Shown here: positions 1 to 64,000 of the stretch, one piece after another
Layout: the number at the start of each line of letters is the position of its first letter
Position numbering within the stretch: the first letter of the stretch is position 1
Source: Perkinsus chesapeaki ATCC PRA-425
Taxonomy: Eukaryota; Protista; Perkinsozoa
DNA: 64,000 nt
Assembly: GCA_013115145.1 (NCBI GenBank)
Contig: JAAPAO010000129.1
Location: 3,001 to 67,000, forward strand
Direction of reading: 5' to 3'
The notes under the pieces: model-generated
What the model was told of the DNA's origin: nothing
Seen by the model: only the letters and a program-made list of their open reading frames with translations
Database searches by the model: none
Program-made: the position numbers and the translations under genes

Positions 1-1
1 A

Positions 2-1038
2 TTATAATACCGTAGTACATCGATGAAGTAATCGTCGGTGGTCTGCTGCTGCTCTAATGGCTCTATTTCCAATGTCTCACAGTTTCGTTTTATAGTTAAC
101 ACAACAAAAGGCGATAATCAAGTTGATAAATTAACGTTCGAATCCAACATATCTGACATGTCCGCCGTGGCTTGATCGGGATACTCTACCTACTTACCGT
201 GATTGGCCTGATAACCTCTCCTGAGCTCCGGTTAGTCTGGGAGCTAGCTGTTTGGCGCATTCAGGGCTCAACATCTCCACACGCGTTACAGCTTCTGGTA
301 AACTAGGATGAGTTAGTTCTGTTGGAAAATGATATTGAATATTAAGCCAACGGATGATTTACCTCCTTCTTCTGGGAACAGGTGTGCCTTGGATGTGCCA
401 TAGGGTTGTAAACCCTCCATCACTGAGAAGCTTCGTGGGTAGTCAGCTCGCAGCCTGCTCATCCTTAACGGGTGGACCTTCGATTCTCCTTCAGAGGCGC
501 ATGCTGCTTTCCACGGTGCCCGCATAGCCTGTAGGGGAACTCTACCGACCGGCTTTCACTTGGTGAATAACCTTTCGACCAGCTCTAGTGAGTACAAGTG
601 GTTTCGTAGGAGTTAAGCCTAGATAGGCCACATCATAGCGAGGAAAGCTCAGCTCATACAGTGTCTCATCGCCGAATAAACTACACTTCAGTTGCCTGAT
701 TGATATTATTTACAAAACCTTTTTTTGGTCCCTTACGATGAAGAGGATGTCGTTGAGGCTTGCGGAGGGGGTACAGCATCAGTGCAGAAGGTTGTCTGTC
801 CGCCCTATCATGGGTTTGCTCTACCTATCAAGCTCCATCGCTGCCTACCTCGTGTCCTCCTGCTCTATTTCTGGCTATGTTTTTGATAAGACCCTCACTG
901 AAGAAGTGATATCTATTACACGGTATCGCTTAGCATGCGTTTAGACTGAGGAGCGCACTTGTCAACTTTCAAGAGGCCTTCATCGTCCTTAAAAGATTTC
1001 CTCTTTTCCTGGCTCCTTCTTTTTGCACTGTGTGACAT
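2..1038 (-). CDS. Hypothetical protein, multi-exon (MSHSAKRRSQEKRKSFKDDEGLLKVDK...)
   Basis: Hand splicing of GT-AG introns gives an open frame from ATG at 1038 through ORF 313-525 to a possible TAA at 2-4. No recognisable domain. Confidence 0.45.
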
Positions 1039-1206
1039 TTGTACACCTCCAGCATAACTTTATAAATTGACCACCACAACACAGTAATGTTTGAACAACA
1101 GCTACGCACAAGCGCATGAGGATGCCGCATCAAGCTTCATGCTGAACGATAACGCTTGCCCGAAGACTTGAGTAGTTCTTCAAGTCGAGCCGCCGCCTCG
1201 CTCAAA

Positions 1207-2283
1207 TCACGCTCGAGGGACTTCTTCAATGCTTGAATCCGTCGAATGGCTCCTAGCAACAATCGAGTTCACCATCGCCGCCAGCTTGAGCATACCCTTC
1301 TCTTGTACGACTGCAGTCGCTAGCCTCTCATCTACCTCACCCGCCTCGGTGGTAATCAGATCTTGCAGCGCCTCTATAGAGTCCCAGTCCGAGTCTAACA
1401 GAATCAAGTGCCCCCTGCGGAGGGGTGTCGGCTTCACCAATGCTGTCTGTTGTTCCCCGAATATGTCGAATTATTAATGGAACGCCTCCGCGATCCACGA
1501 ACTCGTATCGGTACCTAAGCCGCGGCTCCAGCAGCAGGTGCCAGGAGATGTAGTTACCGAGAAGAAAGACGATAGATGTTTGAAGCCAGACTGAAGGCTG
1601 TGGAGCGTACACCTTCGACGTGACTGCCCATGAACGGAAACAATAGTGGGAATAGACCGTGCTAAGGGATGACCATCAGCCGTATGCTAACTATAGCCTT
1701 CTTCGTACCCGATACATATCTTGACAATTTACTGGGGAGTCAATGGCAAGATAACTCAGAGCTACTAGTCCGCAGTCGATCCGATCCTTCGTTGATTCGG
1801 GTGACCTGCGCATCTTTTTTACAACTGTTAGCGCATAAATGCAGACCTGACGAAGTCGACGAGTGTGGCGATGCCGCCAGCTAGTCGAACTCTTTCTTTT
1901 GCTTCTTGTGCAACATCGTCCCCTTCAGAGTATGCAGCAATAGCAATTCTAGTGCCTATATGAATAGGCATCATCAACCGTTAGAGCATGAGTGGCGGCT
2001 ACCAGCAATGACGCCTATCGTTCGTGGGTTATCCGCCCATGCATGGTGGGCCCCATAATCCTCTGGCATGATGTATGGCTCAAGAGAGCCTAGTAGCTCG
2101 ACTAAGACCTCATAATCGCGATTCTGACTCGCTAGGACAAATCTGTTCCGGACTGTTTGACAGGATGTAAAGGATGCTACATGCTCACTTGTGATAGTCG
2201 GTGGTCCCTAGACCGTACTGTTCAAGAATGCTTTTGGCTTTGTAACGGGTGTATTCACGATCAAAGCAACAATTATTGCCCAT
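1207..2283 (-). CDS. ARO: Armadillo-repeats-only (ARO) homolog, rhoptry-positioning protein family
   Basis: Spliced product begins MGNNCCFDREY (myristoylation/palmitoylation signal; PfARO also begins MGNNCC). It contains HAWADNPRTIGVIAGTRIAIAA, DRIDCGLVALSYLAIDSPVNCQDMY and DSIEALQDLITTEAGEV, colinear with the apicomplexan ARO sequence as I recall it. Confidence 0.85.
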
Positions 2284-2774
2284 TCATGTAAAGGGGCGGT
2301 GAAGAGGAAGTGCAAATACAAAAACGCTGCAAGCGATGATACACAAATCGCTACAATTTCAACGTAGTCATCGACGAGGATAAGAAATACACACTGCCCT
2401 GAATCGCAATGGAGATGACACCACTCCGGTTAGCCGACAGATGGATCGGTATTATACAGTCCCTTGTTGAAGACTAAATCAGTGTCGACTTGTCTTAGGG
2501 TGTTCACCCACTGCTTAACATTCAAGTAGTATTTAACTAGTGCATCAGTACGAAAGACTAATATAAAAACCTACTCCGCATATTGGAGCTCAGATGAATT
2601 GGGTAAATATATCATCACATGCATATTCAATACAGTTCATCAAGTGCCAACGAATCCATCGCAGCACACATCATAGCTAAAATCGATCAGTCGGGCGAGC
2701 GCTTTTTACATAGAGGGCCGCTGTACACCTATCGATCGTTCTCTTCTACAAGAGTGCTTCCTAGCCTATCCGCC

Positions 2775-3213
2775 ATGGATTCCAACCAACCCAAGCTTGC
2801 TAAGGTCGAGAAGGTCATCGGACGTACCGGTTCCCGTGGTGGCGTTACTCAGGTAATTGTCGTTGTCATTATTGGCTGGTTTTCGCCATGTAGATTAATA
2901 CTTGACTTGAGCACTGCTATTGCTTTAATGTGATGATTAATATTTCGCCCCTATCTGAGCTCCGGTAATGCGGAGAACATACCACTTATTAGTCTTCTTG
3001 ACTGATTAAAGCAACATCAGCTTAGTTATTCCTTTTTTCCTGTTACCTTTGCCTTTCCCTTATATCGTATTTTAGGTGCGCGTTCAGTTCATGGTTGAGA
3101 CTGCTCCCGAGCTCGCCGGCCGTTCCCTTGTCCGTAATGTGAAGGGCCCCGTCCGTCAGGGTGATATCCTTGCTTTGCTCGAAACTGAGCGTGAGGCCCG
3201 CAGGCTTCGATAA
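2775..3213 (+). CDS. RPS28: 40S ribosomal protein S28 (eS28); exons 2775-2852 and 3076-3213
   Basis: [26 protein letters not shown]|[45 protein letters not shown]. Canonical S28 motifs; phase-0 intron of 223 nt. Confidence 0.97.
2921..3013 (+). ncRNA. Intronic box C/D snoRNA (snR60/U80-like guide for LSU rRNA)
   Basis: Terminal stem TGCTTTAAT (2921-2929) / ATTAAAGCA (3005-3013), box C GTGATGA (2930-2936), D' CTGA (2955-2958), box D CTGA (3002-3005). The guide TTTCGCCCCTAT (2943-2954) is antisense to the conserved LSU sequence AUAGGGGCGAAA. Confidence 0.88.
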
Positions 3214-3505
3214 GTTTCGTCAACCACCATCACAGTTACTGGATGGGTCCGGAAGATTAATCACTCTTGGTTGAACGATAACACTGTGTAGTTGCGTTGT
3301 ATTGCATTCAACATGGGGAGGGGTGGATGGTGGTTATTAGGATGACACCGTTGCTTTGACTTTATACTCAACTTAGGATACTATTAACAGACAACGTGTT
3401 GGTAAAGTCATGAATAAACATCCCAAAGGGGTTTGACATGATGATGATGCCTTTCAATAATACATTATCGTGTGCGTAACTGATGGCTTGGATATGACAC
3501 TATAT

Positions 3506-5283
3506 CTATGCTTGATCTGGTAGACTTGTGATACCCTCCTCCACGTCTGTTACTTCCCCCTCGAGGTCTGAGCAATAACACCATTCCAGCCGCCAGCAGC
3601 CGAGGTCATGGGTACTAACCCGTATCCTCCAGCGTCGTCATAATTACGGATATCTCGTGAATCGTGACTGCTGTATCGTCGTTGTACTGCAGGAGATCCA
3701 CCTGACACTCAAGCCGTGTAGTCCTCTGCTTTATGATGTTATTACGTCCACCACCACTAGTGATGGTGTATGCTCTAGCACCGTAAGCCGCCGGGTTGGA
3801 GCCACCCATCCTATCCATTCCTAACAACAACGACAGCCCAGTCCTATTTAACCGTCGTATAGGAGTGCATCACTTGTAGGGGATGGGAGCCTCCCATCAT
3901 AGGATGACCCACGCTGCTGCAGTCTCCTCGCTTGGCACGAGCACTCTGCTCCAGGACAGTTCCTAAGTGGCATCACCAAAGCCAGGCCATCTGGTCGAGC
4001 GTACTTCTCCGTGAGTGGCCGGGATGCTGGTGATGGTGGTGGCTTGCCTATAGTAGCCTGCGGTATCCTTGGTAATGTAACAGCTTGTGCTGTTGTTGTT
4101 GCTGCCATTGTTGTTGTATCCAGCTTGCTCATGTGTACTATAGTGCATGGTGGCCTGCTACTGCTGGTCTGAGAAGAGGCCACTGATCGGAGTAGGTACA
4201 CGTTGGTGTGACAGCCTACCTGTGAGCAGCTGTTACTACATACCAATCGAAGATCAAGATCTGCATCATGGCTGAGAAGATCCCTCAGCCTTAAATGTAG
4301 CAGCTCATGCTCGTTGATGAGTTGTATAATATTAGGGCACTGATGAGCAAGCATACAGCCCTCCACCACCACAGCAGCAGCAGCAGCAGCTTCCCACCTC
4401 TCTGAACTTAACGCTCTTCACACGTTTGTTGTGCTCAATGAGCCTTAGACAGGCCTGCCGCTCTATTGGACCATCACCCAGAGACACCACACCACCCACA
4501 GCTGGTGTGCAGCATTCTCTGACACAAGTCCTATCCTTACCTCCCTTGATGCCCATATTCCTACCGATTGAAAGCATCCACCTTCCAAGTGGTCATAAGA
4601 GCATTAAAGGGCCTGGCATGAATGGGGACACTTCGGACAAAGGGAAGTAAGGATGGCATAAACTGCTGGCAGGAAGCCTCCACCCATCCAGGAGCTGCAT
4701 TTGTTATTATCATCAACTGAATCCAGCAGTAGTTCTACAGCCTCGTTAGGGCTTCCCCTACCTGACCGTAGCTGGCTGCTATGTTAATGGTTGTCATTAC
4801 AACATCGCATAGGGTAGAAAGTAGCCTGGCTTGAGCTGAGCACACACTATTGAACGCGGTCATCCTCTATCCAGCCGATCATACCCGGTCTCATCCTCAA
4901 GTTGCCAATCTGTAGTAACCGTTGCCTTTCCAGCCAAGATGTCGGTAATATAGTATCATCCCAATCAAACACTATAATGCTCCTGTTGGGACCGCCGCGG
5001 ACCTTCTTCTCTGGTGTACCCTGCTGCTGCTGGGTTACACTTGGCAGCTGTGGAGATCGTGAAGGTTCTGGAGTAGCCTGCTGAGTGTGAGCATTGTGTA
5101 CTAGCCTTGGTGTATTGACCCTTACCCTATCATAACTGCTAGCTCCCTCCCCTACTAGCCTCCGATATGGCGGCTCTGAGAGTTAAGAAAATTAAGGGTT
5201 AATAATATTGTACGGCTACCCCTTAAGTTGGACTCGTGTTGTGATGGCCGAGATAAATTGCCATAAGGAGGGTTGTAAGGCAT
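3506..5283 (-). CDS. HAD-superfamily hydrolase (DWDDT type) with low-complexity N- and C-terminal tails
   Basis: Spliced motifs IIVFDWDDTILPTSW (motif I), IITNAAPGWVEASC (II), WKVDAF (III), VVSLGDGPIER (IV), KSVKFRE. Confidence 0.75.
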
Positions 5284-5419
5284 ACAAACAACACGACAAT
5301 GACGACTACAGCTCAATAATAATTATACCACATTTCCTTCGCATCGTAACCGCGCAACACCGTGCTCGCGTATAATAGAAACAGTTGTGGTAAATACGTT
5401 GGTGAACTTCTACAGTACA

Positions 5420-8315
5420 TTATTTTTTAGAGGAACGGCGTCTCTTTTTTGCCCTCCCGAGAAGCTTCATGCCATCAGCCTTCAAATCCACAGCAGCGGC
5501 AGCCTCTCCTTCGTCCGCTGCTGGGCCCAAGCGCTTGTCTAAGTTGCTGACCTTGGACTTGGATATGCCACTAGTTGGCTTCCTTGATCGCTTCCTCATC
5601 TGTTTTTTCCTCTCTATACGTGCATCCATGAGTTGACTCATAGCCTTCGTCTTCTTAAACTCTGGATGAGTAGGATCAATTGCAAAGGCAGTGTCTTCGA
5701 ACATCTTCGTGAATCGTGGATCATTTACATTAACCTAACCAACACCAGCAACAGTGCCTCAATTATACCTCAACACCGAACTGCTGGCCAACACCGAATA
5801 CGCCATTGGCATAGTGCCTCCCCCTATTCCCTCCTGAGTACCTCCATATCCTTAGCCTTGGCCTCCGGGCCCTCCTCGGACTCCTTATGGCCAGTAATGA
5901 GCTCCAACTCCTCCTTCTGTCGTCCAGCCTCAGCTTTAGTTGCCTTGGCATCCTCATCCTCAGCAGCCATCTACGATCATGTAATAGCCTCCCACAGTGA
6001 CATCATACCCTAGCCTGTAGTCTCTTCTCTCTTTTAACCTTATCCTTCTGTTTCCTCTTATCCAGGTATTGCTCCCAAGGGCTCTTCTTCTCTGCAGCCG
6101 CTAGGCCAGCACGCCCGAGCTGCCCACTCTCCTTTAAGGCTGATGCTCGAGCCTCAACCTCCTCCGCCATAGCCTGGGTTGATGTATTGAATTTGAAGGT
6201 CATTTCACCTGAAGCCATAAGCCTATCCATACCCACCCCTTCGCAGCACCTATACCAGCAAGAGAGTCCCCTTCTTCTTTGCCCTTTTCCTCCTCCTCCT
6301 TATCGTCATCCTCACTGAGCTCCCCTCCTAGTAGCTGCTTTCGATAGTCCTCTACATTATCCTCATTAATGTCGGACTCCTCATCAGAAGATGAAGCCAA
6401 GTAACTAAAGCACCTCAACCAGGGCGCAGTGGGCCGTTATTACGCATCCAGATCAATCTCAGCGATATCTTCAGGAGTGAGCTTCTTAGATAGAAACCTC
6501 CTCTCTGGGGCAGGCTCATCCCAGGAACACTTGGCGTTGGTATGAGACTGTGCTTGCTGGTTATCATCTACATACACAATCAAATATGCTCCAAGATGCT
6601 GGTATACCCGGAATTTTACCAGGGCAACTACCTGAACCCCGCAGCGATACCCCAATACTGGCTAAATTCAAGCGACCTGGTCGAAGGGGTGCTGCGTAGG
6701 AAGAAGAATATGCTACCAGATTTCCGTCAGATCACAATCGACTTGATACTATTGAAATTGATAATGACTTCTACATTTAAATATTTGGCACCCCTCCATA
6801 TTAGTACTGTTAGTCTTCTGATACTTCTTAGGCATCTCGGTACATGTGCTAGTGGGAGGATGAGGAAACTCTTCCAACTCATCAGGTACAAACCGCAAAT
6901 CCATCATCATCGAACAGAATGAAGCTCCGATACCATCCAGCTCTAAACTCATATAAGATGGCACCATAACCCCCTACAGCCCAGACTACCATTGTAGACG
7001 AGATCGCCAGTCTCCCTGCTATCAAACTCCGCTATAGCATAGTAGTACTTTGTTCGCTGCCTTTGATACCTGGGCTCATACCGCTCTCTCCTCTAAGCGC
7101 CAAGAATTCCTCCATTACTTCCTCAAAGCTAGCTGCGCCAAATGTGCCTTGGGGTCCTGTATTTCCTTTTCCTTCTTAAGCCTCTCTGCTTCCATATCAG
7201 GCTCTTCATCAGTATCACTGGCACTGGACTCCCCAGCATCCAACTGAACCGACTCTCCCCCAAGCCGCTTTACAGGACCACTGTCTCACATCCTCTACAT
7301 CCGAATCCAACACCGGTCCTCGAACCTTCTCAATTTCCAACCTCTTCAAGCCGTAATCAGACGGGAATATCTATTAACCGTTTCATGATCCCAGAACCCC
7401 CTTGCCTCCAGTAGTACTACCCGAACACGCTTCACCTTACGCGTGGCTCCACCACCCACACTCTTCTGAGTTGAATCCAGGAAGGTTTGGAACATTACAA
7501 AGATATCAGACGCCTCGGCCTCATCCCAGTTCAACCCCAACACCTGTAGGCTTATTACTACTCACAATGGTGGTTACCGCTGCCCTACTGCAACTCTGCT
7601 AGTAGCATCTCCCTGGAGCTTTTTTGACTCGTCATCGTCACCGTATGACCATACATTGGCCTTCTCAGCCTCATCACTAAGAGCGACCAGGGGCACTCCT
7701 TGAGCTCATATAAGCCTATATTTCCTACTTGTATTTATCCCATTCGACCTCACTAGCATCTTCCTCATCCGAACCTTAACAAAGACACCTCAATACAGCC
7801 CTTCACGCATCTACAACGGTTCCAGAAACCCTACTAGTGGTATATCCTGGCTTCCCCTGATCCCCTCACCGACCCTAGCCTTCCCCTATACTACTTGCTC
7901 CTTCACTATCACTAGACACTTCGTTCCATACAAACCCACTGCCAGTAACCCCTTGCTGTTCATCCTCGTCCTCATCCTCACTTTCCAAGTCCTTCTTCTT
8001 GCCAGCAGCATAGAACCGTTTCATGTCACCACCAGATGAGAACTATACATCATTTCCGAGGTGGCCCTCGACGACCCTACTACCTTCTTATCAGTGAGGA
8101 CTTTCGAGAATCTATCATCCAGTTCAACCTTGCGCACTGCCAATGGCACTTTATTAAACCGTGCCGCGTCCATCACGAACCTGCCATAACTATTTCCTTT
8201 ACCGTGGCCTCCCTACTACATACCTCTCATCCTCCTCAACAGGCTTACTAGGAGAGGCATCACTCGGCTGAGCCGCCTTCTTCTTGAGATTTGATTTCTT
8301 TTTCAATGGGGCCAT
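5420..8315 (-). CDS. ESF1: Pre-rRNA processing protein ESF1
   Basis: VLGLNWDEAEASDIFVMF, ELDGIGASFCSMMMDLRFVPD, KCSWDEP, DLDAYLASSSDEES, and C-terminal NUC153 motif DPRFTKMFEDTAFAIDPTHPEFKKT. Acidic/basic low complexity. Confidence 0.9.
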
Positions 8316-8814
8316 GTTGGAAAGGCACAGTAATATTCCGCTCTCGTGGAACGTCATTTGCGCGCGCCATTCTAATCGATATTTAGCGCATGTTGGTGAT
8401 GCTCAGTCCATGGTTACTTTGGTTTGATAATGTCAACGTTCGATGCCAATCGTATGGTTAAGGACTTCGATAAGACGGCAAATGATGTTGCTGGTAATAG
8501 CAATCGGGTTGGGGACAGCAACGGCACAAGGCTTGTGCAGTAACGTAGTTCCAGTGCGGTGGACCGCGTGGCAGTGGTATAGCCCTACTAACACTACTGT
8601 CGCAGTAGTTTGATATTGCCGATACTTTAATATTTTAAATGTTTACTGACTGGCTAATGGAGCTTCGTATTGGAAAGTCTCGGTTCGCTGGGTTGTTGTT
8701 GTTGTTGAGAATGCATGCCCCCGCTTAATGTGTCTTCAACTCAAAAAAGGGTCACTGGTTCCATATTTAGCCGTTAAACAGAGACTGGGGGGTATATTAA
8801 ACAAACTAACAGCA

Positions 8815-11800
8815 ATGAAGGCAAGTGCTGAGAAGGCCACTAAGGATAAACCTGTCATTCCTGATAGTAGGCTGTGGTAGAGGGAACACTAGGTACCGCG
8901 GCGTGCCTTCAGAAAAACGATTGATGCATCTTCGCGAGAGCGCCGCTAAAAAGGTCGAGGAGCTTGCAGATGCTGCTCATATTGCGGAACAGAGAGGTAA
9001 GTGGGTATTAATTAGTGTACGCCTATCAGTGAGATAGAGATTAGTAGTGTGGTGTAATACCACGTTGAGTTTATACTATATATAATCACTGCTGTGTGCA
9101 AACGGTCTAATGCGTGTTGTCATCGCTATTAGTGTGGTTCATCAGTAATGTTTGTTGTCCCTCAGCTAAGGGCAAGAAAAAGGGAGGCTTTGACTTGGGT
9201 TTCCTGGCATTGAAAAAGCTGGCAAAGGACGACAAGAGCCGAAGTCTCTATGAACGGCTCGGCGGGGACCTCAGCCTTGAAACTGCTGTTGATATGGTTT
9301 ACTCCAAGGCGGTCAAGGACTATAGGACCAGGTTAGGGGTGCTGCCTATGAAGGTGATATGATAGGGTATACTTCAGAGCCTATTTCGAGAAGAACCCGC
9401 AAAAGATGGCTCAGATAAAGAAGAAAATGCAGCAGTTCTTAACGGGTTTTCTGGGTACGCAAGTCGAGTGGGCGGTGGTGTGTGAATGTCGTTGCTGTAG
9501 GTGGACGGACGCAGTATGATGAGGAGAACTTGAAGCCAGCTCATTACTATCTAAATGTTACTGATTATCACTTTGATGCTGTACATGAAATGTTTAAGGA
9601 GGCATTCCACAATATGGGCGTGAGTATACATACCATATTTCCGTCATATTTCCGGACTGACCTCCACCTTAGCGGTATATACGCTATTAAAGGCACCTCT
9701 CGACAGGTTCATCCCGATGCTATACGAGACGGTATGCAGAGGATAGGTCAGGCTAGGAAGGACATTACTGCCGGATGTAAGGGCAGCAGCCTTTGCTACT
9801 ACAGCCTAAAGGGGGCGTGGGGATAGGTACGGTACGGATGGCTGTGGCACGGAGGAATATAGAGTTTGATAAAGGGGTGTTGTGGAGGCGTCTGGGTGGG
9901 CTGGATGGGTTTCGATTGCTCATGGATAAGGTATATGAGCTTGTATTGAGGGATCCAAGGTTGAAGCTACTTTTTAAAGGTATATTGCGCAGTTACGGTT
10001 GTTATTGATATTGTGGTGTGATAGGCTATGATATTGAGAGGATTAAAAGGGCACAGACACTCTTTATTGGGGAGGCACTTGGGGCACCTAAGCAGTACCA
10101 AGGTAAAGCGGTGCTGAGGTTAAGGGCTACACTATGCTGATGCTGTAGGTGCGGACCTTGCTATGGTGCATAGAGACATGGGCCTAAATGATTATATATT
10201 AGACTGCTTCTTTATGAACTTCGGGAAGGCGCTTACCAGTAAGTGCCTTATCCAGTATATTGAGATATCATGGTTATGGTAGGCATGGGAGTTGATGATG
10301 ATACGCTTGACCAAGTTATGGTAACTCTTGAGGGCTTTAGATCTGGTAAGTATTGCAAGGAGGGAATGCCCACAGGTTTAGCATTGTGAGGGTGATGTCT
10401 CTTAAGGGTCTTAAATGGAGGTTTTCACATGAACAATAATGGTATATTATTATTGCAGTGTGAATTCATTACTACTGCATCGCGGCATTCATCGTGTATA
10501 CGGCAAGATTCATCACACTGCGCATTTGCTCTATCTCCTCTATTGTTGTTCTTGACGTAGTCTTTGTTGTTGTTGTGGCACTTCAAGCGGTGAGAAGTAA
10601 TCAACGTAATCATTGTGGCCTCCCAGTAATGGGTTGGGATTGGGTTCTGAGCTAAGGGAATAGATACGTCCTGAGAGAAGTGCAATTATTACAAATGAAC
10701 TCAAGCTAACAACGATACTGCAGTAGACAGCAATTGTGTGACAGCGGCATGCATTCTATTTAGTAATATTCGACATACAGTGTATAGAATAGTTAAGTTA
10801 GTAATGATCTTGTTATATCATCTTCACATTGCTCTAACAGTTGTTAGTATTATATCAGATATACTTGGGAGGCAAAGAGGTATATCCTCGGCAGCTAAGA
10901 TAGTGGATGGCAAGAGTATACTGGACAGGTGACTCTACAACGCTTAGTTACATTTATTTCCCAGCTTAAAGCATCTTCGTCCACTTTTCAGAGTCGGCGG
11001 TCAAATAGCAGTTGAGTCCATTGTTGAGACCATGTTCTCGGGCATACTGCGAGATCCCCGGGTGCTCTACTTCTTCACATTGAATGGTATGGTTATAGAC
11101 AAGCTCAAGGAGAATGTGGTAGAACTGACCGCCATGCCGCCGCCGCACCGTGCCGACTGCTACTGTGGCTGCTTGTAGGTGATGGTTTTGGTCGGCCTCT
11201 TTGGTGGCCCGCGTAAATACGATTTATCCAATATTAGTAAAGTCCATTATCCTATTAACATAACCGACTTTCATGTCGACTGCTTCCTTGAGAACCTCAC
11301 TGTTGCCTGCGTGCTGAATGAGTTGGATGAAGCGCTCACTGATGATATAGCAGAGGCTGTGGCGAAGGTCAGGCCTAGCATTACCATGGGTAGGATCTCT
11401 TTAGCAGTCATTTATTCTGCTGCCATGGCGCTCTCATTGCCTCTTGTTGAGATGAGTCTTATGATACCTCTCCCAGGTTGCACAGTAAGGTTGGAGTTGG
11501 CCAGGAAGCGCACAGAGTCGGCCGGCACGCAGGGCTTATGGGCTCAGATTGGGGAGCACCGTGGCCTCGAGACATTTATCGATCGCCTTTATGACTGCTT
11601 GCAGGATGATGATAGGGTTAAACACTTCTTTACCGGCTCTAAACTTGAGGAGCTCAAGAAAAATCAAGGTAAGGTCGGAGAACTGTAACCGTAAGATACG
11701 CCTGGCAGGTTCCTATTTGATGGAGATGTTTGGCGGCCCGAGTGACTACACCGGTCGGGACTTGCCTACGATACATGCCAATATAAGAGTATCCGATTTT

Positions 11801-14800
11801 CACTTCGACACGTTCCAGGAAATCGCCATGAGACAACTTCGAGGTCTCGGTCTCGATCCGGACGCCGTCGATGAATGTATGTTGATGTTGCAGTTGTTTG
11901 TTCTTGTTGAGCAGCCCTGGCATCCTCAGGCATGGTGCTGCTGGAGACTGTCAGGGACGATGTGGTGAATCCAGCTCTACGTGACCATGATGTGTTGAAA
12001 GTGCAGCAGGCCGCCAATCGCAAGCCTCTGTATGTTGAACGCCACTCTCACCGCTTGAAGTGTCGCGCAGAAACCCTAGCTCAACCTTCCGCTTCGAATC
12101 ACCACGAGGAAACACCGTAGAGCTGAAGGGCTGCGGTTGTTCGAAATTTTGTACGTAGTATTAAAAGTGAGTTGATTATAGGCTATTTCGGGAGTGATAC
12201 GGTTGACCATCCCAATCCTTTGAATCCTGTGATTCTACCCATATGCTCACAAGTCCTTACTCATCATCGGTATGTGATACTGCAGATATGATAGAATAGG
12301 CGGCGAACGTGCAGTTACACAGCTGGTTGATGAGCTGTATGGCAAGGCCTTGACAGATGACAGGCTTAGGAGCTTCTTTGAGAAGAATAAGGCAAAAGTA
12401 AGGGGGGGTGGGGCATAGCACCTTCGCTATGTACTCGTGACCATCTTACGGCTCACAATTCCTCTCCCACAGTGCTAAGCCAGTTTACGCTGTGACGCAA
12501 TGTTTCACGAGCGTTCATAGACGTTAAACGTCTGACGTTCTCTTTATGGCTCAACGCGACTACTTTCAGAGTCGTGCTGCTCCAGTGGGCTGCTTCGTAG
12601 CAAACTGTTTGAGTTTCTTCTTCTTCTTCTGCATAGGTTCAATCAATAAAGAAGAAGATGACTCAGTATATATGTGGGGCAGTTGGTGGGCCTTCAGCTT
12701 ATGATGTTGCCGATATGAAACCAGCCCATTACGCTATGAACATTACCAGCTTTCACTTCGATGCTGTTATAGAGATCCTTCGGGTTATCATGGGGCAAAT
12801 GGGCATGTCGACGTCCGATGCGGCGCAAGTGTCAAAGTAGGCTTCTTGGGGGCACCGCGTGGAGGTGGAGCTGCTGCTCTTCAGGGCATTACAGGGCGCG
12901 CGGGAAAGTGTATGCACCGGTTACATTGTACGCACTGAAGTGGCCAGGAGGAGCCTGGCTAAGGGCGCTGATCAGATGTTCCGGAGGTATCTAGGAAGTA
13001 CACTGAGTGTTCGAGGGGCTAGTGATTTCAGGCTTGGTGAATCGGAGGGCCTCACTAACATATTCAATATGGTCTTTAATATGGCTGTCAATGACCAAAG
13101 GATAAAGCACTTCTTTGAAAAGGATGTGGATAGGATAAAGCAAGGGAAGCTGACGTATATCATAAGCCAGCTTGGAGGGCCCAAGGCCTACGTCGGCCGG
13201 GACCTGCTGGATATTCATAGGGATCTCGGGGTAGTGATAAGGGACCTGCTGAAGAAGATGATGACGTAGTTGTTCAGGTTACTGACTACCACTTTGACTG
13301 TTTCATTGGTATATTCGGTAGAGCATTGCAAGGGGCTGGAATCGACGATGGCACCATTGATGAGGCCCTTATCACCTTGGAGCCACTCAGACGGTCAATA
13401 TTAGGAAGAACAGAGGAGGACGAGTAACAAGACAGACAGAGCTACATCTGCGTTCGACTTGTGGAAGAGCACTATACATAGGAATGGACAGTCTCGCCCG
13501 ATGAGATGGGATCCTTTATTTCTCTTCGTTTTCCTGTAGTTCAATACGTGCCACTGGTGTAGCCCAACCTTAGTAACGTACAGAGCTCCGTTTGGAATTG
13601 AATGACTCGCCGCTGTTCAACCTCGGCATGTATGAGGCATCCTGCCAGGTTCCGCGCCCTTGCCTTTAAAGACGGTGAATCTATGATAGAAAGAATCGGA
13701 GGTTAGGCTACTATTGTCGTTCCCTATGCGCATGCTGCCGTATAGGGGACATGAATTTGGAGACGTTCGTGGAGTTCACATTCCAGTTGGCAGTGAAAGA
13801 CGATCGTATACGTTATTACTTCGACAAGAGCCGGTCTAAAGTGAATCAGATAGAGAAGAAATTCTATCAGTATTTATCTGGAGTATTTGGAGGACCGGTA
13901 AGAAGGAGGACCACGGCAATTTCGCGGCGCGTGACTCGCAGTGTCGGCCCCTCAGGTCCAGTATAACAGCGCAGATTTGAAACCAGCTCACTACGATATG
14001 AATCTGACTAACTTCCATTTCGATGCCTTCCTGGAGGCAATGGCGGCCGCAGCGGTACAGATGGAGCTTTCGGAGGATGTTGCTGATGATGCTATAGTTA
14101 TAGTTAATAGAGTTCGAACAGATGTTACCACAGGTAAGCTTACTCATTTCTACCAAGTTTTCATGTTGATACCTCTTTGCCGACGATCCTTTGTCGAACC
14201 AACTTGGTTGATTGATCCTCCGTAGTGGTGTCTTCAACGCTGACCTCATCTGGTCCTTTCTCTCATCATCTGTAGCCGAGGGCGGCGCTAACTGTGTACA
14301 TTTCCGTCTCACTCACAGTTGCAGCAATTCACTTAGCTCCTAGGGCTCTCCCTCTAGGTTATTCTATTCGGCATGAAGTAGCGACAAGGCGAACGCACGG
14401 TATGGGTGAAACGCTTTATCAAAGATTAGGTGGAACCGACGGTCTCACAGACTTTGTGAGCCGGTAAGACTATCGATGCCCGCTCTTTGGTGAGTAGAAG
14501 TGGTCGTAGACTTTACGAAGTGGTCGAGCGAGACAAACGCATTAATAACTTCTTTGGAGCTGCCAAGCTAGCTGTTGTAAGGAAAGGACAGACGGAGTTC
14601 CTTGCACAAGTAAGCTGATGCCCATAATACAGATCAATTGCCGAGAGTTGCCTAGGCTCTTGGGGGTTCTGAAATGGAGTACAAAGGGAGAAGTCTAGAG
14701 GAGATACACTCGGTATGGATCAGCAGTTCCGTTACCTTAGGCTTTCGCTGCATACATTGGTGGCTTCGTGTAGGTATTGTCGATGACAGACTACCATCTC

Positions 14801-15002
14801 GATTCTTTCTTAAATGATGTGGCACGGGCATTAAAGTGAGCACTGATCTCGCCGCGTTGCTGCAGTAGTGTGATGTTATGTATTCGACTTCAGGGATCTC
14901 GGACAAGACGATGAGACCGTTGATGAGGTTATCGTTAGCCTGGAGCAACTGCGAGGTCAGATCCTCAAGACCTACTACGTTCGAATGGGCTATCAAGTGT
15001 GA
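8815..15002 (+). CDS. Multidomain globin: eight tandem group-I truncated (2/2) hemoglobin domains
   Basis: Eight repeats of (L/I)(Y/W)xR(L/I/V)GG...D.R...F...GGP..Y....H....T..HFD; proximal His F8 present in all eight. All three inter-pair junctions splice in frame by GT-AG rules. Start codon tentative; stop TGA at 15000-15002. Confidence 0.88.
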
Positions 15003-15179
15003 CTACCTTGAACAAGGCTTCAGCCTACCTTCATTGCATTCATCACATGCCTTTGTTGTTGTCTAACTGGGAAAGGTTATTGTGTTGTCAATAAAGCTGT
15101 AATTTAATCGTACCGTTGCAGTGATTTGCAGATAATAGCAATAGGTCATTTCTCCAATACAGGACAGCTTAGCTTCCTG

Positions 15180-18100
15180 CCTCTCTTGCGGTGTTTTACC
15201 GTTGTATTGCTTGGAGTAGTGCCCTATAGGGTGGCTTCAGCCGTAAGCAGCCGAAGCATCACATACCCTACTACTGGGGCCGCCTTGTAGATTGTATACT
15301 CCTCGCTTTCCGCTAGTCCAGCCAGCCCCTTTGCGGGTACACTATTCAACATTACTCTAGCCGGCACAGGCTTTACTGCCGCTAACAGTCTGGCTATAGT
15401 TAAAGGTAACACCAACCGGTGAATGGCAGCCTATACCATTATCATTAGCTTCGACAGCATCTTGCAATGATCCTGGACGTATGATATTCACCAACTCCCT
15501 ATGTATGTCTGAGGGATTTCCTCAGCAGTGCAAGTCTCATGCCAGGTTCAGCCTCAGCAGCAGGCCTTGTCTGCCCAGATTTCACAATCTATATGACTGG
15601 CACCTACACAGTCTGCGTATGCCCCTGGTCGACATGTGAGCCGCCGCTCAAGTGTGTTCCACTAACCTGGCGTTACCCCCTTCTCAGGCGTTACAGGCTC
15701 AGCAGCATACAACGGGTCTCTGCCAAGCTCTATGTTTTTCAAGACCTTCACAGTCTCGGGTCCCATGTGAGCTACTCGGCATTGCTGGTATCATGCATTC
15801 CCCCTCCTCAGTCCATCCGATAGTGAGAGTACCATAGTCGCTGGCGATACCGGTACCATTCTACTATCGGGAACGGGCTTCCAAGCGGCCGATAGGATCA
15901 AGCTGGTCAGCTGGCATAGTGGACTTAATAGCAGCTTCACATCTGACAGGTCTTCCCGACGACCGTTTCGGATTCCCAACCTTGCTCTGATGGAGTTGAT
16001 TATTTGAACGCCACTGCAGGCCTGGACAGTCTCTCCCCTTCTAGCGCAGGTTAGCCTTGTTGGTTCACTCTACTGGGATGATGGTTACTTTTAGGGTCCT
16101 CAACGTTGAGGTGGAACAATGTACTTGCGATAAAGCCAGCAGTGTTAAATGTATGCTATTGCTCGCCAGCTGCTGGGATGATGTGTAAGCAGTCTTCGTT
16201 GTCCGCTTGCTCACTTGTTGATGTTGCTCACCATCTCGAGGAGTAGTCCTGATTCGTCCCTTAGGCACTGTCTACGGCGGAACCCTCACGGTCCTCGGGC
16301 CAACTCCGGGCCAAACACAGTCAGCAGCTCTATCTGCTGGACTCTATAGTGATTTGAGAATACAAGGCACGGGACTAAGTAAGGAGACTTTGTATACCTC
16401 CCGCTGAGGTTGCCGCCGGTCCAACTCGCCTGATTAGGTACACTTAGTCGGATAAAGGTATTACCTTCTACACAGCTATGTGGTAGCTCTGTATCCGACA
16501 CCCCAAGTCTTCTCTCCATACCGACTTTCCCTCAACTTGCCGATGATGGTTCCGTAGTTTATAACAGTAAGGGAGTTTATGCCGTCCTTCCAGCAGTGCC
16601 CTCTTCCTCTGTCAGATACTCTCTTTGGGGCGCCTGGCTTCTATAGATTGTGTTGGTGTGGTAAGATGACCATGCCCGAGTGTAAGTTACAGAATCCTTA
16701 AGTCACTCGCCAACTCCACTGTAGGCCGTATATGTTGCGAATCACCATGGGACTTCACCGTAGAGGCAGGCCTAGTGGACGTTACTGGACCGTTTGGAAA
16801 CGTCATCATCAGCCCTCCCCAGGGGCTTGGCTCTCCCTTCGACATAGCGATAAGGGGCACTGGCCTTGCAGATGGTGACCGACTGCGCATAATCGCTTTT
16901 TCTCAACAATGTAGGTATCGTTATTAACTGTTTGTGCTCCACCTCTTCTCGCAGGTTCGATAACTGATAGCCAATCCAATGACGCAGGGTTAATAGTGCC
17001 CCCACTAGGACCACGCTCCAGCGGCAACAGTAACATCACAGCAGTCCCTGCCAACAGCTCCCTGCTCACATTCCCAGGCACTGATTCGGTGTGGTCCGGT
17101 GTGGTTATTGGCGTCCCCGGCAACTACAGGACATGTTACTGTGCCTCTCTTGGGGATGATTGTACAGCCTTCCCTGTCAGTGTTGGTAGGCCAGGCCATC
17201 GTCGCACCAGGATGGGCATTCACTCTTCAACAGGCATCATCAACTCCAACAGCGGCCCTCTTGCAACACTCCCATTATCTACAACTAAGCTGACTGCCGG
17301 GGAGCTCTTCGCTGTTCAAGTGCAGCACCGTGGTGTGTCTCTGGAGTCGAAGGCCATGCGTATTAGAATAGTGAGTGCCATCATACTCAATGCTGTCCAC
17401 CATGTCATTGTTGAATGCCAGGTATCTGCCTCTGTGGCGTGTGGTAGGCTTGGTGCAAGCTCCAACCATGTTTCGGTAAGGGCCAGGGCGGACACCGGTA
17501 CCGGTTCGCTAGTATGGCCACCTAACATCTGGTTAGCGGCACCTTCGTTGAGTAAACCTCCTGTGAGGTGGCTGTGTATTTTCCCAGCACACTGTTGCGA
17601 TGGATTTCCTGAGCTTAACACTGGGAACCCTCGCCGATAGAAGCGTGCGCGGCTGGTCTTACCAGCCTCGTCATTACAAGTAGATCGACCGTTCCCGAAA
17701 CTTTCTCGAGAACTGCTTTGATGTCCGGTCCATGCAGACGACACTGTGCCAAGTTGTATATTCCAGCTGCACGCGCCATGGGACGTGCCTTCCCCCCTTC
17801 AGGTCCCCTCGACTATATGTGATTCCGGTGCCTGTTCGACTACCTCTGTGCTGCAAGGGGCTGCCACTCGTCTTGTTGGGAATGATAAGGACATACTGGA
17901 GTGGTCTAGGGTTACTGTAACAGGATCTGGCCTCTATAAGATATGTACGGTACACTGGCGAGACCGCCATCCGAGGGCCCTCGGTCAGGTACCTGCCCTG
18001 ATGGGCCGTGCTCTGAGGACGCTCACTTCCTGGTGGAGTCTGGTCGCTTCACCGTAGTCGGTGTGGCTGACAGTAGCCAGGAGTTTGTCTGTAGCGCTTA

Positions 18101-21100
18101 CTCGGCTGATTGCACTATTAGGATAGGTATGGATGATGAAGCTGCCTTGGATGACGGTAAGCTATGCAGCATTACCGCCGCCGCTACCTTCATAGGGAGT
18201 GCCTCAGGAAGTGGCGGCCTTATAATTCTACCATCATGGGGCATATGTGGTAGCGATGAGCCCATCTTAAACACGGTGTTCAGTAGGGGGACTACACTAT
18301 CAGGCACCAGGCAGGATCAGACATCGCCACTGTTGATGTGAGACTGGGCTATTAGGTACTCATCCCAGACGGTACAGTTCGAGGCCGGCATACCACAGCA
18401 AGTTGGCATATTCAACCTATGCTGGTGTCCAGGAAGCTCTGCTACATGCACAGAGCTGTCAGACTACCTGGTCCCTGCTGGGACGCTCAAGTCCAAGGGT
18501 CTCACTTCACATACTTCCACTCAAGTAACGCAGCCTCGCCCTCCCTTTCCTTTACCCTCGGTGGTAGGTCTGCTACCTTCGAGTTGCCTGCAGACTTTTC
18601 GTATCGGGCGATGTGACGGTGTCAGATCGGATAATTGCGATCGACTCCAGCACCGGTCGTTGTGGGCGAATAGGCACACGTGAGAGATTGGCAGTGCCCG
18701 TCTGAGGTCATTGTCCTGTCTCAGGCACATATGGAACGCATGACAACACCTTTGATAGTCCGGCTAATGGTGGGTTGTTCATCGACGGTCAAAGTTACTT
18801 TGGTGCGTCTGCCCTCAACTCCGAGACCAACACTATAACCGTGTCTCTGGGGGTACACTACAGCCCGACGCTACTAGACATTTATGAACCTTATGCCTCA
18901 GACTCCTCGAGTGTTTGGCAGCTATAAGCTCTGCCACTGTGATGGTGTTAGTGATGACTGCGGCAGCGCTGATGACTTCTTCAGCAATGCCGGCCGTATA
19001 GTCATCCGGGGGCCATCATTCGGTAAGTCATTTCCTCTGTGGTGTGATGCTACCTGGACGACGACCTTTAGGTGATTCTGTATGGCCCTGTGATCAAGGC
19101 ATGTCTTGTCTTCTGGATATAACTGCTGATGGATTTGCAGAGAGTGATGGGGTATTGTTGATAAACGAGAACGAAGACTGTGGGCTGCTGAGGACTCCGG
19201 TATGCTATTACCATTGAAGGCCGCCGCTACTGCTGCCGTTCAGAATTCATCACCGAGCTACCTTGGCACAATTGATGCCCTTAACGCAGAGCAAACACAG
19301 GCCACCTTCATAGTCAGTGAAATAGAGTGGCCAGGTCGATACAAGGTTAGAATCACACTAACACTCGTTAGCCTTAGCCTTGGAGTTCATCAGGTCTGCT
19401 ACTGTGCGTTTGTCAGCAGCACCAGTGGAAGACTGTGTGATGGGTCTGCCGGCATGGTGGGTCTCAGTCGGCTTCCAAGTCACCTCACAATTTATCTCCT
19501 CAGGAGCACTTTGAAGCCCCTATTGGTACTGTCGTTGTAGCCGGTCGTATTTCGGAAATCAGCATCAGACAGGCTCCTTTCAGTAAGCTTTGTTACCCAT
19601 CCGTGGTGGCCCAGTCAATGCTCCCTAGGTACCGCTCAAGTTGCCTCCATAGGAGTGTATGCCATTACCTCGGGCGGCTCGGTGGTGTGTTCGGCCCTAG
19701 CCGGACCTACCGTCAACGGAACCGTTCCCACTCATGCCGAAATTCGCTTTGCATGTGAGGATGTCGATGGACTAGGAGGTAGGCCGCCTGTCTTCGGTGA
19801 TGGGAAGCCATATTTTAGGTGTGACGTGTCTCGGAGTTCATCAGCCCAGTGACTCGCTCATCGCTGGCCTCAACTTGGTAGAGTGTATTGTGTCATTGTC
19901 CCCTCCCCAATGGCAGCTTGTAAGGTTCACATACCCTTACTGGCGGCGCAAAACTTGACAACAGCCCATGTCTGGTGCTTCCACACTCAGCAGTGCCCGG
20001 ACACCGAGGAACAATGCTCAGCTCTCCCACTTAACGGGGAGGGTGTCAGAGTGCCACTTCAACCTGGGATAAGTAGGGCTTGCTCAGTAAGAGGTCCGGC
20101 CGTGATGCCGTGTACAGGTACACAGCGGCAAGAGTTCGAGGCGATCATCCAGGTGTCTCTGTCCATCTATGTACCCTTCAGTGGCCTGCATCAGAGCAAC
20201 TATGGTAAATATGGATGGGGTAAGCTATGCGACCCTATGCCTCCTTGTTTGTAGGTACACGAGATTGGGCTAGACTCAAGATCGGCTACGAGGAGGACTG
20301 TAAGCCTTTGACCCACCGCGCGGCACTGATCGCGAAATCAGGTGGTGGCTCCCTGGCAACCTCTGTACTCGGCCTCAGCTGTGCGAACGCTGTCATCTGT
20401 CTCACCCCTCCAACAAGTATGAGCCTTCTCGGAATGACTTGGTCAAATATCACCATCACTCGAGTGGGAAGCATGGCCGCATGGGCAGTATAAAGTTCAG
20501 TATCATTCAGGCCACCCCAGCTGGTGTAGAAGAAGGAATGCATGTTTGCTACTGTGACAGACTAAGGCTCGCAACTGGTGCTTGCTATGACTGGATCAAC
20601 ATAGGTATAAGGGTCAAGCGGAATTCTATATCATCGCGGATACCTCCTGCCTATCTAGGTTCAATCACCATTGGAGGCCCTGTAGTGGATCCCACAGCGC
20701 AGCCCTTAGTCACGAATCCAGTAGAGCTCACCACCAGTCTCATCATCACCGGCCGTATGCTGGACCCAGACAACCGTATCCTCCTCGTGGATGAGGCGTC
20801 TTCCTGTGGCCTACCGCCATCGAACGGCTCCTTCGCCGCCGGTAGCGCCACACGGGTTTCGCGTATCTTTCAAGACTGCTGTCTGTCAGGCCTAGCCTTC
20901 CTCGAGGTCCACGCTATGAGCAACCTCTCTGACGGAACCCAGTCCCAAGAGTTCCGTCTACCCCAGCTGACCGCGTTGGGACTGTACCGTGCCTGTTGGT
21001 GCGGCACAGCTCCGTGCGACGCCGCATTCCTCTTTCCAGTTCAAGTTGGTCGAGTCCTGGTAGAGCAGAGGATCGACTGTGCTGTTGGCAGCTGGTGGGC

Positions 21101-24100
21101 CACTGGTGATTGCTCCAAGGCGTGTGGCTCTGGCACGCAAGTCCTCCGGAGGAATATTATGGTAAATCCTAGAGGCGGAGGGACGCCCTGTCCCATCGAG
21201 GAGCTCCTCACCAAAACCGTGCAATGCAACACTGACCTGTGCCCGATTGCAGAGGTCCAGTCAGCAGTCACAGTCCCGACCGACATCTCGGCAGGCAGCG
21301 CCTTCAAGGTGGTTATAGACGGTGACAAGCTATCCCCGGCTGAGGACCGAATCATGTTACTGCCATCTACATCAACTCAGTGCGGAGATGACAACGTCAC
21401 CCATTACGGAGGGGCAGCCTGTGATTATGAAGGCCATCACGCTAAACGATTGGTGTGTGGCGACGGCGTATCGAGTATTCGTATAACAAGCGCGGCATCC
21501 GTGAGTCTCATGTCTGCTGCCCTGTAGCCTATCACCATACCTGTTCAGGTTCGGATATGTGTATGTGACTATGACTATACCGCTAGTGAGTCACTTGTTC
21601 TTCACTGGAGACCTTCATGATCATGGTTTCGTAATTTCAGGCAAGATAGCCACATCCGGTACCGTAGCCTCGGCGACGGTGGAGCCGTGCAGCAAGGTCT
21701 CCCACTACGAGCTGCAGCCTGCCTCTGGTGGGCTCATAAAGATAAATCCCTCCAGTGACTTTGGGCTCATTGTCGAGCCCAGTACGACAGGCCAGAAAGG
21801 CAGCTCTACTTGGCCAGTCGTTGTGATTGCCGGCCTAGTGTGCGTGCTGGCCATGGCTGGAGCTCTGGCGCTATACCATCGTTCAAAGCGAAAGGAGAAA
21901 TACAGTCCTGTAAGTATTAGATGAAGAGCGGTAGATTAGAGAAGCCTCTCCACTGTTAGGATCCCGATGGTGAACCAGCCTCCGACGCCCCTAGTGCCGC
22001 GATGATCGGGGACGATCTTCCCAGTTTCGACTTCATCAAGGCTTGGGACGACTACTACGTCTCTATAGGCTACAGGAGAGGTGCCACCATCATCACCGCC
22101 TCTTCATTATCCAGCAGTCCAGGCACGGCCTTCGAGATGTTCGGTATAACACCCGAGGGATTCACTGCTCCGAAGCCCTTGGCAATATCTGACATGGTCC
22201 CCACTCCTCCGCGCAGCCGTGCAGTAGGCCATCAGTGCGCTTGGTCGGGGCCAACATTGGATCTTTCTTCTTGTTTAGGGGTCCTTCAATGCCGGCTATG
22301 GCTACCCGTATGATACCGGTCCTTCCTCATTACCACAGCTGATGGTGAGAGACATAACCGCTGGCATCTGTGAATAGTTGGCATCATACAGGCACCCCAG
22401 ATGATGATGCGTCCAATGACCCCTCCGACAGAGTATGCTCTACCACAGCCAGCGCCTATGCTGGCCCTGCCCTACTATGATGAGGATGGGGGGCAGTATG
22501 ATAGCTACCAGTACGGTAGATCAGTAGCTTCACCATCTCTGGACATGTCCCTGCCGAGGCCACTCACTCCTCGAACTGCTGCTGCCAGTACTGTTGTGCA
22601 TTCGCTGATCCATTAATCTCACTTAGGTTTCCTCAACCAGGAGCTCAGCCCTCTACCAGCTTGGCAGGACCCATCTGATAGGGAGCGTGACCAGAAGGAT
22701 ATTAAGAGCAGTCCTGGTAGGCATCCCCGGTGCCCCTCGGCCATGCGTGTTGCCAAATAGTTCTAAGCGCGACGGCTGATGGGATCGTTGGAGATACAGG
22801 GGGCGAGGAAGCAGGCGGCGAAGCGACGCAGTCCGGAAAAGTTAATGGCAAGGTAGGTTTCGGAGATGCGATGAACCCTAACGCAACGGTTATGGCCGGG
22901 AAGCTTGGCCCAGGAGCGTTGTCTTGCCGATTGGCAGGTTACAGCCTTGATGAGGTCCGGCACGAAAGGCCTGCGAGCCCTCGGTAAATCATTTACTAGC
23001 CATAACAAGCAGATGTTCAATACGCTGATGTCGAGGAGCAAGCGGGCGGAGGTCGCATCCGTTGTCGACGATGAGAAGCCTCCTGCGGTAGGCAGCATGT
23101 CTCCTACTGCCTCGCGTACTTTGACCGCGCTTTGCTGTTCAAGGTGCCCCCCACTGCTTCCAGCAGCAAAGACTTGTTTGAAGGGTCGCTTCCTGACCGC
23201 GAGGGTTTGGAAGCTCAGGCAGTGGAGAGGGAGGATCGAATGGTGGGTGGCAGTCGGGAGCATTTGCGTTACTACGTTCGCGTTTCGGTAGGATGTTGGC
23301 CGGTCACGGTCGCCGAGCGTCCTGCCTCCTCCTGGTGCTCCAAAAGTCCTACCGCTTGCCGAGCTGGAGTCGGAAACTCCGGCAAAGGCACAACCTCTGG
23401 CAGCTCCAGATGCTTTGCCGAATCCGGACGACAACAAGGAGAAGTCACCGCCGAGTGAAGGGGGGGACGCCCAGAAGGGAGCGAAGGCGGAAGTAACAGA
23501 GACGGCCGAGGATGGGGTTGCACGGGAGGTGGATAACTCGGTCAAGCCCGAGACGAAGGTTTGCCAACTAGTAGGATGGTAACTCTTACCACTTTACCTT
23601 TCAGAAGGAGGAGGAGCACAGCGCCGAGGAGAAGGATCCTCTTGAGCAGACCCATAAATCTGTTACCAGCCTTCTGTCTGCTGGCTTTTCATCCCGCCGA
23701 GGCTCTACGGAGGTATCTTACTATTAGCGAGTATAACTGCGGTCGAGGCGCCCTGTCAGGATGATGCTTTGGCTGGCAACACTGTCCCTTTGCCTGGTGC
23801 TATCCCCGCTGTGGATGAGCCCCTTACTCAGAGAGAGCCAGCATCGGTGAGATTGGCCTGGATGCCTCCTGTCCGGGGTATCTGTTGTATCAGGCATCCT
23901 CCACCACACGGAAGGCTCCTCCCCCTCCTATCAATTCAGTGGACAATAACGACAATGGTGAGCCTACCTCCTTTCCAGCGTCCATTCTCAGCAGCCTCAG
24001 GTTCCTTGGTAGATCCTCTAGACTTTTCAAGCACTAGTAGCATGCTCAAGTACAAGCCGATCGAATCACTGATGAAATCGCCAAAGGGAAAGTAGGTGCC

Positions 24101-24501
24101 CTTGCTGCCACTCCCCATTTCCTACCAGGTTCTCCCTCGGCCGTATGGCTGAGAGCAACAAGACAGCTGGAATCCTTGGAAACCTTGAACGTAGTGCTCC
24201 CTCGACCCCCAGGCAACCTGCGTCGCCAACATCGGTCAAGAGTCGCTCTAGCGGCGGCGGAGGCGGAGGCTTTCAGTCGCAACGTAAGTCACGCCACTGA
24301 GTCGGCTTTGCCGTGCATCAATCTCCTCAGCGCCTAGTGTGACACATATTCGAGGACCCCCCAGCGGTAGGAGTGTTGCGGTACCCTGCCAATCTATATC
24401 CTTGGCTAGGTCTGTTTTCTAGTGGAAGGTCCCCCAGAAGTCCAGCAGTTGGAGGCAGCTCTCCGAGGTCGGGGCCTTCCCCTCCTCCTCCCCAAGTATA
24501 A
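15180..24501 (+). CDS. Giant type-I membrane protein: signal peptide, about 10 Cys-containing repeat modules, TSP1 domain, TM helix, long disordered tail
   Basis: Hydrophobic leader LLRCFTVVLLGVVPYRVASA; recurring G-x-Y-x-x-C-x-C motifs; TSP1 CAVGSWWATGDCSKACGSGTQVLRR...CNTDLCP (about 21075-21245); TM WPVVVIAGLVCVLAMAGALALY then HRSKRKEK (about 21811-21900). Start codon and 3' extent (22760 vs 24501) uncertain. Confidence 0.7.
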
Positions 24502-24543
24502 CATTAGTGGCTTGTGCTGCTCGATCCATTTGTATAACTTGGA

Positions 24544-25690
24544 CTACATGCTGTTATTGCTGACGTTCACCCTTGCCTTGCCTGGTTGCGTGGTCAATCC
24601 TTCAACCTGAACTCTCCTTATACATTCTTCTGCCGGCATGCCCCACAGTGCTTCCGGCGGCCCGCCTAGTAGCTTCTCCTCGAGGTTGATGAGACTAGTG
24701 CGAGCAAGCAAACGGAGGCTGTCGGGGGAGACGGCAAGGGCAAAGAGCAGGATTGAAAGATGCGTAGCTGTTTCGAGCGCTGCCTGGACGAAAACGGCCG
24801 AGATGCTCCGACGGCCGCGGCAACGACGACCGTCGACAAAGTCCGCTGGCGTCTGCACGGAACTTCCCCTTTTTCAAGACGCTGAAGTGATGACCTGTGG
24901 AGGGCCGACCAGCGATGGGACACCGCCGTCATCGGTAGCATCTATAGGCCAAGCACGCGCCAGGGGGGACGGAGCGCCGAAAAGCCTTGCTAGAAGGAGG
25001 AGGACCGCATACCAACGAAGACAAGTAAGAGCATCCAGCCACTGGCACAGTCCTCTGGCCACTGCTACCATCTCAGCAAACCAACAAGGATCGGATGGAG
25101 GAAGGGGGTAGACAGGCAAGGCTCAATAGAGCGTGCCAGACTGAGGACGGAGAGCAGCAATCCTATGCAGCTCTTGTAGATGCCTACTGTGACTTTAAAG
25201 CAAAAGGTGAAACGGTGCGACTATAAGATATATTATCATGCTCCTCATCTTATCAGTTACAGTGAAGATCCTAGACTTGGGGCAAAGGTATGCTAATAAG
25301 GGGGACGACATGCTAATGTATAGAGTGTTGAGCTGGTGGAGACGATACTGCATAACAGTGAAGGTGCGTAGCCTTTAGTTCACCAACCTTCTCATATCAC
25401 ATAGTAGGCCGACGGTATAGAGAAGAGTCTGGCGTGGCACACACAGGAGGAGGATCGTTTAAGGGAGGCTATTAAGAAGGCACGTAGCGAACAAATACGA
25501 GGGCCGTCCAACACCAGCCTTCCCTCCGGTGTAGACCAGCGGCTCCTGGTCACTGGTAAGCATGCCACAGAGAGGTAGGGCAAGCTCTCATCGCTGTCTA
25601 CCTAGATCCTGTCTCAGTGGCCTGTCAGAGTCTCCACCATCAGTGAGTAGTTTAGCCGGTCCTGTACCCACAAGGCGATTGCCCCGTACT
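24544..25690 (-). CDS. Hypothetical multi-exon membrane protein
   Basis: Hydrophobic ORF pieces at 24544-24858, 24874-25119 and 25130-25400 flanked by GT-AG introns. No family recognised. Confidence 0.35.
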
Positions 25691-25712
25691 ACGACCATCC
25701 CCGACAACGGAG

Positions 25713-26303
25713 GTGTCGAGCTGTGAGTCCATCTTGGCGGAAGGGAAACATGCAGCTCCGTGTAGGTATGACGGGCCGGTGTTTGAGCCAGCCTTGCCCA
25801 AAGTAGAGGTGGAGCCGTTGTCCGCCGGCCCACTGATGGTGGACGCTACTCAAGTGCCTTGGGCTGACCGACTTGACAACACTGTCGGCGGGGAGAAGGT
25901 GACCGGTGAAAAGCATATAGCAGAGCCCTCCAGTGATGTGCATTGGAAGGCGGCTTTCCTCAATGATAACAAGAACCTCTCACGCTCTGTGGTGCCATCG
26001 AAGCCGAGTATGGCGGTTTGTGAGGCTGCTTTAGAGGAGGGCTCAGAGGGAATGACCGAACAGCCTTACCAGAACGAAGTGCTGGTGAGGAAGGTACTGG
26101 AGAAGAGCAGCCGGCGGAAGGGCCTGAGGAAAGGAGGGCAGAACAGTCTGATGATGACTGTTGACGACTTCAGACAAAAAATGGTAGGAAGGAGCCTGGT
26201 TACATACGACAAGCTGGTGATTCAGGAGGCATTGAAGATACTCGAAGAGGCGGTGTTCAATAAACCAAAGCTTACCAACATGCATCTTGCCGCTGGTGTG
26301 TGA
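25713..26303 (+). CDS. Hypothetical protein (196 aa, single exon)
   Basis: Uninterrupted ORF with protein-like composition; no domain recognised. Confidence 0.45.
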   Translation: MSSCESILAEGKHAAPCRYDGPVFEPALPKVEVEPLSAGPLMVDATQVPWADRLDNTVGGEKVTGEKHIAEPSSDVHWKAAFLNDNKNLSRSVVPSKPSMAVCEAALEEGSEGMTEQPYQNEVLVRKVLEKSSRRKGLRKGGQNSLMMTVDDFRQKMVGRSLVTYDKLVIQEALKILEEAVFNKPKLTNMHLAAGV

Positions 26304-26441
26304 CACATCATTATGGCAGTTATGTTGGGTTGATTAGAAATGGTTGGGCTCACCAGCGGTCATCCACGGTAGTGGCTCCCATCGGTGGGGATGGCAACAA
26401 GGGTCGGTTGTAGAACGGGGCTCCTTATTAGTAGTTAAAGC

Positions 26442-28814
26442 ATGGGAAAGAAAGCCGCTGGTGGTAAAAAAGGAAAGAAAAAGGGAAAGGATTCTAAGAA
26501 GGTTTGGGCACTGACGCGTACGCCCATATTGGCTATAGCGAGTGACCGAATAGTCTTCATTCAGCTGCCCAGCAGAGCGCTGTCAAGGAGGCAGCTGAGG
26601 TCCGTCTGAGGCATCTGGTCATGTCATCGGGGGTGCAGTATAAGGACGATGCTGGTGAGTGCTCCCTCTACCCCTGACAACAAGGCTCCTTCCGTTGTTC
26701 AGACAGCGAGGCGCTATGTATGGAAGTTGCCCGGCTCACCAAGCAGCACGGTATATCCATGAACGTCAGGACAAAACCGCTGAGACGGTGGAACCTCCTA
26801 CAGGCGAGGAGAGAGGGACTGCAGGGCAGATCGATTACCTCTGCCCTACAGGTCGCGGTCCGTAATGGCAACTTGCCTTTAGTGAGGCTCATGGTGGAGC
26901 AGCTTGGCGGCGACCTCTCGCTACGTGACGATGGTATGCCCAGGCGACTGTGCGCAATGGCAAGTCCCATTGGCAGGCCTGGCGCCATTGGGGCAGCTTG
27001 AAGGAGGAGGTGCCGAGCCAAAGGGTGACCCAAAGGGGAAGGGGAAGGACGCCAAAGCTAAGGCCAAAGCCAAGGCCAAAGCTAAGGAGGCTCCGAAGAA
27101 GGACAAGGATGGGAAGAAGAGTGGTAAGGTTATGCTTTGGCCAGAAAAATGGTGATAGATGATGACTACTACTCAGCTGGTGGCAAGGAGGCTAATGCCA
27201 AAGGCCAAGAGAGAGAAGAACTTATAAGGCGATTGTATAGGCCTCCAATACCAGCAGCTCATGGTGGCAATTGTGTACATGTGGCGGTAGACTACGGCCA
27301 TACACATGTAAAGGATGGTTGATGCGAAACACCAGAGGGATGGCTGCAGGTCCTGGATTATATAATAACTAAGGCTATGGAGTCGGGAAGCCAGAACCTC
27401 CTCAATGCTAAGACATTGGCCGGCCGCAAGCAGACGCCGTTGGTTACAGCAGCAGCGCTTGGCCGGTGAGAGACTGCGAGGTGGTCAAAAGACGGTGGCA
27501 TGTCTGGTGTTTAGGACACAGGCTGTGAAGTTACTACTGGCCCGCTGTAGAGAGCAAGTCGACGTGTTTGGTGTGGATGCAGCTGGAAGATCAGCAGCAT
27601 GGTGGGCCACCATAGTAGATGTACTCATTCATCACTCCCTTTGTTCAGGTATGCTGTTGCAATGGGCTGGCGGGGAATGCTCGGTAGGAGGCAAGGCCGA
27701 CACAAACATACTGTCCCACTCAGGGGAGCTAGCGAAGGATACGGATATCCGAACCCTTCTTTCTGATCAAGCAATGACGGACGCTACTTACAAGCATGCA
27801 ATTGAGTGTGCAGCCAGGGATGGCCACGTTGACACTGTAAACCGCTGGAGTTGTATACCGTAGAAAATTATTCCAGGTGAGACGAGCGGAGACACTGTCT
27901 GGAGACAAACGAACACAGTTGAGCAACGCAATCGGTGACATGGCACTGCGGTGAGGAAACTGCTGCTCGTTCGGCAAGATTGTACAGAGCAGATGTGGAG
28001 CACCGGACCTGCTTCGACAAAAGGAACTGCCAAAGTACATGACGATGGCCATGTGCTGCTGCCTTGCCATATATACGGCGACTAGCCGTGAGGAGCGACA
28101 AAAACTGAGTTCCTAAAATACCATCGTGTCTTGGTAGCGGATCATCGGCGGCGTCTGATACTGCTGCTACGGCACGCTCTCCAGGACGGCCCAAATGTGA
28201 GTATCTCGAAAGTCAGCTGCCTAGTTGAACATTTTGCAGCGGCTGGCTACCCAGAGCACGGCTGAGAATCAGACGGCGATGCATTTCTTATGTGGGGCGG
28301 AGATCCCCCAGGAAGAGGTGCCAAGGACAGTAGTCGGGTGGCACCTGAACTGCCTTCTCAGGACGGAAGAGAACAAGATGAAGCAGATGATGCGGAAGAC
28401 ACAACCAAACCTCCAAAGTTGTTGCTATCACCTGTACCTCGTATGCGAGGAGTACTGATGCGGAAATTCTCTCTGGCTCATTTGAACCCTTCTATTGGCA
28501 GGCCTTCGCTTACGCTGCCTACATGACAAGACACCGGCATCTTATCGAGGCAGTTGATTTGTAGAGCCACAGCCAAACAACGGCACCGAATGTGGCTGGC
28601 AGGTTGGTCGAGGCTAACGCGGCAGTAGATGTTCGAGACCATTGCAATGCAACTCCACTGCGTTACTATGAGAAGCAATATAGAGTGCTTCAACGGCGGA
28701 TGCCGGACTTCGACCGAGGTCATACTCCCTATACACGGACCTGCACATCTTTCTATCAGACCTCCACATGGAGCTTTCCGTAAAATTGGGAGAACCCCCT
28801 TTGACAGTCGATGA
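26442..28814 (+). CDS. Ankyrin-repeat protein with Lys-rich segments
   Basis: MGKKAAGGKKGKKKGK start; ANK motifs TSALQVAVRNGNLPLVRLMVEQ, QTPLVTAAALG, AIECAARDGHVDTV, LVEANAAVDVRDHCNATPL. 3' end approximate. Confidence 0.75.
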
Positions 28815-29341
28815 GGCCATTAACGTGCTGGCAATCGCTTCAGAAAGGCCTCAAACATCTCAGTCAATGGGGAGGCCTCAAACAGCCACAAGGTGAGAGA
28901 TCTTCTCTTCTCGTCGTCAGGTCAACGATCTCTCTCAGTGCAACATCGTTTTCCCATTTATCCCAAGGAGGGGAGATTGGTGGACCCACTACCAGTACGC
29001 TGAAGGCGTTTATGCATCGCATCTGTTGTCATAGGCACTCGAGCGAGCACGCCAGGATACCACACAGGTTCAATGAAGAAACAACTAATGTTGTAATTGC
29101 CACCATGTTGTTATGCATCAGCAATACTTCGATGTTTAAAGTATCTTGTTTGAGTTTTCGAGTGTCACTACCAAACACAATATGAAATAATGAAACACAC
29201 AAAATCAAAAAATGTAACATTAAAAGAAGAGCACATTGATGTGCCACTCAACTCGTGTATTATATGGCTAATCCAAAAATACTTTATAAAAAGATAACTG
29301 ACATCCCAACCATTGAGGTTTGGATCTAATTTCTGATAGAA

Positions 29342-30866
29342 TTAATGATATGAGGGAGGATACGAGGCGGAGGAAGTCAACGGACTCCCGGAATACCGAC
29401 TTGAACAGACTGTCGTAGACGCTGTCGTCGAAGCATCGCATACCATATCAACCAAAGCCTTGACAGTTCGTCGTCTAGACCTCATCCGTTCACCGACTCG
29501 GTCATACAAATGTTCAAGTTGATGCCGATTGCCGGACTCATGGCCGTCTAACAGAACCGGTAATTGTTGAGCATAGAAGTCCACAAAGGTGCTATTGACA
29601 TCGTTGTCACAAAAGAGACGTTCGGCCTCCATTCGAGGACCAGTTGGAGCGTCACCAGCGTCAAGCTCAGCAAGCAGGAGCATCACTTCGCAGCTGCTGA
29701 AACTGTTCATCGAACTAAATCGATCGGTCTCAGGATGAACTTGATCGGCTATCCACAACGGAGTGTCTACAGAAGTTAGCCTTTCGCATGGCCGCTCAGT
29801 GAGAAGGCTCCGTATAAAGTCAGGAGGGATGACACCACCACCGGGGCAATCAAAGACACCAAGCTGGCACGTTGCAACAGCATTAGCTAATTTAAGGGCG
29901 CGCTGGCGATTGTGTTGTCGCGATAGCTTCTCCGTCTGAGGCTCGAATATAATCTCGCGAATGACGGGGTGGATGTAGCACTGAGTGAAAAGGAGAGCGA
30001 TAATCCTGAAAATAACAGACATGACCAATTAGAATGGAGGAAATATCTTACCCGATACTCCACATATCAGTTGAAGGGCCACAAGCGTTGATGTAAACTT
30101 CGGGGGCAACATAGGGATGGGTACCGCATATCCGCCCGTGAGTGTTGGCAAAGCCGAAGTCTATCAGCTTGAGGACGCCGTTCTTAGCAAAGATGAAGTG
30201 TTCTAATTTAAGATCTCGATGAACCACACCTGCTCGATGAATATGCTGCACTGCCCGCCAAATCTGAGCTAATATACCAGCAGCCTGCTCAGCCGTCACC
30301 GTCTTCCGTCTTTGTTGCAACCACGAGTGTAAGTCACCATCACCATCAATTAATTCGAGCACCAACCAGACTTGAGTGTCATCTTCGTACACTTCATAAA
30401 GGCGACAAACGTTAGGATGAGGCTCGATCTGAAGCATCGCTGCTGCCTCCGAGTACACCAAGTCGGCAGCATCCTTCCCAGCCATATCGAGCTTATCAAT
30501 CCGCTTAACAGCGAACCGCTCTCCGGTCGTCTTTCGCCGAGCGACACAGACAGACCCAGAGTAACCCTTGCCGAGGCTTTCCTCCAGGTCAAAGTCTCGT
30601 GTGATGTTACGGCCCTTGAAGACTCGTGGATCATTATGCCTTCCACCGCGAAGAATAGGGACGCGACAGGGACCCTTCGATTGGCCCCGAGGGTTCCGTA
30701 TAACCACGCGGGGGCGGCGATCCTTACGCGACTTGCCGTGCCGCGACTTGAAAGGAATCCAGTTAAAAATGCCAGAGAAGCAATAGCACGATGTTTGGGA
30801 GACTGCCATGATACCAAAAATAACTGATATAATGAAAGATAGCGGTGCTAGATTGGAAGGGGACAC
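29342..30866 (-). CDS. CAMK/CDPK-like Ser/Thr kinase with N-terminal hydrophobic segment (one intron near 30004-30049)
   Basis: LGKGYSGSV, FAVKRI, HPNVCRLYEVYED, HRDLKLEH, DFGF, YVAPE, DMWSIG|IIALL, DFIRSLLTERPCERLT (subdomain XI). Confidence 0.85.
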
Positions 30867-31009
30867 TTAACACAACGACAACAACGACATTACTAGTACA
30901 ACAAATTAAATTAATCACATCGCAAAATATGCGGCCATGCCCACCATGACAATAATAAGCCAACAGAAGAGCCCGGTCAATTAAAGTAAAGACCAACACC
31001 GTATTCACA

Positions 31010-32746
31010 TTACTCCGATCCACCTCGCACCAGAGCGTACACGACATAGGCGCCATAGATGGTTAATAAGGATGCGCCCATACGCTTGCTCAGAATCCAC
31101 TTGTTCAACTTCACTGTAGCCAGAAATAAAAGTAGGACAACGGTGAGTATGAGAATATACTGCGGTAATGTACTGGTAGCACCAGTGAATAGAACCTTCT
31201 TCCCCATGGCCAGCTTGAGGGTCCATGGAACGCCCAGACCGAGCATAATGTCGAACACATTAGAGCCAATTGCGTTGGACACAGCCATGTCACCTTCTCC
31301 TTGCTTTGCCACCGCTATCGATCCAAGTGCATCGGGTACACTAGTGCCCGCAGCCAAGAACACCAGGCCCATAACGAGAGCTGGAAGGTTCAATATGCAG
31401 CCGATTCTATTGCACGCATCAACCATAAGATACGTCAGAGCTCCAATCCACAGTATAGATAACGAAAAGAGTATCCAGTACCGTGATGGGCCGGGCATAG
31501 TGTACTCCCACAGTATGACGAGGGGATCTCTTACCCACTTCCTCCACCCCTTCAGCTCCTCCTTCTCCTCCTCTTCTATTTTCCCTTCTGCCTCAACAAT
31601 GGTCGGCTCAGCCCCCTCAGTAGGCCCAGGGGCCGGGGCATAGACTTGGTGATGTATATCGATTATTGTATGGCTCTTAGCTCTGAACTTATTAACACCG
31701 TACTGGTAGGATACACGCCGATGAGGATGGTAACCGTCCAGCGACCCAGAGGCAGAATGTCTTCTTTGACTGCTCACCAAGCTGTCGACAGAGAGACCCC
31801 TGGGCCTTTGGGTTGTTGTCTCTTCGGTGGCAACATTTGGGAGCTCCGCAGCTGGAGGCGAGTCCGGGCCACCAGTGCCACCATCAGCGGCAGGTGATGA
31901 GGAAGGAGGGGCTTCCTCAATGTCTTCGCTTTCTTTTTTATCATCTTCTACAGTGGCCTGCTTGCCGGTATCGACTGTGTCTACAGCCCCGATGGCAATG
32001 ACCTCCACATCGCCGTTGCGAGCGCCCACCTTAAGAGCGATGGCCTCGCTATACTTCATAAATACACAGTATAGCACATAGGAGAACACCATGAGCAGAG
32101 CTTCCCAAATGACAATTTCCTCATCTAGTAGAACCAGACTCATCTCCGATATGGCAATAACGTAGAATATAGTATCTCTCGTTAGGGGGTACCAGCATAT
32201 CTTAAGAGACTGACCAGCAAAGAGGCAGGTGGCTCCGATGATAACGAGGATGTTGAATATAGCCGAGCCGATAATAGTACCGACACCACCTTCATTAACG
32301 ATTAAAAAGGTGGCCACGATAGAGGTGAAGAGCTCAGGAGCCGATGACCCAGCAGCCATGAAGGTGGCACCGGCCACATCCGGTGATAGCTCTAATGCTT
32401 CGGATATGGCCTCGAGAGCTATAACGAAGTAATCATCACACATAGATCCCAAAGCCTTGAAGGCATAAAGCATAAGTATGAAGGATATAATGAGATCTAG
32501 AGGAGCAGGGAGGACCGAGGTGCCGGGGGAGTCAGTGTCGCAGTCCATTATACCACTACAAGAGCAATCACCAAATACCATACCGAGAATAGAAGCCTCG
32601 TCTTCAACACCGCTCAGCTGTCTGGTAGAGGCACTGTCGGCCAACACTAGACATGGTGATAGGAGAGCCGATGCGATCACTGCTTTATACCTGAAAGATA
32701 CGAAAGAGGTCGGCTTGGGGGCAGATGGGGTATCCCACCTTGCCAT
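31010..32746 (-). CDS. K+-dependent Na+/Ca2+ exchanger (SLC24/NCKX family), intronless
   Basis: Alpha-1 repeat VAGATFMAAGSSAPELFTS; alpha-2 repeat GLVFLAAGTSVPDALGS...GDMAVSNAIGSNVFDI; central acidic loop. ORF is open to 32809; likely start MARWDTP at 32746. Confidence 0.92.
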   Translation of the reverse strand: MARWDTPSAPKPTSFVSFRYKAVIASALLSPCLVLADSASTRQLSGVEDEASILGMVFGDCSCSGIMDCDTDSPGTSVLPAPLDLIISFILMLYAFKALGSMCDDYFVIALEAISEALELSPDVAGATFMAAGSSAPELFTSIVATFLIVNEGGVGTIIGSAIFNILVIIGATCLFAGQSLKICWYPLTRDTIFYVIAISEMSLVLLDEEIVIWEALLMVFSYVLYCVFMKYSEAIALKVGARNGDVEVIAIGAVDTVDTGKQATVEDDKKESEDIEEAPPSSSPAADGGTGGPDSPPAAELPNVATEETTTQRPRGLSVDSLVSSQRRHSASGSLDGYHPHRRVSYQYGVNKFRAKSHTIIDIHHQVYAPAPGPTEGAEPTIVEAEGKIEEEEKEELKGWRKWVRDPLVILWEYTMPGPSRYWILFSLSILWIGALTYLMVDACNRIGCILNLPALVMGLVFLAAGTSVPDALGSIAVAKQGEGDMAVSNAIGSNVFDIMLGLGVPWTLKLAMGKKVLFTGATSTLPQYILILTVVLLLFLATVKLNKWILSKRMGASLLTIYGAYVVYALVRGGSE

Positions 32747-33282
32747 AGAAGAGAGAGCGTCGTTTCCTGGGTCACGGAAAGAACACAAGGAAACACTAAA
32801 ACAGAGCAATGAGGCCCAAGGCTGCCCTATGACCTAGCGAACGAACGGTATGAACCAGCGAGCAATGGGCGGCCTAGCCTGCGGCAACCTGAGTACTGCA
32901 AATTGAAAACATCTGGTACGATGGACAAAGCACACAAAGTTCACTTTGTGAGGTGCCCGAATCATTCCTCGGTGACAGAAATGGCACTCGATAGTGATTA
33001 TGTGTATAAATAAGCAATAGTATCAGATAGAGGAGTATCAGCGCAAGATGGTAGCAACGGTGACCCTAGCACAAGGAAATGACATTGCATCACCCACCGT
33101 CTATTTTTCAATACTAGTTGATACTAGCTAAGCCTGTGGAGAGCAGCTACGCTCAAGCGAGTAGGCAATGATCCTGGAAGATAGAAGGGGGTTACAAAGA
33201 GTCCGACGATTCCGTGGAAAGAGACAAGATGCAAAAATGTTGAGCGTTGAGGAGATGCAAGAATGGCTAAGATTGCCAAGAT

Positions 33283-34822
33283 ATGATGGCGCGCCGCGTC
33301 CATCAATTTGCTATGTTTTTAACCGTACCATGGAATACCTACATCAGAGCAGCAGCGTCACCTCGGCTATCTTTCCTATATGCTCGGAGGGCCTTCACCT
33401 CGACCTCAGAACTGAACGCTGGAGGCCAGACAGCCAATGAAACGCCGCCCAAACTTAGCATTACACCGCTAGAGATCGCCGGCCTTCCAGGTGGGACTTG
33501 ATTATTACTATGGGTTAGTGTTTTTAGTGCTCAAGTTCAAAGGAAGGGTAATGCTTATTGATACTAAAGAGGAGGATGAGAGGGCTGCTATTGCCTTCGA
33601 TAATGAGACACTATTGGGCTTTGACAGTGAGACCAAGCCAAGTCTAGTGCCTGGTGTCACCAACAAAACTGCTATCATACAGGTAAAGGTGGAGCTCGAC
33701 ATGACTCGATCTGATACTACTTGTCATATTTCCTTCTGTCGCACTAGAGTATCTGGGTCCCCATTTAGGTAGCATCAGCATCGGTATGTGGCATTTGGCG
33801 TGTACGAGAGCTGGATGCCTTGCCGCCCACCTTAGCCAGGCTGCTCACAGACCCTACCATAATCAAGGCCAGCCAAGGCGCTACCCCAGAGGTTGCCACG
33901 GTTTATAGGGAATTTTCCGGTACACTGGGGGAAATGAGAGCCTTCTTGAGGTGTTGTAGGTCTGAAATGCCAAGGCTTTGTAGACCTGCATCTGCTGGCG
34001 ATGGGCCTCCGCTGCAACCCTCGTAGCCTTCAAGGCCTCTGTGCTCTATTCCTACATAAGAGGTTGCTGAAGGCCGAACGTATATCCAACTGGGAGCAGG
34101 TAAGTGCTAGAGAGCAGGAAGACGTAATTGCGGTGTACTGAGATACCATTGAGCCCGAGCCAGTTGGAGTATGCTGCAACCGATGCCTGGGTATCACGGC
34201 AAGTTCTGGAGGCTATGAGAGCTGCATTCAACGTCGATAAGTACTATTGGGGACGGAGGTGGGCCTTGGTACTGTTGGGTAGGTTGAGCTTCGAGCGACC
34301 GGTCAATCCAGACGACTTGGGCCTTGTCCCCCGGTCCCCTGTATCAGTCCAGCAGCCCCTTCGGGTAGTCCCTTTTGGCCCGTCCAAGGCTACTCTACAC
34401 CAGATACCGTTTAAGACTAGCTCGAAGGCAGCAGCAGGTTCATCGTCAGAGTCCACTGCAGCCAACCCCTCTACAGCGGCGGGTATGAAGGCCCTGGCCA
34501 ATCTGTGCGTTGAGAAAGCTTATGTTCTCACCGTGGAGTCATTCGAGCCGGCTATGGGTAATAGGGTAGCGGAACAGCTCCAGATCTCGGGCATCCTTCA
34601 GGTGGCTTCCGATGCTTACTAAAAGTCAACTTGCGCCACAACGGCCGTCCGCACGTTCTTCAATGCCGATCAAATGAGGTACTATGCAGCGTCACGCGCC
34701 AGGAAATGAATGGACAGGTCCACACCTCTATACGAGCGGCCCAGGATGATGCCGCTGATGTAGCGTTGTCATCAATTCATGAAATAGTGGGCGCGCAAGA
34801 AACCGTCGCCGACCCTTCCTGA
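33283..34822 (+). CDS. DEDDy 3'-5' exonuclease (WRN/EXD2-like) with C-terminal dsRNA-binding-domain-like fold
   Basis: ExoI LGFDSETKP, FVDL...SLQGLCALFLHKRLLKAERISNWE, ExoIII QLEYAATDAW. C-terminal ...GFRCLLKV...TSIRAAQDDAADVAL. A further exon to 34988 is possible. Confidence 0.82.
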
Positions 34823-35292
34823 ACACGCTGTTTCTGAGCAAGTTGTGCCGTGTTGGGAGTCCTGAGAACCTGCCAACCTTCACAGTATGGATGCCTTGCC
34901 TCCCCCACTGGACCTGAGGGCCCTTAGCGCCTTGGCTGCCTATCAGAACAAGCTGTCTGATGAGCTGAAGAAGGCCGAGGCTGTGTAATACGGGGGGCTG
35001 GGCGATGAGGCAGAGTGAGCTATCAGATATGAAAGCAACCCGATACTTGCTGTATGCATTGCGACTAAGATAAGTTTACAACAACGTAAAGTAGCCAATA
35101 AAATGAAGGTCGTCGGTAATCGATATCTTGCGGGTCTAGCGGACTTCGAGCGTCGACTCAGCGGTAGGCATTGTCGTCAACTAGGGCATCCACTCGATAC
35201 CATTCAGTCTCTGACCCTCGGGACCGATCGGGGGACCATACCTCGGGCGAAGTGCTGATGACGCAACCTGAAGGTTATAACTGATATATGTT

Positions 35293-36057
35293 TTGGTGAG
35301 GATTCATTCAGATGTCGCCTGCAGTAGTCCATCTCCCTCGGCCGGCTCCACAGCTTCCTCCTCACCATCTTCGCAGGAGCTGGTGATGCCGTCGACAAGC
35401 TCTGTTGAATCTGCACAGCGATACCCATCTGAGTCGTCTCACAATAACATGTCGGAGGCAAGCTTCTCTCGAACAGGGCGCGGCAAGAAAGCTGTTCATA
35501 GAGCATGCGAGGTCCCAGGCTGCGAGAAGCTGGCTCGAGGGGTCGGTCCTCAGTCACGCCGATGTGCTGGCCATGGTGGAGGCCACCGATGCTTCTGTGG
35601 TAAGGTGGCTCGAGGCTCCACCAAGTACTGTGGTACACATGGGGGTGGTCGCCGGTGCCAGCAGGAGGGTTGCCGAAGCGGAGCGGCTGGGGCCAGCAAC
35701 TATTGTATAACCCACGGTGGAGGGAAACGATGTTCGATGCTCGACTGTACTAAGGCGGCATGCAGCAGATCGGATAGATGCTTCGAGCACGGTGGTGGGC
35801 GAAGATGTGAACGTGAAGGTTGCAATCGTGGGGCAATTGGTAGTACTAAGTTTTGTATCAAACATGGAGGAGGCAAACGGTGCATGTTGGAAGGGTGCGA
35901 CAAGGGTGCGGTTGCCGGAGGCTATTGTGTGAGGCACGGTGGCACCAGCGGCAAAAGTTCGAATCAGCAGCGCCGGCCTCCTCCTGAGGTGCCGCTGGCC
36001 ATGGTACTGGCCACGGACCTGGCCCGGCAGGAGGCTAAGATGGAGAATGATGAGTAG
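35293..36057 (+). CDS. Protein with six C-x4-C...C-x2-HGG zinc-binding repeats (WRKY19-like repeat type)
   Basis: CEVPGCEKLARG..CAGHGGG, RCFCGK..CGTHGGG, RCQQEGC..CITHGGG, RCSMLDC..CFEHGGG, RCEREGC..CIKHGGG, RCMLEGC..CVRHGG. Confidence 0.8.
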   Translation: MVRIHSDVACSSPSPSAGSTASSSPSSQELVMPSTSSVESAQRYPSESSHNNMSEASFSRTGRGKKAVHRACEVPGCEKLARGVGPQSRRCAGHGGGHRCFCGKVARGSTKYCGTHGGGRRCQQEGCRSGAAGASNYCITHGGGKRCSMLDCTKAACSRSDRCFEHGGGRRCEREGCNRGAIGSTKFCIKHGGGKRCMLEGCDKGAVAGGYCVRHGGTSGKSSNQQRRPPPEVPLAMVLATDLARQEAKMENDE

Positions 36058-36122
36058 CAGTTATGATGAATGTTGATGTTGTGCTCTTTCTTAATACTCA
36101 ACAACATGAATAGCATGTTTCA

Positions 36123-39100
36123 ATGCCATACAGTAGTTGTGCTACTAGTATCCAGAACCTCACGAGTGGTAGAACCATGACCCATGCGATAGGAAGCATA
36201 GATGCCGACTCTGAACAGTGGTGCCAGGATGTTGCATTCTCGGCAACGGCTGTGGTGGTGGCCACGGAGCAGGCTAAGGAGGTTGTGTGGCAGGCTCACA
36301 AAATGACAATACCACGTACTCACCAGGACAAGAAGGGGACCAATCGACCTTGGTGTATCTTTTAGAGCTTCTCCAGCCATTTGGTGGCTACTACACCCCT
36401 GTGACAGTGCAGGTTCGCACTGGCGGCCGGGCGAGGCAGATCGAGGTGAGCAGGTTAGATGATAGTGGTGTTGTCCATCCCATTGTAGGGTTTCCGATTG
36501 CGCTTCATATCGACTGAAGATGCCAGTGAGGTCCCAGAGTCCATAGCCCAGGATCGGGCAGCAGAGGCTTTTGCAACCTGCATGCCCCAGCAGGAAGAGA
36601 GTACGTTCGGCAGCCCTCTAGCCCTCGTCCGCTAATCGCCACTCTTCAGGTCAAACCTTCAGCAGTGCCACCCCACCTCGGTTCGATGCATGGCTCGGCT
36701 CTGAAGCAGCATCTCTAGCCTTCAGTGACCATGAGTAGGCATCACACTTCTACCCCTCACTACCCTCACGCTCCCCCAGGTGTATATCTCAACCTTTGGC
36801 TACAGTGCTGGTTGCCTCCACTAGCTCTCTTGAGCCTAGTCTAGACGGCAGCCAAGAGACAGTGGACCCAGTGCAGGCCTTTGAACAGTTAATGCATGAG
36901 GCTAATATGCCAACCCTCGCTCGGAGGGGCATCCTGGATCCAGATGCTGCCAGAATGAAGGTGAGCTATCCTCAGTGCCGACAGTGCTCCTCAGTGCCGA
37001 CTCGCAGGTTCTTATTCACGACCCTGCTAGGGCGCCTCCGGGGGTTGACCTGGATGCCTTGGTGGATAGGATGCGGAGCACCTACTCCCCTCAGAGTTGC
37101 TTCCTTTTGGTTATCGGCGACGGACCAACTGCCTTGCCTGACGTGAAAGCCTTATTTCAGTAGTGAGGCCATGCCCGACCTTCAATGGACTGTTCTCTCA
37201 GACGGGACCCCTTCGCATCCTCTATTATCGATGATGACATCGCTGTTGGGATCGAATGGACGGAAGTAGATGAGCTTCAACGCTTAGGTGATCAGTATGA
37301 TATAAGGGCAACGTAGTGCAACTGCAATACTACTACCAAACTGTGTCTCCTATTAAACACATATAGACAGACCATTGGACACTTCCGTTTACCGGCCATC
37401 TGTCATCAATCTTGTTGTAGGTACTGCCATTGTGTGCCAATGTGCTGCACCGTGGGCCGAGAGGAAGCTGGCGGAGCTCGATGATAATATATCGCTTAAG
37501 AGGAAAGGCTTCAGGAACGCCTTCAGTCGGTTTTTACGCAAACCAAACTTGCCGGGAACGGAGGCCATCGGTGGCCCAGTAGGGGATAGCCGTGGGCAAA
37601 GTGAGCTTGAACAACGACGGTGGTGGCCTTATCAGTTATTAATGCAGATGTGCAGTCTCGTCCAGGGGCGTCCAATACCTACACCTTAGCCAACCTTGAA
37701 TGGCAGATTCGACTAGCTGGCGATCTCGCCTTCCATCTCCGGGACTACTCCCAAGCAGTGGCCTATTATAGGCAGGTTACACCGGACTTCAAACAGGACC
37801 ATCAGTGGGGGGTGGCCGCTGGGGCTTATGAGATGTCGGCTGTGGCCGCATGGCTGGAACAGATCTCCACTGGTGGGGACGGTGGGGTCCCTCTTACGGA
37901 GATTTCAAGATTCGTGGACAATGCTATCGACCTCTACAAGAAGGCTGGACCACGGTATTACAGACATGCGATAAGGTGAGGAACACTTAACCGAGGGAAG
38001 GGAGGCAACTCCTGGTTTAGGGCTGCTGTCATACAATCAGCCATCTTGCGGGGGCATGTAGAGAGCCCTCAGAAGCTGCTAAAGGTCAACGGGGACATCC
38101 CTGATGCAGGGTTAAGGTGCGCTCTGCTCCTTGAGAGATCAGCGAGGCTGCAGAGGGACGCTGGACAGGTAAGGCGCGGACCGTGGAGGGGGAGAATAGC
38201 CTCTCCTCCTGGTCAGGTCCGTAAAATGTGCTTCCATCTGGTCCTTGCTGGCCATACGTACAATAAGGCCGGTTATAAGCAGTGGGCCTTGGCGTAATAA
38301 TGCCGCCTTGGCTAGTTGAACTGTGTGGCATTTAGGTGCTATAAGGCAGTGGTGCCGGAGTATGTTGGTAAGGGATGGACACATATAACAGATCATCTAC
38401 TCTTTACTATGGCCAAGCAGACCTTTGCCCTCGGTGACGCGACCAAGAGCATACACTACTTCACAGACTTGTTCAATTCTATCACTTTACAGAAGGACAC
38501 CCGATCTCCTATATCAATATCCAAGCAACATAACTATCTCAAAGGCTTCCTCTACGTCCTTCGAAGCCAGTACGGTAAGGAGGTAGCAGATGTTCCACCA
38601 GCTGATAGAGTTCAGGTCATCCTCCCAAGGGTGAGCATCGCTGCAGTGTCGTCTGCAAGGGGGTATACAGGTGGCTTCAGGTTCGGCTTGGCAGCATCGG
38701 TACCAACGTCGGCGAGGCCCTTGAGATGCTGGGGCCTCGTGGAACCGATTCGGATCTCAATACAAGCGATGCGATCAGCTTCACCAATCGGCCAGTCGAG
38801 ACTGAGCTTGAGAGCTGGGGCGCCATATGCGGTCTGGGCCCGGATGTGGACAAGGCGCCCGCTGACGACACTGATGTCATTCTTGTTGGACAGACGACCT
38901 CCACCGTCCTCACAGTGGCCAACCCTCTGCAGATCCCAGTCGAGCTTACGGACCTTCGTTTGGTGTTCGAGGATTCCAAGCTGGTAGACTCATCTGTGGC
39001 AGAGCCCATTAAACTGGATGGTGACCAGTTCATGAGTGTGAAGTTTAGTATAACCCCTCGTGGCACTGGTAGGGTTGTTCTTACCGGAGCTCAGTGGGTT

Positions 39101-40105
39101 CTCGATCACACCGCACCGTGCGTGTGGACTTGTCCAAAAGAAGGTCGGCCATCAATTACTGTGGTAGACAGCATGCCATTGATACGAGCTACACTGCCCG
39201 GTCTAAGAGGCGAGGCTGCTGAGTTACTCGACGGCGAACTAAAGCGTCCCATCATCACCCTTACGAACGTTGGCACCGAGACGATTGACAAGGTTGAGTG
39301 GTTCTATTCTCATCAAGACAAGGCCATAGCTATCAGCTCACAGGGCAGAGAGGCATCGGCTCGCCCGCTAGAGGTTGGGGCTTCTATTGAGGTTCCCTTT
39401 ACTATTCGCGGCCATCATGTCGGTCACCACAGGGTTCGTATTGCAGCACGTGGCACGGGTTGTAGTGGTAGACTTACGTGGACATGTCTCGAAAGAGATG
39501 TTTTCGTTCATCCTGGAGTCCAAGTTAAACTCGCCGGTGTCGGTGCGCCCAAGACCGGCCCTCGTCGATCCATACAGGTCCCGATCCGGTGCATAGTAAC
39601 AAACTCCTCGCCTTCCTCGCCAATTACTCTGGACAAGACTGGCCCGCTTGACGTTTACCCTTCCAGTGGTCTGGGGGCTCTTCAAGTTGAGGAAGCCTTG
39701 CCTATTGATGCGGAGAGCTTGGGCCCGGGCAAATGCATGCAAATTATTAACTGGGTGACCCTCGGTGGCGATTACTCCTCAATGGCCTCCGAAGGTGGCG
39801 ACTTTCTCCTTAACGAAGCGAAGGCTGCGCACGACTTATCGGCCACGAAGAAGACCAAAACTTTTGGTGGTTTGGGTTTGCATATGCCCCCTACTTTACG
39901 GAAGGCATGTTCACGGCAACAACCGTCTGAACACTATCACATAGTTCTTAACTGGACAATTCCCGAAACAAATCGGTGCGGTCAATCGTTCTGCCCCAAT
40001 GTGAGCTTATCGCACTCCAATCGTGCAGACCAGCAGCCTGTCACTGACGAGCGACGACGGCCGTTGGACAGCAGCACTTTGAAGACATTGACTGGTCTTG
40101 TGTAA
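36123..40105 (+). CDS. TRAPPC8: TRAPP III subunit TRAPPC8/Trs85
   Basis: LEWQIRLAGDLAFHLRDYSQAVAYYRQVTPDFKQDHQWGVAAGAYEM, FHLVLAGHTYNKAG, WTHITDHLLFT, and C-terminal Ig-like VANPLQIPVELTDLRL. Confidence 0.85.
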
Positions 40106-40145
40106 CTGTTTTTACAACATTTCTGTTAGTCTGTGCGTGTTTGGT

Positions 40146-40728
40146 TCACTTGAAAACACAAGCTATGATGCAATATGAATGCCGATGGACATACTTGTGT
40201 AAGTCGGCAACATGCAACCACCAAAGCTCCTGTACAAACGGTTGAGAGGAACAATCATACAAACTGACAAGTGGAATCAACGAGACACATTCTAGTTGCC
40301 TTCACCTCTGCACCGTAAAGGTCCATTCTAGGCCTGTCCGGGCCGAAGGGAACCTGGGCTCGACGATGGCAAAGACGTAACAGCCGACCTGAAGCGAGGT
40401 CCTTAAATCATCACTTGTCGCCCTCACCAGCTGATCGTGGGATTGTGATATTTCGCGAGATGCCGACGTTAGGCTCAATTTTATGCATTCACCAGAACCA
40501 TCTGAAATGATAATATATTAAATTGTTGTAAGGTGTCTGCTGATCCTCACCGTCCAGCCAAATGCATCCGTCAGCTGTAGAGGCAATGACGATCCCACAC
40601 AATGAGACTGTCTGGAGAGAGGCGTTGTTGAACGGTTCTGTTGCAGCTGTCGATCGCTGTTTGGAAGCTACGAGTTGTGAAATGAGAAGTGGCAATGCCG
40701 GTAGAGGGAGGGCCGAGTCATCGCTCAT
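40146..40728 (-). CDS. RMI2: RMI2-like OB-fold protein (RecQ-mediated genome instability 2)
   Basis: Spliced: LPLLISQL...VSLCGIV...IWLDDGSG...VGCYVFA...LYDCSSQPFVQELWWLHVADLH, resembling the RMI2 C-terminal D.S..P.....W.L.V.DLH signature. Confidence 0.7.
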
Positions 40729-40931
40729 GTGTGATACTTGGTATTACTGTAGCGACTTGTATTGTGAATGAGACTATCCAACTCGACAGTGGGAGGAGTA
40801 CTAATCAAATCTGTCCGATCATTCGGCGAAGATACGCCACTGTAGGTTTAAATAAAATCACAGGTTGGCACTATATCAAGTGGCAAATGGTACATAAAAC
40901 GTCCACGAAAATAGGAAGGAATCGCAATAGG

Positions 40932-42716
40932 CTACTCGCGCTTTGGTGGAATCGCTGACATACGGTATTCCAGTAGCTCCTGAGGGGAGGAATACGTCAC
41001 AATGGCCCATGTATGGTAGCAACAACAACAACGCTCACCTTGATCTCACTGTGGGACATCTGCCCACTGAGATCGACAAATAGTGTCGCCAATCGATCAA
41101 GATTGTTAGTAATAATGAGGATGAATATCTCAAATGCTTGAGTGCCACGGAAGACTGTCGCCTTGTGTTTTTTATAAGTCTCTATCTCCTTTTCGAACAT
41201 CCTAATAATGCCATATACACCGGTAATGGCTCGAGCAGCTGCTTACTTGGGGTGATCTGCATACCAAAGCGTGGGATGTTGATGATGGACCACATGGAAG
41301 TCGGCCTCGAACGTCTGAGATTGGAACGGAAGTCGCTCCAAGATATTAATGAAGAGGGGAGCAACCGTACATTATAGTGGCCATCCAGAATTGTTATACT
41401 TGTTATATAATCGTTATCGGGGTCCTTCGGGTCGACCCAGGCGTGCCAGGTGTAATTGATAGCAGCCTGAGAAAAATGGGTTGCCGTGAACGACCCCATT
41501 CGTTAAGGTTGAGACAGGGTTGTCTTTGACGCCTCTGAGTTGTTACCAATAGTGTGACGGCTTCCAAATGTGGATACACCCAATAAGCCAAGGCGAAGCG
41601 CCAGTTGACGAGCAACATCATCGCCATTATACCGTAGTAAACTAACGTACCTGATTTCGGTCATCTCGGGGGAAACCAGACTAAACAACTTACCACGGAA
41701 TTGTTTCCAAGCGAGGGCTTTCTCCCCTCTTCCATAAAGATGCCACGAAACACTGAGACCAGACCAGAACCTACTCAGACCAATAGCGCTGCACTGCGAA
41801 CAAGGAGCCGCCGAACAAGCGTCTTACAGGTAGAACTTCCCAAGATACGCCACGAATTGTAGGGGACTCCTTCTGTCATATTCCAAAGTGGCAGAGTCGT
41901 CCAATATACCATTATTATATCTGACAATGATGATCGATAAGGTTCGGAGCTAACAGAGTGATAATTGGCACTTATGATGAACCTTATTGTGGCCAACTTT
42001 ATATCCTTCAGGGACACCACCATAGAACATAAATGACCACCATTCGATAATTCTGTTGAATATTCTCCATCGACCCTTGAACATTGGCACTGATGCGTGT
42101 GCCTCAATGTGAACCTAGTAATAAGGATAATAAAACTAACGCTGTTGTTGTTCACCCACCATAGCATGCGTGCAAGCGAAAAATGTGAAGTAAGGTCCCA
42201 TCCGGAAAAGATGGTAGGTCAAAAAATGAGTTGGATTGACCATGAACCAACCATCATACGGTGACCGTCTTTCCATTATATAGATATACCTAAGAGTAGG
42301 ATTGGTGAAAGGAGCGGTATGAGATGTTACAGCATGAACGTGGGTACGACGAAAGCCAGGACGTGAGCTGGAAGGTAAATATAGGATCTTTCTTGGGTCA
42401 TAATGCTTCTAGCAATTGTCTTAAGAGCAGCTGTGCCTGAATCAGATACTGGCTCCCAAAGTGGCCCTTAGGCTCATCAATTCGACCTTTATTTTTAATT
42501 GATTCTCTTATTCGTTTAGGTGTCAGTGCACCCCACATTAACCTATTTAATATGGCATATATTAATATAGTGGTGGCAATCAAAGAGGCTGTTAGGGGAG
42601 CCGTGATAAGAAGGAGACTCGAGCTTAGTATTGCAACCTTGCTCATCGAGGCAGAGCTAGCAGTTGGTGTTCTCGAGATATCGGTACCTTAAAAGAGCGG
42701 CATCTCTCAATACCAT
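40932..42716 (-). CDS. Membrane fatty-acid desaturase (three His boxes, no fused cytochrome b5)
   Basis: Spliced product has HIEAH, HNKVHH and HVVHH boxes, plus DSATLEYDR and WHAWVDPKDPDNDYITSIT, with several TM segments. Start approximate. Confidence 0.8.
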
Positions 42717-42873
42717 GTCACAGTGACAGCTCACTGAGGGTTTGACATCTATTATTGAGCCATAACTTGTACAGCAGTATAACGAGTAGGTGGGTTGCGA
42801 CCAAAGTCTGATGATACACGGTCGAAAGGGTTAATAACACCACGGTCTTACCATAGCCTCCATGGGATCTCTA

Positions 42874-43939
42874 TCAATGGCTAACACGAGTGCCGTGGTA
42901 ACCCAGTAAAGAGCTGCTGGTTGTGACAAGCCCAGAACTGTCCTCATTGACCCTCTGGGCTTGTTGAACTGCAGTCTCAGTGAAATGCAGGCGAAAACTG
43001 TGACCAGGTACCTGGATAACGAGATGCGTCAATGGTCGGCGAGTATCAATACCAGAGAGATGCCAGTAGAAGATATCCGCGTGGTGATGGGCGAGGCGCG
43101 ATGTCAACAGCAGGACTCAGCTTGTGTAAGACACCACGAAACCGTCCGTCTAGTAAACATAGTGACTGGAGACCTGCTAATGTTGCTACCTTGGCTCTGT
43201 AAACAGAAGGTTGCAACAAAAGCCCAGGATACTATCCAGTTGGTAGAAACCATAAGTTTAGTCTTCAAGCTAGTCACCCTAAAGCAAGATTCACGGAAAA
43301 TGGCGGATATAAGTCGCTCACCGTGAAGCTACGAAGAACATGCTCTTTAGGCTTCTGGTGTCGAAAGCCGCCGCTAGACATATCGCTGTGGCGATGAAAC
43401 CACAGACGAATACCATATCGAATGGAATATAGTAAGGCACCATGTTCATAAAACTGTTTAATGCGCACGCGTGCAAATCGGGTAGACAGAATTATGACCC
43501 AAGAGACACGCAAATGAAACTAGATCAAATAAACCATCATGTTTGCTTCACTATTTGGTGGTCCATGGTCTCATGTAGCCTCTTCTCAAGGTCGGCTATA
43601 CTCCTAAGTAATACAGTATCATTGAAGCCCGGCCATTCCTCCAGCGCATGCTGCTCAACTTCATGGACGACGCTCAGTAGGTTATTTCTGTTGGTGACGC
43701 CGCGATGCTGCGACCAAGCCATTGGCTGGTGAAGTGCCAAGAGAAAGCTCGTGATGTAGAAGTAAAACATAGAGATAACTTGCAGGACATCTGGCGTCGA
43801 ATGATTAATGTACATACTCAACAGATTTTGTCAGGCAGTATGCAGCTGCGGGCTTGCTGTCTCCTCTTTCGTTTGGTGGCTCAGAACCCAGTCTTTTCAG
43901 GGGCACCTCGGAAGCTTCGGAGAGGGTCTGCTTACACAT
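42874..43939 (-). CDS. Hypothetical multi-exon protein with two TM segments
   Basis: MCKQTLSE... followed by a coiled-coil-like LLRSIADLEKRLHE and hydrophobic DMVFVCGFIATAICLAAAF and WIVSWAFVATFCL; GT-AG introns. 3' exons uncertain. Confidence 0.4.
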
Positions 43940-45103
43940 TACAAGTAAAATAACGACGACTGATGCTGCACATAAAGCTATCAATGGGAAGCCTATCGGT
44001 AAAGTATGCGAGATCTAGGAATGCGCGGCCTGGACGGCCACGATCGATCGGTAAGTTACCGACGGTAACGCGAACTTGGAGATAGTTTTTTGCCATCGAA
44101 TTCTCCATACTCGATTTCGCATAAATCGAGCTTTCCCGGTGAAGCGTCTTGTGGCTCTAAACCGAGTGTTCCCAATGACAACTCTAACACTTCGGGGATG
44201 TTTTGGTTACTCATTAGGAAATGGGAGAAATAACGGCTAATGCGGGCTCAGATATCAGGCACAGCACCTACAACTACCCGAACTATGAATTATTACAGAG
44301 TGTTCTTATACACGCAAGTGCATCGCCTAAGCTCAGCGCAGGGTCGCCATGGAGCGGCGCGTCACGCCTGTGGGCGAAGAGGCCAAACTCGCTATCTCGA
44401 GGTCTTCAACAAACAGGAGGGGAAGGGGTAGACAGTAGGCGCAGAGCCGCAAATCGTGCGGGGCGCAACAGCCGGCTGCTGCACCGGCTCCACCTCCACT
44501 AAAGGGTGTTTCAAAACGTCGTAAGCGACTTTAGTCGCCCAGAAATCACTCAATACTTTGTGTTTTGAAATGAAACTCGGTGAAGGCCAATAGGATATCA
44601 GTACTAAGAAGTACCCAAAACGGCTCCTACTTTTCTGGCGCGTGACATAAGATACGCGTTCACAAAGGGCTCGTGTAAGACCTCATCTCAGTTACGATTT
44701 TTATAAAATGCTTTTGAATAGGGTACCCTCATTCCAGTAGCAACGTTCTTTTTCCCGTTTCTCAAAGCAAACTGCGTTACGCTGTGATCCGCGCTCCACG
44801 GTGACCAACAAACCACACAGAATGGGCGCACAGATGGGATGTCATCCGGTACTCCCTCCACGCAGGTTTCAACAGAGGTCCGCACCACTCTGAGGGTCGC
44901 AGGCCCTGTCCCAAGCGACGGACCACTCTTGAGGGCCTCGCAGGCCTTGTTCCCCCCTGTTGAGTAACTTTGTGGGAGGCAGAGGGGGGGAAAGGACGTC
45001 GGGCCGAGTGATAACGACTCCATGAGCTAGCCGGCCCTTAGAATATGCGCGCCAGTCTTCGCTCTGTCGATCGATTCGGTGTGAACAGGGCTCGTATGCG
45101 GAT

Positions 45104-45635
45104 CCTGATTCCCGACTCACCCCGGTTGAGTTAGCTCAACCTGTGAGTTAGACTCATGAGCTTACTCAACGTGTGATTCACTGAATCTGAGCTTGAGTCG
45201 CTGATTCTGAGTCACTGAGGTGAATCATGAGTCTGAGTCGCTAACTCTGAGACAAACAATCAAATCTTGAGTTAGAATCAGAGTCATTGAATCAGCTCAC
45301 TCACTCAATCAAACTCTTGATTCGATACAGCTAATCATGAGGCAGTGGCTCAGAGTTTGAGTCATAGACGCAAGATCAGAGTCAGCGAATCGCTCCTTGA
45401 GACAATGACTCGCAACTCAAGCACCTCATGAGCTGACTCGAGAGCCGACTCAAAAATTTGATTCACACACTCGCTGATTCACTGAATCACACACGTTTGA
45501 GTACTAAATTATGTACCGGGGGTTTTCGTGGACGGCACAGACTCAGAGTCTGATTCACCACCCGATTCGGTGACTTAGCGCTCGCCCAAATTCAGCGACC
45601 TGTCACAGGACTCTGTTCAACACAAAATCGATTCG
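45104..45635. repeat. Left subterminal array of palindromic GANTC/TGANTCA motifs
   Basis: Roughly 25-30 GANTC sites by manual count in about 530 bp, against about 2 expected by chance. Confidence 0.8.
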
Positions 45636-46228
45636 CTGCTCAACAATCCAACAAAGGGAAGGAAGAAGGGAGATCATTGAGCAACAAGCCATTAACCCTT
45701 AAACATTGACCCGAAAACTAAGAACCCGAAACCCGAACCCGGAAACGAAGCGTAAGTTTTTCGGTTCGTGAGGGTCGACTAGCTTTGATGTAAGGATCTT
45801 GACTGAGACTGTCATGGGAGTGAGTTCCGAGACGCCGGGGGTCAACGATTTTTGGTAGTAACTTTCTACTGATAAGTCGAGGGATTAGCTCCCAATCTCC
45901 AGGGCTGGGAGGGTGGGAAAAAAGGAATAAACCTTCATCTCAACAATGACATGTACGATTTAATGAAAGCAGTTAATTATTTTGTTGTAGTTCATTGAAC
46001 TATCGTGTGCGTGCGTACAAAGATACTTCACGCAATTTGCGTGAAAATATGCGCCGTGCGGCGCGCCGGAGCATCGACGATTTTGACCGGCCAATCTTCG
46101 CCTTGTCAGGGGAGTCCTGCATCCTCGCCAGACTAGTCCGATTGACCTCGCAAAAAAATTACCAAGTATGGGGACTCATAAAAATTGTATCGTGTACAAC
46201 GCAAAATTACAAAGTGAAATAATAGTGT

Positions 46229-46257
46229 AAAATGCCTGTGCCGGGGATCGAACCCGC
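46229..46257 (-). pseudogene. tRNA 3'-half relic (T-arm/box B, acceptor 3' strand, T4)
   Basis: Minus strand reads GCGGG-TTCGATC-CCCGG-CACAGGC-A-TTTT. No D-arm, anticodon arm or 5' acceptor strand found upstream. Confidence 0.5.
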
Positions 46258-46269
46258 ATCGCAGTAGGT

Positions 46270-46500
46270 CGAATCGGATTCAGTGTCTCTGAGTGAGATT
46301 CCCCGAATCCGTTAGTGATTCGCCGAATCTGATTGGGTGATTCATAGGTTGAGTAACTCATTCGGTGATTCAGTGGTGATTCGTTAGATCTGAGTTGAAG
46401 CGGGGGAATCTGAGTAGAGAATCAGTGAAATCGGAGGATCAACTCACTGTGTGATTTGATTGCCTGAGCATTTACTCAAACTCAGCCCTCGAATCAGGAT
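46270..46500. repeat. Right subterminal GANTC array
   Basis: About a dozen GANTC sites in about 230 bp next to the right TIR. Confidence 0.75.
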
Positions 46501-49180
46501 CCGCATACGAGCCCAGCTATCCGCCTACTTTACGCGCGCACACCGTCCCCCAGACGCCGAGTGCGATTCATTTGACTTAGATACGCGGCTTCCTGCTTTG
46601 CCAAAACCTCTGGACTAGGCCGTGAGACCTCAGAGGTCACGCGCAGAGTCTGCGCGCTCGAGGGGAGGGGCCCCCGAGAGAGCGCGCTCACACCGTGCGT
46701 GCAGGACGCCATCAACCGCTGATAAGGGGGGCTAACGTGTCGGAATTGCAATTCACCGTAAATTTGTTTCATATTCTGCATGGTGATAGCTACTGTATAA
46801 GGACGTAGCGGTGCAAAATTTCAGCCTGAAAATCATGTGTGAGCGTTTCGCAACGAGCGTGGAAAGTCCAGAATTTGTGCGTTAGAACTAATAGGTACGT
46901 GTAACAGCGCATGTTCTTTGAGCTTGTATAACTACTGGATTTTTCCATGTACCAGGCATCCGAGTTTCGGCTCATATTCAGCGAGTCTGCTAACCCAAGT
47001 ACCATGTGAAATCCATCATCTTTCCAAGGTACGTTAATGAAGAATTTATTCAGAAGAAATGAGATTGAAAAAGTCTAGTAAATGCGCTGTCTCAGCGCCT
47101 TCTGCCCCTCTCGCAATTGAGTAGCTGCGCACTGAGATGAGCGACTGCTTTCAGCAGCTGTTCCGTGGCAAACTTTTCGTGCATGCAGACATGTGCTTGA
47201 ATTTCAAGCCTTGAAGACAGTAAAGTGTAACGCTGTCGACACTTTCAGTCCTGATGACAAGATTCGGGCTCACTAGTACGACCATTTTCACAGGGGAGTC
47301 TCCGGCGGAGACCCATTCTTGTGTACTGACCCAGTCCGGAGTCCGGACAGGGGCCCCATGAAGTGAGGATGTCCGGACTAACTATTGCCTAGCGCCCCCT
47401 TGGGCTTTTCTACGTTTTTTATTGGTCATTGGCAAAGTTGGGATAAACGGGCCTAGCCGCGAATGGTAGATTCCTCGGAAGCATAGCTTTGTAGGCAAAG
47501 CGGCGGTGTCACCGGCCTATACACCCCCTATTATTGACTCGGGCTCGAATTTCGGGCCCCCAACCGCTGCTCGAGTCCCTCCGTTTTCAACTTGCACGCT
47601 TTCTTGTTTGTGCCACGAAGAAGAACCAACAAGGTTTTATGCTGATGCTCCCTAATAGTGCGCCGGCGGCGCGACGCAACTCAGCGCGAAAAACTTTGAG
47701 AAGGATTCAGTTCGAAATTCGCGTCGTTATTTTTGATCAAGACGGGGCTCAGCGAACAAAGGGAGAAGCAACAACAACATTCAACAGCCGTTCGAGCTTA
47801 CCTATTCCAGTCCAGAGGGCCCAAGATAGACAGACATACGGGAGTGGTGTGGGGCATGGAGCATCCTTGCATGGAGCGTATCCCGGACTATCTAGAGACT
47901 GGGATTCGTCACATGCCGTAGCGAATAAGTACGGTATCACACCTTCTTAGTGTTCTCAAAAAAGGCTAGTGTTGCGCGAGGCAACTTGCCCCACCGGTAA
48001 TTGCGCCTTCTGTATAATCACAGGTTCCTTCCGATGCCTGAACAAGAGAATCGAGTGATCCGGGCAGAATGCGCTAGATGCGAGACTACCAATGGTTACA
48101 CTATCCAAGCTGAGCAGCTTATTGCCAGGTTGACAAGATAAACCACTAGGTTTCGCAGATCCGTAGTTTCACCGTTCACGACTTGGGCCTAATCGTTTCC
48201 CTGGCGCACTTAAATGAAGTCTCCCCTGAAAAGTTGTATTTAACAACGCAAGTTACATAATATGAAGGAAGCCGTGTAAATAGGTAACGATTACAGGATT
48301 AGTAGTTGAGTAGCCATGACCATCGGGGGCACAGTATCGTTATCATCACTACCGATTATACTGCCAGTGGGACTATACACCAATAACACCATAGATAGTA
48401 TCATTCATATTAGAGGTGCAGCAACAACAACAACTCTACTACGAGCAAGAATCACCACCATCGCACGGATTATCCTCCATTATTATTGCCATTGCCTGTT
48501 GATCAGTCATATATACCTATCATCAAGTAGTATCACAATGGTGAGCAGTAGAACCTACTCATCACGTATGTAGCTATCTAGATGATATAAGGGATATAAT
48601 GACTTTATGAGGGTACGTTGGGCTGAATGGCAGTAAAGCAGCGATTAGTCAACTGATAGCAGCGACTATTACTGATGGTGATTGAACGATATGATGATGA
48701 TATTACTAGAGCATATAGGATGAGGAGGGGAGATATTCCACAGCAACAATAGCGAGCAGACTAATCGCTAATGTGTATGGAATACACAAAGACAAGTGAA
48801 GGAAAATTGCCACATTAGCGGCGGAGGCGGCGAACAGTAATTGGCTGTTGGGATAACGTTAAGTGTCGATGATGATTATGATGATGTTCTCAGCTTACAA
48901 CTACGTAGATAGTAGTCATCGAGAGCATAAGTGATATTATTAGAAGGGTACTAAGGTTGCTACTAGGAACCATATAGTAGGCTCTGGTAATATCATATTA
49001 ATAATGAGGATACCATAAAGGCGATTGCCGCCTATAAATGATATATACTAGTTACCGTATGCAGTTTACTATTATTAATAATACGATATTATAATGACCA
49101 TAACAATAAATATTCCATGCAACTTGATAGAACTCTTATTAGTAATAATATCACTCAATGCTTATCGACGAAGAGGAGGC

Positions 49181-50810
49181 TTAGAGGAAATCAGCAACGT
49201 CCATAGGCATCTCATCGACCTGGGTGTTATAGTGACGCTCGATCTCACGGAGCTGCTTGATATCATCAGGAACAACGAAGTTGATTGCTACACCCTTACG
49301 ACCGAAACGACCACCACGACCAATACGATGAAGGTAGTTCTCGATAGAGGCAGGGATATCATAGTTGATAACCAAGGACACCTGCTGGACATCGATACCA
49401 CGGGCCAATAGATCAGTAGAGATAAGGACACGAGAACTGCCGGAACGGAACTCGCGCATAATCATATCACGCTCTTCTTGAGTAAGATCAGCGTGCATGC
49501 AGGAAACGGTATGATCAGCCTCATGCATCTTCTCGGCAAGGTAATCAACCTAATAACAGCAAAATATAACAATACAATCGCTACATTAATTTACCTTTCT
49601 CCTGGTGTTGCAGTAAATAATGGCCTGGGTGATAGTCAAAGTCTCATACAAATCCTTGAGGGTATCAAACTTATACTCCTCGGAATCAATGGCAATATAG
49701 AACTGACGGATACCTAGAGGAAGAAGGATGTAATACACCTCATAGCAGAGCGAGAGGGGGGTAGAGAACATACCTTCCAATGTCAATTCATCGGTCTTGA
49801 CAAGGATTCTGACGGGGTCACGCATGAATTTGGTAGTAAGTTGGATGATATCATCGGGAAGAGTAGCAGAGAACAAGGCAACCTAAAAGGCAGCAATGAG
49901 GGCCGAATTAATGGTGACTGCCGCTGATGCCAAGGGCATACCTGGACATTGCTGGGCAAGAGGCGGAAGACATCGTAGATCTGATCCTTGAAACCTCGGG
50001 AAAGCATCTCATCGGCCTCATCAAGAACGAAGATCTTGAGGTCGTCCAACCTGATGGAAAAACGTGACCCGTAGATCATGTAGATGCGATTATGTTCATA
50101 CTTGAGATGTCTCTTGTTGGCCATATCGAGAACACGACCGGGGGTACCAACAACGACATGTTGGCCCTCACGAAGCTTCTCAATATCCTCACGGACGGCG
50201 GTACCACCGATGCAAGCATGGCACTTAACATCAAGGAATTCAGCTAAGGCCTTGGTAACCTACAAAAAATCTTATGTTAAATAATAAGAGAGGCGGCGAC
50301 CCTACCGAAGTGATCTGTTGGGCAAGCTCACGGGTGGGGGCCAAGATAAGGGCCTGAGTGGCTCTGAGCTTAGGGTCGACACGGGCAAGGCAACCAATAG
50401 TGAAAGCACCGGTTTTACCAGTACCGGACTGGGCCTGGCCAATAGTATCGCGGCCCGCCATCAAGGGCTTGATGGCTCTCTGAAAAAGGACACCAATTAC
50501 CGAGAATGGAAATTAACGTGAAGTTCTCCCCTTGAAGCGATGATGCAAAATATCTAATTATTAAACCGTAGAAGCGTACTGATACTGAACTCCTTATTAA
50601 GCAAAGGAAGTAATGATGTAATTAAGCAAGAAAGAGCGAGCTAAAGTGGCTAACTTGATTTCATCCATCCCATTGGCCCACCGATTGGATAGCTGAGGGC
50701 TTCTCGAAACCATACGAGTAGATGCCTCTCAAAAGATTCTCATCCAAGTCCAAATCGTCGAACGAATCGACGGCGGCGTCTTCGTAGTTGCACTCAATGT
50801 TTTGACTCAT
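49181..50810 (-). CDS. EIF4A: Translation initiation factor eIF4A (DEAD-box helicase)
   Basis: [65 protein letters not shown]; ends PMDVADFL*. Confidence 0.97.
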
Positions 50811-51315
50811 TGTCAGGGAAATTTATGGTTAGTCTGCGGCAGCAAGGAGCACGGCTATAAATTTGAAATGCAAATCTCGCTACGCCCCTATAATCGATTT
50901 GATGTCATCTTCTGTCTGATGTCAGATCCGTAAAGGTGCGCTCTATTGACAAAGGGTCGAGGCATCTGAATGGTAACTATAATTATAGCCCTATCAGATC
51001 AGGTGTGTACGGTTAAAACCAAAGGTTGGTACTTATTATTCAAACAAGAACATTCACTCTGTATTTGTCTCGCAGTAATACCGCTTTGCAATACCTCTTC
51101 CATTATGACATTCTCTTAACATGTTGAAAATCGTATTTCTCATCATCGTCTTCGGGCATCACTACGAATCCTATAGTGTTGAGAAAGCCAAGGGTTTCGA
51201 TCGCCGTACTTCTGGACCAAGATATTTGCGTTCCTGAAAAGTTACTCAACAACGCAGTATTTTGTGGGCCGCCTTTAGACGAGGTAAACGATGATGTAAT
51301 ACCGTTAGGTCATTT

Positions 51316-51916
51316 ATGTCCACTCCAATGCCTACTGACGGTTATCATACTCCTAATGAGGCCGCTCGTAAGAGAGTGGTATCTAAGGAGGAACTAGCCA
51401 AGCACACTTCAATTTATGATTCTTGGTAGCTCATTTCGGACACTCCTTGTCGATTCGTTGGTCAGGATATGCATCCATGGCTTGGTTGTTGACATCACTA
51501 AGTTTAAAGAAGATCATCCGGGAGGAGAGAGCATCCTCATGCGGAACGTTGGTGAGCTTCATCTCTCAATAGGGGAGTCATTCGAGGGGTTAGGCACTGA
51601 TGCTACTGAGGACTACGACGAGATAGATCACTCAGATCAGGCCCGTAAAAAACTAGCTGATGAGCTAGCTATAGGTATGGCACGTCAATCAACCTCCCGG
51701 GAATCTTTGGCTTAACAGGTGTTTTGGAGGGTCATGAGGATACCCCCGGTATCCCCGTCGAGCTCAAGTTCGAGGATACTCCTGAGGTTGGTTGGAGTAC
51801 CACCAAGGTGAGTCTGGCTCCGCTGCTGGTTGGTACCGTCTCGGGCCCAGGTCGTATTGGGGAGTCTCTTCGTGGCTGCGGTTGCGATTGGCATGATGCA
51901 GCTTATGAAGAAGTAA
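51316..51916 (+). CDS. Tail-anchored cytochrome b5
   Basis: KEELAKH...WICIHGLVVDITKFKEDHPGGE...GTDATEDYDEIDHSDQA (both heme His present); C-terminal TM VVLGSLFVAAVAIGMMQLMKK*. Confidence 0.92.
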
Positions 51917-52004
51917 TGAGTCATCGACGGCTATACTTTTGCCTCGGTTTTTATCAATGTATTTCATGGACTTACAAGTAGTTGTGTTTGTCGGTGGGTA
52001 GTTC

Positions 52005-54790
52005 ATGGGTATGAAAGCTGTTCCTTACTAATAATGGTTACTATTAAAGGGGACGATGAAGTAGATGACAACAACACTAGCTGTTGGCATAATCATCAAC
52101 GAACATCCTTCTATAAAGCCATAGGGCCCTATGGATGCCAGCCAGATCCTTCTATAGTCGATGAGACTACTGGGGATACATTAATTGGCTTTGTTAAGGA
52201 CAGCAGTGGTCTATGGCAAGGGGACGGTACTATATTATATATGTAATATTGAAAGGGAAGGCTGTGGGCTATTGGCATGAGGCATATTTGTTAGTGACGG
52301 TTCGGGGTACTCTGGTGCTATAGTGGATTCGAAAAGGGAAGGCCTCGGGGTGTATATAACTCGGGTAGGCGCCATTTATAGAGGGGAATGGAAGGTGAGA
52401 TGATGGAGTATCTTTGCGCACTATAAAGATTTTGTTGGATATCAGGGAGGAGAGCCAAATGGGCTGGGGAAATGGGAGTACTGTGACGGTAGTTACTACG
52501 TTGGGGAATTCAAGGCCGGTCGAAAGGACGGTCGGGGATACCACTATTCTCCAATTGGCACTGGTGTTACTTACTTTGAGGTGACACCGTTATTCATACC
52601 ATATTTCCGCCAAATCATGCGCAGGTATGGTCCGAGGGGAGCCTTGAAGAGCAAAGTCGGGTAACTCAGCAGCAGCCTTATGTCTCCAGCTGGCGGGCTC
52701 GTCCTTCCTCTGCCCCCACCGAGTCCAGAACATCCAATTGTAGACTTGATGGGAAACCACTCGAAGGGTAAGTGGCTAAGGGCTGTGGGTTTAATAATGG
52801 TGATGACAGGCAAAGGATATCGATCAACGAACCTCCTCGTATAACAGAGCTTCCCCCAGTCCCGCTGGAGGGCCGAAGAAGCTCCTCTAGGCCTCGAAGT
52901 CGAATGGATTCGGGGAGGCCTCTGTCCTATGGGAGCCATCGCAGCTCGGTGTTGATGCCACCAATGGATGAAGGGACAGCATTAGGGACCCGAGGTGGAG
53001 GAGGGCCACCATCATCTTCCTCCGGGCTAGGACCATCGCCAAGGTCTGTGGTGGAATGGAACACAGAGGATGTGGTTAGATGGCTCAGTAATACCCTCCA
53101 TATGCCACAGTACAGTAAGTCACTGGGACGGTGCTGCTGCCTGAGTAGGGCAGCTGATGATGCAGGTGATGCATTCCGACGGGCACACGTCTCGGGTCCG
53201 ACACTTCTACTTGTCAATCCGCAATTTCTAAAGTCAACTTTGGGGATAAAATCCCTAGGCCACCGAACTAAAATAATAGCAGCTGTGGATCAGGTAGTAG
53301 AGAATTTTATGGCGCGTGACGATTTACTGTCGCTCAGCTACGTCATGAGCTTTCCACTGCCCATGAGCACGGGTCCTCCAGAGGGCTCTACTTCAGCAGC
53401 GCCAGCACCAGTGGGAGCAGCGCTAGGCTGAACCGGCCATTGCTGGGCTCAACTCAAAGCATGAGTTCGGTCACAGCTATCCAGCCAACTTTAGGGGAGG
53501 TCCCCTATGATACTTGGTACATCCCGTTTGGGGACCTCCAGTTCGGGCCACGGTTGGACTCGCGACCAGATAGTAGCCCAGTGGGGGTGTATAAAGGGAG
53601 TTGGCTTGGAAAGGATGTGGCGATTAGGATGTATCGGGCGCAATTAGTGAATTCTCATAAGTGGTGGTCTGCCGTACGACACCTCGATCAAATACGTCAC
53701 ACTAACATATGCCTATTTATGGGCGTCTCTATCTCGGAGCCCTATTACTGCATAGTTTGGGAATTCGCAGAGTACGGAAGTCTGGAGGATCTCCTCCACT
53801 TTGACAGATGCCCACCAGGAGGAAAGCGGCATCAGGTGGTTAAGCCTCCATTGCCAGTGTCTATGGCACTACATATTGCTCGAGGGATAGCAGTGGCCTG
53901 CAGCTACCTTCAGAGGATCAGGGGCCTTGGGGACGGCCCTGGCGGCCATCTTGATTTAAAACCGTCGAATGTTCTCGTTGACTCTTCCTTTAACGTCAAG
54001 TTGACGGACTTCTGTTTGGATGAGATCGAGTCCTGCTTCCTGCTGCTCCCCGGCGATGGTGCTCGACGGACCCTACGAAGTCATTCCATTAAGAGGCTCG
54101 ACCCATCAGCTGGTCACACTGAAAGTGCTGAGGGCTGTGTTATACCAATCTCCATTGTGGGTGATAAGGACCCATCCAAGGTAGGCATCGTCATCTTGCA
54201 CTTTTATTATTACTGTGGATTATGTTAGTGTACCACCACTATCATCAGCCCTACAGACCAGACCGCAGCCTCCTCGAGTAATGAGGAGTATTGTATCGCC
54301 GATCGAAGGGTTCTGGTTCGAGACGCCAGCTACATGGCGCCTGAGGTTGGATCTGTCAGGCCGCCACATCCTCGCCACCGAAGTCCCTTTAGGTTCTTCG
54401 CCTGCCGGCTTGGCACTCCCAGCTCGGAATCGACTATCGTTGCGACATTTACAGCTTCGGTGTCATCCTATGGGAGCTTTTGACATGTCGACGTGCCTAC
54501 GTTGGACTAACTAATTCGCAGGTAAGCCACCACAATCACTTGGCCATCTCCGCGTCTCGAACGCTCTGTGTTGCCAGATTCGGGCCTATGTCGGGTACGG
54601 CGATGGTTCCCTGCCAAAGCTGTGCTACTCTGCTCCATCTGATGTCCGCCATCTTCTTAAGCGATGTCTCGACCCTAACCCAGCGAACCGTCCCTCGTTC
54701 GATTCGGCCATCCGGCGTTTAGCTCGCCTCCAAGGGCGGATGAATACCGTGGCCGAGGATGCATTAATGTCTTTTATGGTTGGGGTGTAG
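52005..54790 (+). CDS. MORN-repeat + SAM + tyrosine-kinase-like (TKL) protein, probable pseudokinase
   Basis: MORN-like Gly/Trp repeats at 52200-52800; SAM VVEWNTEDVVRWL...GPTLL...LGIKSLGHRTKII; kinase VYKGSWLGKDVAIR, HLDLKPSN, KLTDFC, YMAPE, DIYSFGVILWELLT, RPSF. Confidence 0.85.
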
Positions 54791-55140
54791 CCCGTCCACG
54801 ACGATGACATCTGCTGCTGCCATCATCACGTTACCCTCGTCACCATTTCCGATTATCTTCTGTACGGCGCAGCCGCGGCCGGTGTTGATGTACATCGGTA
54901 GCCGTCTGACGGTATTGTCCTTATTCTTGTTGATGTTTATACACTTTTATTGATATAATTTCACGCGGTCCCCACCGCCGCCGCGACCGCCCCGGCCGTC
55001 ATGTAGCATTGTGTTTGATACATCCTCCTCGTTGATTTGTTGGTTTATAGAAGGGCAGGAGGCAGTGCTGTTAAATGAATCTTAACCTCGAAAGTATCTT
55101 TCGTTGAAGTCATTATTAATATCATTATTCTTAGTTGGCC

Positions 55141-57787
55141 ATGCCACTAGCAGAGACACCCGCCGATGGTGACCACCCGGCCTCAACTGGAATAGGTCGC
55201 TTCGAGTCCTCGACCTTCAAAAAGCGTCTCAGTGGCAGCGGTGCCTCCTCTCCCCCTCCTGCAGCACTCCATCACAAGACGTCCCCACCACCGCCGTCCC
55301 CTAATAACCCTTCAGTGCCGCCACCGGCCGCCAGGCTACTGCCCAGACGATACGAGCAGCATAACCGGTACAGCAGCAAAGGCATCTTTCTAGCAGCTTT
55401 GCTGTGTATGGGTGGAGTGGTCCTGGCGTGGCTATTCATAACAGACATTGGTCCTCGGAACCTTACTGTCACTCCGGCGATGCTGCTCGCTGTGGTAACT
55501 GGCTCTATTATATTCACACAAGTGTTCCTATCATCCCGGCCGACGGTGGGCTCTGCTGGGCCTGCTGTCTTGGCCCCTTCACCAATGCCCCACTCGGCCT
55601 CAGAAGAGCGACAACCGCAGATCAAGCTCTTTGGTGGGGCACCAGCGGTGTCTGCTATGGCTCACCAGCGGGTAAGTAGGGGAGAGGAATTTCGTGGCGC
55701 AGTGAAGTTGAGTGAGGAATCTTTGTGGTGCGCATTTCATGTTCATTGTTGTTATCTCTGCTGCACCACTTTTTTGTTTTGTCCGGCCGCGGCCACCCAT
55801 GGCCTTTGCCTTGGTCAGGTCAGTGACCAGTCCCAGGATGAGTCGTTGATATCCTATCCGGACCCAAGAGACTCCCACCTCAATCCACTGTCCCCACACA
55901 AGCCCAATCGTAGTGGCTTCCCCTCCACTCCCTATCGAGTAGGGCCCTGGTTAGATACCTTGAGATCAATAGACCTGTGTTAGGTACCGAGCCCGTATGG
56001 AGGAGGGGACACTTCCGTATCTTCAATTAGTCCAGCGTCAACACCTGCCCGGCCAGCCAGTGGAGCATGGGCCTCCAACCGCGTCGGGTCCCTTTCGGTA
56101 AGACCAAATCTCAATTGCCCCTCTCGAGCTCATGCTTCTTCAGGCCGGTGGCGGCGGTACAGCTGTTGCTGATCTCTTTGGCCACGAGGTGGTCTCAGCC
56201 TGGACCAGGACTGTAGCCAGTGAAGTGATCGATAGGCAGATTATTGAGCCCCTCATTCGAATGCTGTCCGTCAGCGACTCTCAGTTAAGCAACGCTGTGA
56301 AGTAAGAAGAAGCCTTCCTCCCTGATGGCCTTAGCATCTATCTTTTCTTCAGAGTGGCTGGCCAAGGCTTCTTCCTCGCGTGCGCTACTGTCAGCGATGG
56401 TGGCTGGACTGTTACTAGGCCACCGGTGAGGAGGGTCACTTTTCAACATGCTGTCACGTGCTCCCTCCTCCTTCAGGCAACTGCTGGCTCGACTAGTATG
56501 GGTTATGGCGGAGAAGCTACGGCCTTGCCTGGCGCCATCTATCTCTCAGACAGGAACTTGCCCCACCCCCTCAGCAGCCTTCCTGAGCTTAATGCCGCTT
56601 GGAAGCACAGGTCGTACCATCACCTGCCAGCCTTCCCATATTGCCGCTTCAGATTGGTCCTCGAACGATACTTCCTCCTGCCGCCGATCCAGGAGGCCGA
56701 CCCTACCTCCTCCGCTCCGTCTGGTGGAGGAGCACTGCTCTATCAGAGCCGAGACTATGTGGTGGCCAGAGTCTGCGATTGGGCAACGTAGACGACCTGC
56801 TTAGTCATCTGCCTTTGGTACAATGTATCTCTCAGGCATGGCCTTCGATCGAGCTACCAGTTTGATCTGAAGGAAGTCCGCAACAGTACAACCAGCGGTG
56901 GTGGGTATGGCGGTGTGGGGGGCTACGATGCCACCAGTGGGCTTCTGCTGCTGCCCTCTACTACTACCTGTGATATAGTTACAGACTCTAGAATACTCGA
57001 CCATATACTGTTACAGTAAGGCGTGTCCCAGTGGGATGCACTATCATCTTCTTCAGTGCATTGGACTGTCATATGAACGGCGGTGGCGGCGGTGCTGGTG
57101 GGATTGGCGGTGGAGGGGGTCGGCGGCCATTCACCTCCACCTTTGTGCGGTCCATCGATTCCCGAGACGTGGCTAGCATGGAAAGGGGCTCTCAGGTGCC
57201 CGCCTGTGTTCACGGCATCAGATGGCTAATGTGTCTTTTTCAGACCTCAGCATCAGCCGCAGCAGCTCGGCCCTCTCGGTGGTCCACTGGTGGCTTAGGC
57301 CTCGGTCGGCGGGGGGCAGACTCTCCGGTGTGGATTGAAAGGTACCAAATACTACCGGTGCGGAAATGGTAACCTTTCTGTCAGATGCTACGACACATCC
57401 ACAGGCCTCGTTACCTATAACGTAGTGGACTTAACTCACAACAGCAGCAGCATCAGTAGCCAAGGCCGGGCCAGTGGGGCATCGATGGCGCCACAGCATA
57501 GGGATAGTGAATCAAGAGGGCTTATGCGGTGTCAGAAGGGCAACGCTAATATTGTACAGGCCTTGGCTGTGTTCCTGTGGTCCTTGAAAAAGGTAAAGTA
57601 CTTTTGTGGTCATGGAGATATGTTGGCTACTCAGGCATCACCAGAGCACTTCAGTAGCTTACCGACCGCCTTCAAGAACGCCACAGAGAGCTTCCCGCCA
57701 CCGAACCCACCATCGTATGCTACTACTACCAGCAGCACCTATCCTTCCCTACTGCGGCCACAGTACTTCAACCGGCGCTCTATATAA
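55141..57787 (+). CDS. TMEM209/PNET1-like nuclear-envelope membrane protein
   Basis: Two N-terminal TM helices, Ser/Pro-rich spacer, a ...IIFFSALDCHM segment resembling the family PTD..I..LF..YLD motif, and C-terminal GNANIVQALAVFLWSLKK. Confidence 0.55.
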
Positions 57788-58092
57788 TGCTACTACCATT
57801 ACCACTTACTACTGGACGTTTCCTGTGATACTACCTGACATTGTTGTTGCGGCGTTCTGTGGTCAATACCGCCTCCTATGTACAGTTGCTTGTTGTTTTT
57901 TTATTGAAGTCATGACTGGAGTAGTCTCCCACAACTATCCAGCGCCATGCATAATCTATCTCTTCAGGTACATTCGGCTAGAACTCCCGCCGCCCCTCCA
58001 CGCAAGGAGCAGACACAGACCAAGCCGCGGCTCAGTCCCGAGGCCAGGGCAGGCGGGGCGACCTATGACGGAGACCTCGGAGCTGTTGGTGG

Positions 58093-59787
58093 GTGACCTC
58101 CTCCTCCTCCGCAATGCTGCTTGAAGGAACATCATCAGGCACCCCTGTTGTCTCGACCAGAGCCTCAGCCATAACCCCTGGTTCGCCAAGCCCAGGTGCC
58201 CATAGTGGGTTGGATGGCATTGACCGTCTGGCGATGGTGTTGAAGGACTCTATTATGGCAGGAATGGAGAGCAGGTTCGCTAAGGTACGTGCCGGCGGCG
58301 GCGGCGGCAGTGCTGCTGTTGCTTGTAATGAGTGCTGATGCTGCTGCTGTCAGATTGAAGAGGATATCCAAAGTCAAATGAGTAATATGATGGCCCACGT
58401 TCAAATGGTAGACCATAGGGTTGAGATAACCCGTATCGAACAGAAGCAGCTTGCCGAGGAGATCCAGTGCAAGCTCCAGGGCCTCAAGGTGCTGGGGATG
58501 GGCAAATCCTCCCAAGGGCAGGTGGACGTCAGGATTCCCTCGCCCTCCACAGCGGGCAGTTCCTGAATGCGGTTTCCGCAGTAGAGGAGTCGGTGGCCAG
58601 TGTGGTGGCAAGTGAGCTGTCCAGAGAGTAAGCTGATGACATGGTGCCGGTTGACGGTCTATGGTTTCTGTGGCAGGCGAGGGTCCATCTCTGTTATGGG
58701 AGCATCATCATCGATGACCCCCTCCAACTGCCTGACACCTACAGCTCAGGAGTTCACACCCCACCGCATGCCTATCAACAATGTAATGACAGAATCAGCG
58801 GCAGCAGCAGCAAGCTCTACCGGCTTCATACTGCCTCATCTGCCTCAGTTATCAGTGGCATCACCTACCCCGAGTCGACTGGCTAAATCAGCTCCACATG
58901 TCGCTGTTAGGATGGCCCCAACGACACCTGAGAGCTCAGCGGCGGAGGCGGCCCCGACTACCCCGGTAGAAGGCAATGACAGTGCGGAGTCATCCCCGCC
59001 ATTCTCGGACTCGACTCCAAAGAGCTCACCACCTCCCACTGAGACCGATCAGGTAGGCAAGGAGATCGGTGGCTGGTTCAGTGAGTTCGTGCCTCAGGCG
59101 ATTGATCTGTCCACTAAGCTGGCGTCGTCGCTGAGTGAGAGCGGGTTTCATGTCCATCGTGAGGAATACAACTATATGATCTCGTGGAACACAGAGTCCC
59201 TTCATCTGAGGCGGGGCTATCTCATGTGGGCCTTCAAGGCGGCTGGCTTCCACAAGGATGTACAGGAGGCCATCCTTAGGGTTCTGGTGGTAGGCAACCT
59301 TTGCTTTCAGGCGATCAGACCCTATCCAAGTGGCCCTGGGTTGCTGGACGCTATGATACTTATGAAGGCTGGTATTAAGGAATATCACATATCAGCTATT
59401 GGTAGACTTCTGCTGCTGCTGCTGCCCGGGATCCTTCTTTACACTCCCTGCCAGTCTCCTTCATGGCCCGCGTCGTAGACATTGCCGAAAGCGCACAATC
59501 GGCGTTGGTAAGATCTCCTAGGAAGGAGCCCGACGAAGCCTCAGCGTCGAGGATGTTCCGGCAGGTAACATCCCTTGTAGCATATCTCAATTAAAATGTT
59601 TTCTTTTCTATGTTTTTACATTCTTTCCGTAGCTATGATCATTCCTCTTATCGTTGCCTTTCAGATGGTTTCCCAATACCCTGGGATGGTGACTCTCCGT
59701 GAAGAGCTAGGCCACTGGGTGGACAACGAGGGCCTGGACCCAGCTCTGCTCTTAATGCCACACGCTACTATCAATCCGGGCCTGTAA
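58093..59787 (+). CDS. Hypothetical protein with coiled coil and Ser/Pro-rich region
   Basis: ORFs 58093-58338, 58378-58566, 58600-59478 and 59596-59787 join through GT-AG introns. No family recognised. Confidence 0.5.
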
Positions 59788-60182
59788 ATCGAGGCCTGGC
59801 TAAAAAAATATAAAAAAACTTAACCGTTGTTAAAGCAGCAGCAGCAGCAGCAGTAGTGGTGGTGGTGGGGTGTCGCTGTAATAATGGTTTGAAGGACAAG
59901 GAGGAGGAGGAGTAGCAATAACATCAAGCAGCAGAATGATTTTAATAGAGCTTATTTTACCCGATTAACTGATCTCTCGAGGTAACTATACATGTCTCAT
60001 CTTACCACCTTATATTGAGTTATATCATCATCATCACGTCTGCCTCGGGGGAGGTTTGCCATTAACACGACAGTGCCCTCCTCCTCCTGATAAGTATATG
60101 TCTATATGATACATAGATATTTATGAACCATGATAATGATATTGCTGCTGTCTCCTCCATTAGTTCCTAAAGCTCCTCCTCT

Positions 60183-61591
60183 ATGACGGCCACAGGGGTA
60201 CCGGGTTTGTCACCATTCGCCGCTCGACGGCAACGCCGGGCACCATCCCTTCAAGTGGACTGTTCGAGCCAAGCCGCCTCCTATCGTAAACCGTACCGCT
60301 ACAGTCCTTCAGCTGATAGGCCCTCGCCTCGATCTCGAGGCTTGCCAGATAGATTTGTGTGGCATTCGGACAGCAGCCCCTCCGACAGGGCTAATCGCTA
60401 CAGCTCCTGCTCTGGCCGGGGGGACACGAGCCCACTGGAGCCGGGGCCATTGGATTTCAGCCCTACAGGCAAGCGGCTCAACCTCGATCGTTCGGCCACC
60501 TACATCGGTGTTCTTGACCGAGACCAGATTCTGGACGGCGTGCGAGGCGAGGCCGACAAGACCGGGTGGGGAATCACCGCGATTGGGTCCTACTCGTGCC
60601 ACTGTGACTCGACGGCATCCGACACCTTCATGGTCGTGCCTGGTGTCCCTCCTTTGTATTCGCCACCGAAGGATCCTCAGGAAGTCCAATTGAAGAAGCA
60701 TTTGGGGTAAGAGACAGCTGCTGCTGACATCTGTGGGGTATTAGTGTTGTCAGGCCTCCCGAGGACGTACTGCTACACTACGATCTGGCCTATCCCCTCA
60801 GGGCTGCCCAACGTGTAGTCGACCAGTGCACCCCTGGCTTAGATTGGTCGAAGGTCGACCTTGTCACCGATCGAGGCACTTTGTGTGAGCTTCTTCGATT
60901 CCTCGGAGCCATCACCAGCACCAATCAAAAGTCTAAAGCGTTCGAGTTCCCACTTAACGGTGGCCTGCATGACGAGCCTGCCACGGTAGAGTGCAGCTAT
61001 AGGCATCATACAAGGTACAAGGAGTACAAGGCTTCCTTTGACATGACAACGACGACGGTACCAGAGGGCAGTGAGCGGCTATACCGTCATCATCGGTTTT
61101 CGTTACTGAAGATAGGCAAGCTCAACGTTGTTGTCCGAGCTGAGGTGGACGGTTTGGTTAAAGAGCTTGAGGCGGAGGCTGCTGCCTATGTTGATGAGGA
61201 TGGCTGGGAGGCCTCTGACGAGGGCCGATGCACGCTGTGGACCCAGGAGGTCGGCGTGTTCAACCCAGAGGACGCTACAGTGGAGCTCAAGTGCCGTGCT
61301 ATGAAATGTCCTCGAGCTGGGTTCAAAGCAGCTTACTATGAGATGGCTCTGGGGTGCAGTGACAAGCTGGCAGTGGGCCGACATCAGGAAGGGCGTCTGG
61401 CGAGGATTGAGGAGTTCAGTCTGGCCGAGGTGAAGGAAAAGACGCTGGATGATGTTGATAAGCGATGGGCTGAGCTCGGAAGGCTCTTGGAGGAGCTTCT
61501 TATCTTGAGCTATGGGAGGCTCTCTACAGTTGTCTGGAACGGTAAATCTAACAAGCTTATAGTTAAGACCAGACGAAACGAATGGGCCTAG
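60183..61591 (+). CDS. DXO/Rai1-like PD-(D/E)XK protein, paralog A (intron 60707-60753)
   Basis: IGSYS..VVPG.PP, DLVTDRGTL, ASFD, VRAEVD, TVELK, YYEMALG, LAVGRH. Confidence 0.75.
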
Positions 61592-61843
61592 ATAGCCCAC
61601 TTTATAACGTACACCACTACTGCCACGGCAGCAGGTGACCATGGTAGACCGTACTGCTACTACTGCTTGTATAACAATTGCACAACATTTCTGTCTCCTT
61701 CTCTTTGGTATATTATTTTGCTACTACTGCACAATTCACAATCTATATTATCCCTTTATTATTATAACAACGTGCCACCCATCATCACCGCCAGTCTGTT
61801 GTGTTATAGTACATATCCGAAGCAAGCCGCCGCATCACTTCGT

Positions 61844-63070
61844 ATGAATCCCTCGCCGCTGACGGCCGCCGCTGCACCTGAGGGTTCTCCTCCGGCCAAA
61901 AAGATTCGAGAGAGCATGCCTGTGAAGTTACCATACGGCATACCTGTAGACGAGGCACAGGCGGCGGGGTCAGTTGAGCAAGGCCAGCAATGGAAGACTA
62001 AAGCCATAGGCTCCTACTCTTGGGACCTAACGTCAACTATCAATCAGCCCCGTATAGTCGTACCGGGCTTGGGCCCCGTGTATAGGCCGAAGAGGAGGCC
62101 ATTTACACTGCGGAGGGAAACGAGGTGAGAAAGAGATAACGGCTTGAAGCGATGTGTTTGATGTAGGAACAGCGCCAAGTATGTTGAAGAGTATGACTTG
62201 AAGGTTCCGACTGAGTCAGTGCTTCACGTCATGACCCTCTGCGACCCCGACTTCGATTGGTCCACAGTCCACTTGGTCACGGACCGTAACAACCTTCGGA
62301 AGCTCATCAGATTCCTCGAGGCCGAGCCCAACGCCCCGCTCTTCCCAGGAGCGGAGGAGAGCTTCGAGATCACTGTGGATGTGCCCAGTGGCAATAGACC
62401 AGTTGCCTTCACCTGCGAGCTTGCTGGTGACGCTCAAGCACCATTAGGCTTCGGTCATGCCCTGGAGGAACACCTCACTTCAGTGGCTGAGAGTGCCAAA
62501 ACCCTTCATGGATACTTCAGGCTCATCTTGCTCGAGATAAACGGTGTCAGAGTTGTCGTCCGTACTGAGGTTGACGCTGTTGGTAACCCTCCGATAAACG
62601 ACGAGGTTCCTCAAGGGCCTTGGCAGCCTTTCGACGGCAGTCCGACAGCATTGCATTATCGACGCTGTGGCCACTTCAATGCCAATGAGACCGTTGTGGA
62701 AATGAAAAGCAAGAGTGCGTTCTTTCCTGACTTCCCGTGGAGATCAACATTCTATCAAATGCTACTCGGCAAGGTCGACAAGCTGGTATTGGGTTGGCAT
62801 AGAAAAGGCTCCTTTGAACCGCCGAAGGAATATACATTTTCGGAGGTCCAGTCAAAGGCCGATGATGATGTTAACAAGCGCCTGTGTCAGCTTGGTGGAC
62901 TGCTTGGACGATTGACCCGTTTTGTGAAGCAAGATGGGGTGCCCAAAGCCCTTAGACTGGTATGGGACGGTGGCTCGAGTGACCTTACCATTGAGGAGAG
63001 AGTTGTAAATGAAGGCACATCTGAGGGTACATTGACTTGTAACTTTTTTGAATCGTATATTAACACGTAG
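61844..63070 (+). CDS. DXO/Rai1-like PD-(D/E)XK protein, paralog B
   Basis: NLS-like PPAKKIR; IGSYSW..IVVPG, HLVTDRNNLRKL, GFGHALEE, VRTEVD, VVEMK, FYQMLLG, LVLGWHRKG. Confidence 0.8.
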
Positions 63071-63395
63071 ATTAACAGTACTTTGTCGGTTATCATTCCC
63101 TGTGGTGTTGAAGTAGAAGTAGCTTTCAGCCACGCCTTGCTGCAGCTGCCAGTGTGAGGCATAATGCCACTGTTCGAGATCTTCTTCGATGGCGGATAGC
63201 ACCGCATTTGTGGATTTTGACCGTGACGCGGTGACGTGACGTAGCATCGGCAATGCTGCATCTTTCCCGTTGGGGCGCCAGGCGTGCTCCTCGCGAACCC
63301 ACGTCAATCTAGTTTTTTTCCGTGACACTAAGACTCGTCAGTGAGCGTTTGTTGATAGTATTTCTCTGTAGGGCTTGTGTGCCCTTTCAATAATC

Positions 63396-63871
63396 ATGTC
63401 GACTCCAGAAGCCTCGCCATCGAAGAAACGCAGAGTTGATGGGAATGTCGCCCTTCCTTTTCGGATATCCCTTGAGGAAGCTCAAACGACTCCGGACACT
63501 TCAGTCCAGTGGAACACGGTCCCAATAGGGTCCTACTCATGGGATCGGTCATCGACCTTGGCCCAGCCCCGTATTGTTATCCCGGGTCAAGCTCATGTAT
63601 ACAAACCAGCGAACCACTCGTTTAGAGTTGATAGGAGCACACAGTGAGAACTTGAAGCGTTAGCTGGCTGTTGCCATTTGTGTCCAGGCAAGGGAGCACT
63701 AAGATGGAATGGGACCTCGAGAACCCCATGGAGTCTTCATTCCACGCAGTGACCCTCTGCAGCCCAGACTTCGATTGGTCTACAGTTGACATGGTCACTG
63801 ATCGCAACAATTTACGAAAGCTTTTGAGGCTGGTCGATCCCGTGCAGAGTAAACCGATTATTCCAGCGTAG
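63396..63871 (+). pseudogene. DXO/Rai1-like paralog C, apparently truncated or interrupted
   Basis: PSKKRR..IGSYSW..IVIPG|..DFDWSTVDMVTDRNNLRKLL, then TAG at 63869-63871 before any catalytic motif. Downstream sequence shows no homology up to the window end. Confidence 0.55.
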
Positions 63872-64000
63872 AGAAAACGAGTCAGCGTTTTCTTGGAGGG
63901 GAAATCACGCGACTGCAGGGTTTCCCTAGGTTATCACACAGCACGCGCGAGGAGTAATTTGAGCACGCGTGCGACGCAACGCGTGCGTGTTGTAGACACG

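Follow-up and report, generated by a model that had tools for sequence, protein, structure and literature searches.

Does a run of globin-like exons in this DNA encode one protein with eight haem domains or a row of smaller genes, and what would such a protein do? The window analysed here is a stretch of 64,000 nt, and an earlier note on it had described a single polypeptide with eight truncated haemoglobin domains built as four A-B pairs. The reading favoured here, which we consider likely, is that the locus is one Perkinsus-type gene for an (AB)4 group-1 truncated haemoglobin (TrHb1) 'polyglobin' engaged in O2-dependent NO or small-ligand redox chemistry.

The Spliced Gene and Its N-Terminus

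The gene was modelled by hand at 8430-15002 on the plus strand, with 30 exons. The earlier reading that all junctions splice in frame holds for this model: the 29 introns are all GT-AG (29/29) and the CDS of 3,504 nt is open throughout after splicing, giving 1,167 aa. The typical intron of the polyglobin gene is about 46 nt long. The parts of the spliced model are as follows:

8430-8493, 8771-8866, 8913-8996, 9166-9331, 9378-9454 (+): exons 1-5
9501-9619, 9707-9776, 9827-9979, 10025-10102, 10149-10238 (+): exons 6-10
10283-10345, 10859-10928, 10992-11118, 11179-11389, 11477-11668 (+): exons 11-15
11709-11876, 11930-12029, 12286-12397, 12637-12836, 12885-12986 (+): exons 16-20
13032-13230, 13278-13423, 13649-13701, 13746-13897, 13956-14133 (+): exons 21-25
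14358-14463, 14510-14609, 14656-14712, 14774-14835, 14894-15002 (+): exons 26-30
15000-15002 (+): stop codon; C-terminus aligned with homologue ends
8430-9242 (+): N-terminal region, about 107 aa, without globin or family match; placed by alignment with family N-termini

The gene had previously been started at 8815, but the ATG at that position falls within exon 2. The start is placed at the ATG at 8430, since the N-terminal region that it opens shares homology with those of other family members. The boundary between exons 2 and 3 (8866/8913) is uncertain, with an alternative of equal length at 8824/8871. Positions 9003-15002 are identical in two DNA assemblies from two studies; as either may be the source of the window DNA, this identity provides weak independent support against assembly frameshifts.

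The N-terminal region is helical, and its length and motifs are kept across the family (aligned with P0098, P0110, P0003, P0106 and P0111). A Pfam search with it returned no family and an Atlas search no lead, and a hydrophobic signal-like start was not seen on reading of the sequence.

Alternating Domains and Their Predicted Haem Pockets

The N-terminal region is followed by eight TrHb1 domains in the order A-B-A-B-A-B-A-B. The alternation is the one already noticed, and the domain boundaries lie within a few bases of those proposed before:

9243-9775 (+): domain 1, A, aa 108-225; F8 His codon 9542-9544; B10 Tyr, E7 Ile, E10 Lys, E11 Met
9877-10345 (+): domain 2, B, aa 243-354; F8 His codon 10169-10171; B10 Tyr, E7 Ile, E10 Ala, E11 Gln
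10915-11389 (+): domain 3, A, aa 373-490; F8 His codon 11245-11247; B10 Phe, E11 Val in this genome
11533-11964 (+): domain 4, B, aa 509-621; F8 His codon 11774-11776; B10 Tyr, E11 Gln
12025-12921 (+): domain 5, A, aa 642-759; F8 His codon 12727-12729
12973-13403 (+): domain 6, B, aa 777-889; F8 His codon 13216-13218; altered distal pocket, B10 Phe, E11 Lys
13680-14133 (+): domain 7, A, aa 907-1024; F8 His codon 13989-13991; B10 Phe, E10 Lys, E11 Phe
14411-14969 (+): domain 8, B, aa 1042-1157; F8 His codon 14707-14709

The proximal-His motif quoted by the earlier note for each domain was recovered in all eight, and the F8 His is present at all 8 positions in 23 of 23 full-length family proteins. 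The conserved A>B linker that it described was found four times as T-x-G-(C/Y)-x-(V/I)-R, with R/T/G/R nearly invariant over 44 family pairs. In the Pfam Bac_globin (PF01152) scan proposed as a check, single window exons match above the 21-bit cut-off (E 4.9e-8, 3e-6 and 4.5e-5); the match of domain 3 (4.9e-8) is on the read-through of exon 11179-11685, while domain 5 is matched on its two larger exons (4.5e-5 and 3e-6). Collinear full-length homologues carry eight Bac_globin stretches each (E 5e-102 and 6e-97). The best phmmer matches in the PDB are the Tetrahymena group 1 trHb (E 7e-19) and Mycobacterium tuberculosis HbN (E 2e-14).

Throughout the family alignment, A domains with Lys/Arg at E10 and Met/Phe at E11 alternate with B domains, which have a small residue at E10 and Gln at E11. 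In the window protein E7 is apolar in 8/8 domains and, as read from the alignment, CD1 is Phe in all eight; the same alignment gives G-G at the AB hinge in six of the eight (G-E in d4 and d6) and at the EF hinge in seven (G-A in d2). Tyr occupies B10 in five of the eight domains, with Phe in d3, d6 and d7, and Gln at E11 is confined to B domains, where it occurs in three of four, d6 having Lys. Thus, not all pockets of the window protein are canonical. In domain 6 of the Perkinsus olseni orthologue, unlike window d6, B10 is Tyr and E11 is Gln.

Structures were predicted with AlphaFold for this P. olseni orthologue, 77% identical to the window protein, without haem. The model of its d3-d4 (A-B) unit (pLDDT 92.7) is predicted to adopt the 2-on-2 helical sandwich fold, and Foldseek placed it at TMt 0.92-0.94 and rmsd 1.2-1.3 Å from the Tetrahymena and Paramecium trHbs. 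The pTM, an indirect measure of inter-domain rigidity, was 0.82 for the A-B construct and 0.58 for B-A, at equal length, alignment depth and pLDDT (92.7). The last helix of A would run into the conserved linker helix (T-x-G-C/Y-x-V/I-R...) that leads to B, and this continuity would make A-B a fixed didomain. Together with flexible B>A connections, the models suggest four rigid two-haem A-B pairs on flexible tethers.

One Chain across Three Junctions

Three introns separate the four pairs:

10346-10858 (+): d2>d3 junction intron, 513 nt; donor GTAAGT, acceptor tatatcAG, phase 1
12030-12285 (+): d4>d5 junction intron, 256 nt; GTATGT...ctgcAG, phase 2
13424-13648 (+): d6>d7 junction intron, 225 nt; GTAACA...ctgccAG, phase 2

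Splicing at d2>d3 yields ...FRS-D-ILGRQRG..., which matches ...LRA-D-VLNRKRG... of a P. chesapeaki homologue whose junction lies within one uninterrupted exon. An acceptor occupies that site in P. olseni contig L001 too, and DNA similarity to P. olseni restarts at 10852, near the end of the intron. The d4>d5 intron splits the Leu codon of P-L-Y-D-R-I-G-G at the start of domain 5; in the P. olseni orthologue, an intron of 47 nt sits at exactly this site, and homologues P0004 and P0092 read ...ANRKPLYDRLGG... across it. On reading of the sequence, the exon offers domain 5 no ATG from which it could start by itself. At d6>d7, an intron of about 110 nt interrupts the P. olseni orthologue (L005), its donor and acceptor falling at the same codon positions, and homologues P0019 and P0092 read ...GRTEEDEFRALAFK... 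across the site.

Complete Oxyrrhis marina MMETSP transcripts of 1,154-1,159 aa match the model collinearly along its entire length, and so do, over their full length, uninterrupted ORFs on metagenome contigs L002-L004 (metagenome ORFs and Oxyrrhis transcripts span 1,120-1,265 aa). Homologues of 1,154-1,190 aa, complete Oxyrrhis transcripts included, align over aa 5-1160 at 41-48% identity. The locus is absent from all of the listed RNA-labelled runs, and the single-polypeptide reading therefore rests on comparison. On that footing, the Oxyrrhis transcripts, the metagenome ORFs and the same-site junctions in Perkinsus support the first proposal, that the eight domains form one polypeptide.

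Four tandem two-domain (A-B) genes, each ending at an in-frame stop after the donors at 10346, 12030 and 13424 and followed by a fresh start, would explain why stops lie 0-90 nt past each putative donor (10387, 12118, 13425), why the junction introns are long (513, 256 and 225 nt) against the usual length, and why an ATG-led hydrophobic ORF lies upstream of exon 12. However, equally long introns also occur inside pairs (277, 239, 224 and 169 nt), domain 5 lacks a start codon and takes its first residues from the upstream exon, and the linker sequences across the junctions are conserved. Moreover, these junctions lie within a continuous exon in P. chesapeaki or are cut by short same-site introns in P. 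olseni, and the Oxyrrhis transcripts and intronless metagenome ORFs hold all eight domains in one frame, so that a split into four genes is extremely improbable. That this copy is a paralogue in decay or without expression is also very unlikely. Decay would agree with the non-canonical pockets (Phe B10 and Lys E11 in d6), with the existence of several paralogues in each of P. marinus, P. olseni and P. chesapeaki, with the absence from RNA-labelled runs and with introns expanded relative to P. olseni, but the frame is open over 30 exons with every splice site intact, none of the eight F8 His has been lost, and the identity of 77-82% to the P. olseni orthologue comes with similarity limited to exons.

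Relatives and Domain History

The proteins closest to the polyglobin, at 77-82% identity, are fragments on short contigs that represent the P. olseni orthologue (KAF4752218.1, KAF4721646.1 and KAF4741455.1). The host is thus Perkinsus-type (Perkinsozoa) and not apicomplexan, and the earlier remark that apicomplexans generally lack globins does not apply. 'Hypothetical proteins' of P. olseni, P. chesapeaki and P. marinus belong to the same family with the same (AB)n layout, as do the O. marina MMETSP0469 transcripts; KAF4713054.1 has 8 domains, KAF4665176.1 has 16, and XP_002764598.1 is a further member. Several of these homologues consist of the N-terminal region and (AB)4, like the window gene, and some paralogues have 10-16 domains. 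None of the Perkinsus and Oxyrrhis homologues is annotated as a globin and none has been characterised.

The per-domain phylogeny suggested by the earlier note groups the domains by position, the eight positions being individually conserved across genera. Position labels need 14 changes on the domain tree versus 49.8 when shuffled; d3 has support of 100/99, d2 and d6 are sisters, and so are d3 and d7. Since domains cluster by position across proteins, the (AB)4 layout is ancient, and its history fits a unit (A B A' B') duplicated once. Judged from these relatives, the (AB)4 polyglobin has a long history and is conserved in Perkinsus, Oxyrrhis and uncultured protists related to them. The same eight-domain protein in free-living O. 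marina and uncultured protists weakens the suggested relevance to survival in host phagocytes.

Possible Functions

In Mycobacterium HbN and Tetrahymena trHb, a TyrB10/GlnE11 pocket serves O2 stabilisation and NO dioxygenation. The B domains have this pocket, which would point to a NO dioxygenase function, whereas the A domains would offer an apolar pocket with Lys/Arg E10 and Met/Phe E11, where Lys might act as the sixth ligand, as it does in Chlamydomonas THB1; A and B may divide the labour between them. The F8 His of each domain would ligate one haem b, and the polyglobin is probably cytosolic. The most likely job would be O2-dependent chemistry of NO, or redox chemistry of another small ligand, at high haem density; a separate reductase would re-reduce the ferric haem. 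The only pointer to the NO dioxygenase class, whose members such as M. tuberculosis HbN turn NO into nitrate with O2 and rely on a reductase to recycle ferric haem, is TyrB10/GlnE11 of the B domains; no reductase was seen fused or adjacent to the polyglobin, and neither a reductase partner nor an NO-responsive context came to light. An NO/O2-handling function is plausible. LysE10 is a haem ligand in Chlamydomonas THB1/2/4, which are reduced by nitrate-reductase diaphorase or Fd/FNR, and it is an unreliable predictor of hexacoordination (PMC7082302).

The same protein might instead serve O2 storage, buffering, facilitated diffusion ('protozoan myoglobin') or micro-oxic O2 scavenging, not NO detoxification, which we regard as possible but rather unlikely. 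Its closest solved relatives are ciliate trHbs, which early descriptions treated as myoglobin-like O2 binders; a chain with many haems carries more O2 per osmotic particle, a principle known from invertebrate polymeric globins; and the protein is conserved in free-living heterotrophs, for which host-derived NO is no issue. Yet TyrB10/GlnE11 pockets usually release O2 very slowly, which is poor for storage or delivery, and storage needs no fixed hetero-pair with two different pockets. More doubtfully, the A-B pair could be a built-in redox couple, in which the A haem (LysE10/MetE11, possibly hexacoordinate like THB1) would act as an electron-transfer haem and re-reduce the catalytic B haem after NO dioxygenation, and the N-terminal region would dock a reductase or bundle chains. 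If so, the polyglobin would be a self-relaying, multi-site NO dioxygenase, a design that is not known from any globin.

Known Globins and Implications

The single-domain trHbs of Tetrahymena pyriformis (3AQ5), Paramecium caudatum (1DLW), M. tuberculosis (HbN, 1IDR) and Chlamydomonas (THB1, 4XDI) share the 2-on-2 fold (TMt 0.81-0.94), and F8 His and CD1 Phe are common to the window domains and single-domain group-1 trHbs. TyrB10/GlnE11 links the B domains to HbN and the Tetrahymena trHb, and LysE10 the A domains to THB1. However, these trHbs have 116-136 aa and one haem, while the A domains of the window protein have Met/Phe rather than Gln at E11, with E7 apolar throughout. The nine-domain haemoglobin of Artemia and the didomain haemoglobins of Ascaris and Daphnia resemble the window protein in having many linked haem domains per chain from tandem duplication. 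In contrast to it, such invertebrate polymeric globins have a 3/3 and not a 2/2 fold, are animal, extracellular and devoted to O2 transport, and are kin only at the level of the globin superfamily.

Multi-unit group-1 (T1/N) truncated haemoglobins have been described in silico (Hade et al. [quoted passage not shown] The earlier statement that no example was known stands for characterised proteins and falls for sequences, as far as the citing paper conveys those globins. Tandem TrHb1 units in one eukaryotic polypeptide are common to all of them, each known only as sequence. Compared with THB5 and, through the citing paper, with those of Hade et al., the window protein is distinguished by eight strictly alternating A/B units, by the A>B linker and the N-terminal stretch of about 100 aa, both conserved, and by orthology that follows domain position across genera.

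The literature that was searched does not mention Perkinsus globins, and we know of no bench study of the (AB)4 polyglobin. Perkinsus species are major shellfish parasites, and a gene model is now available for their polyglobin, which would be neither an apicomplexan oddity nor an adaptation to host phagocytes. The model predicts one polypeptide of about 130 kDa carrying eight haems, with A-B pairs that are rigid and pockets of two chemical types. Biochemical work on A, B and A-B constructs would open the study of this polyglobin class at the protein level.

Gene model

The polyglobin region is eukaryotic; its G+C content is about 48%, and its short open frames change phase every 60–200 nt. 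Read frame by frame, it yields the recurrent hallmarks of truncated haemoglobins (TrHb): L-Y-E-R-L-G-G, F-F-E-K, G-G-P, and an H followed by N-I-T-D-Y-H-F-D. The frames were joined manually under the GT-AG rule, and the model was then corrected against homologues. The features discussed below are:

8430–15002, + strand: spliced polyglobin gene of 30 exons
8430–8493, + strand: exon encoding the first part of the N-terminal region
10346–10858, + strand: intron between domains 2 and 3
12030–12285, + strand: intron between domains 4 and 5
12398–12636, + strand: intron inside an A–B pair
13424–13648, + strand: intron between domains 6 and 7
13032–13230, + strand: exon of domain 6

All 29 introns are GT-AG; 22 measure 40–87 nt and seven 169–513 nt. 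The CDS of 3,504 nt encodes 1,167 aa with a single terminal stop, which bears out the in-frame splicing of the junctions described in the earlier note. The start proposed there, at 8815, has been replaced, as that ATG sits within exon 2. An early model with a start ATG at 8924 and an acceptor at 9365 was also dropped, because the homologues extend further at the N-terminus and lack the VYFR insertion, as was a 19–26-nt intron linking exon 2 to the RGVPSE frame, which is too short. Two 46-nt intron alternatives of equal length are left at the exon 2/3 boundary; 8866/8913 is preferred because its donor, GTAGGC, recurs at the intron after exon 19, a junction read across by the Perkinsus olseni orthologue.

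The stretch 9003–15002 is identical in two DNA assemblies from two studies, either of which may be the source of the same DNA; this identity speaks weakly against assembly frameshifts. Among single exons, Pfam Bac_globin matched 11179–11685 (E 4.9e-8), 12637–12837 (E 3e-6) and 12278–12415 (E 4.5e-5), and the others were mostly below threshold because each domain is divided into three to four exons.

The eight TrHb domains reported earlier were recovered within a few bases of their proposed limits, together with all eight quoted proximal-His motifs and four copies of the linker joining A (odd) to B (even) domains. The domains are mutually alignable almost without gaps, with identities of 28–44% between odd domains, 32–41% between even domains and 22–33% between odd and even ones. 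They are preceded by a region of about 100 aa, conserved family-wide, for which neither a Pfam family nor an Atlas lead was found; reading of its sequence disclosed no signal-peptide-like stretch at the start. An oligomerisation or docking role may be envisaged for it.

Relatives and the P. olseni orthologue

When one exon was used as the phmmer query against the full set of 1.84 billion representatives, 76 matches were returned, the best with 8–18 matched stretches. The named family members are "hypothetical proteins" of P. olseni and P. chesapeaki. Four P. olseni fragments tile residues 355–1059 of the final model and represent the orthologue of the window gene.

Identity of the P. olseni fragments to the model
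KAF4752218.1: 77%
KAF4721646.1: 79%
KAF4741455.1: 82%
Fourth fragment (no accession given): 76%

The annotated proteins of P. marinus ATCC 50983 were ruled out as orthologues, since they reach only 39–47% identity and are paralogues. By these relationships the window belongs to a Perkinsus-type organism and not to an apicomplexan. No synteny was found between the window and the P. chesapeaki homologue locus (L006). At that locus (L006:2852–8117) the polyglobin gene is immediately preceded by a gene of the Got1 family, a neighbour absent from the window. A P. olseni protein of 1,473 aa (P0096) combines Got1 with eight globin domains and is probably a merged gene model. On a metagenome contig (L004:3146–10537), two intronless polyglobin genes of 1,265 and 1,166 aa stand in tandem, flanked by mitochondrial-carrier genes and adjoining an MCM gene, in a compact eukaryotic genome.

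One polypeptide rather than four genes

Whether the domains form one chain was judged by sequence comparison along five lines; two small RNA-labelled runs contained no match to the locus. On this comparison, the eight domains belong, as the earlier note had proposed, to a single predicted polypeptide and not to four genes. The single-chain proposal is upheld by same-site introns in P. olseni, by full-length collinear open reading frames (ORFs) and by transcripts of Oxyrrhis marina.

The alternative, that four separate two-domain A–B genes lie side by side, would require independent starts at the three B-to-A junctions, and appears highly improbable. Domain 5 is unable to start by itself: its exon has no ATG and begins right after a stop, while the GTATGT donor at 12030 provides, in the correct phase, the missing P-L of P-L-Y-D-R-I-G-G. 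In the P. olseni orthologue the introns fall at exactly the same codon positions, with 47 nt between domains 4 and 5 and about 110 nt between domains 6 and 7; the acceptor between domains 2 and 3 is likewise at the same site, and DNA similarity between the window and P. olseni ends at the exon edges of the model. In a P. chesapeaki homologue with 54% identity over domains 1–4, the junction between domains 2 and 3 (R-A-D-V-L-N) lies within one unbroken exon. Intron length is no marker of gene boundaries, since long introns (277, 239, 224 and 169 nt) also sit inside A–B pairs. The predicted Met start of a P. olseni fragment (P0004) before domain 3 was ruled out as evidence for a separate gene; it lies only 67 nt from the contig end and is thus a truncation artefact.

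The single-chain reading extends beyond Perkinsus. Metagenome contigs carry unbroken ORFs of 1,120–1,265 aa, collinear with the model from end to end, and the genes adjoining them are eukaryotic (mitochondrial carriers, MCM, SWEET). Complete O. marina transcripts (MMETSP0469; 1,154–1,159 aa) are collinear with the whole model. In a multiple alignment, the model differs from full-length homologues by short indels only, mostly N-terminal; the linkers across all three junctions are conserved.

Within the 513-nt intron between domains 2 and 3, an ATG-led hydrophobic frame (10783–10858, + strand; M-I-L-L-Y-H-L-H-I-A-L-T-V-V-S-I-I-S) runs in frame with exon 12. It is read as intronic, and would be the start codon site if a separate downstream gene existed. 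The introns at 12030–12285, 12398–12636 and 13424–13648 measure 256, 239 and 225 nt. Their counterparts in the P. olseni orthologue (contigs L001/L005) have lengths of 47 nt, about 38 nt and about 110 nt, respectively, so that the introns have undergone a lineage-specific expansion at conserved sites.

Family architecture and domain history

The domains of all fetched proteins were classed by HMMs built from the A and B domains of the window. As a rule, the domains of the closer relatives alternate strictly, as (AB)n, with the largest n, 8, in P. olseni (16 domains, 2,375 aa). The N-terminal region followed by exactly (AB)4 was found in 22 fetched proteins besides the window model.

The per-domain phylogeny suggested in the earlier note was carried out by maximum likelihood on 68 domains, with only 118 columns and many forks without resolution, and grouped the domains by chain position, not by protein. 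Position labels required 14 changes on the tree, compared with 49.8 after shuffling, and none of 200 shuffles was as good. Support was 100/99 for domain 3 and 98/91 for domain 1. The tree separates A domains from B domains, each on its own side, with 2+6 and 3+7 as sister pairs. Because domains group by position, the eight-domain layout is older than the split of the sampled lineages, and the domain history is consistent with a single duplication of (A B A' B').

Haem pocket and predicted structure

Pocket positions were mapped by alignment to Tetrahymena trHb, in which we take Tyr25 to be B10, Gln46 E7, Gln50 E11 and His73 F8, and were scored in 23 full-length proteins. The F8 His is present at all eight positions in 23/23. 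CD1 is nearly always Phe, and E7 is apolar throughout. At E10, A domains carry Lys/Arg and B domains Gly/Ala/Ser; at E11, A domains have Met/Phe and B domains mostly Gln. The B pocket resembles those of M. tuberculosis HbN and Tetrahymena trHb. The A domains have LysE10 in common with Chlamydomonas THB1/2/4, where it is the sixth haem ligand (PMC7082302). According to the same paper, LysE10 is not a reliable predictor of hexacoordination.

The exceptions in the window are Phe at B10 in domains 3, 6 and 7, and Lys at E11 in domain 6. Domain 6 thus combines Phe B10 with Lys E11, compared with Tyr/Phe and Gln in most of the family; its P. olseni orthologue retains Tyr B10 and Gln E11. The pocket of domain 6 may be changing or relaxing.

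Structures were predicted for the P. olseni orthologue, without haem, using two alignments of 44 family segments. The A–B construct (255 aa; pLDDT 92.7, pTM 0.82) shows one long helix that begins where A ends and continues across the linker. The B–A construct (257 aa) has an equal pLDDT of 92.7 and a pTM of 0.58, with the linker at lower confidence. These predictions support four rigid A–B modules on flexible tethers, pTM being an indirect measure. Foldseek matched only single-domain group-1 trHbs (TMt up to 0.94, TMq about 0.44) and found no didomain precedent in the PDB.

Function and novelty

The putative function is O2-dependent NO chemistry, as indicated by the B pocket, by the biochemistry of the family and by the requirement for a separate reductase. 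The main rival, O2 storage or buffering, is possible and rather less probable. The role in survival within host phagocytes suggested earlier is argued against by the fact that free-living Oxyrrhis and environmental protists have the same protein.

A review, citing Hade et al. 2017, records the in silico identification of multi-unit T globins made up of multiple 2/2 repeats, and states that T1 multi-unit sequences occur in protozoan parasites (PMC7475203). In Chlamydomonas THB5 four domains follow one another (PMC7082302), compared with eight in the window protein. No open literature on Perkinsus or Oxyrrhis globins was found. The window protein belongs to an already known, so far uncharacterised, kind of multi-unit globin, to which the present analysis adds a validated gene model, junction proofs, positional orthology of the domains, the alternation at E10/E11 and a predicted rigid A–B unit.

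Follow-up and report, generated by a model that had tools for sequence, protein, structure and literature searches.

An eight-domain group 1 truncated haemoglobin gene in Perkinsus chesapeaki with two alternating pocket types

The window analysed here is a stretch of 64,000 nucleotides from Perkinsus chesapeaki ATCC PRA-425 (contig JAAPAO010000129.1, positions 3,001 to 67,000). It contains an intact gene, confirmed by our analysis, in which eight group 1 truncated haemoglobin (trHb) domains of two types, A and B, follow each other in strict A-B alternation within one reading frame (the octad, Table 1). The splice model was made by hand and by script. It comprises 29 exons and 28 GT-AG introns (median 51 nt), encodes 1131 amino acids and ends with a TGA stop at 15000-15002. 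The final codons of domain 2 (D2) sit beyond a 513-nt intron (10346-10858). For the intron between D4 and D5, the donor after 12029 (GTATGT) gives a linker of 24 residues, as in the family, and a gapless match to P. olseni. The alternative donor at 12117 was dropped as it yields a 52-residue linker.

Table 1. Features of the octad gene (positions of the window; pocket residues by globin helix position)
Feature	Position	Strand	Details
Whole coding region, eight-domain trHb gene	8815..15002	+	hand and script model
Lys-rich N-terminal region, before domain 1	8815..9257	+	76 aa; exons 8815-8866, 8913-8996 and start of 9166-9331
Domain 1, A type	9258..9769	+	B10 Tyr; E7-E11 IKKKM (9415-9429); F8 His; G8 Val
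A-to-B linker 1	9770..9891	+	24 aa, AGCTVRMAVARR...; phase-1 intron within
Domain 2, B type	9892..10866	+	B10 Tyr; E7-E11 IKRAQ (10042-10056); F8 His; G8 Phe
Domain 3, A type, divergent	10993..11388	+	B10 Phe; E7-E11 LKENV (11104-11118); F8 His; G8 Phe
A-to-B linker 2	11389..11547	+	GCTVRLELARK...; phase-1 intron within
Domain 4, B type	11548..11967	+	B10 Tyr; E7-E11 LKKNQ (11653-11667); F8 His; G8 Phe
Domain 5, A type, canonical	12296..12915	+	B10 Tyr; E7-E11 IKKKM (12646-12660); F8 His; G8 Val
A-to-B linker 3	12916..13032	+	TGYIVRTEVARR...
Domain 6, B type, derived	13033..13403	+	B10 Phe; E7-E11 IKQGK (13135-13149); F8 His; G8 Phe
Domain 7, A type	13695..14129	+	B10 Phe; E7-E11 IEKKF (13850-13864); F8 His; G8 Phe
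A-to-B linker 4	14130..14425	+	TGYSIRHEVATRR...; phase-1 intron within
Domain 8, B type	14426..14969	+	B10 Tyr; E7-E11 VRKGQ (14577-14591); F8 His; G8 Phe

Several lines of evidence bear on the model. Four partial P. olseni proteins in GenBank, the only close counterparts found, align without gaps to residues 79-190 and 319-929 with 77-87% identity. The window's own protein was absent among 150 database representatives, and a word search started from a paralogue of 46% identity (31 matches) did not bring it up either. The seven inter-domain linkers are all of a length typical of the family, and single exons score above the Pfam cut-off for PF01152. The start codon and the first two exons, which lie outside all orthologue fragments, we only infer. 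By eye, a signal peptide is not evident in the N-terminal 76 residues. An Rfam scan of the window gave no match. The octad gene is neighboured by an NCKX gene whose open reading frame matches a GenBank protein of P. chesapeaki at 100% identity. The nearest Atlas clusters of this NCKX gene had pointed to Metazoa, an origin that the identity overrules.

Helix positions B10, E7 and E11 were fixed by aligning single exons to the Tetrahymena pyriformis trHbN (3AQ5), with its mutant entries 3AQ7 (Y25F, B10), 3AQ8 (Q46E, E7) and 3AQ9 (Q50E, E11) as column markers. The exon pieces were aligned with MAFFT, leaving out the misaligned piece 9707-9775. Searched against the PDB, the exon-piece profile matches 3AQ5 over 109 positions without gaps (E 2e-27); group 1 chains range from 2e-27 to 1e-12 while group 2 chains reach about 1e-6. 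AlphaFold models of a P. olseni orthologue fragment (pLDDT 92-94) adopt the 2-on-2 fold and superpose on eight group 1 proteins with Z of 18-20 and rmsd of 1.1-2.4 Å (VIA-align). By these matches the octad domains are assigned to group 1 (trHbN, PF01152). All eight carry the proximal His F8, as do 100% of 337 family domains. Together with Phe CD1 (~90%) and Gly-Gly motifs, this residue points to haem binding. Since both subtypes carry the proximal histidine, both are very probably haem-binding.

The contrast between the two subtypes was examined in about 330 distinct domains from P. olseni, P. marinus, P. chesapeaki paralogues, Oxyrrhis marina transcripts and marine metagenomes. Position E10 is basic in 146 of 158 A domains (92%; Lys in 116, Arg in 30) versus 5 of 176 B domains, where Gly, Ala or Ser is found in 81%. 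Residue E11 is apolar in 157/158 A domains (99%) and is Met in 108 of them (68%). Gln E11 occurs in 128/176 B domains (73%) versus 0/158 A domains. Outside these columns, Phe G8 marks the B type (155/177, 88%) and Tyr F9 the A type (127/160 A versus 0/177 B). The A-type proximal motif reads His-Tyr, with an Asn four residues past F8. Subtype-specific conserved positions are also present on the surface, outside the pocket. The odd/even alternation at family level is far beyond chance. These counts reflect a single old split maintained by selection and not independent events.

The octad follows this pattern incompletely. Lys E10 is found in D1, D5 and D7, and neither in D3 nor in any B domain. 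D3 carries Asn there, and its P. olseni orthologue likewise has no Lys E10. The B10/E7/E11 trio is of the HbN type in D2 (Y/I/Q), D4 (Y/L/Q) and D8 (Y/V/Q) and reads F/I/K in D6, whose counterpart in P. olseni shows Tyr B10 and Gln E11. As D3, D6 and D7 depart from the family norm, the eight sites do not form two clean classes.

The preliminary description of this DNA had listed E7-E11 strings for all eight domains. Each is present where it was placed, and the 3AQ5 anchoring shows that the residues in question sit at E10 and E11 proper. The B10 series is Y,Y,F,Y,Y,F,F,Y, with Phe in domains 3, 6 and 7 as claimed. Its proposal of two alternating pocket chemistries extends to the whole family, given the Gln E11 counts above. 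It had also tied Tyr B10 to Gln E11 in B domains: the family bears this out, with the pair in 116 of 176 B domains and Phe or Trp nearly always at B10 where Gln E11 is lost. Its use of Lys E10 as a special mark of A domains does not hold, because basic E10 is the family default and a given orthologous A position can be Lys in some proteins and Arg in others (D5 K15/R6, D7 K12/R9).

The A/B distinction is old. When B9, B10, E7-E11 and G8 were masked, the sampled A domains (52/52) still grouped as a single clade (support 0.97). Each of D1 to D7 has a positional clade of its own that spans Perkinsus, Oxyrrhis (complete transcripts) and metagenome proteins, which places the octad before those splits. 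A and B are two old paralogous subtypes whose pocket residues have been distinct since before Perkinsus and dinoflagellates diverged. Relatives contain 4 to 16 trHb units per protein, and no fused reductase, cytochrome b5 or ferredoxin domain was found in those scanned. Got1 and Yippee matches in longer relatives look like merged neighbouring gene models and were set aside. Our literature search returned no paper on Perkinsus or Oxyrrhis globins.

The pair formed by an A domain and the following B domain stands out as a unit, in line with the earlier proposal. Its linker measures 24-25 residues in 129 of 139 family junctions and carries a conserved GCTVR-type motif. Pair structures were predicted with AlphaFold from 40-sequence alignments, the P. 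olseni orthologue fragment taking the place of the window's product. The A-B pair reached a pTM of 0.82 and a pLDDT of 93.7, with a single continuous helix across the linker, versus a pTM of 0.53 and a linker pLDDT of 63-72 for the B-A pair at equal alignment depth; pTM is an indirect gauge of inter-domain confidence. The A-B pair is therefore predicted to be rigid and the B-A junction flexible. Canonical A and B states showed no co-retention within family pairs (odds ratio 1.0). Net charges are -2.2 for A and -4.7 for B, a gap too small to speak for electrostatic docking of the two, and this idea was discarded.

We consider it moderately likely that the product is a cytosolic O2/NO-handling octad of group 1 trHbs in which flexible B-to-A linkers connect four rigid A-B modules. 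The whole protein would then most likely be a high-capacity haemoprotein for these ligands. The B pocket, with its hydrogen-bonding Tyr B10/Gln E11 pair, apolar E7 and Phe G8, resembles that of the O2-avid, NO-dioxygenating HbN of Mycobacterium tuberculosis; tight O2 binding and the oxygen-dependent chemistry would fall to the B sites. The A pocket would place an apolar roof above the iron (Ile E7, Met E11 and a small apolar G8) and a basic E10 beside the haem propionates. A sites would differ in ligand affinity or kinetics, providing a second reactivity or a ligand reservoir in each module. In group N, apolar E7, E11 and G8 go with low O2 affinity and polar Gln with high affinity, and basic E10 aids haem binding as a haem-propionate residue throughout the family (PMC4720485). 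Basic E10 being the family-wide default, its loss happened in B domains. As 83% of family A domains have Tyr B10, tight O2 binding by A may also occur. Iron ligation by Lys E10 (three of the four octad A domains) or Met E11 could take place in some domains. Haem binding, relative affinities, NO dioxygenase chemistry and any A-B coupling are what we infer here.

A different role for the A domains had been put forward in the preliminary description: hexacoordinate through His F8 and Lys E10, they would relay electrons to their O2-binding B partner. Lys E10 occurs in D1, D5, D7 and 116/158 family A domains and supplies the sixth ligand of the haem in Chlamydomonas THB1, THB2 and THB4 (PMC7082302). 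An A-B pair as rigid as predicted could hold the two haems in a fixed geometry, and relatives examined have no fused reductase, so that some route of re-reduction is needed. However, Arg replaces Lys at orthologous positions in 30 of 158 A domains, and arginine is not known to be a haem iron ligand. D3 of the octad has Asn at E10, and canonical A and B states are independent within pairs. Basic E10 serves propionate binding by default (PMC4720485). Despite their Lys E10, ferrous THB10 and THB11 are pentacoordinate, and the sequence determinant of Lys ligation in trHbs is not known (PMC7082302). We regard such a relay as distinctly improbable. A more specific version, in which A haems bis-ligated by His F8 and either Lys E10 or Met E11 re-reduce the ferric B haem after NO-dioxygenation, seems to us similarly doubtful. 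Hexacoordination of A domains with electron transfer to B domains stays speculation, and the relay reading of the alternation is not supported. If true, a bis-ligated A beside B would form a redox pair complete in itself, and the first relay made of two globin domains, in which the rigid A-to-B helix would set a fixed distance between the haems. His F8/Met E11 ligation would amount to a cytochrome-like site within a globin fold.

The domains might instead function as independent beads. As a chain, each polypeptide would carry more haem, much as the polymeric globins of invertebrates do, and two uncoupled subtypes would broaden ligand affinity to give a wide-range O2 or NO buffer. The statistical independence of A and B states, the predicted flexibility of B-to-A linkers and the homotypic multi-unit trHbs of many protists (e.g. 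Diplonema and the ciliate Pseudocohnilembus), which do not alternate, are consistent with this. Against it stand the alternation, the positional orthology of eight domains and the conserved, predicted-rigid linker, all of which predate the Perkinsus/Oxyrrhis split; constraint kept for so long exceeds what independent beads need, and we judge the idea rather unlikely. At the other extreme, A-B modules could behave like alpha-beta haemoglobin dimers, with an interface that transmits ligand-linked changes and produces cooperative binding. Such a pair of unlike domains is indeed predicted to be rigid, His F8 is retained in both subtypes, and conserved subtype-specific surface positions extend beyond the pocket. 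Yet the pocket states do not covary and no case of cooperativity among fused trHb domains is known to us, and we hold this to be very improbable.

Truncated haemoglobins have been studied almost solely as single domains. The octad family is a natural experiment in which two pocket designs lie adjacent in a predicted rigid pair, four times over. Both were retained since before the parasitic Perkinsus diverged from free-living dinoflagellate relatives (Oxyrrhis). Perkinsus parasitizes shellfish (clams in the case of P. chesapeaki) and faces reactive oxygen and nitrogen species of the host. A multi-haem NO/O2-handling protein with several paralogues may matter for its survival there.

The best solved relative is the T. 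pyriformis trHb (3AQ5), on which a modelled B domain superposes with Z 19.9 and rmsd 1.2 Å over 115 residues. It shares Tyr B10, Gln E11 and His F8 with canonical B domains. In contrast, it is a single domain without an A-type counterpart and has Gln at E7 and E10, whereas E7 is apolar in 8/8 octad domains. The modelled B domain also superposes on M. tuberculosis HbN (PDB 1IDR; Z 19). This NO dioxygenase, whose columns (Tyr33, Leu54, Gln58, His81, Val94) were mapped via the profile offset, has the Tyr B10, apolar E7 and Gln E11 of canonical B domains. It differs by Val at G8, where 88% of B domains have Phe, and unlike the octad it is a single domain carrying a pre-A tail. On the octad side of this comparison, E15 is mostly Leu or Ile. 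The His-Lys hexacoordinate Chlamydomonas THB1, THB2 and THB4 (4XDI, 6BME) have Lys E10 like D1, D5, D7 and most A domains, and THB1 matches the octad profile as a group 1 fold (E 2.5e-17). THB1 carries Gln at both E7 and E11. In A domains these two positions are instead occupied by Ile and Met, and their Lys is often Arg in relatives.

Covalent globin chains also arose by tandem duplication, as in the octad, in the polymeric haemoglobins of invertebrates (nine domains in Artemia, two in Daphnia and Ascaris), but these are 3-on-3 oxygen carriers of animals. Multi-unit trHbs were reportedly described in silico by Hade et al. in 2017 (IUBMB Life 69:479). Tandem group 1 units within a single eukaryotic polypeptide have precedent (PMC7475203), and Chlamydomonas THB5 contains four consecutive 2/2Hb domains (PMC7082302). 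With eight tandem units encoded by 29 exons, the octad fits this multi-unit class. The other members examined, from Diplonema, a ciliate and many metagenome proteins, are built from repeats of a single pocket type, whereas the octad family combines two conserved types, arranged in fixed order as (AB)4.

Many short forward-strand frames give exon-wise matches to the bacterial-like globin family of Pfam (PF01152). Linked through GT-AG introns, guided by motif searches and reading-frame checks, they form a predicted gene for eight group-1 truncated-haemoglobin (trHb) domains, D1 to D8. We call the odd domains A and the even ones B. Most of the introns (22 of 28) measure 40-87 nt, with a median of 51.5 nt, and six are longer. 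For the D4-D5 intron, a donor after 12116 was dropped, as the family-typical linker of 24 residues is obtained only with the donor after 12029 (GTATGT). With this change, the model aligns without gaps to four partial Perkinsus olseni GenBank proteins, here termed P0166 (79% identity over 451 aa), P0016 (77% over 454 aa), P0020 (82% over 336 aa) and P0103 (87% over 112 aa). We only infer the placement of the start codon and of exons 1-2. The joined translation, taken from the coordinates, served for frame checks and for local alignment to fetched proteins; queries for the database and PDB searches were individual exons or alignments of these. From the protein collections, no full-length product was retrieved, but only fragments from P. 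olseni (77-87% identity); the P. chesapeaki GenBank record may therefore leave the locus unannotated or split. An AATAAA hexamer at 15090, 88 nt past the stop codon, could be a polyadenylation signal. In the window, an Rfam gathering scan gave no match.

Coordinates of the predicted globin gene and of neighbouring frames in the window
Feature	Position	Strand	Details
Predicted globin gene	8815-15002	+	29 exons, 28 introns, 1131 aa
Longest intron of the globin gene	10346-10858	+	513 nt
Five further long introns of the globin gene	8997-9165, 12030-12285, 12398-12636, 13424-13648, 14134-14357	+	169-256 nt
Stop codon of the globin gene	15000-15002	+	TGA
Frame with spondin-like thrombospondin type 1 domain	20439-21527	+	PF19028, E 1.5e-10; lies shortly after the globin gene
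Protein kinase frame	30048-30866	-	adjoins the NCKX frame
K+-dependent Na+/Ca2+ exchanger (NCKX) frame	31010-32809	-	intron-free; 100% identical to P. chesapeaki GenBank FOL47_001247

Intron positions are mostly not common to the eight homologous domains, suggesting that many introns were gained or lost once the domains had duplicated. Two positions are recurrent. Units 1, 2 and 4 share a phase-1 intron within the A-to-B linker, lying in the codon (Gly or Cys) that opens the GCTVR-type motif; D3 and D6 share a phase-2 intron close to their N-termini.

The haem pockets were read on a helix numbering fixed by a solved relative. Single-exon queries from D6 (13033-13230) and D5 (12637-12834) match PDB 3AQ5, the trHbN of Tetrahymena pyriformis, whose mutant entries each differ in one aligned column: 3AQ7 at Tyr25 (B10), 3AQ8 at Gln46 (E7) and 3AQ9 at Gln50 (E11). 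A profile (A2), built from 21 exon pieces, aligns to 3AQ5 ungapped over positions 1-109 (E 2e-27) and to Mycobacterium tuberculosis HbN with a constant offset, recovering Tyr33, Leu54, Gln58, His81 and Val94. On this frame, E7-E11 read IKKKM, IKRAQ, LKENV, LKKNQ, IKKKM, IKQGK, IEKKF and VRKGQ from D1 to D8, B10 reads Y,Y,F,Y,Y,F,F,Y and G8 reads V,F,F,F,V,F,F,F, while the proximal F8 is His in all eight. The E7-E11 strings of the preliminary description are all correct, as is its Phe B10 in domains 3, 6 and 7. Canonical A pockets are found in D1 and D5 and canonical B pockets in D2, D4 and D8; the departures are D3 (F/L/N/V), D6 (F/I/G/K) and D7 (F/I/K/F). In D6 of the P. olseni orthologue, B10 is still Tyr and E11 still Gln.

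An exhaustive profile search collected 5087 relatives; over 100 of these have at least two globin units. Residues were counted over distinct domains of relatives. Position E10 is Lys in 116 and Arg in 30 of 158 A domains; in B domains it is Gly, Ala or Ser in 142 of 176 and basic in only 5 of 176. At E11, A domains are apolar in 157 of 158 cases (Met in 108) and never carry Gln, which occupies this position in 128 of 176 B domains. G8 is mixed in A (Met, Val or other) and Phe in 155 of 177 B domains. Tyr B10 is common in both (83% of A, 69% of B), and F8 is His throughout. The pairing of Tyr B10 with Gln E11, first noticed in the B domains of this gene, recurs 116 times in those of the relatives, and B domains lacking the Gln almost always have Phe or Trp at B10; such co-occurrence would be the pattern expected of a hydrogen-bonded pair. 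The proximal side differs too: a Tyr directly follows His F8 in 127/160 A versus 0/177 B domains, and an Asn four residues past F8 is invariant in A.

A and B are two old subtypes. Identity among the eight domains is 28-44% between odd ones, 32-42% between even ones and 22-32.5% between odd and even. In a FastTree phylogeny built with B9, B10, E7-E11 and G8 masked, all 52 sampled A domains form one clade (support 0.97), and each position from D1 to D7 has a separate clade spanning Perkinsus, Oxyrrhis and metagenome proteins. These positional clades indicate that the eight-domain order was fixed before these lineages and the paralogues diverged. The top matches comprise P. olseni and P. chesapeaki entries named as hypothetical proteins (paralogues, 41-55% identity), one P. 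marinus protein, complete transcripts of Oxyrrhis marina (MMETSP0469), an early-branching dinoflagellate, and many marine metagenome contigs; among them, 31 relatives show the ABABABAB pattern. Longer P. olseni models reach 16 globin units. Within the P. olseni and P. chesapeaki models P0151, P0154, P0167 and P0168, some have 11-16 alternating units (up to 2375 aa) and some have extra N-terminal Got1 or Yippee domains. They may be true longer paralogues, annotation-merged tandem genes or neighbour-gene fusions.

The two kinds of junction differ as well. A-to-B linkers measure 24 or 25 residues in 129/139 junctions and share the consensus TTGCTVRME-ARK, with invariant Gly and Arg; B-to-A linkers, usually of 21-24 residues, have no conserved sequence. 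A Cys opens the A-to-B linker (GC[TS]) in 98/138 family junctions. Of the four linkers here, three contain a Cys (9770-9891, 11389-11547, 12916-13032); the first two match GC[TS] and the third reads SVCTG. AlphaFold2 was run on a P. olseni orthologue fragment with a 40-row alignment for each junction type. For A-B (D5-D6; mean pLDDT 93.7, pTM 0.82), a single continuous helix is predicted from helix H of A on through the linker. For B-A (D4-D5; pLDDT 91.8, pTM 0.53), linker pLDDT is 63-72. The modelled B domain superposes on 3AQ5 with Z 19.9 and an rmsd of 1.2 Å. These predictions, which agree with the sequence conservation, suggest that A-B is a module and that modules are strung on flexible B-A joints.

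Does one domain of the module serve the other? Lys E10 had been taken as a sign that A domains may be hexacoordinate redox relays passing electrons to O2-binding B domains, a reading that finds no support here and that we consider improbable. [quoted passage not shown] A basic E10 is moreover a general haem-binding feature of the whole trHb family (PMC4720485) and not special to A; thus A domains keep the family default, which B domains have lost. In A domains, Lys and Arg replace each other at orthologous positions (D1 K19/R3, D5 K15/R6, D7 K12/R9), which would fit a propionate salt bridge better than iron ligation. Met E11 is the more distinctive A residue, and in ~30% of A domains it is itself swapped for Phe, Leu, Ile or Val. 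Within the predicted rigid pairs, the canonical states of A and B are independent (72/33/39/18, odds ratio 1.0), a weak test that gives no hint of obligatory coupling, and the relatives scanned for a fused reductase, cytochrome b5 or ferredoxin domain had none. The A-B pair as a functional unit, also proposed initially, is favoured by the conserved linker and the predicted module.

In the reading that we consider most likely, the protein would consist of four rigid A-B hetero-modules. The B pocket is of HbN type, with Tyr B10/Gln E11 and an apolar E7; in solved relatives, a pocket of this type stabilises O2 once bound and supports the dioxygenation of NO, according to the Tetrahymena work as cited in PMC4720485. 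The A pocket has an apolar surface above the iron, and lower O2 affinity accompanies apolar E7/E11/G8 in group N (PMC4720485). Such contrasting pockets make a division of labour likely, and their conservation indicates that it is under selection. It may consist in a difference of affinity between the sites, a reservoir for ligand, cooperativity or, with low probability, a redox relay. The protein is a good bench target.

Hade et al. 2017 (as cited in PMC7475203 and in PMC7082302) reported multi-unit group-1 trHbs of protists on the basis of sequence alone, four trHb domains follow one another in Chlamydomonas THB5 (PMC7082302), and relatives of the present protein are already in GenBank as hypothetical proteins. 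Multi-unit trHbs of Diplonema papillatum and the ciliate Pseudocohnilembus, and several metagenome proteins, repeat one pocket type without alternation. In the accessible literature, we found no description of a strict alternation of two conserved pocket designs or of a predicted rigid A-B module.
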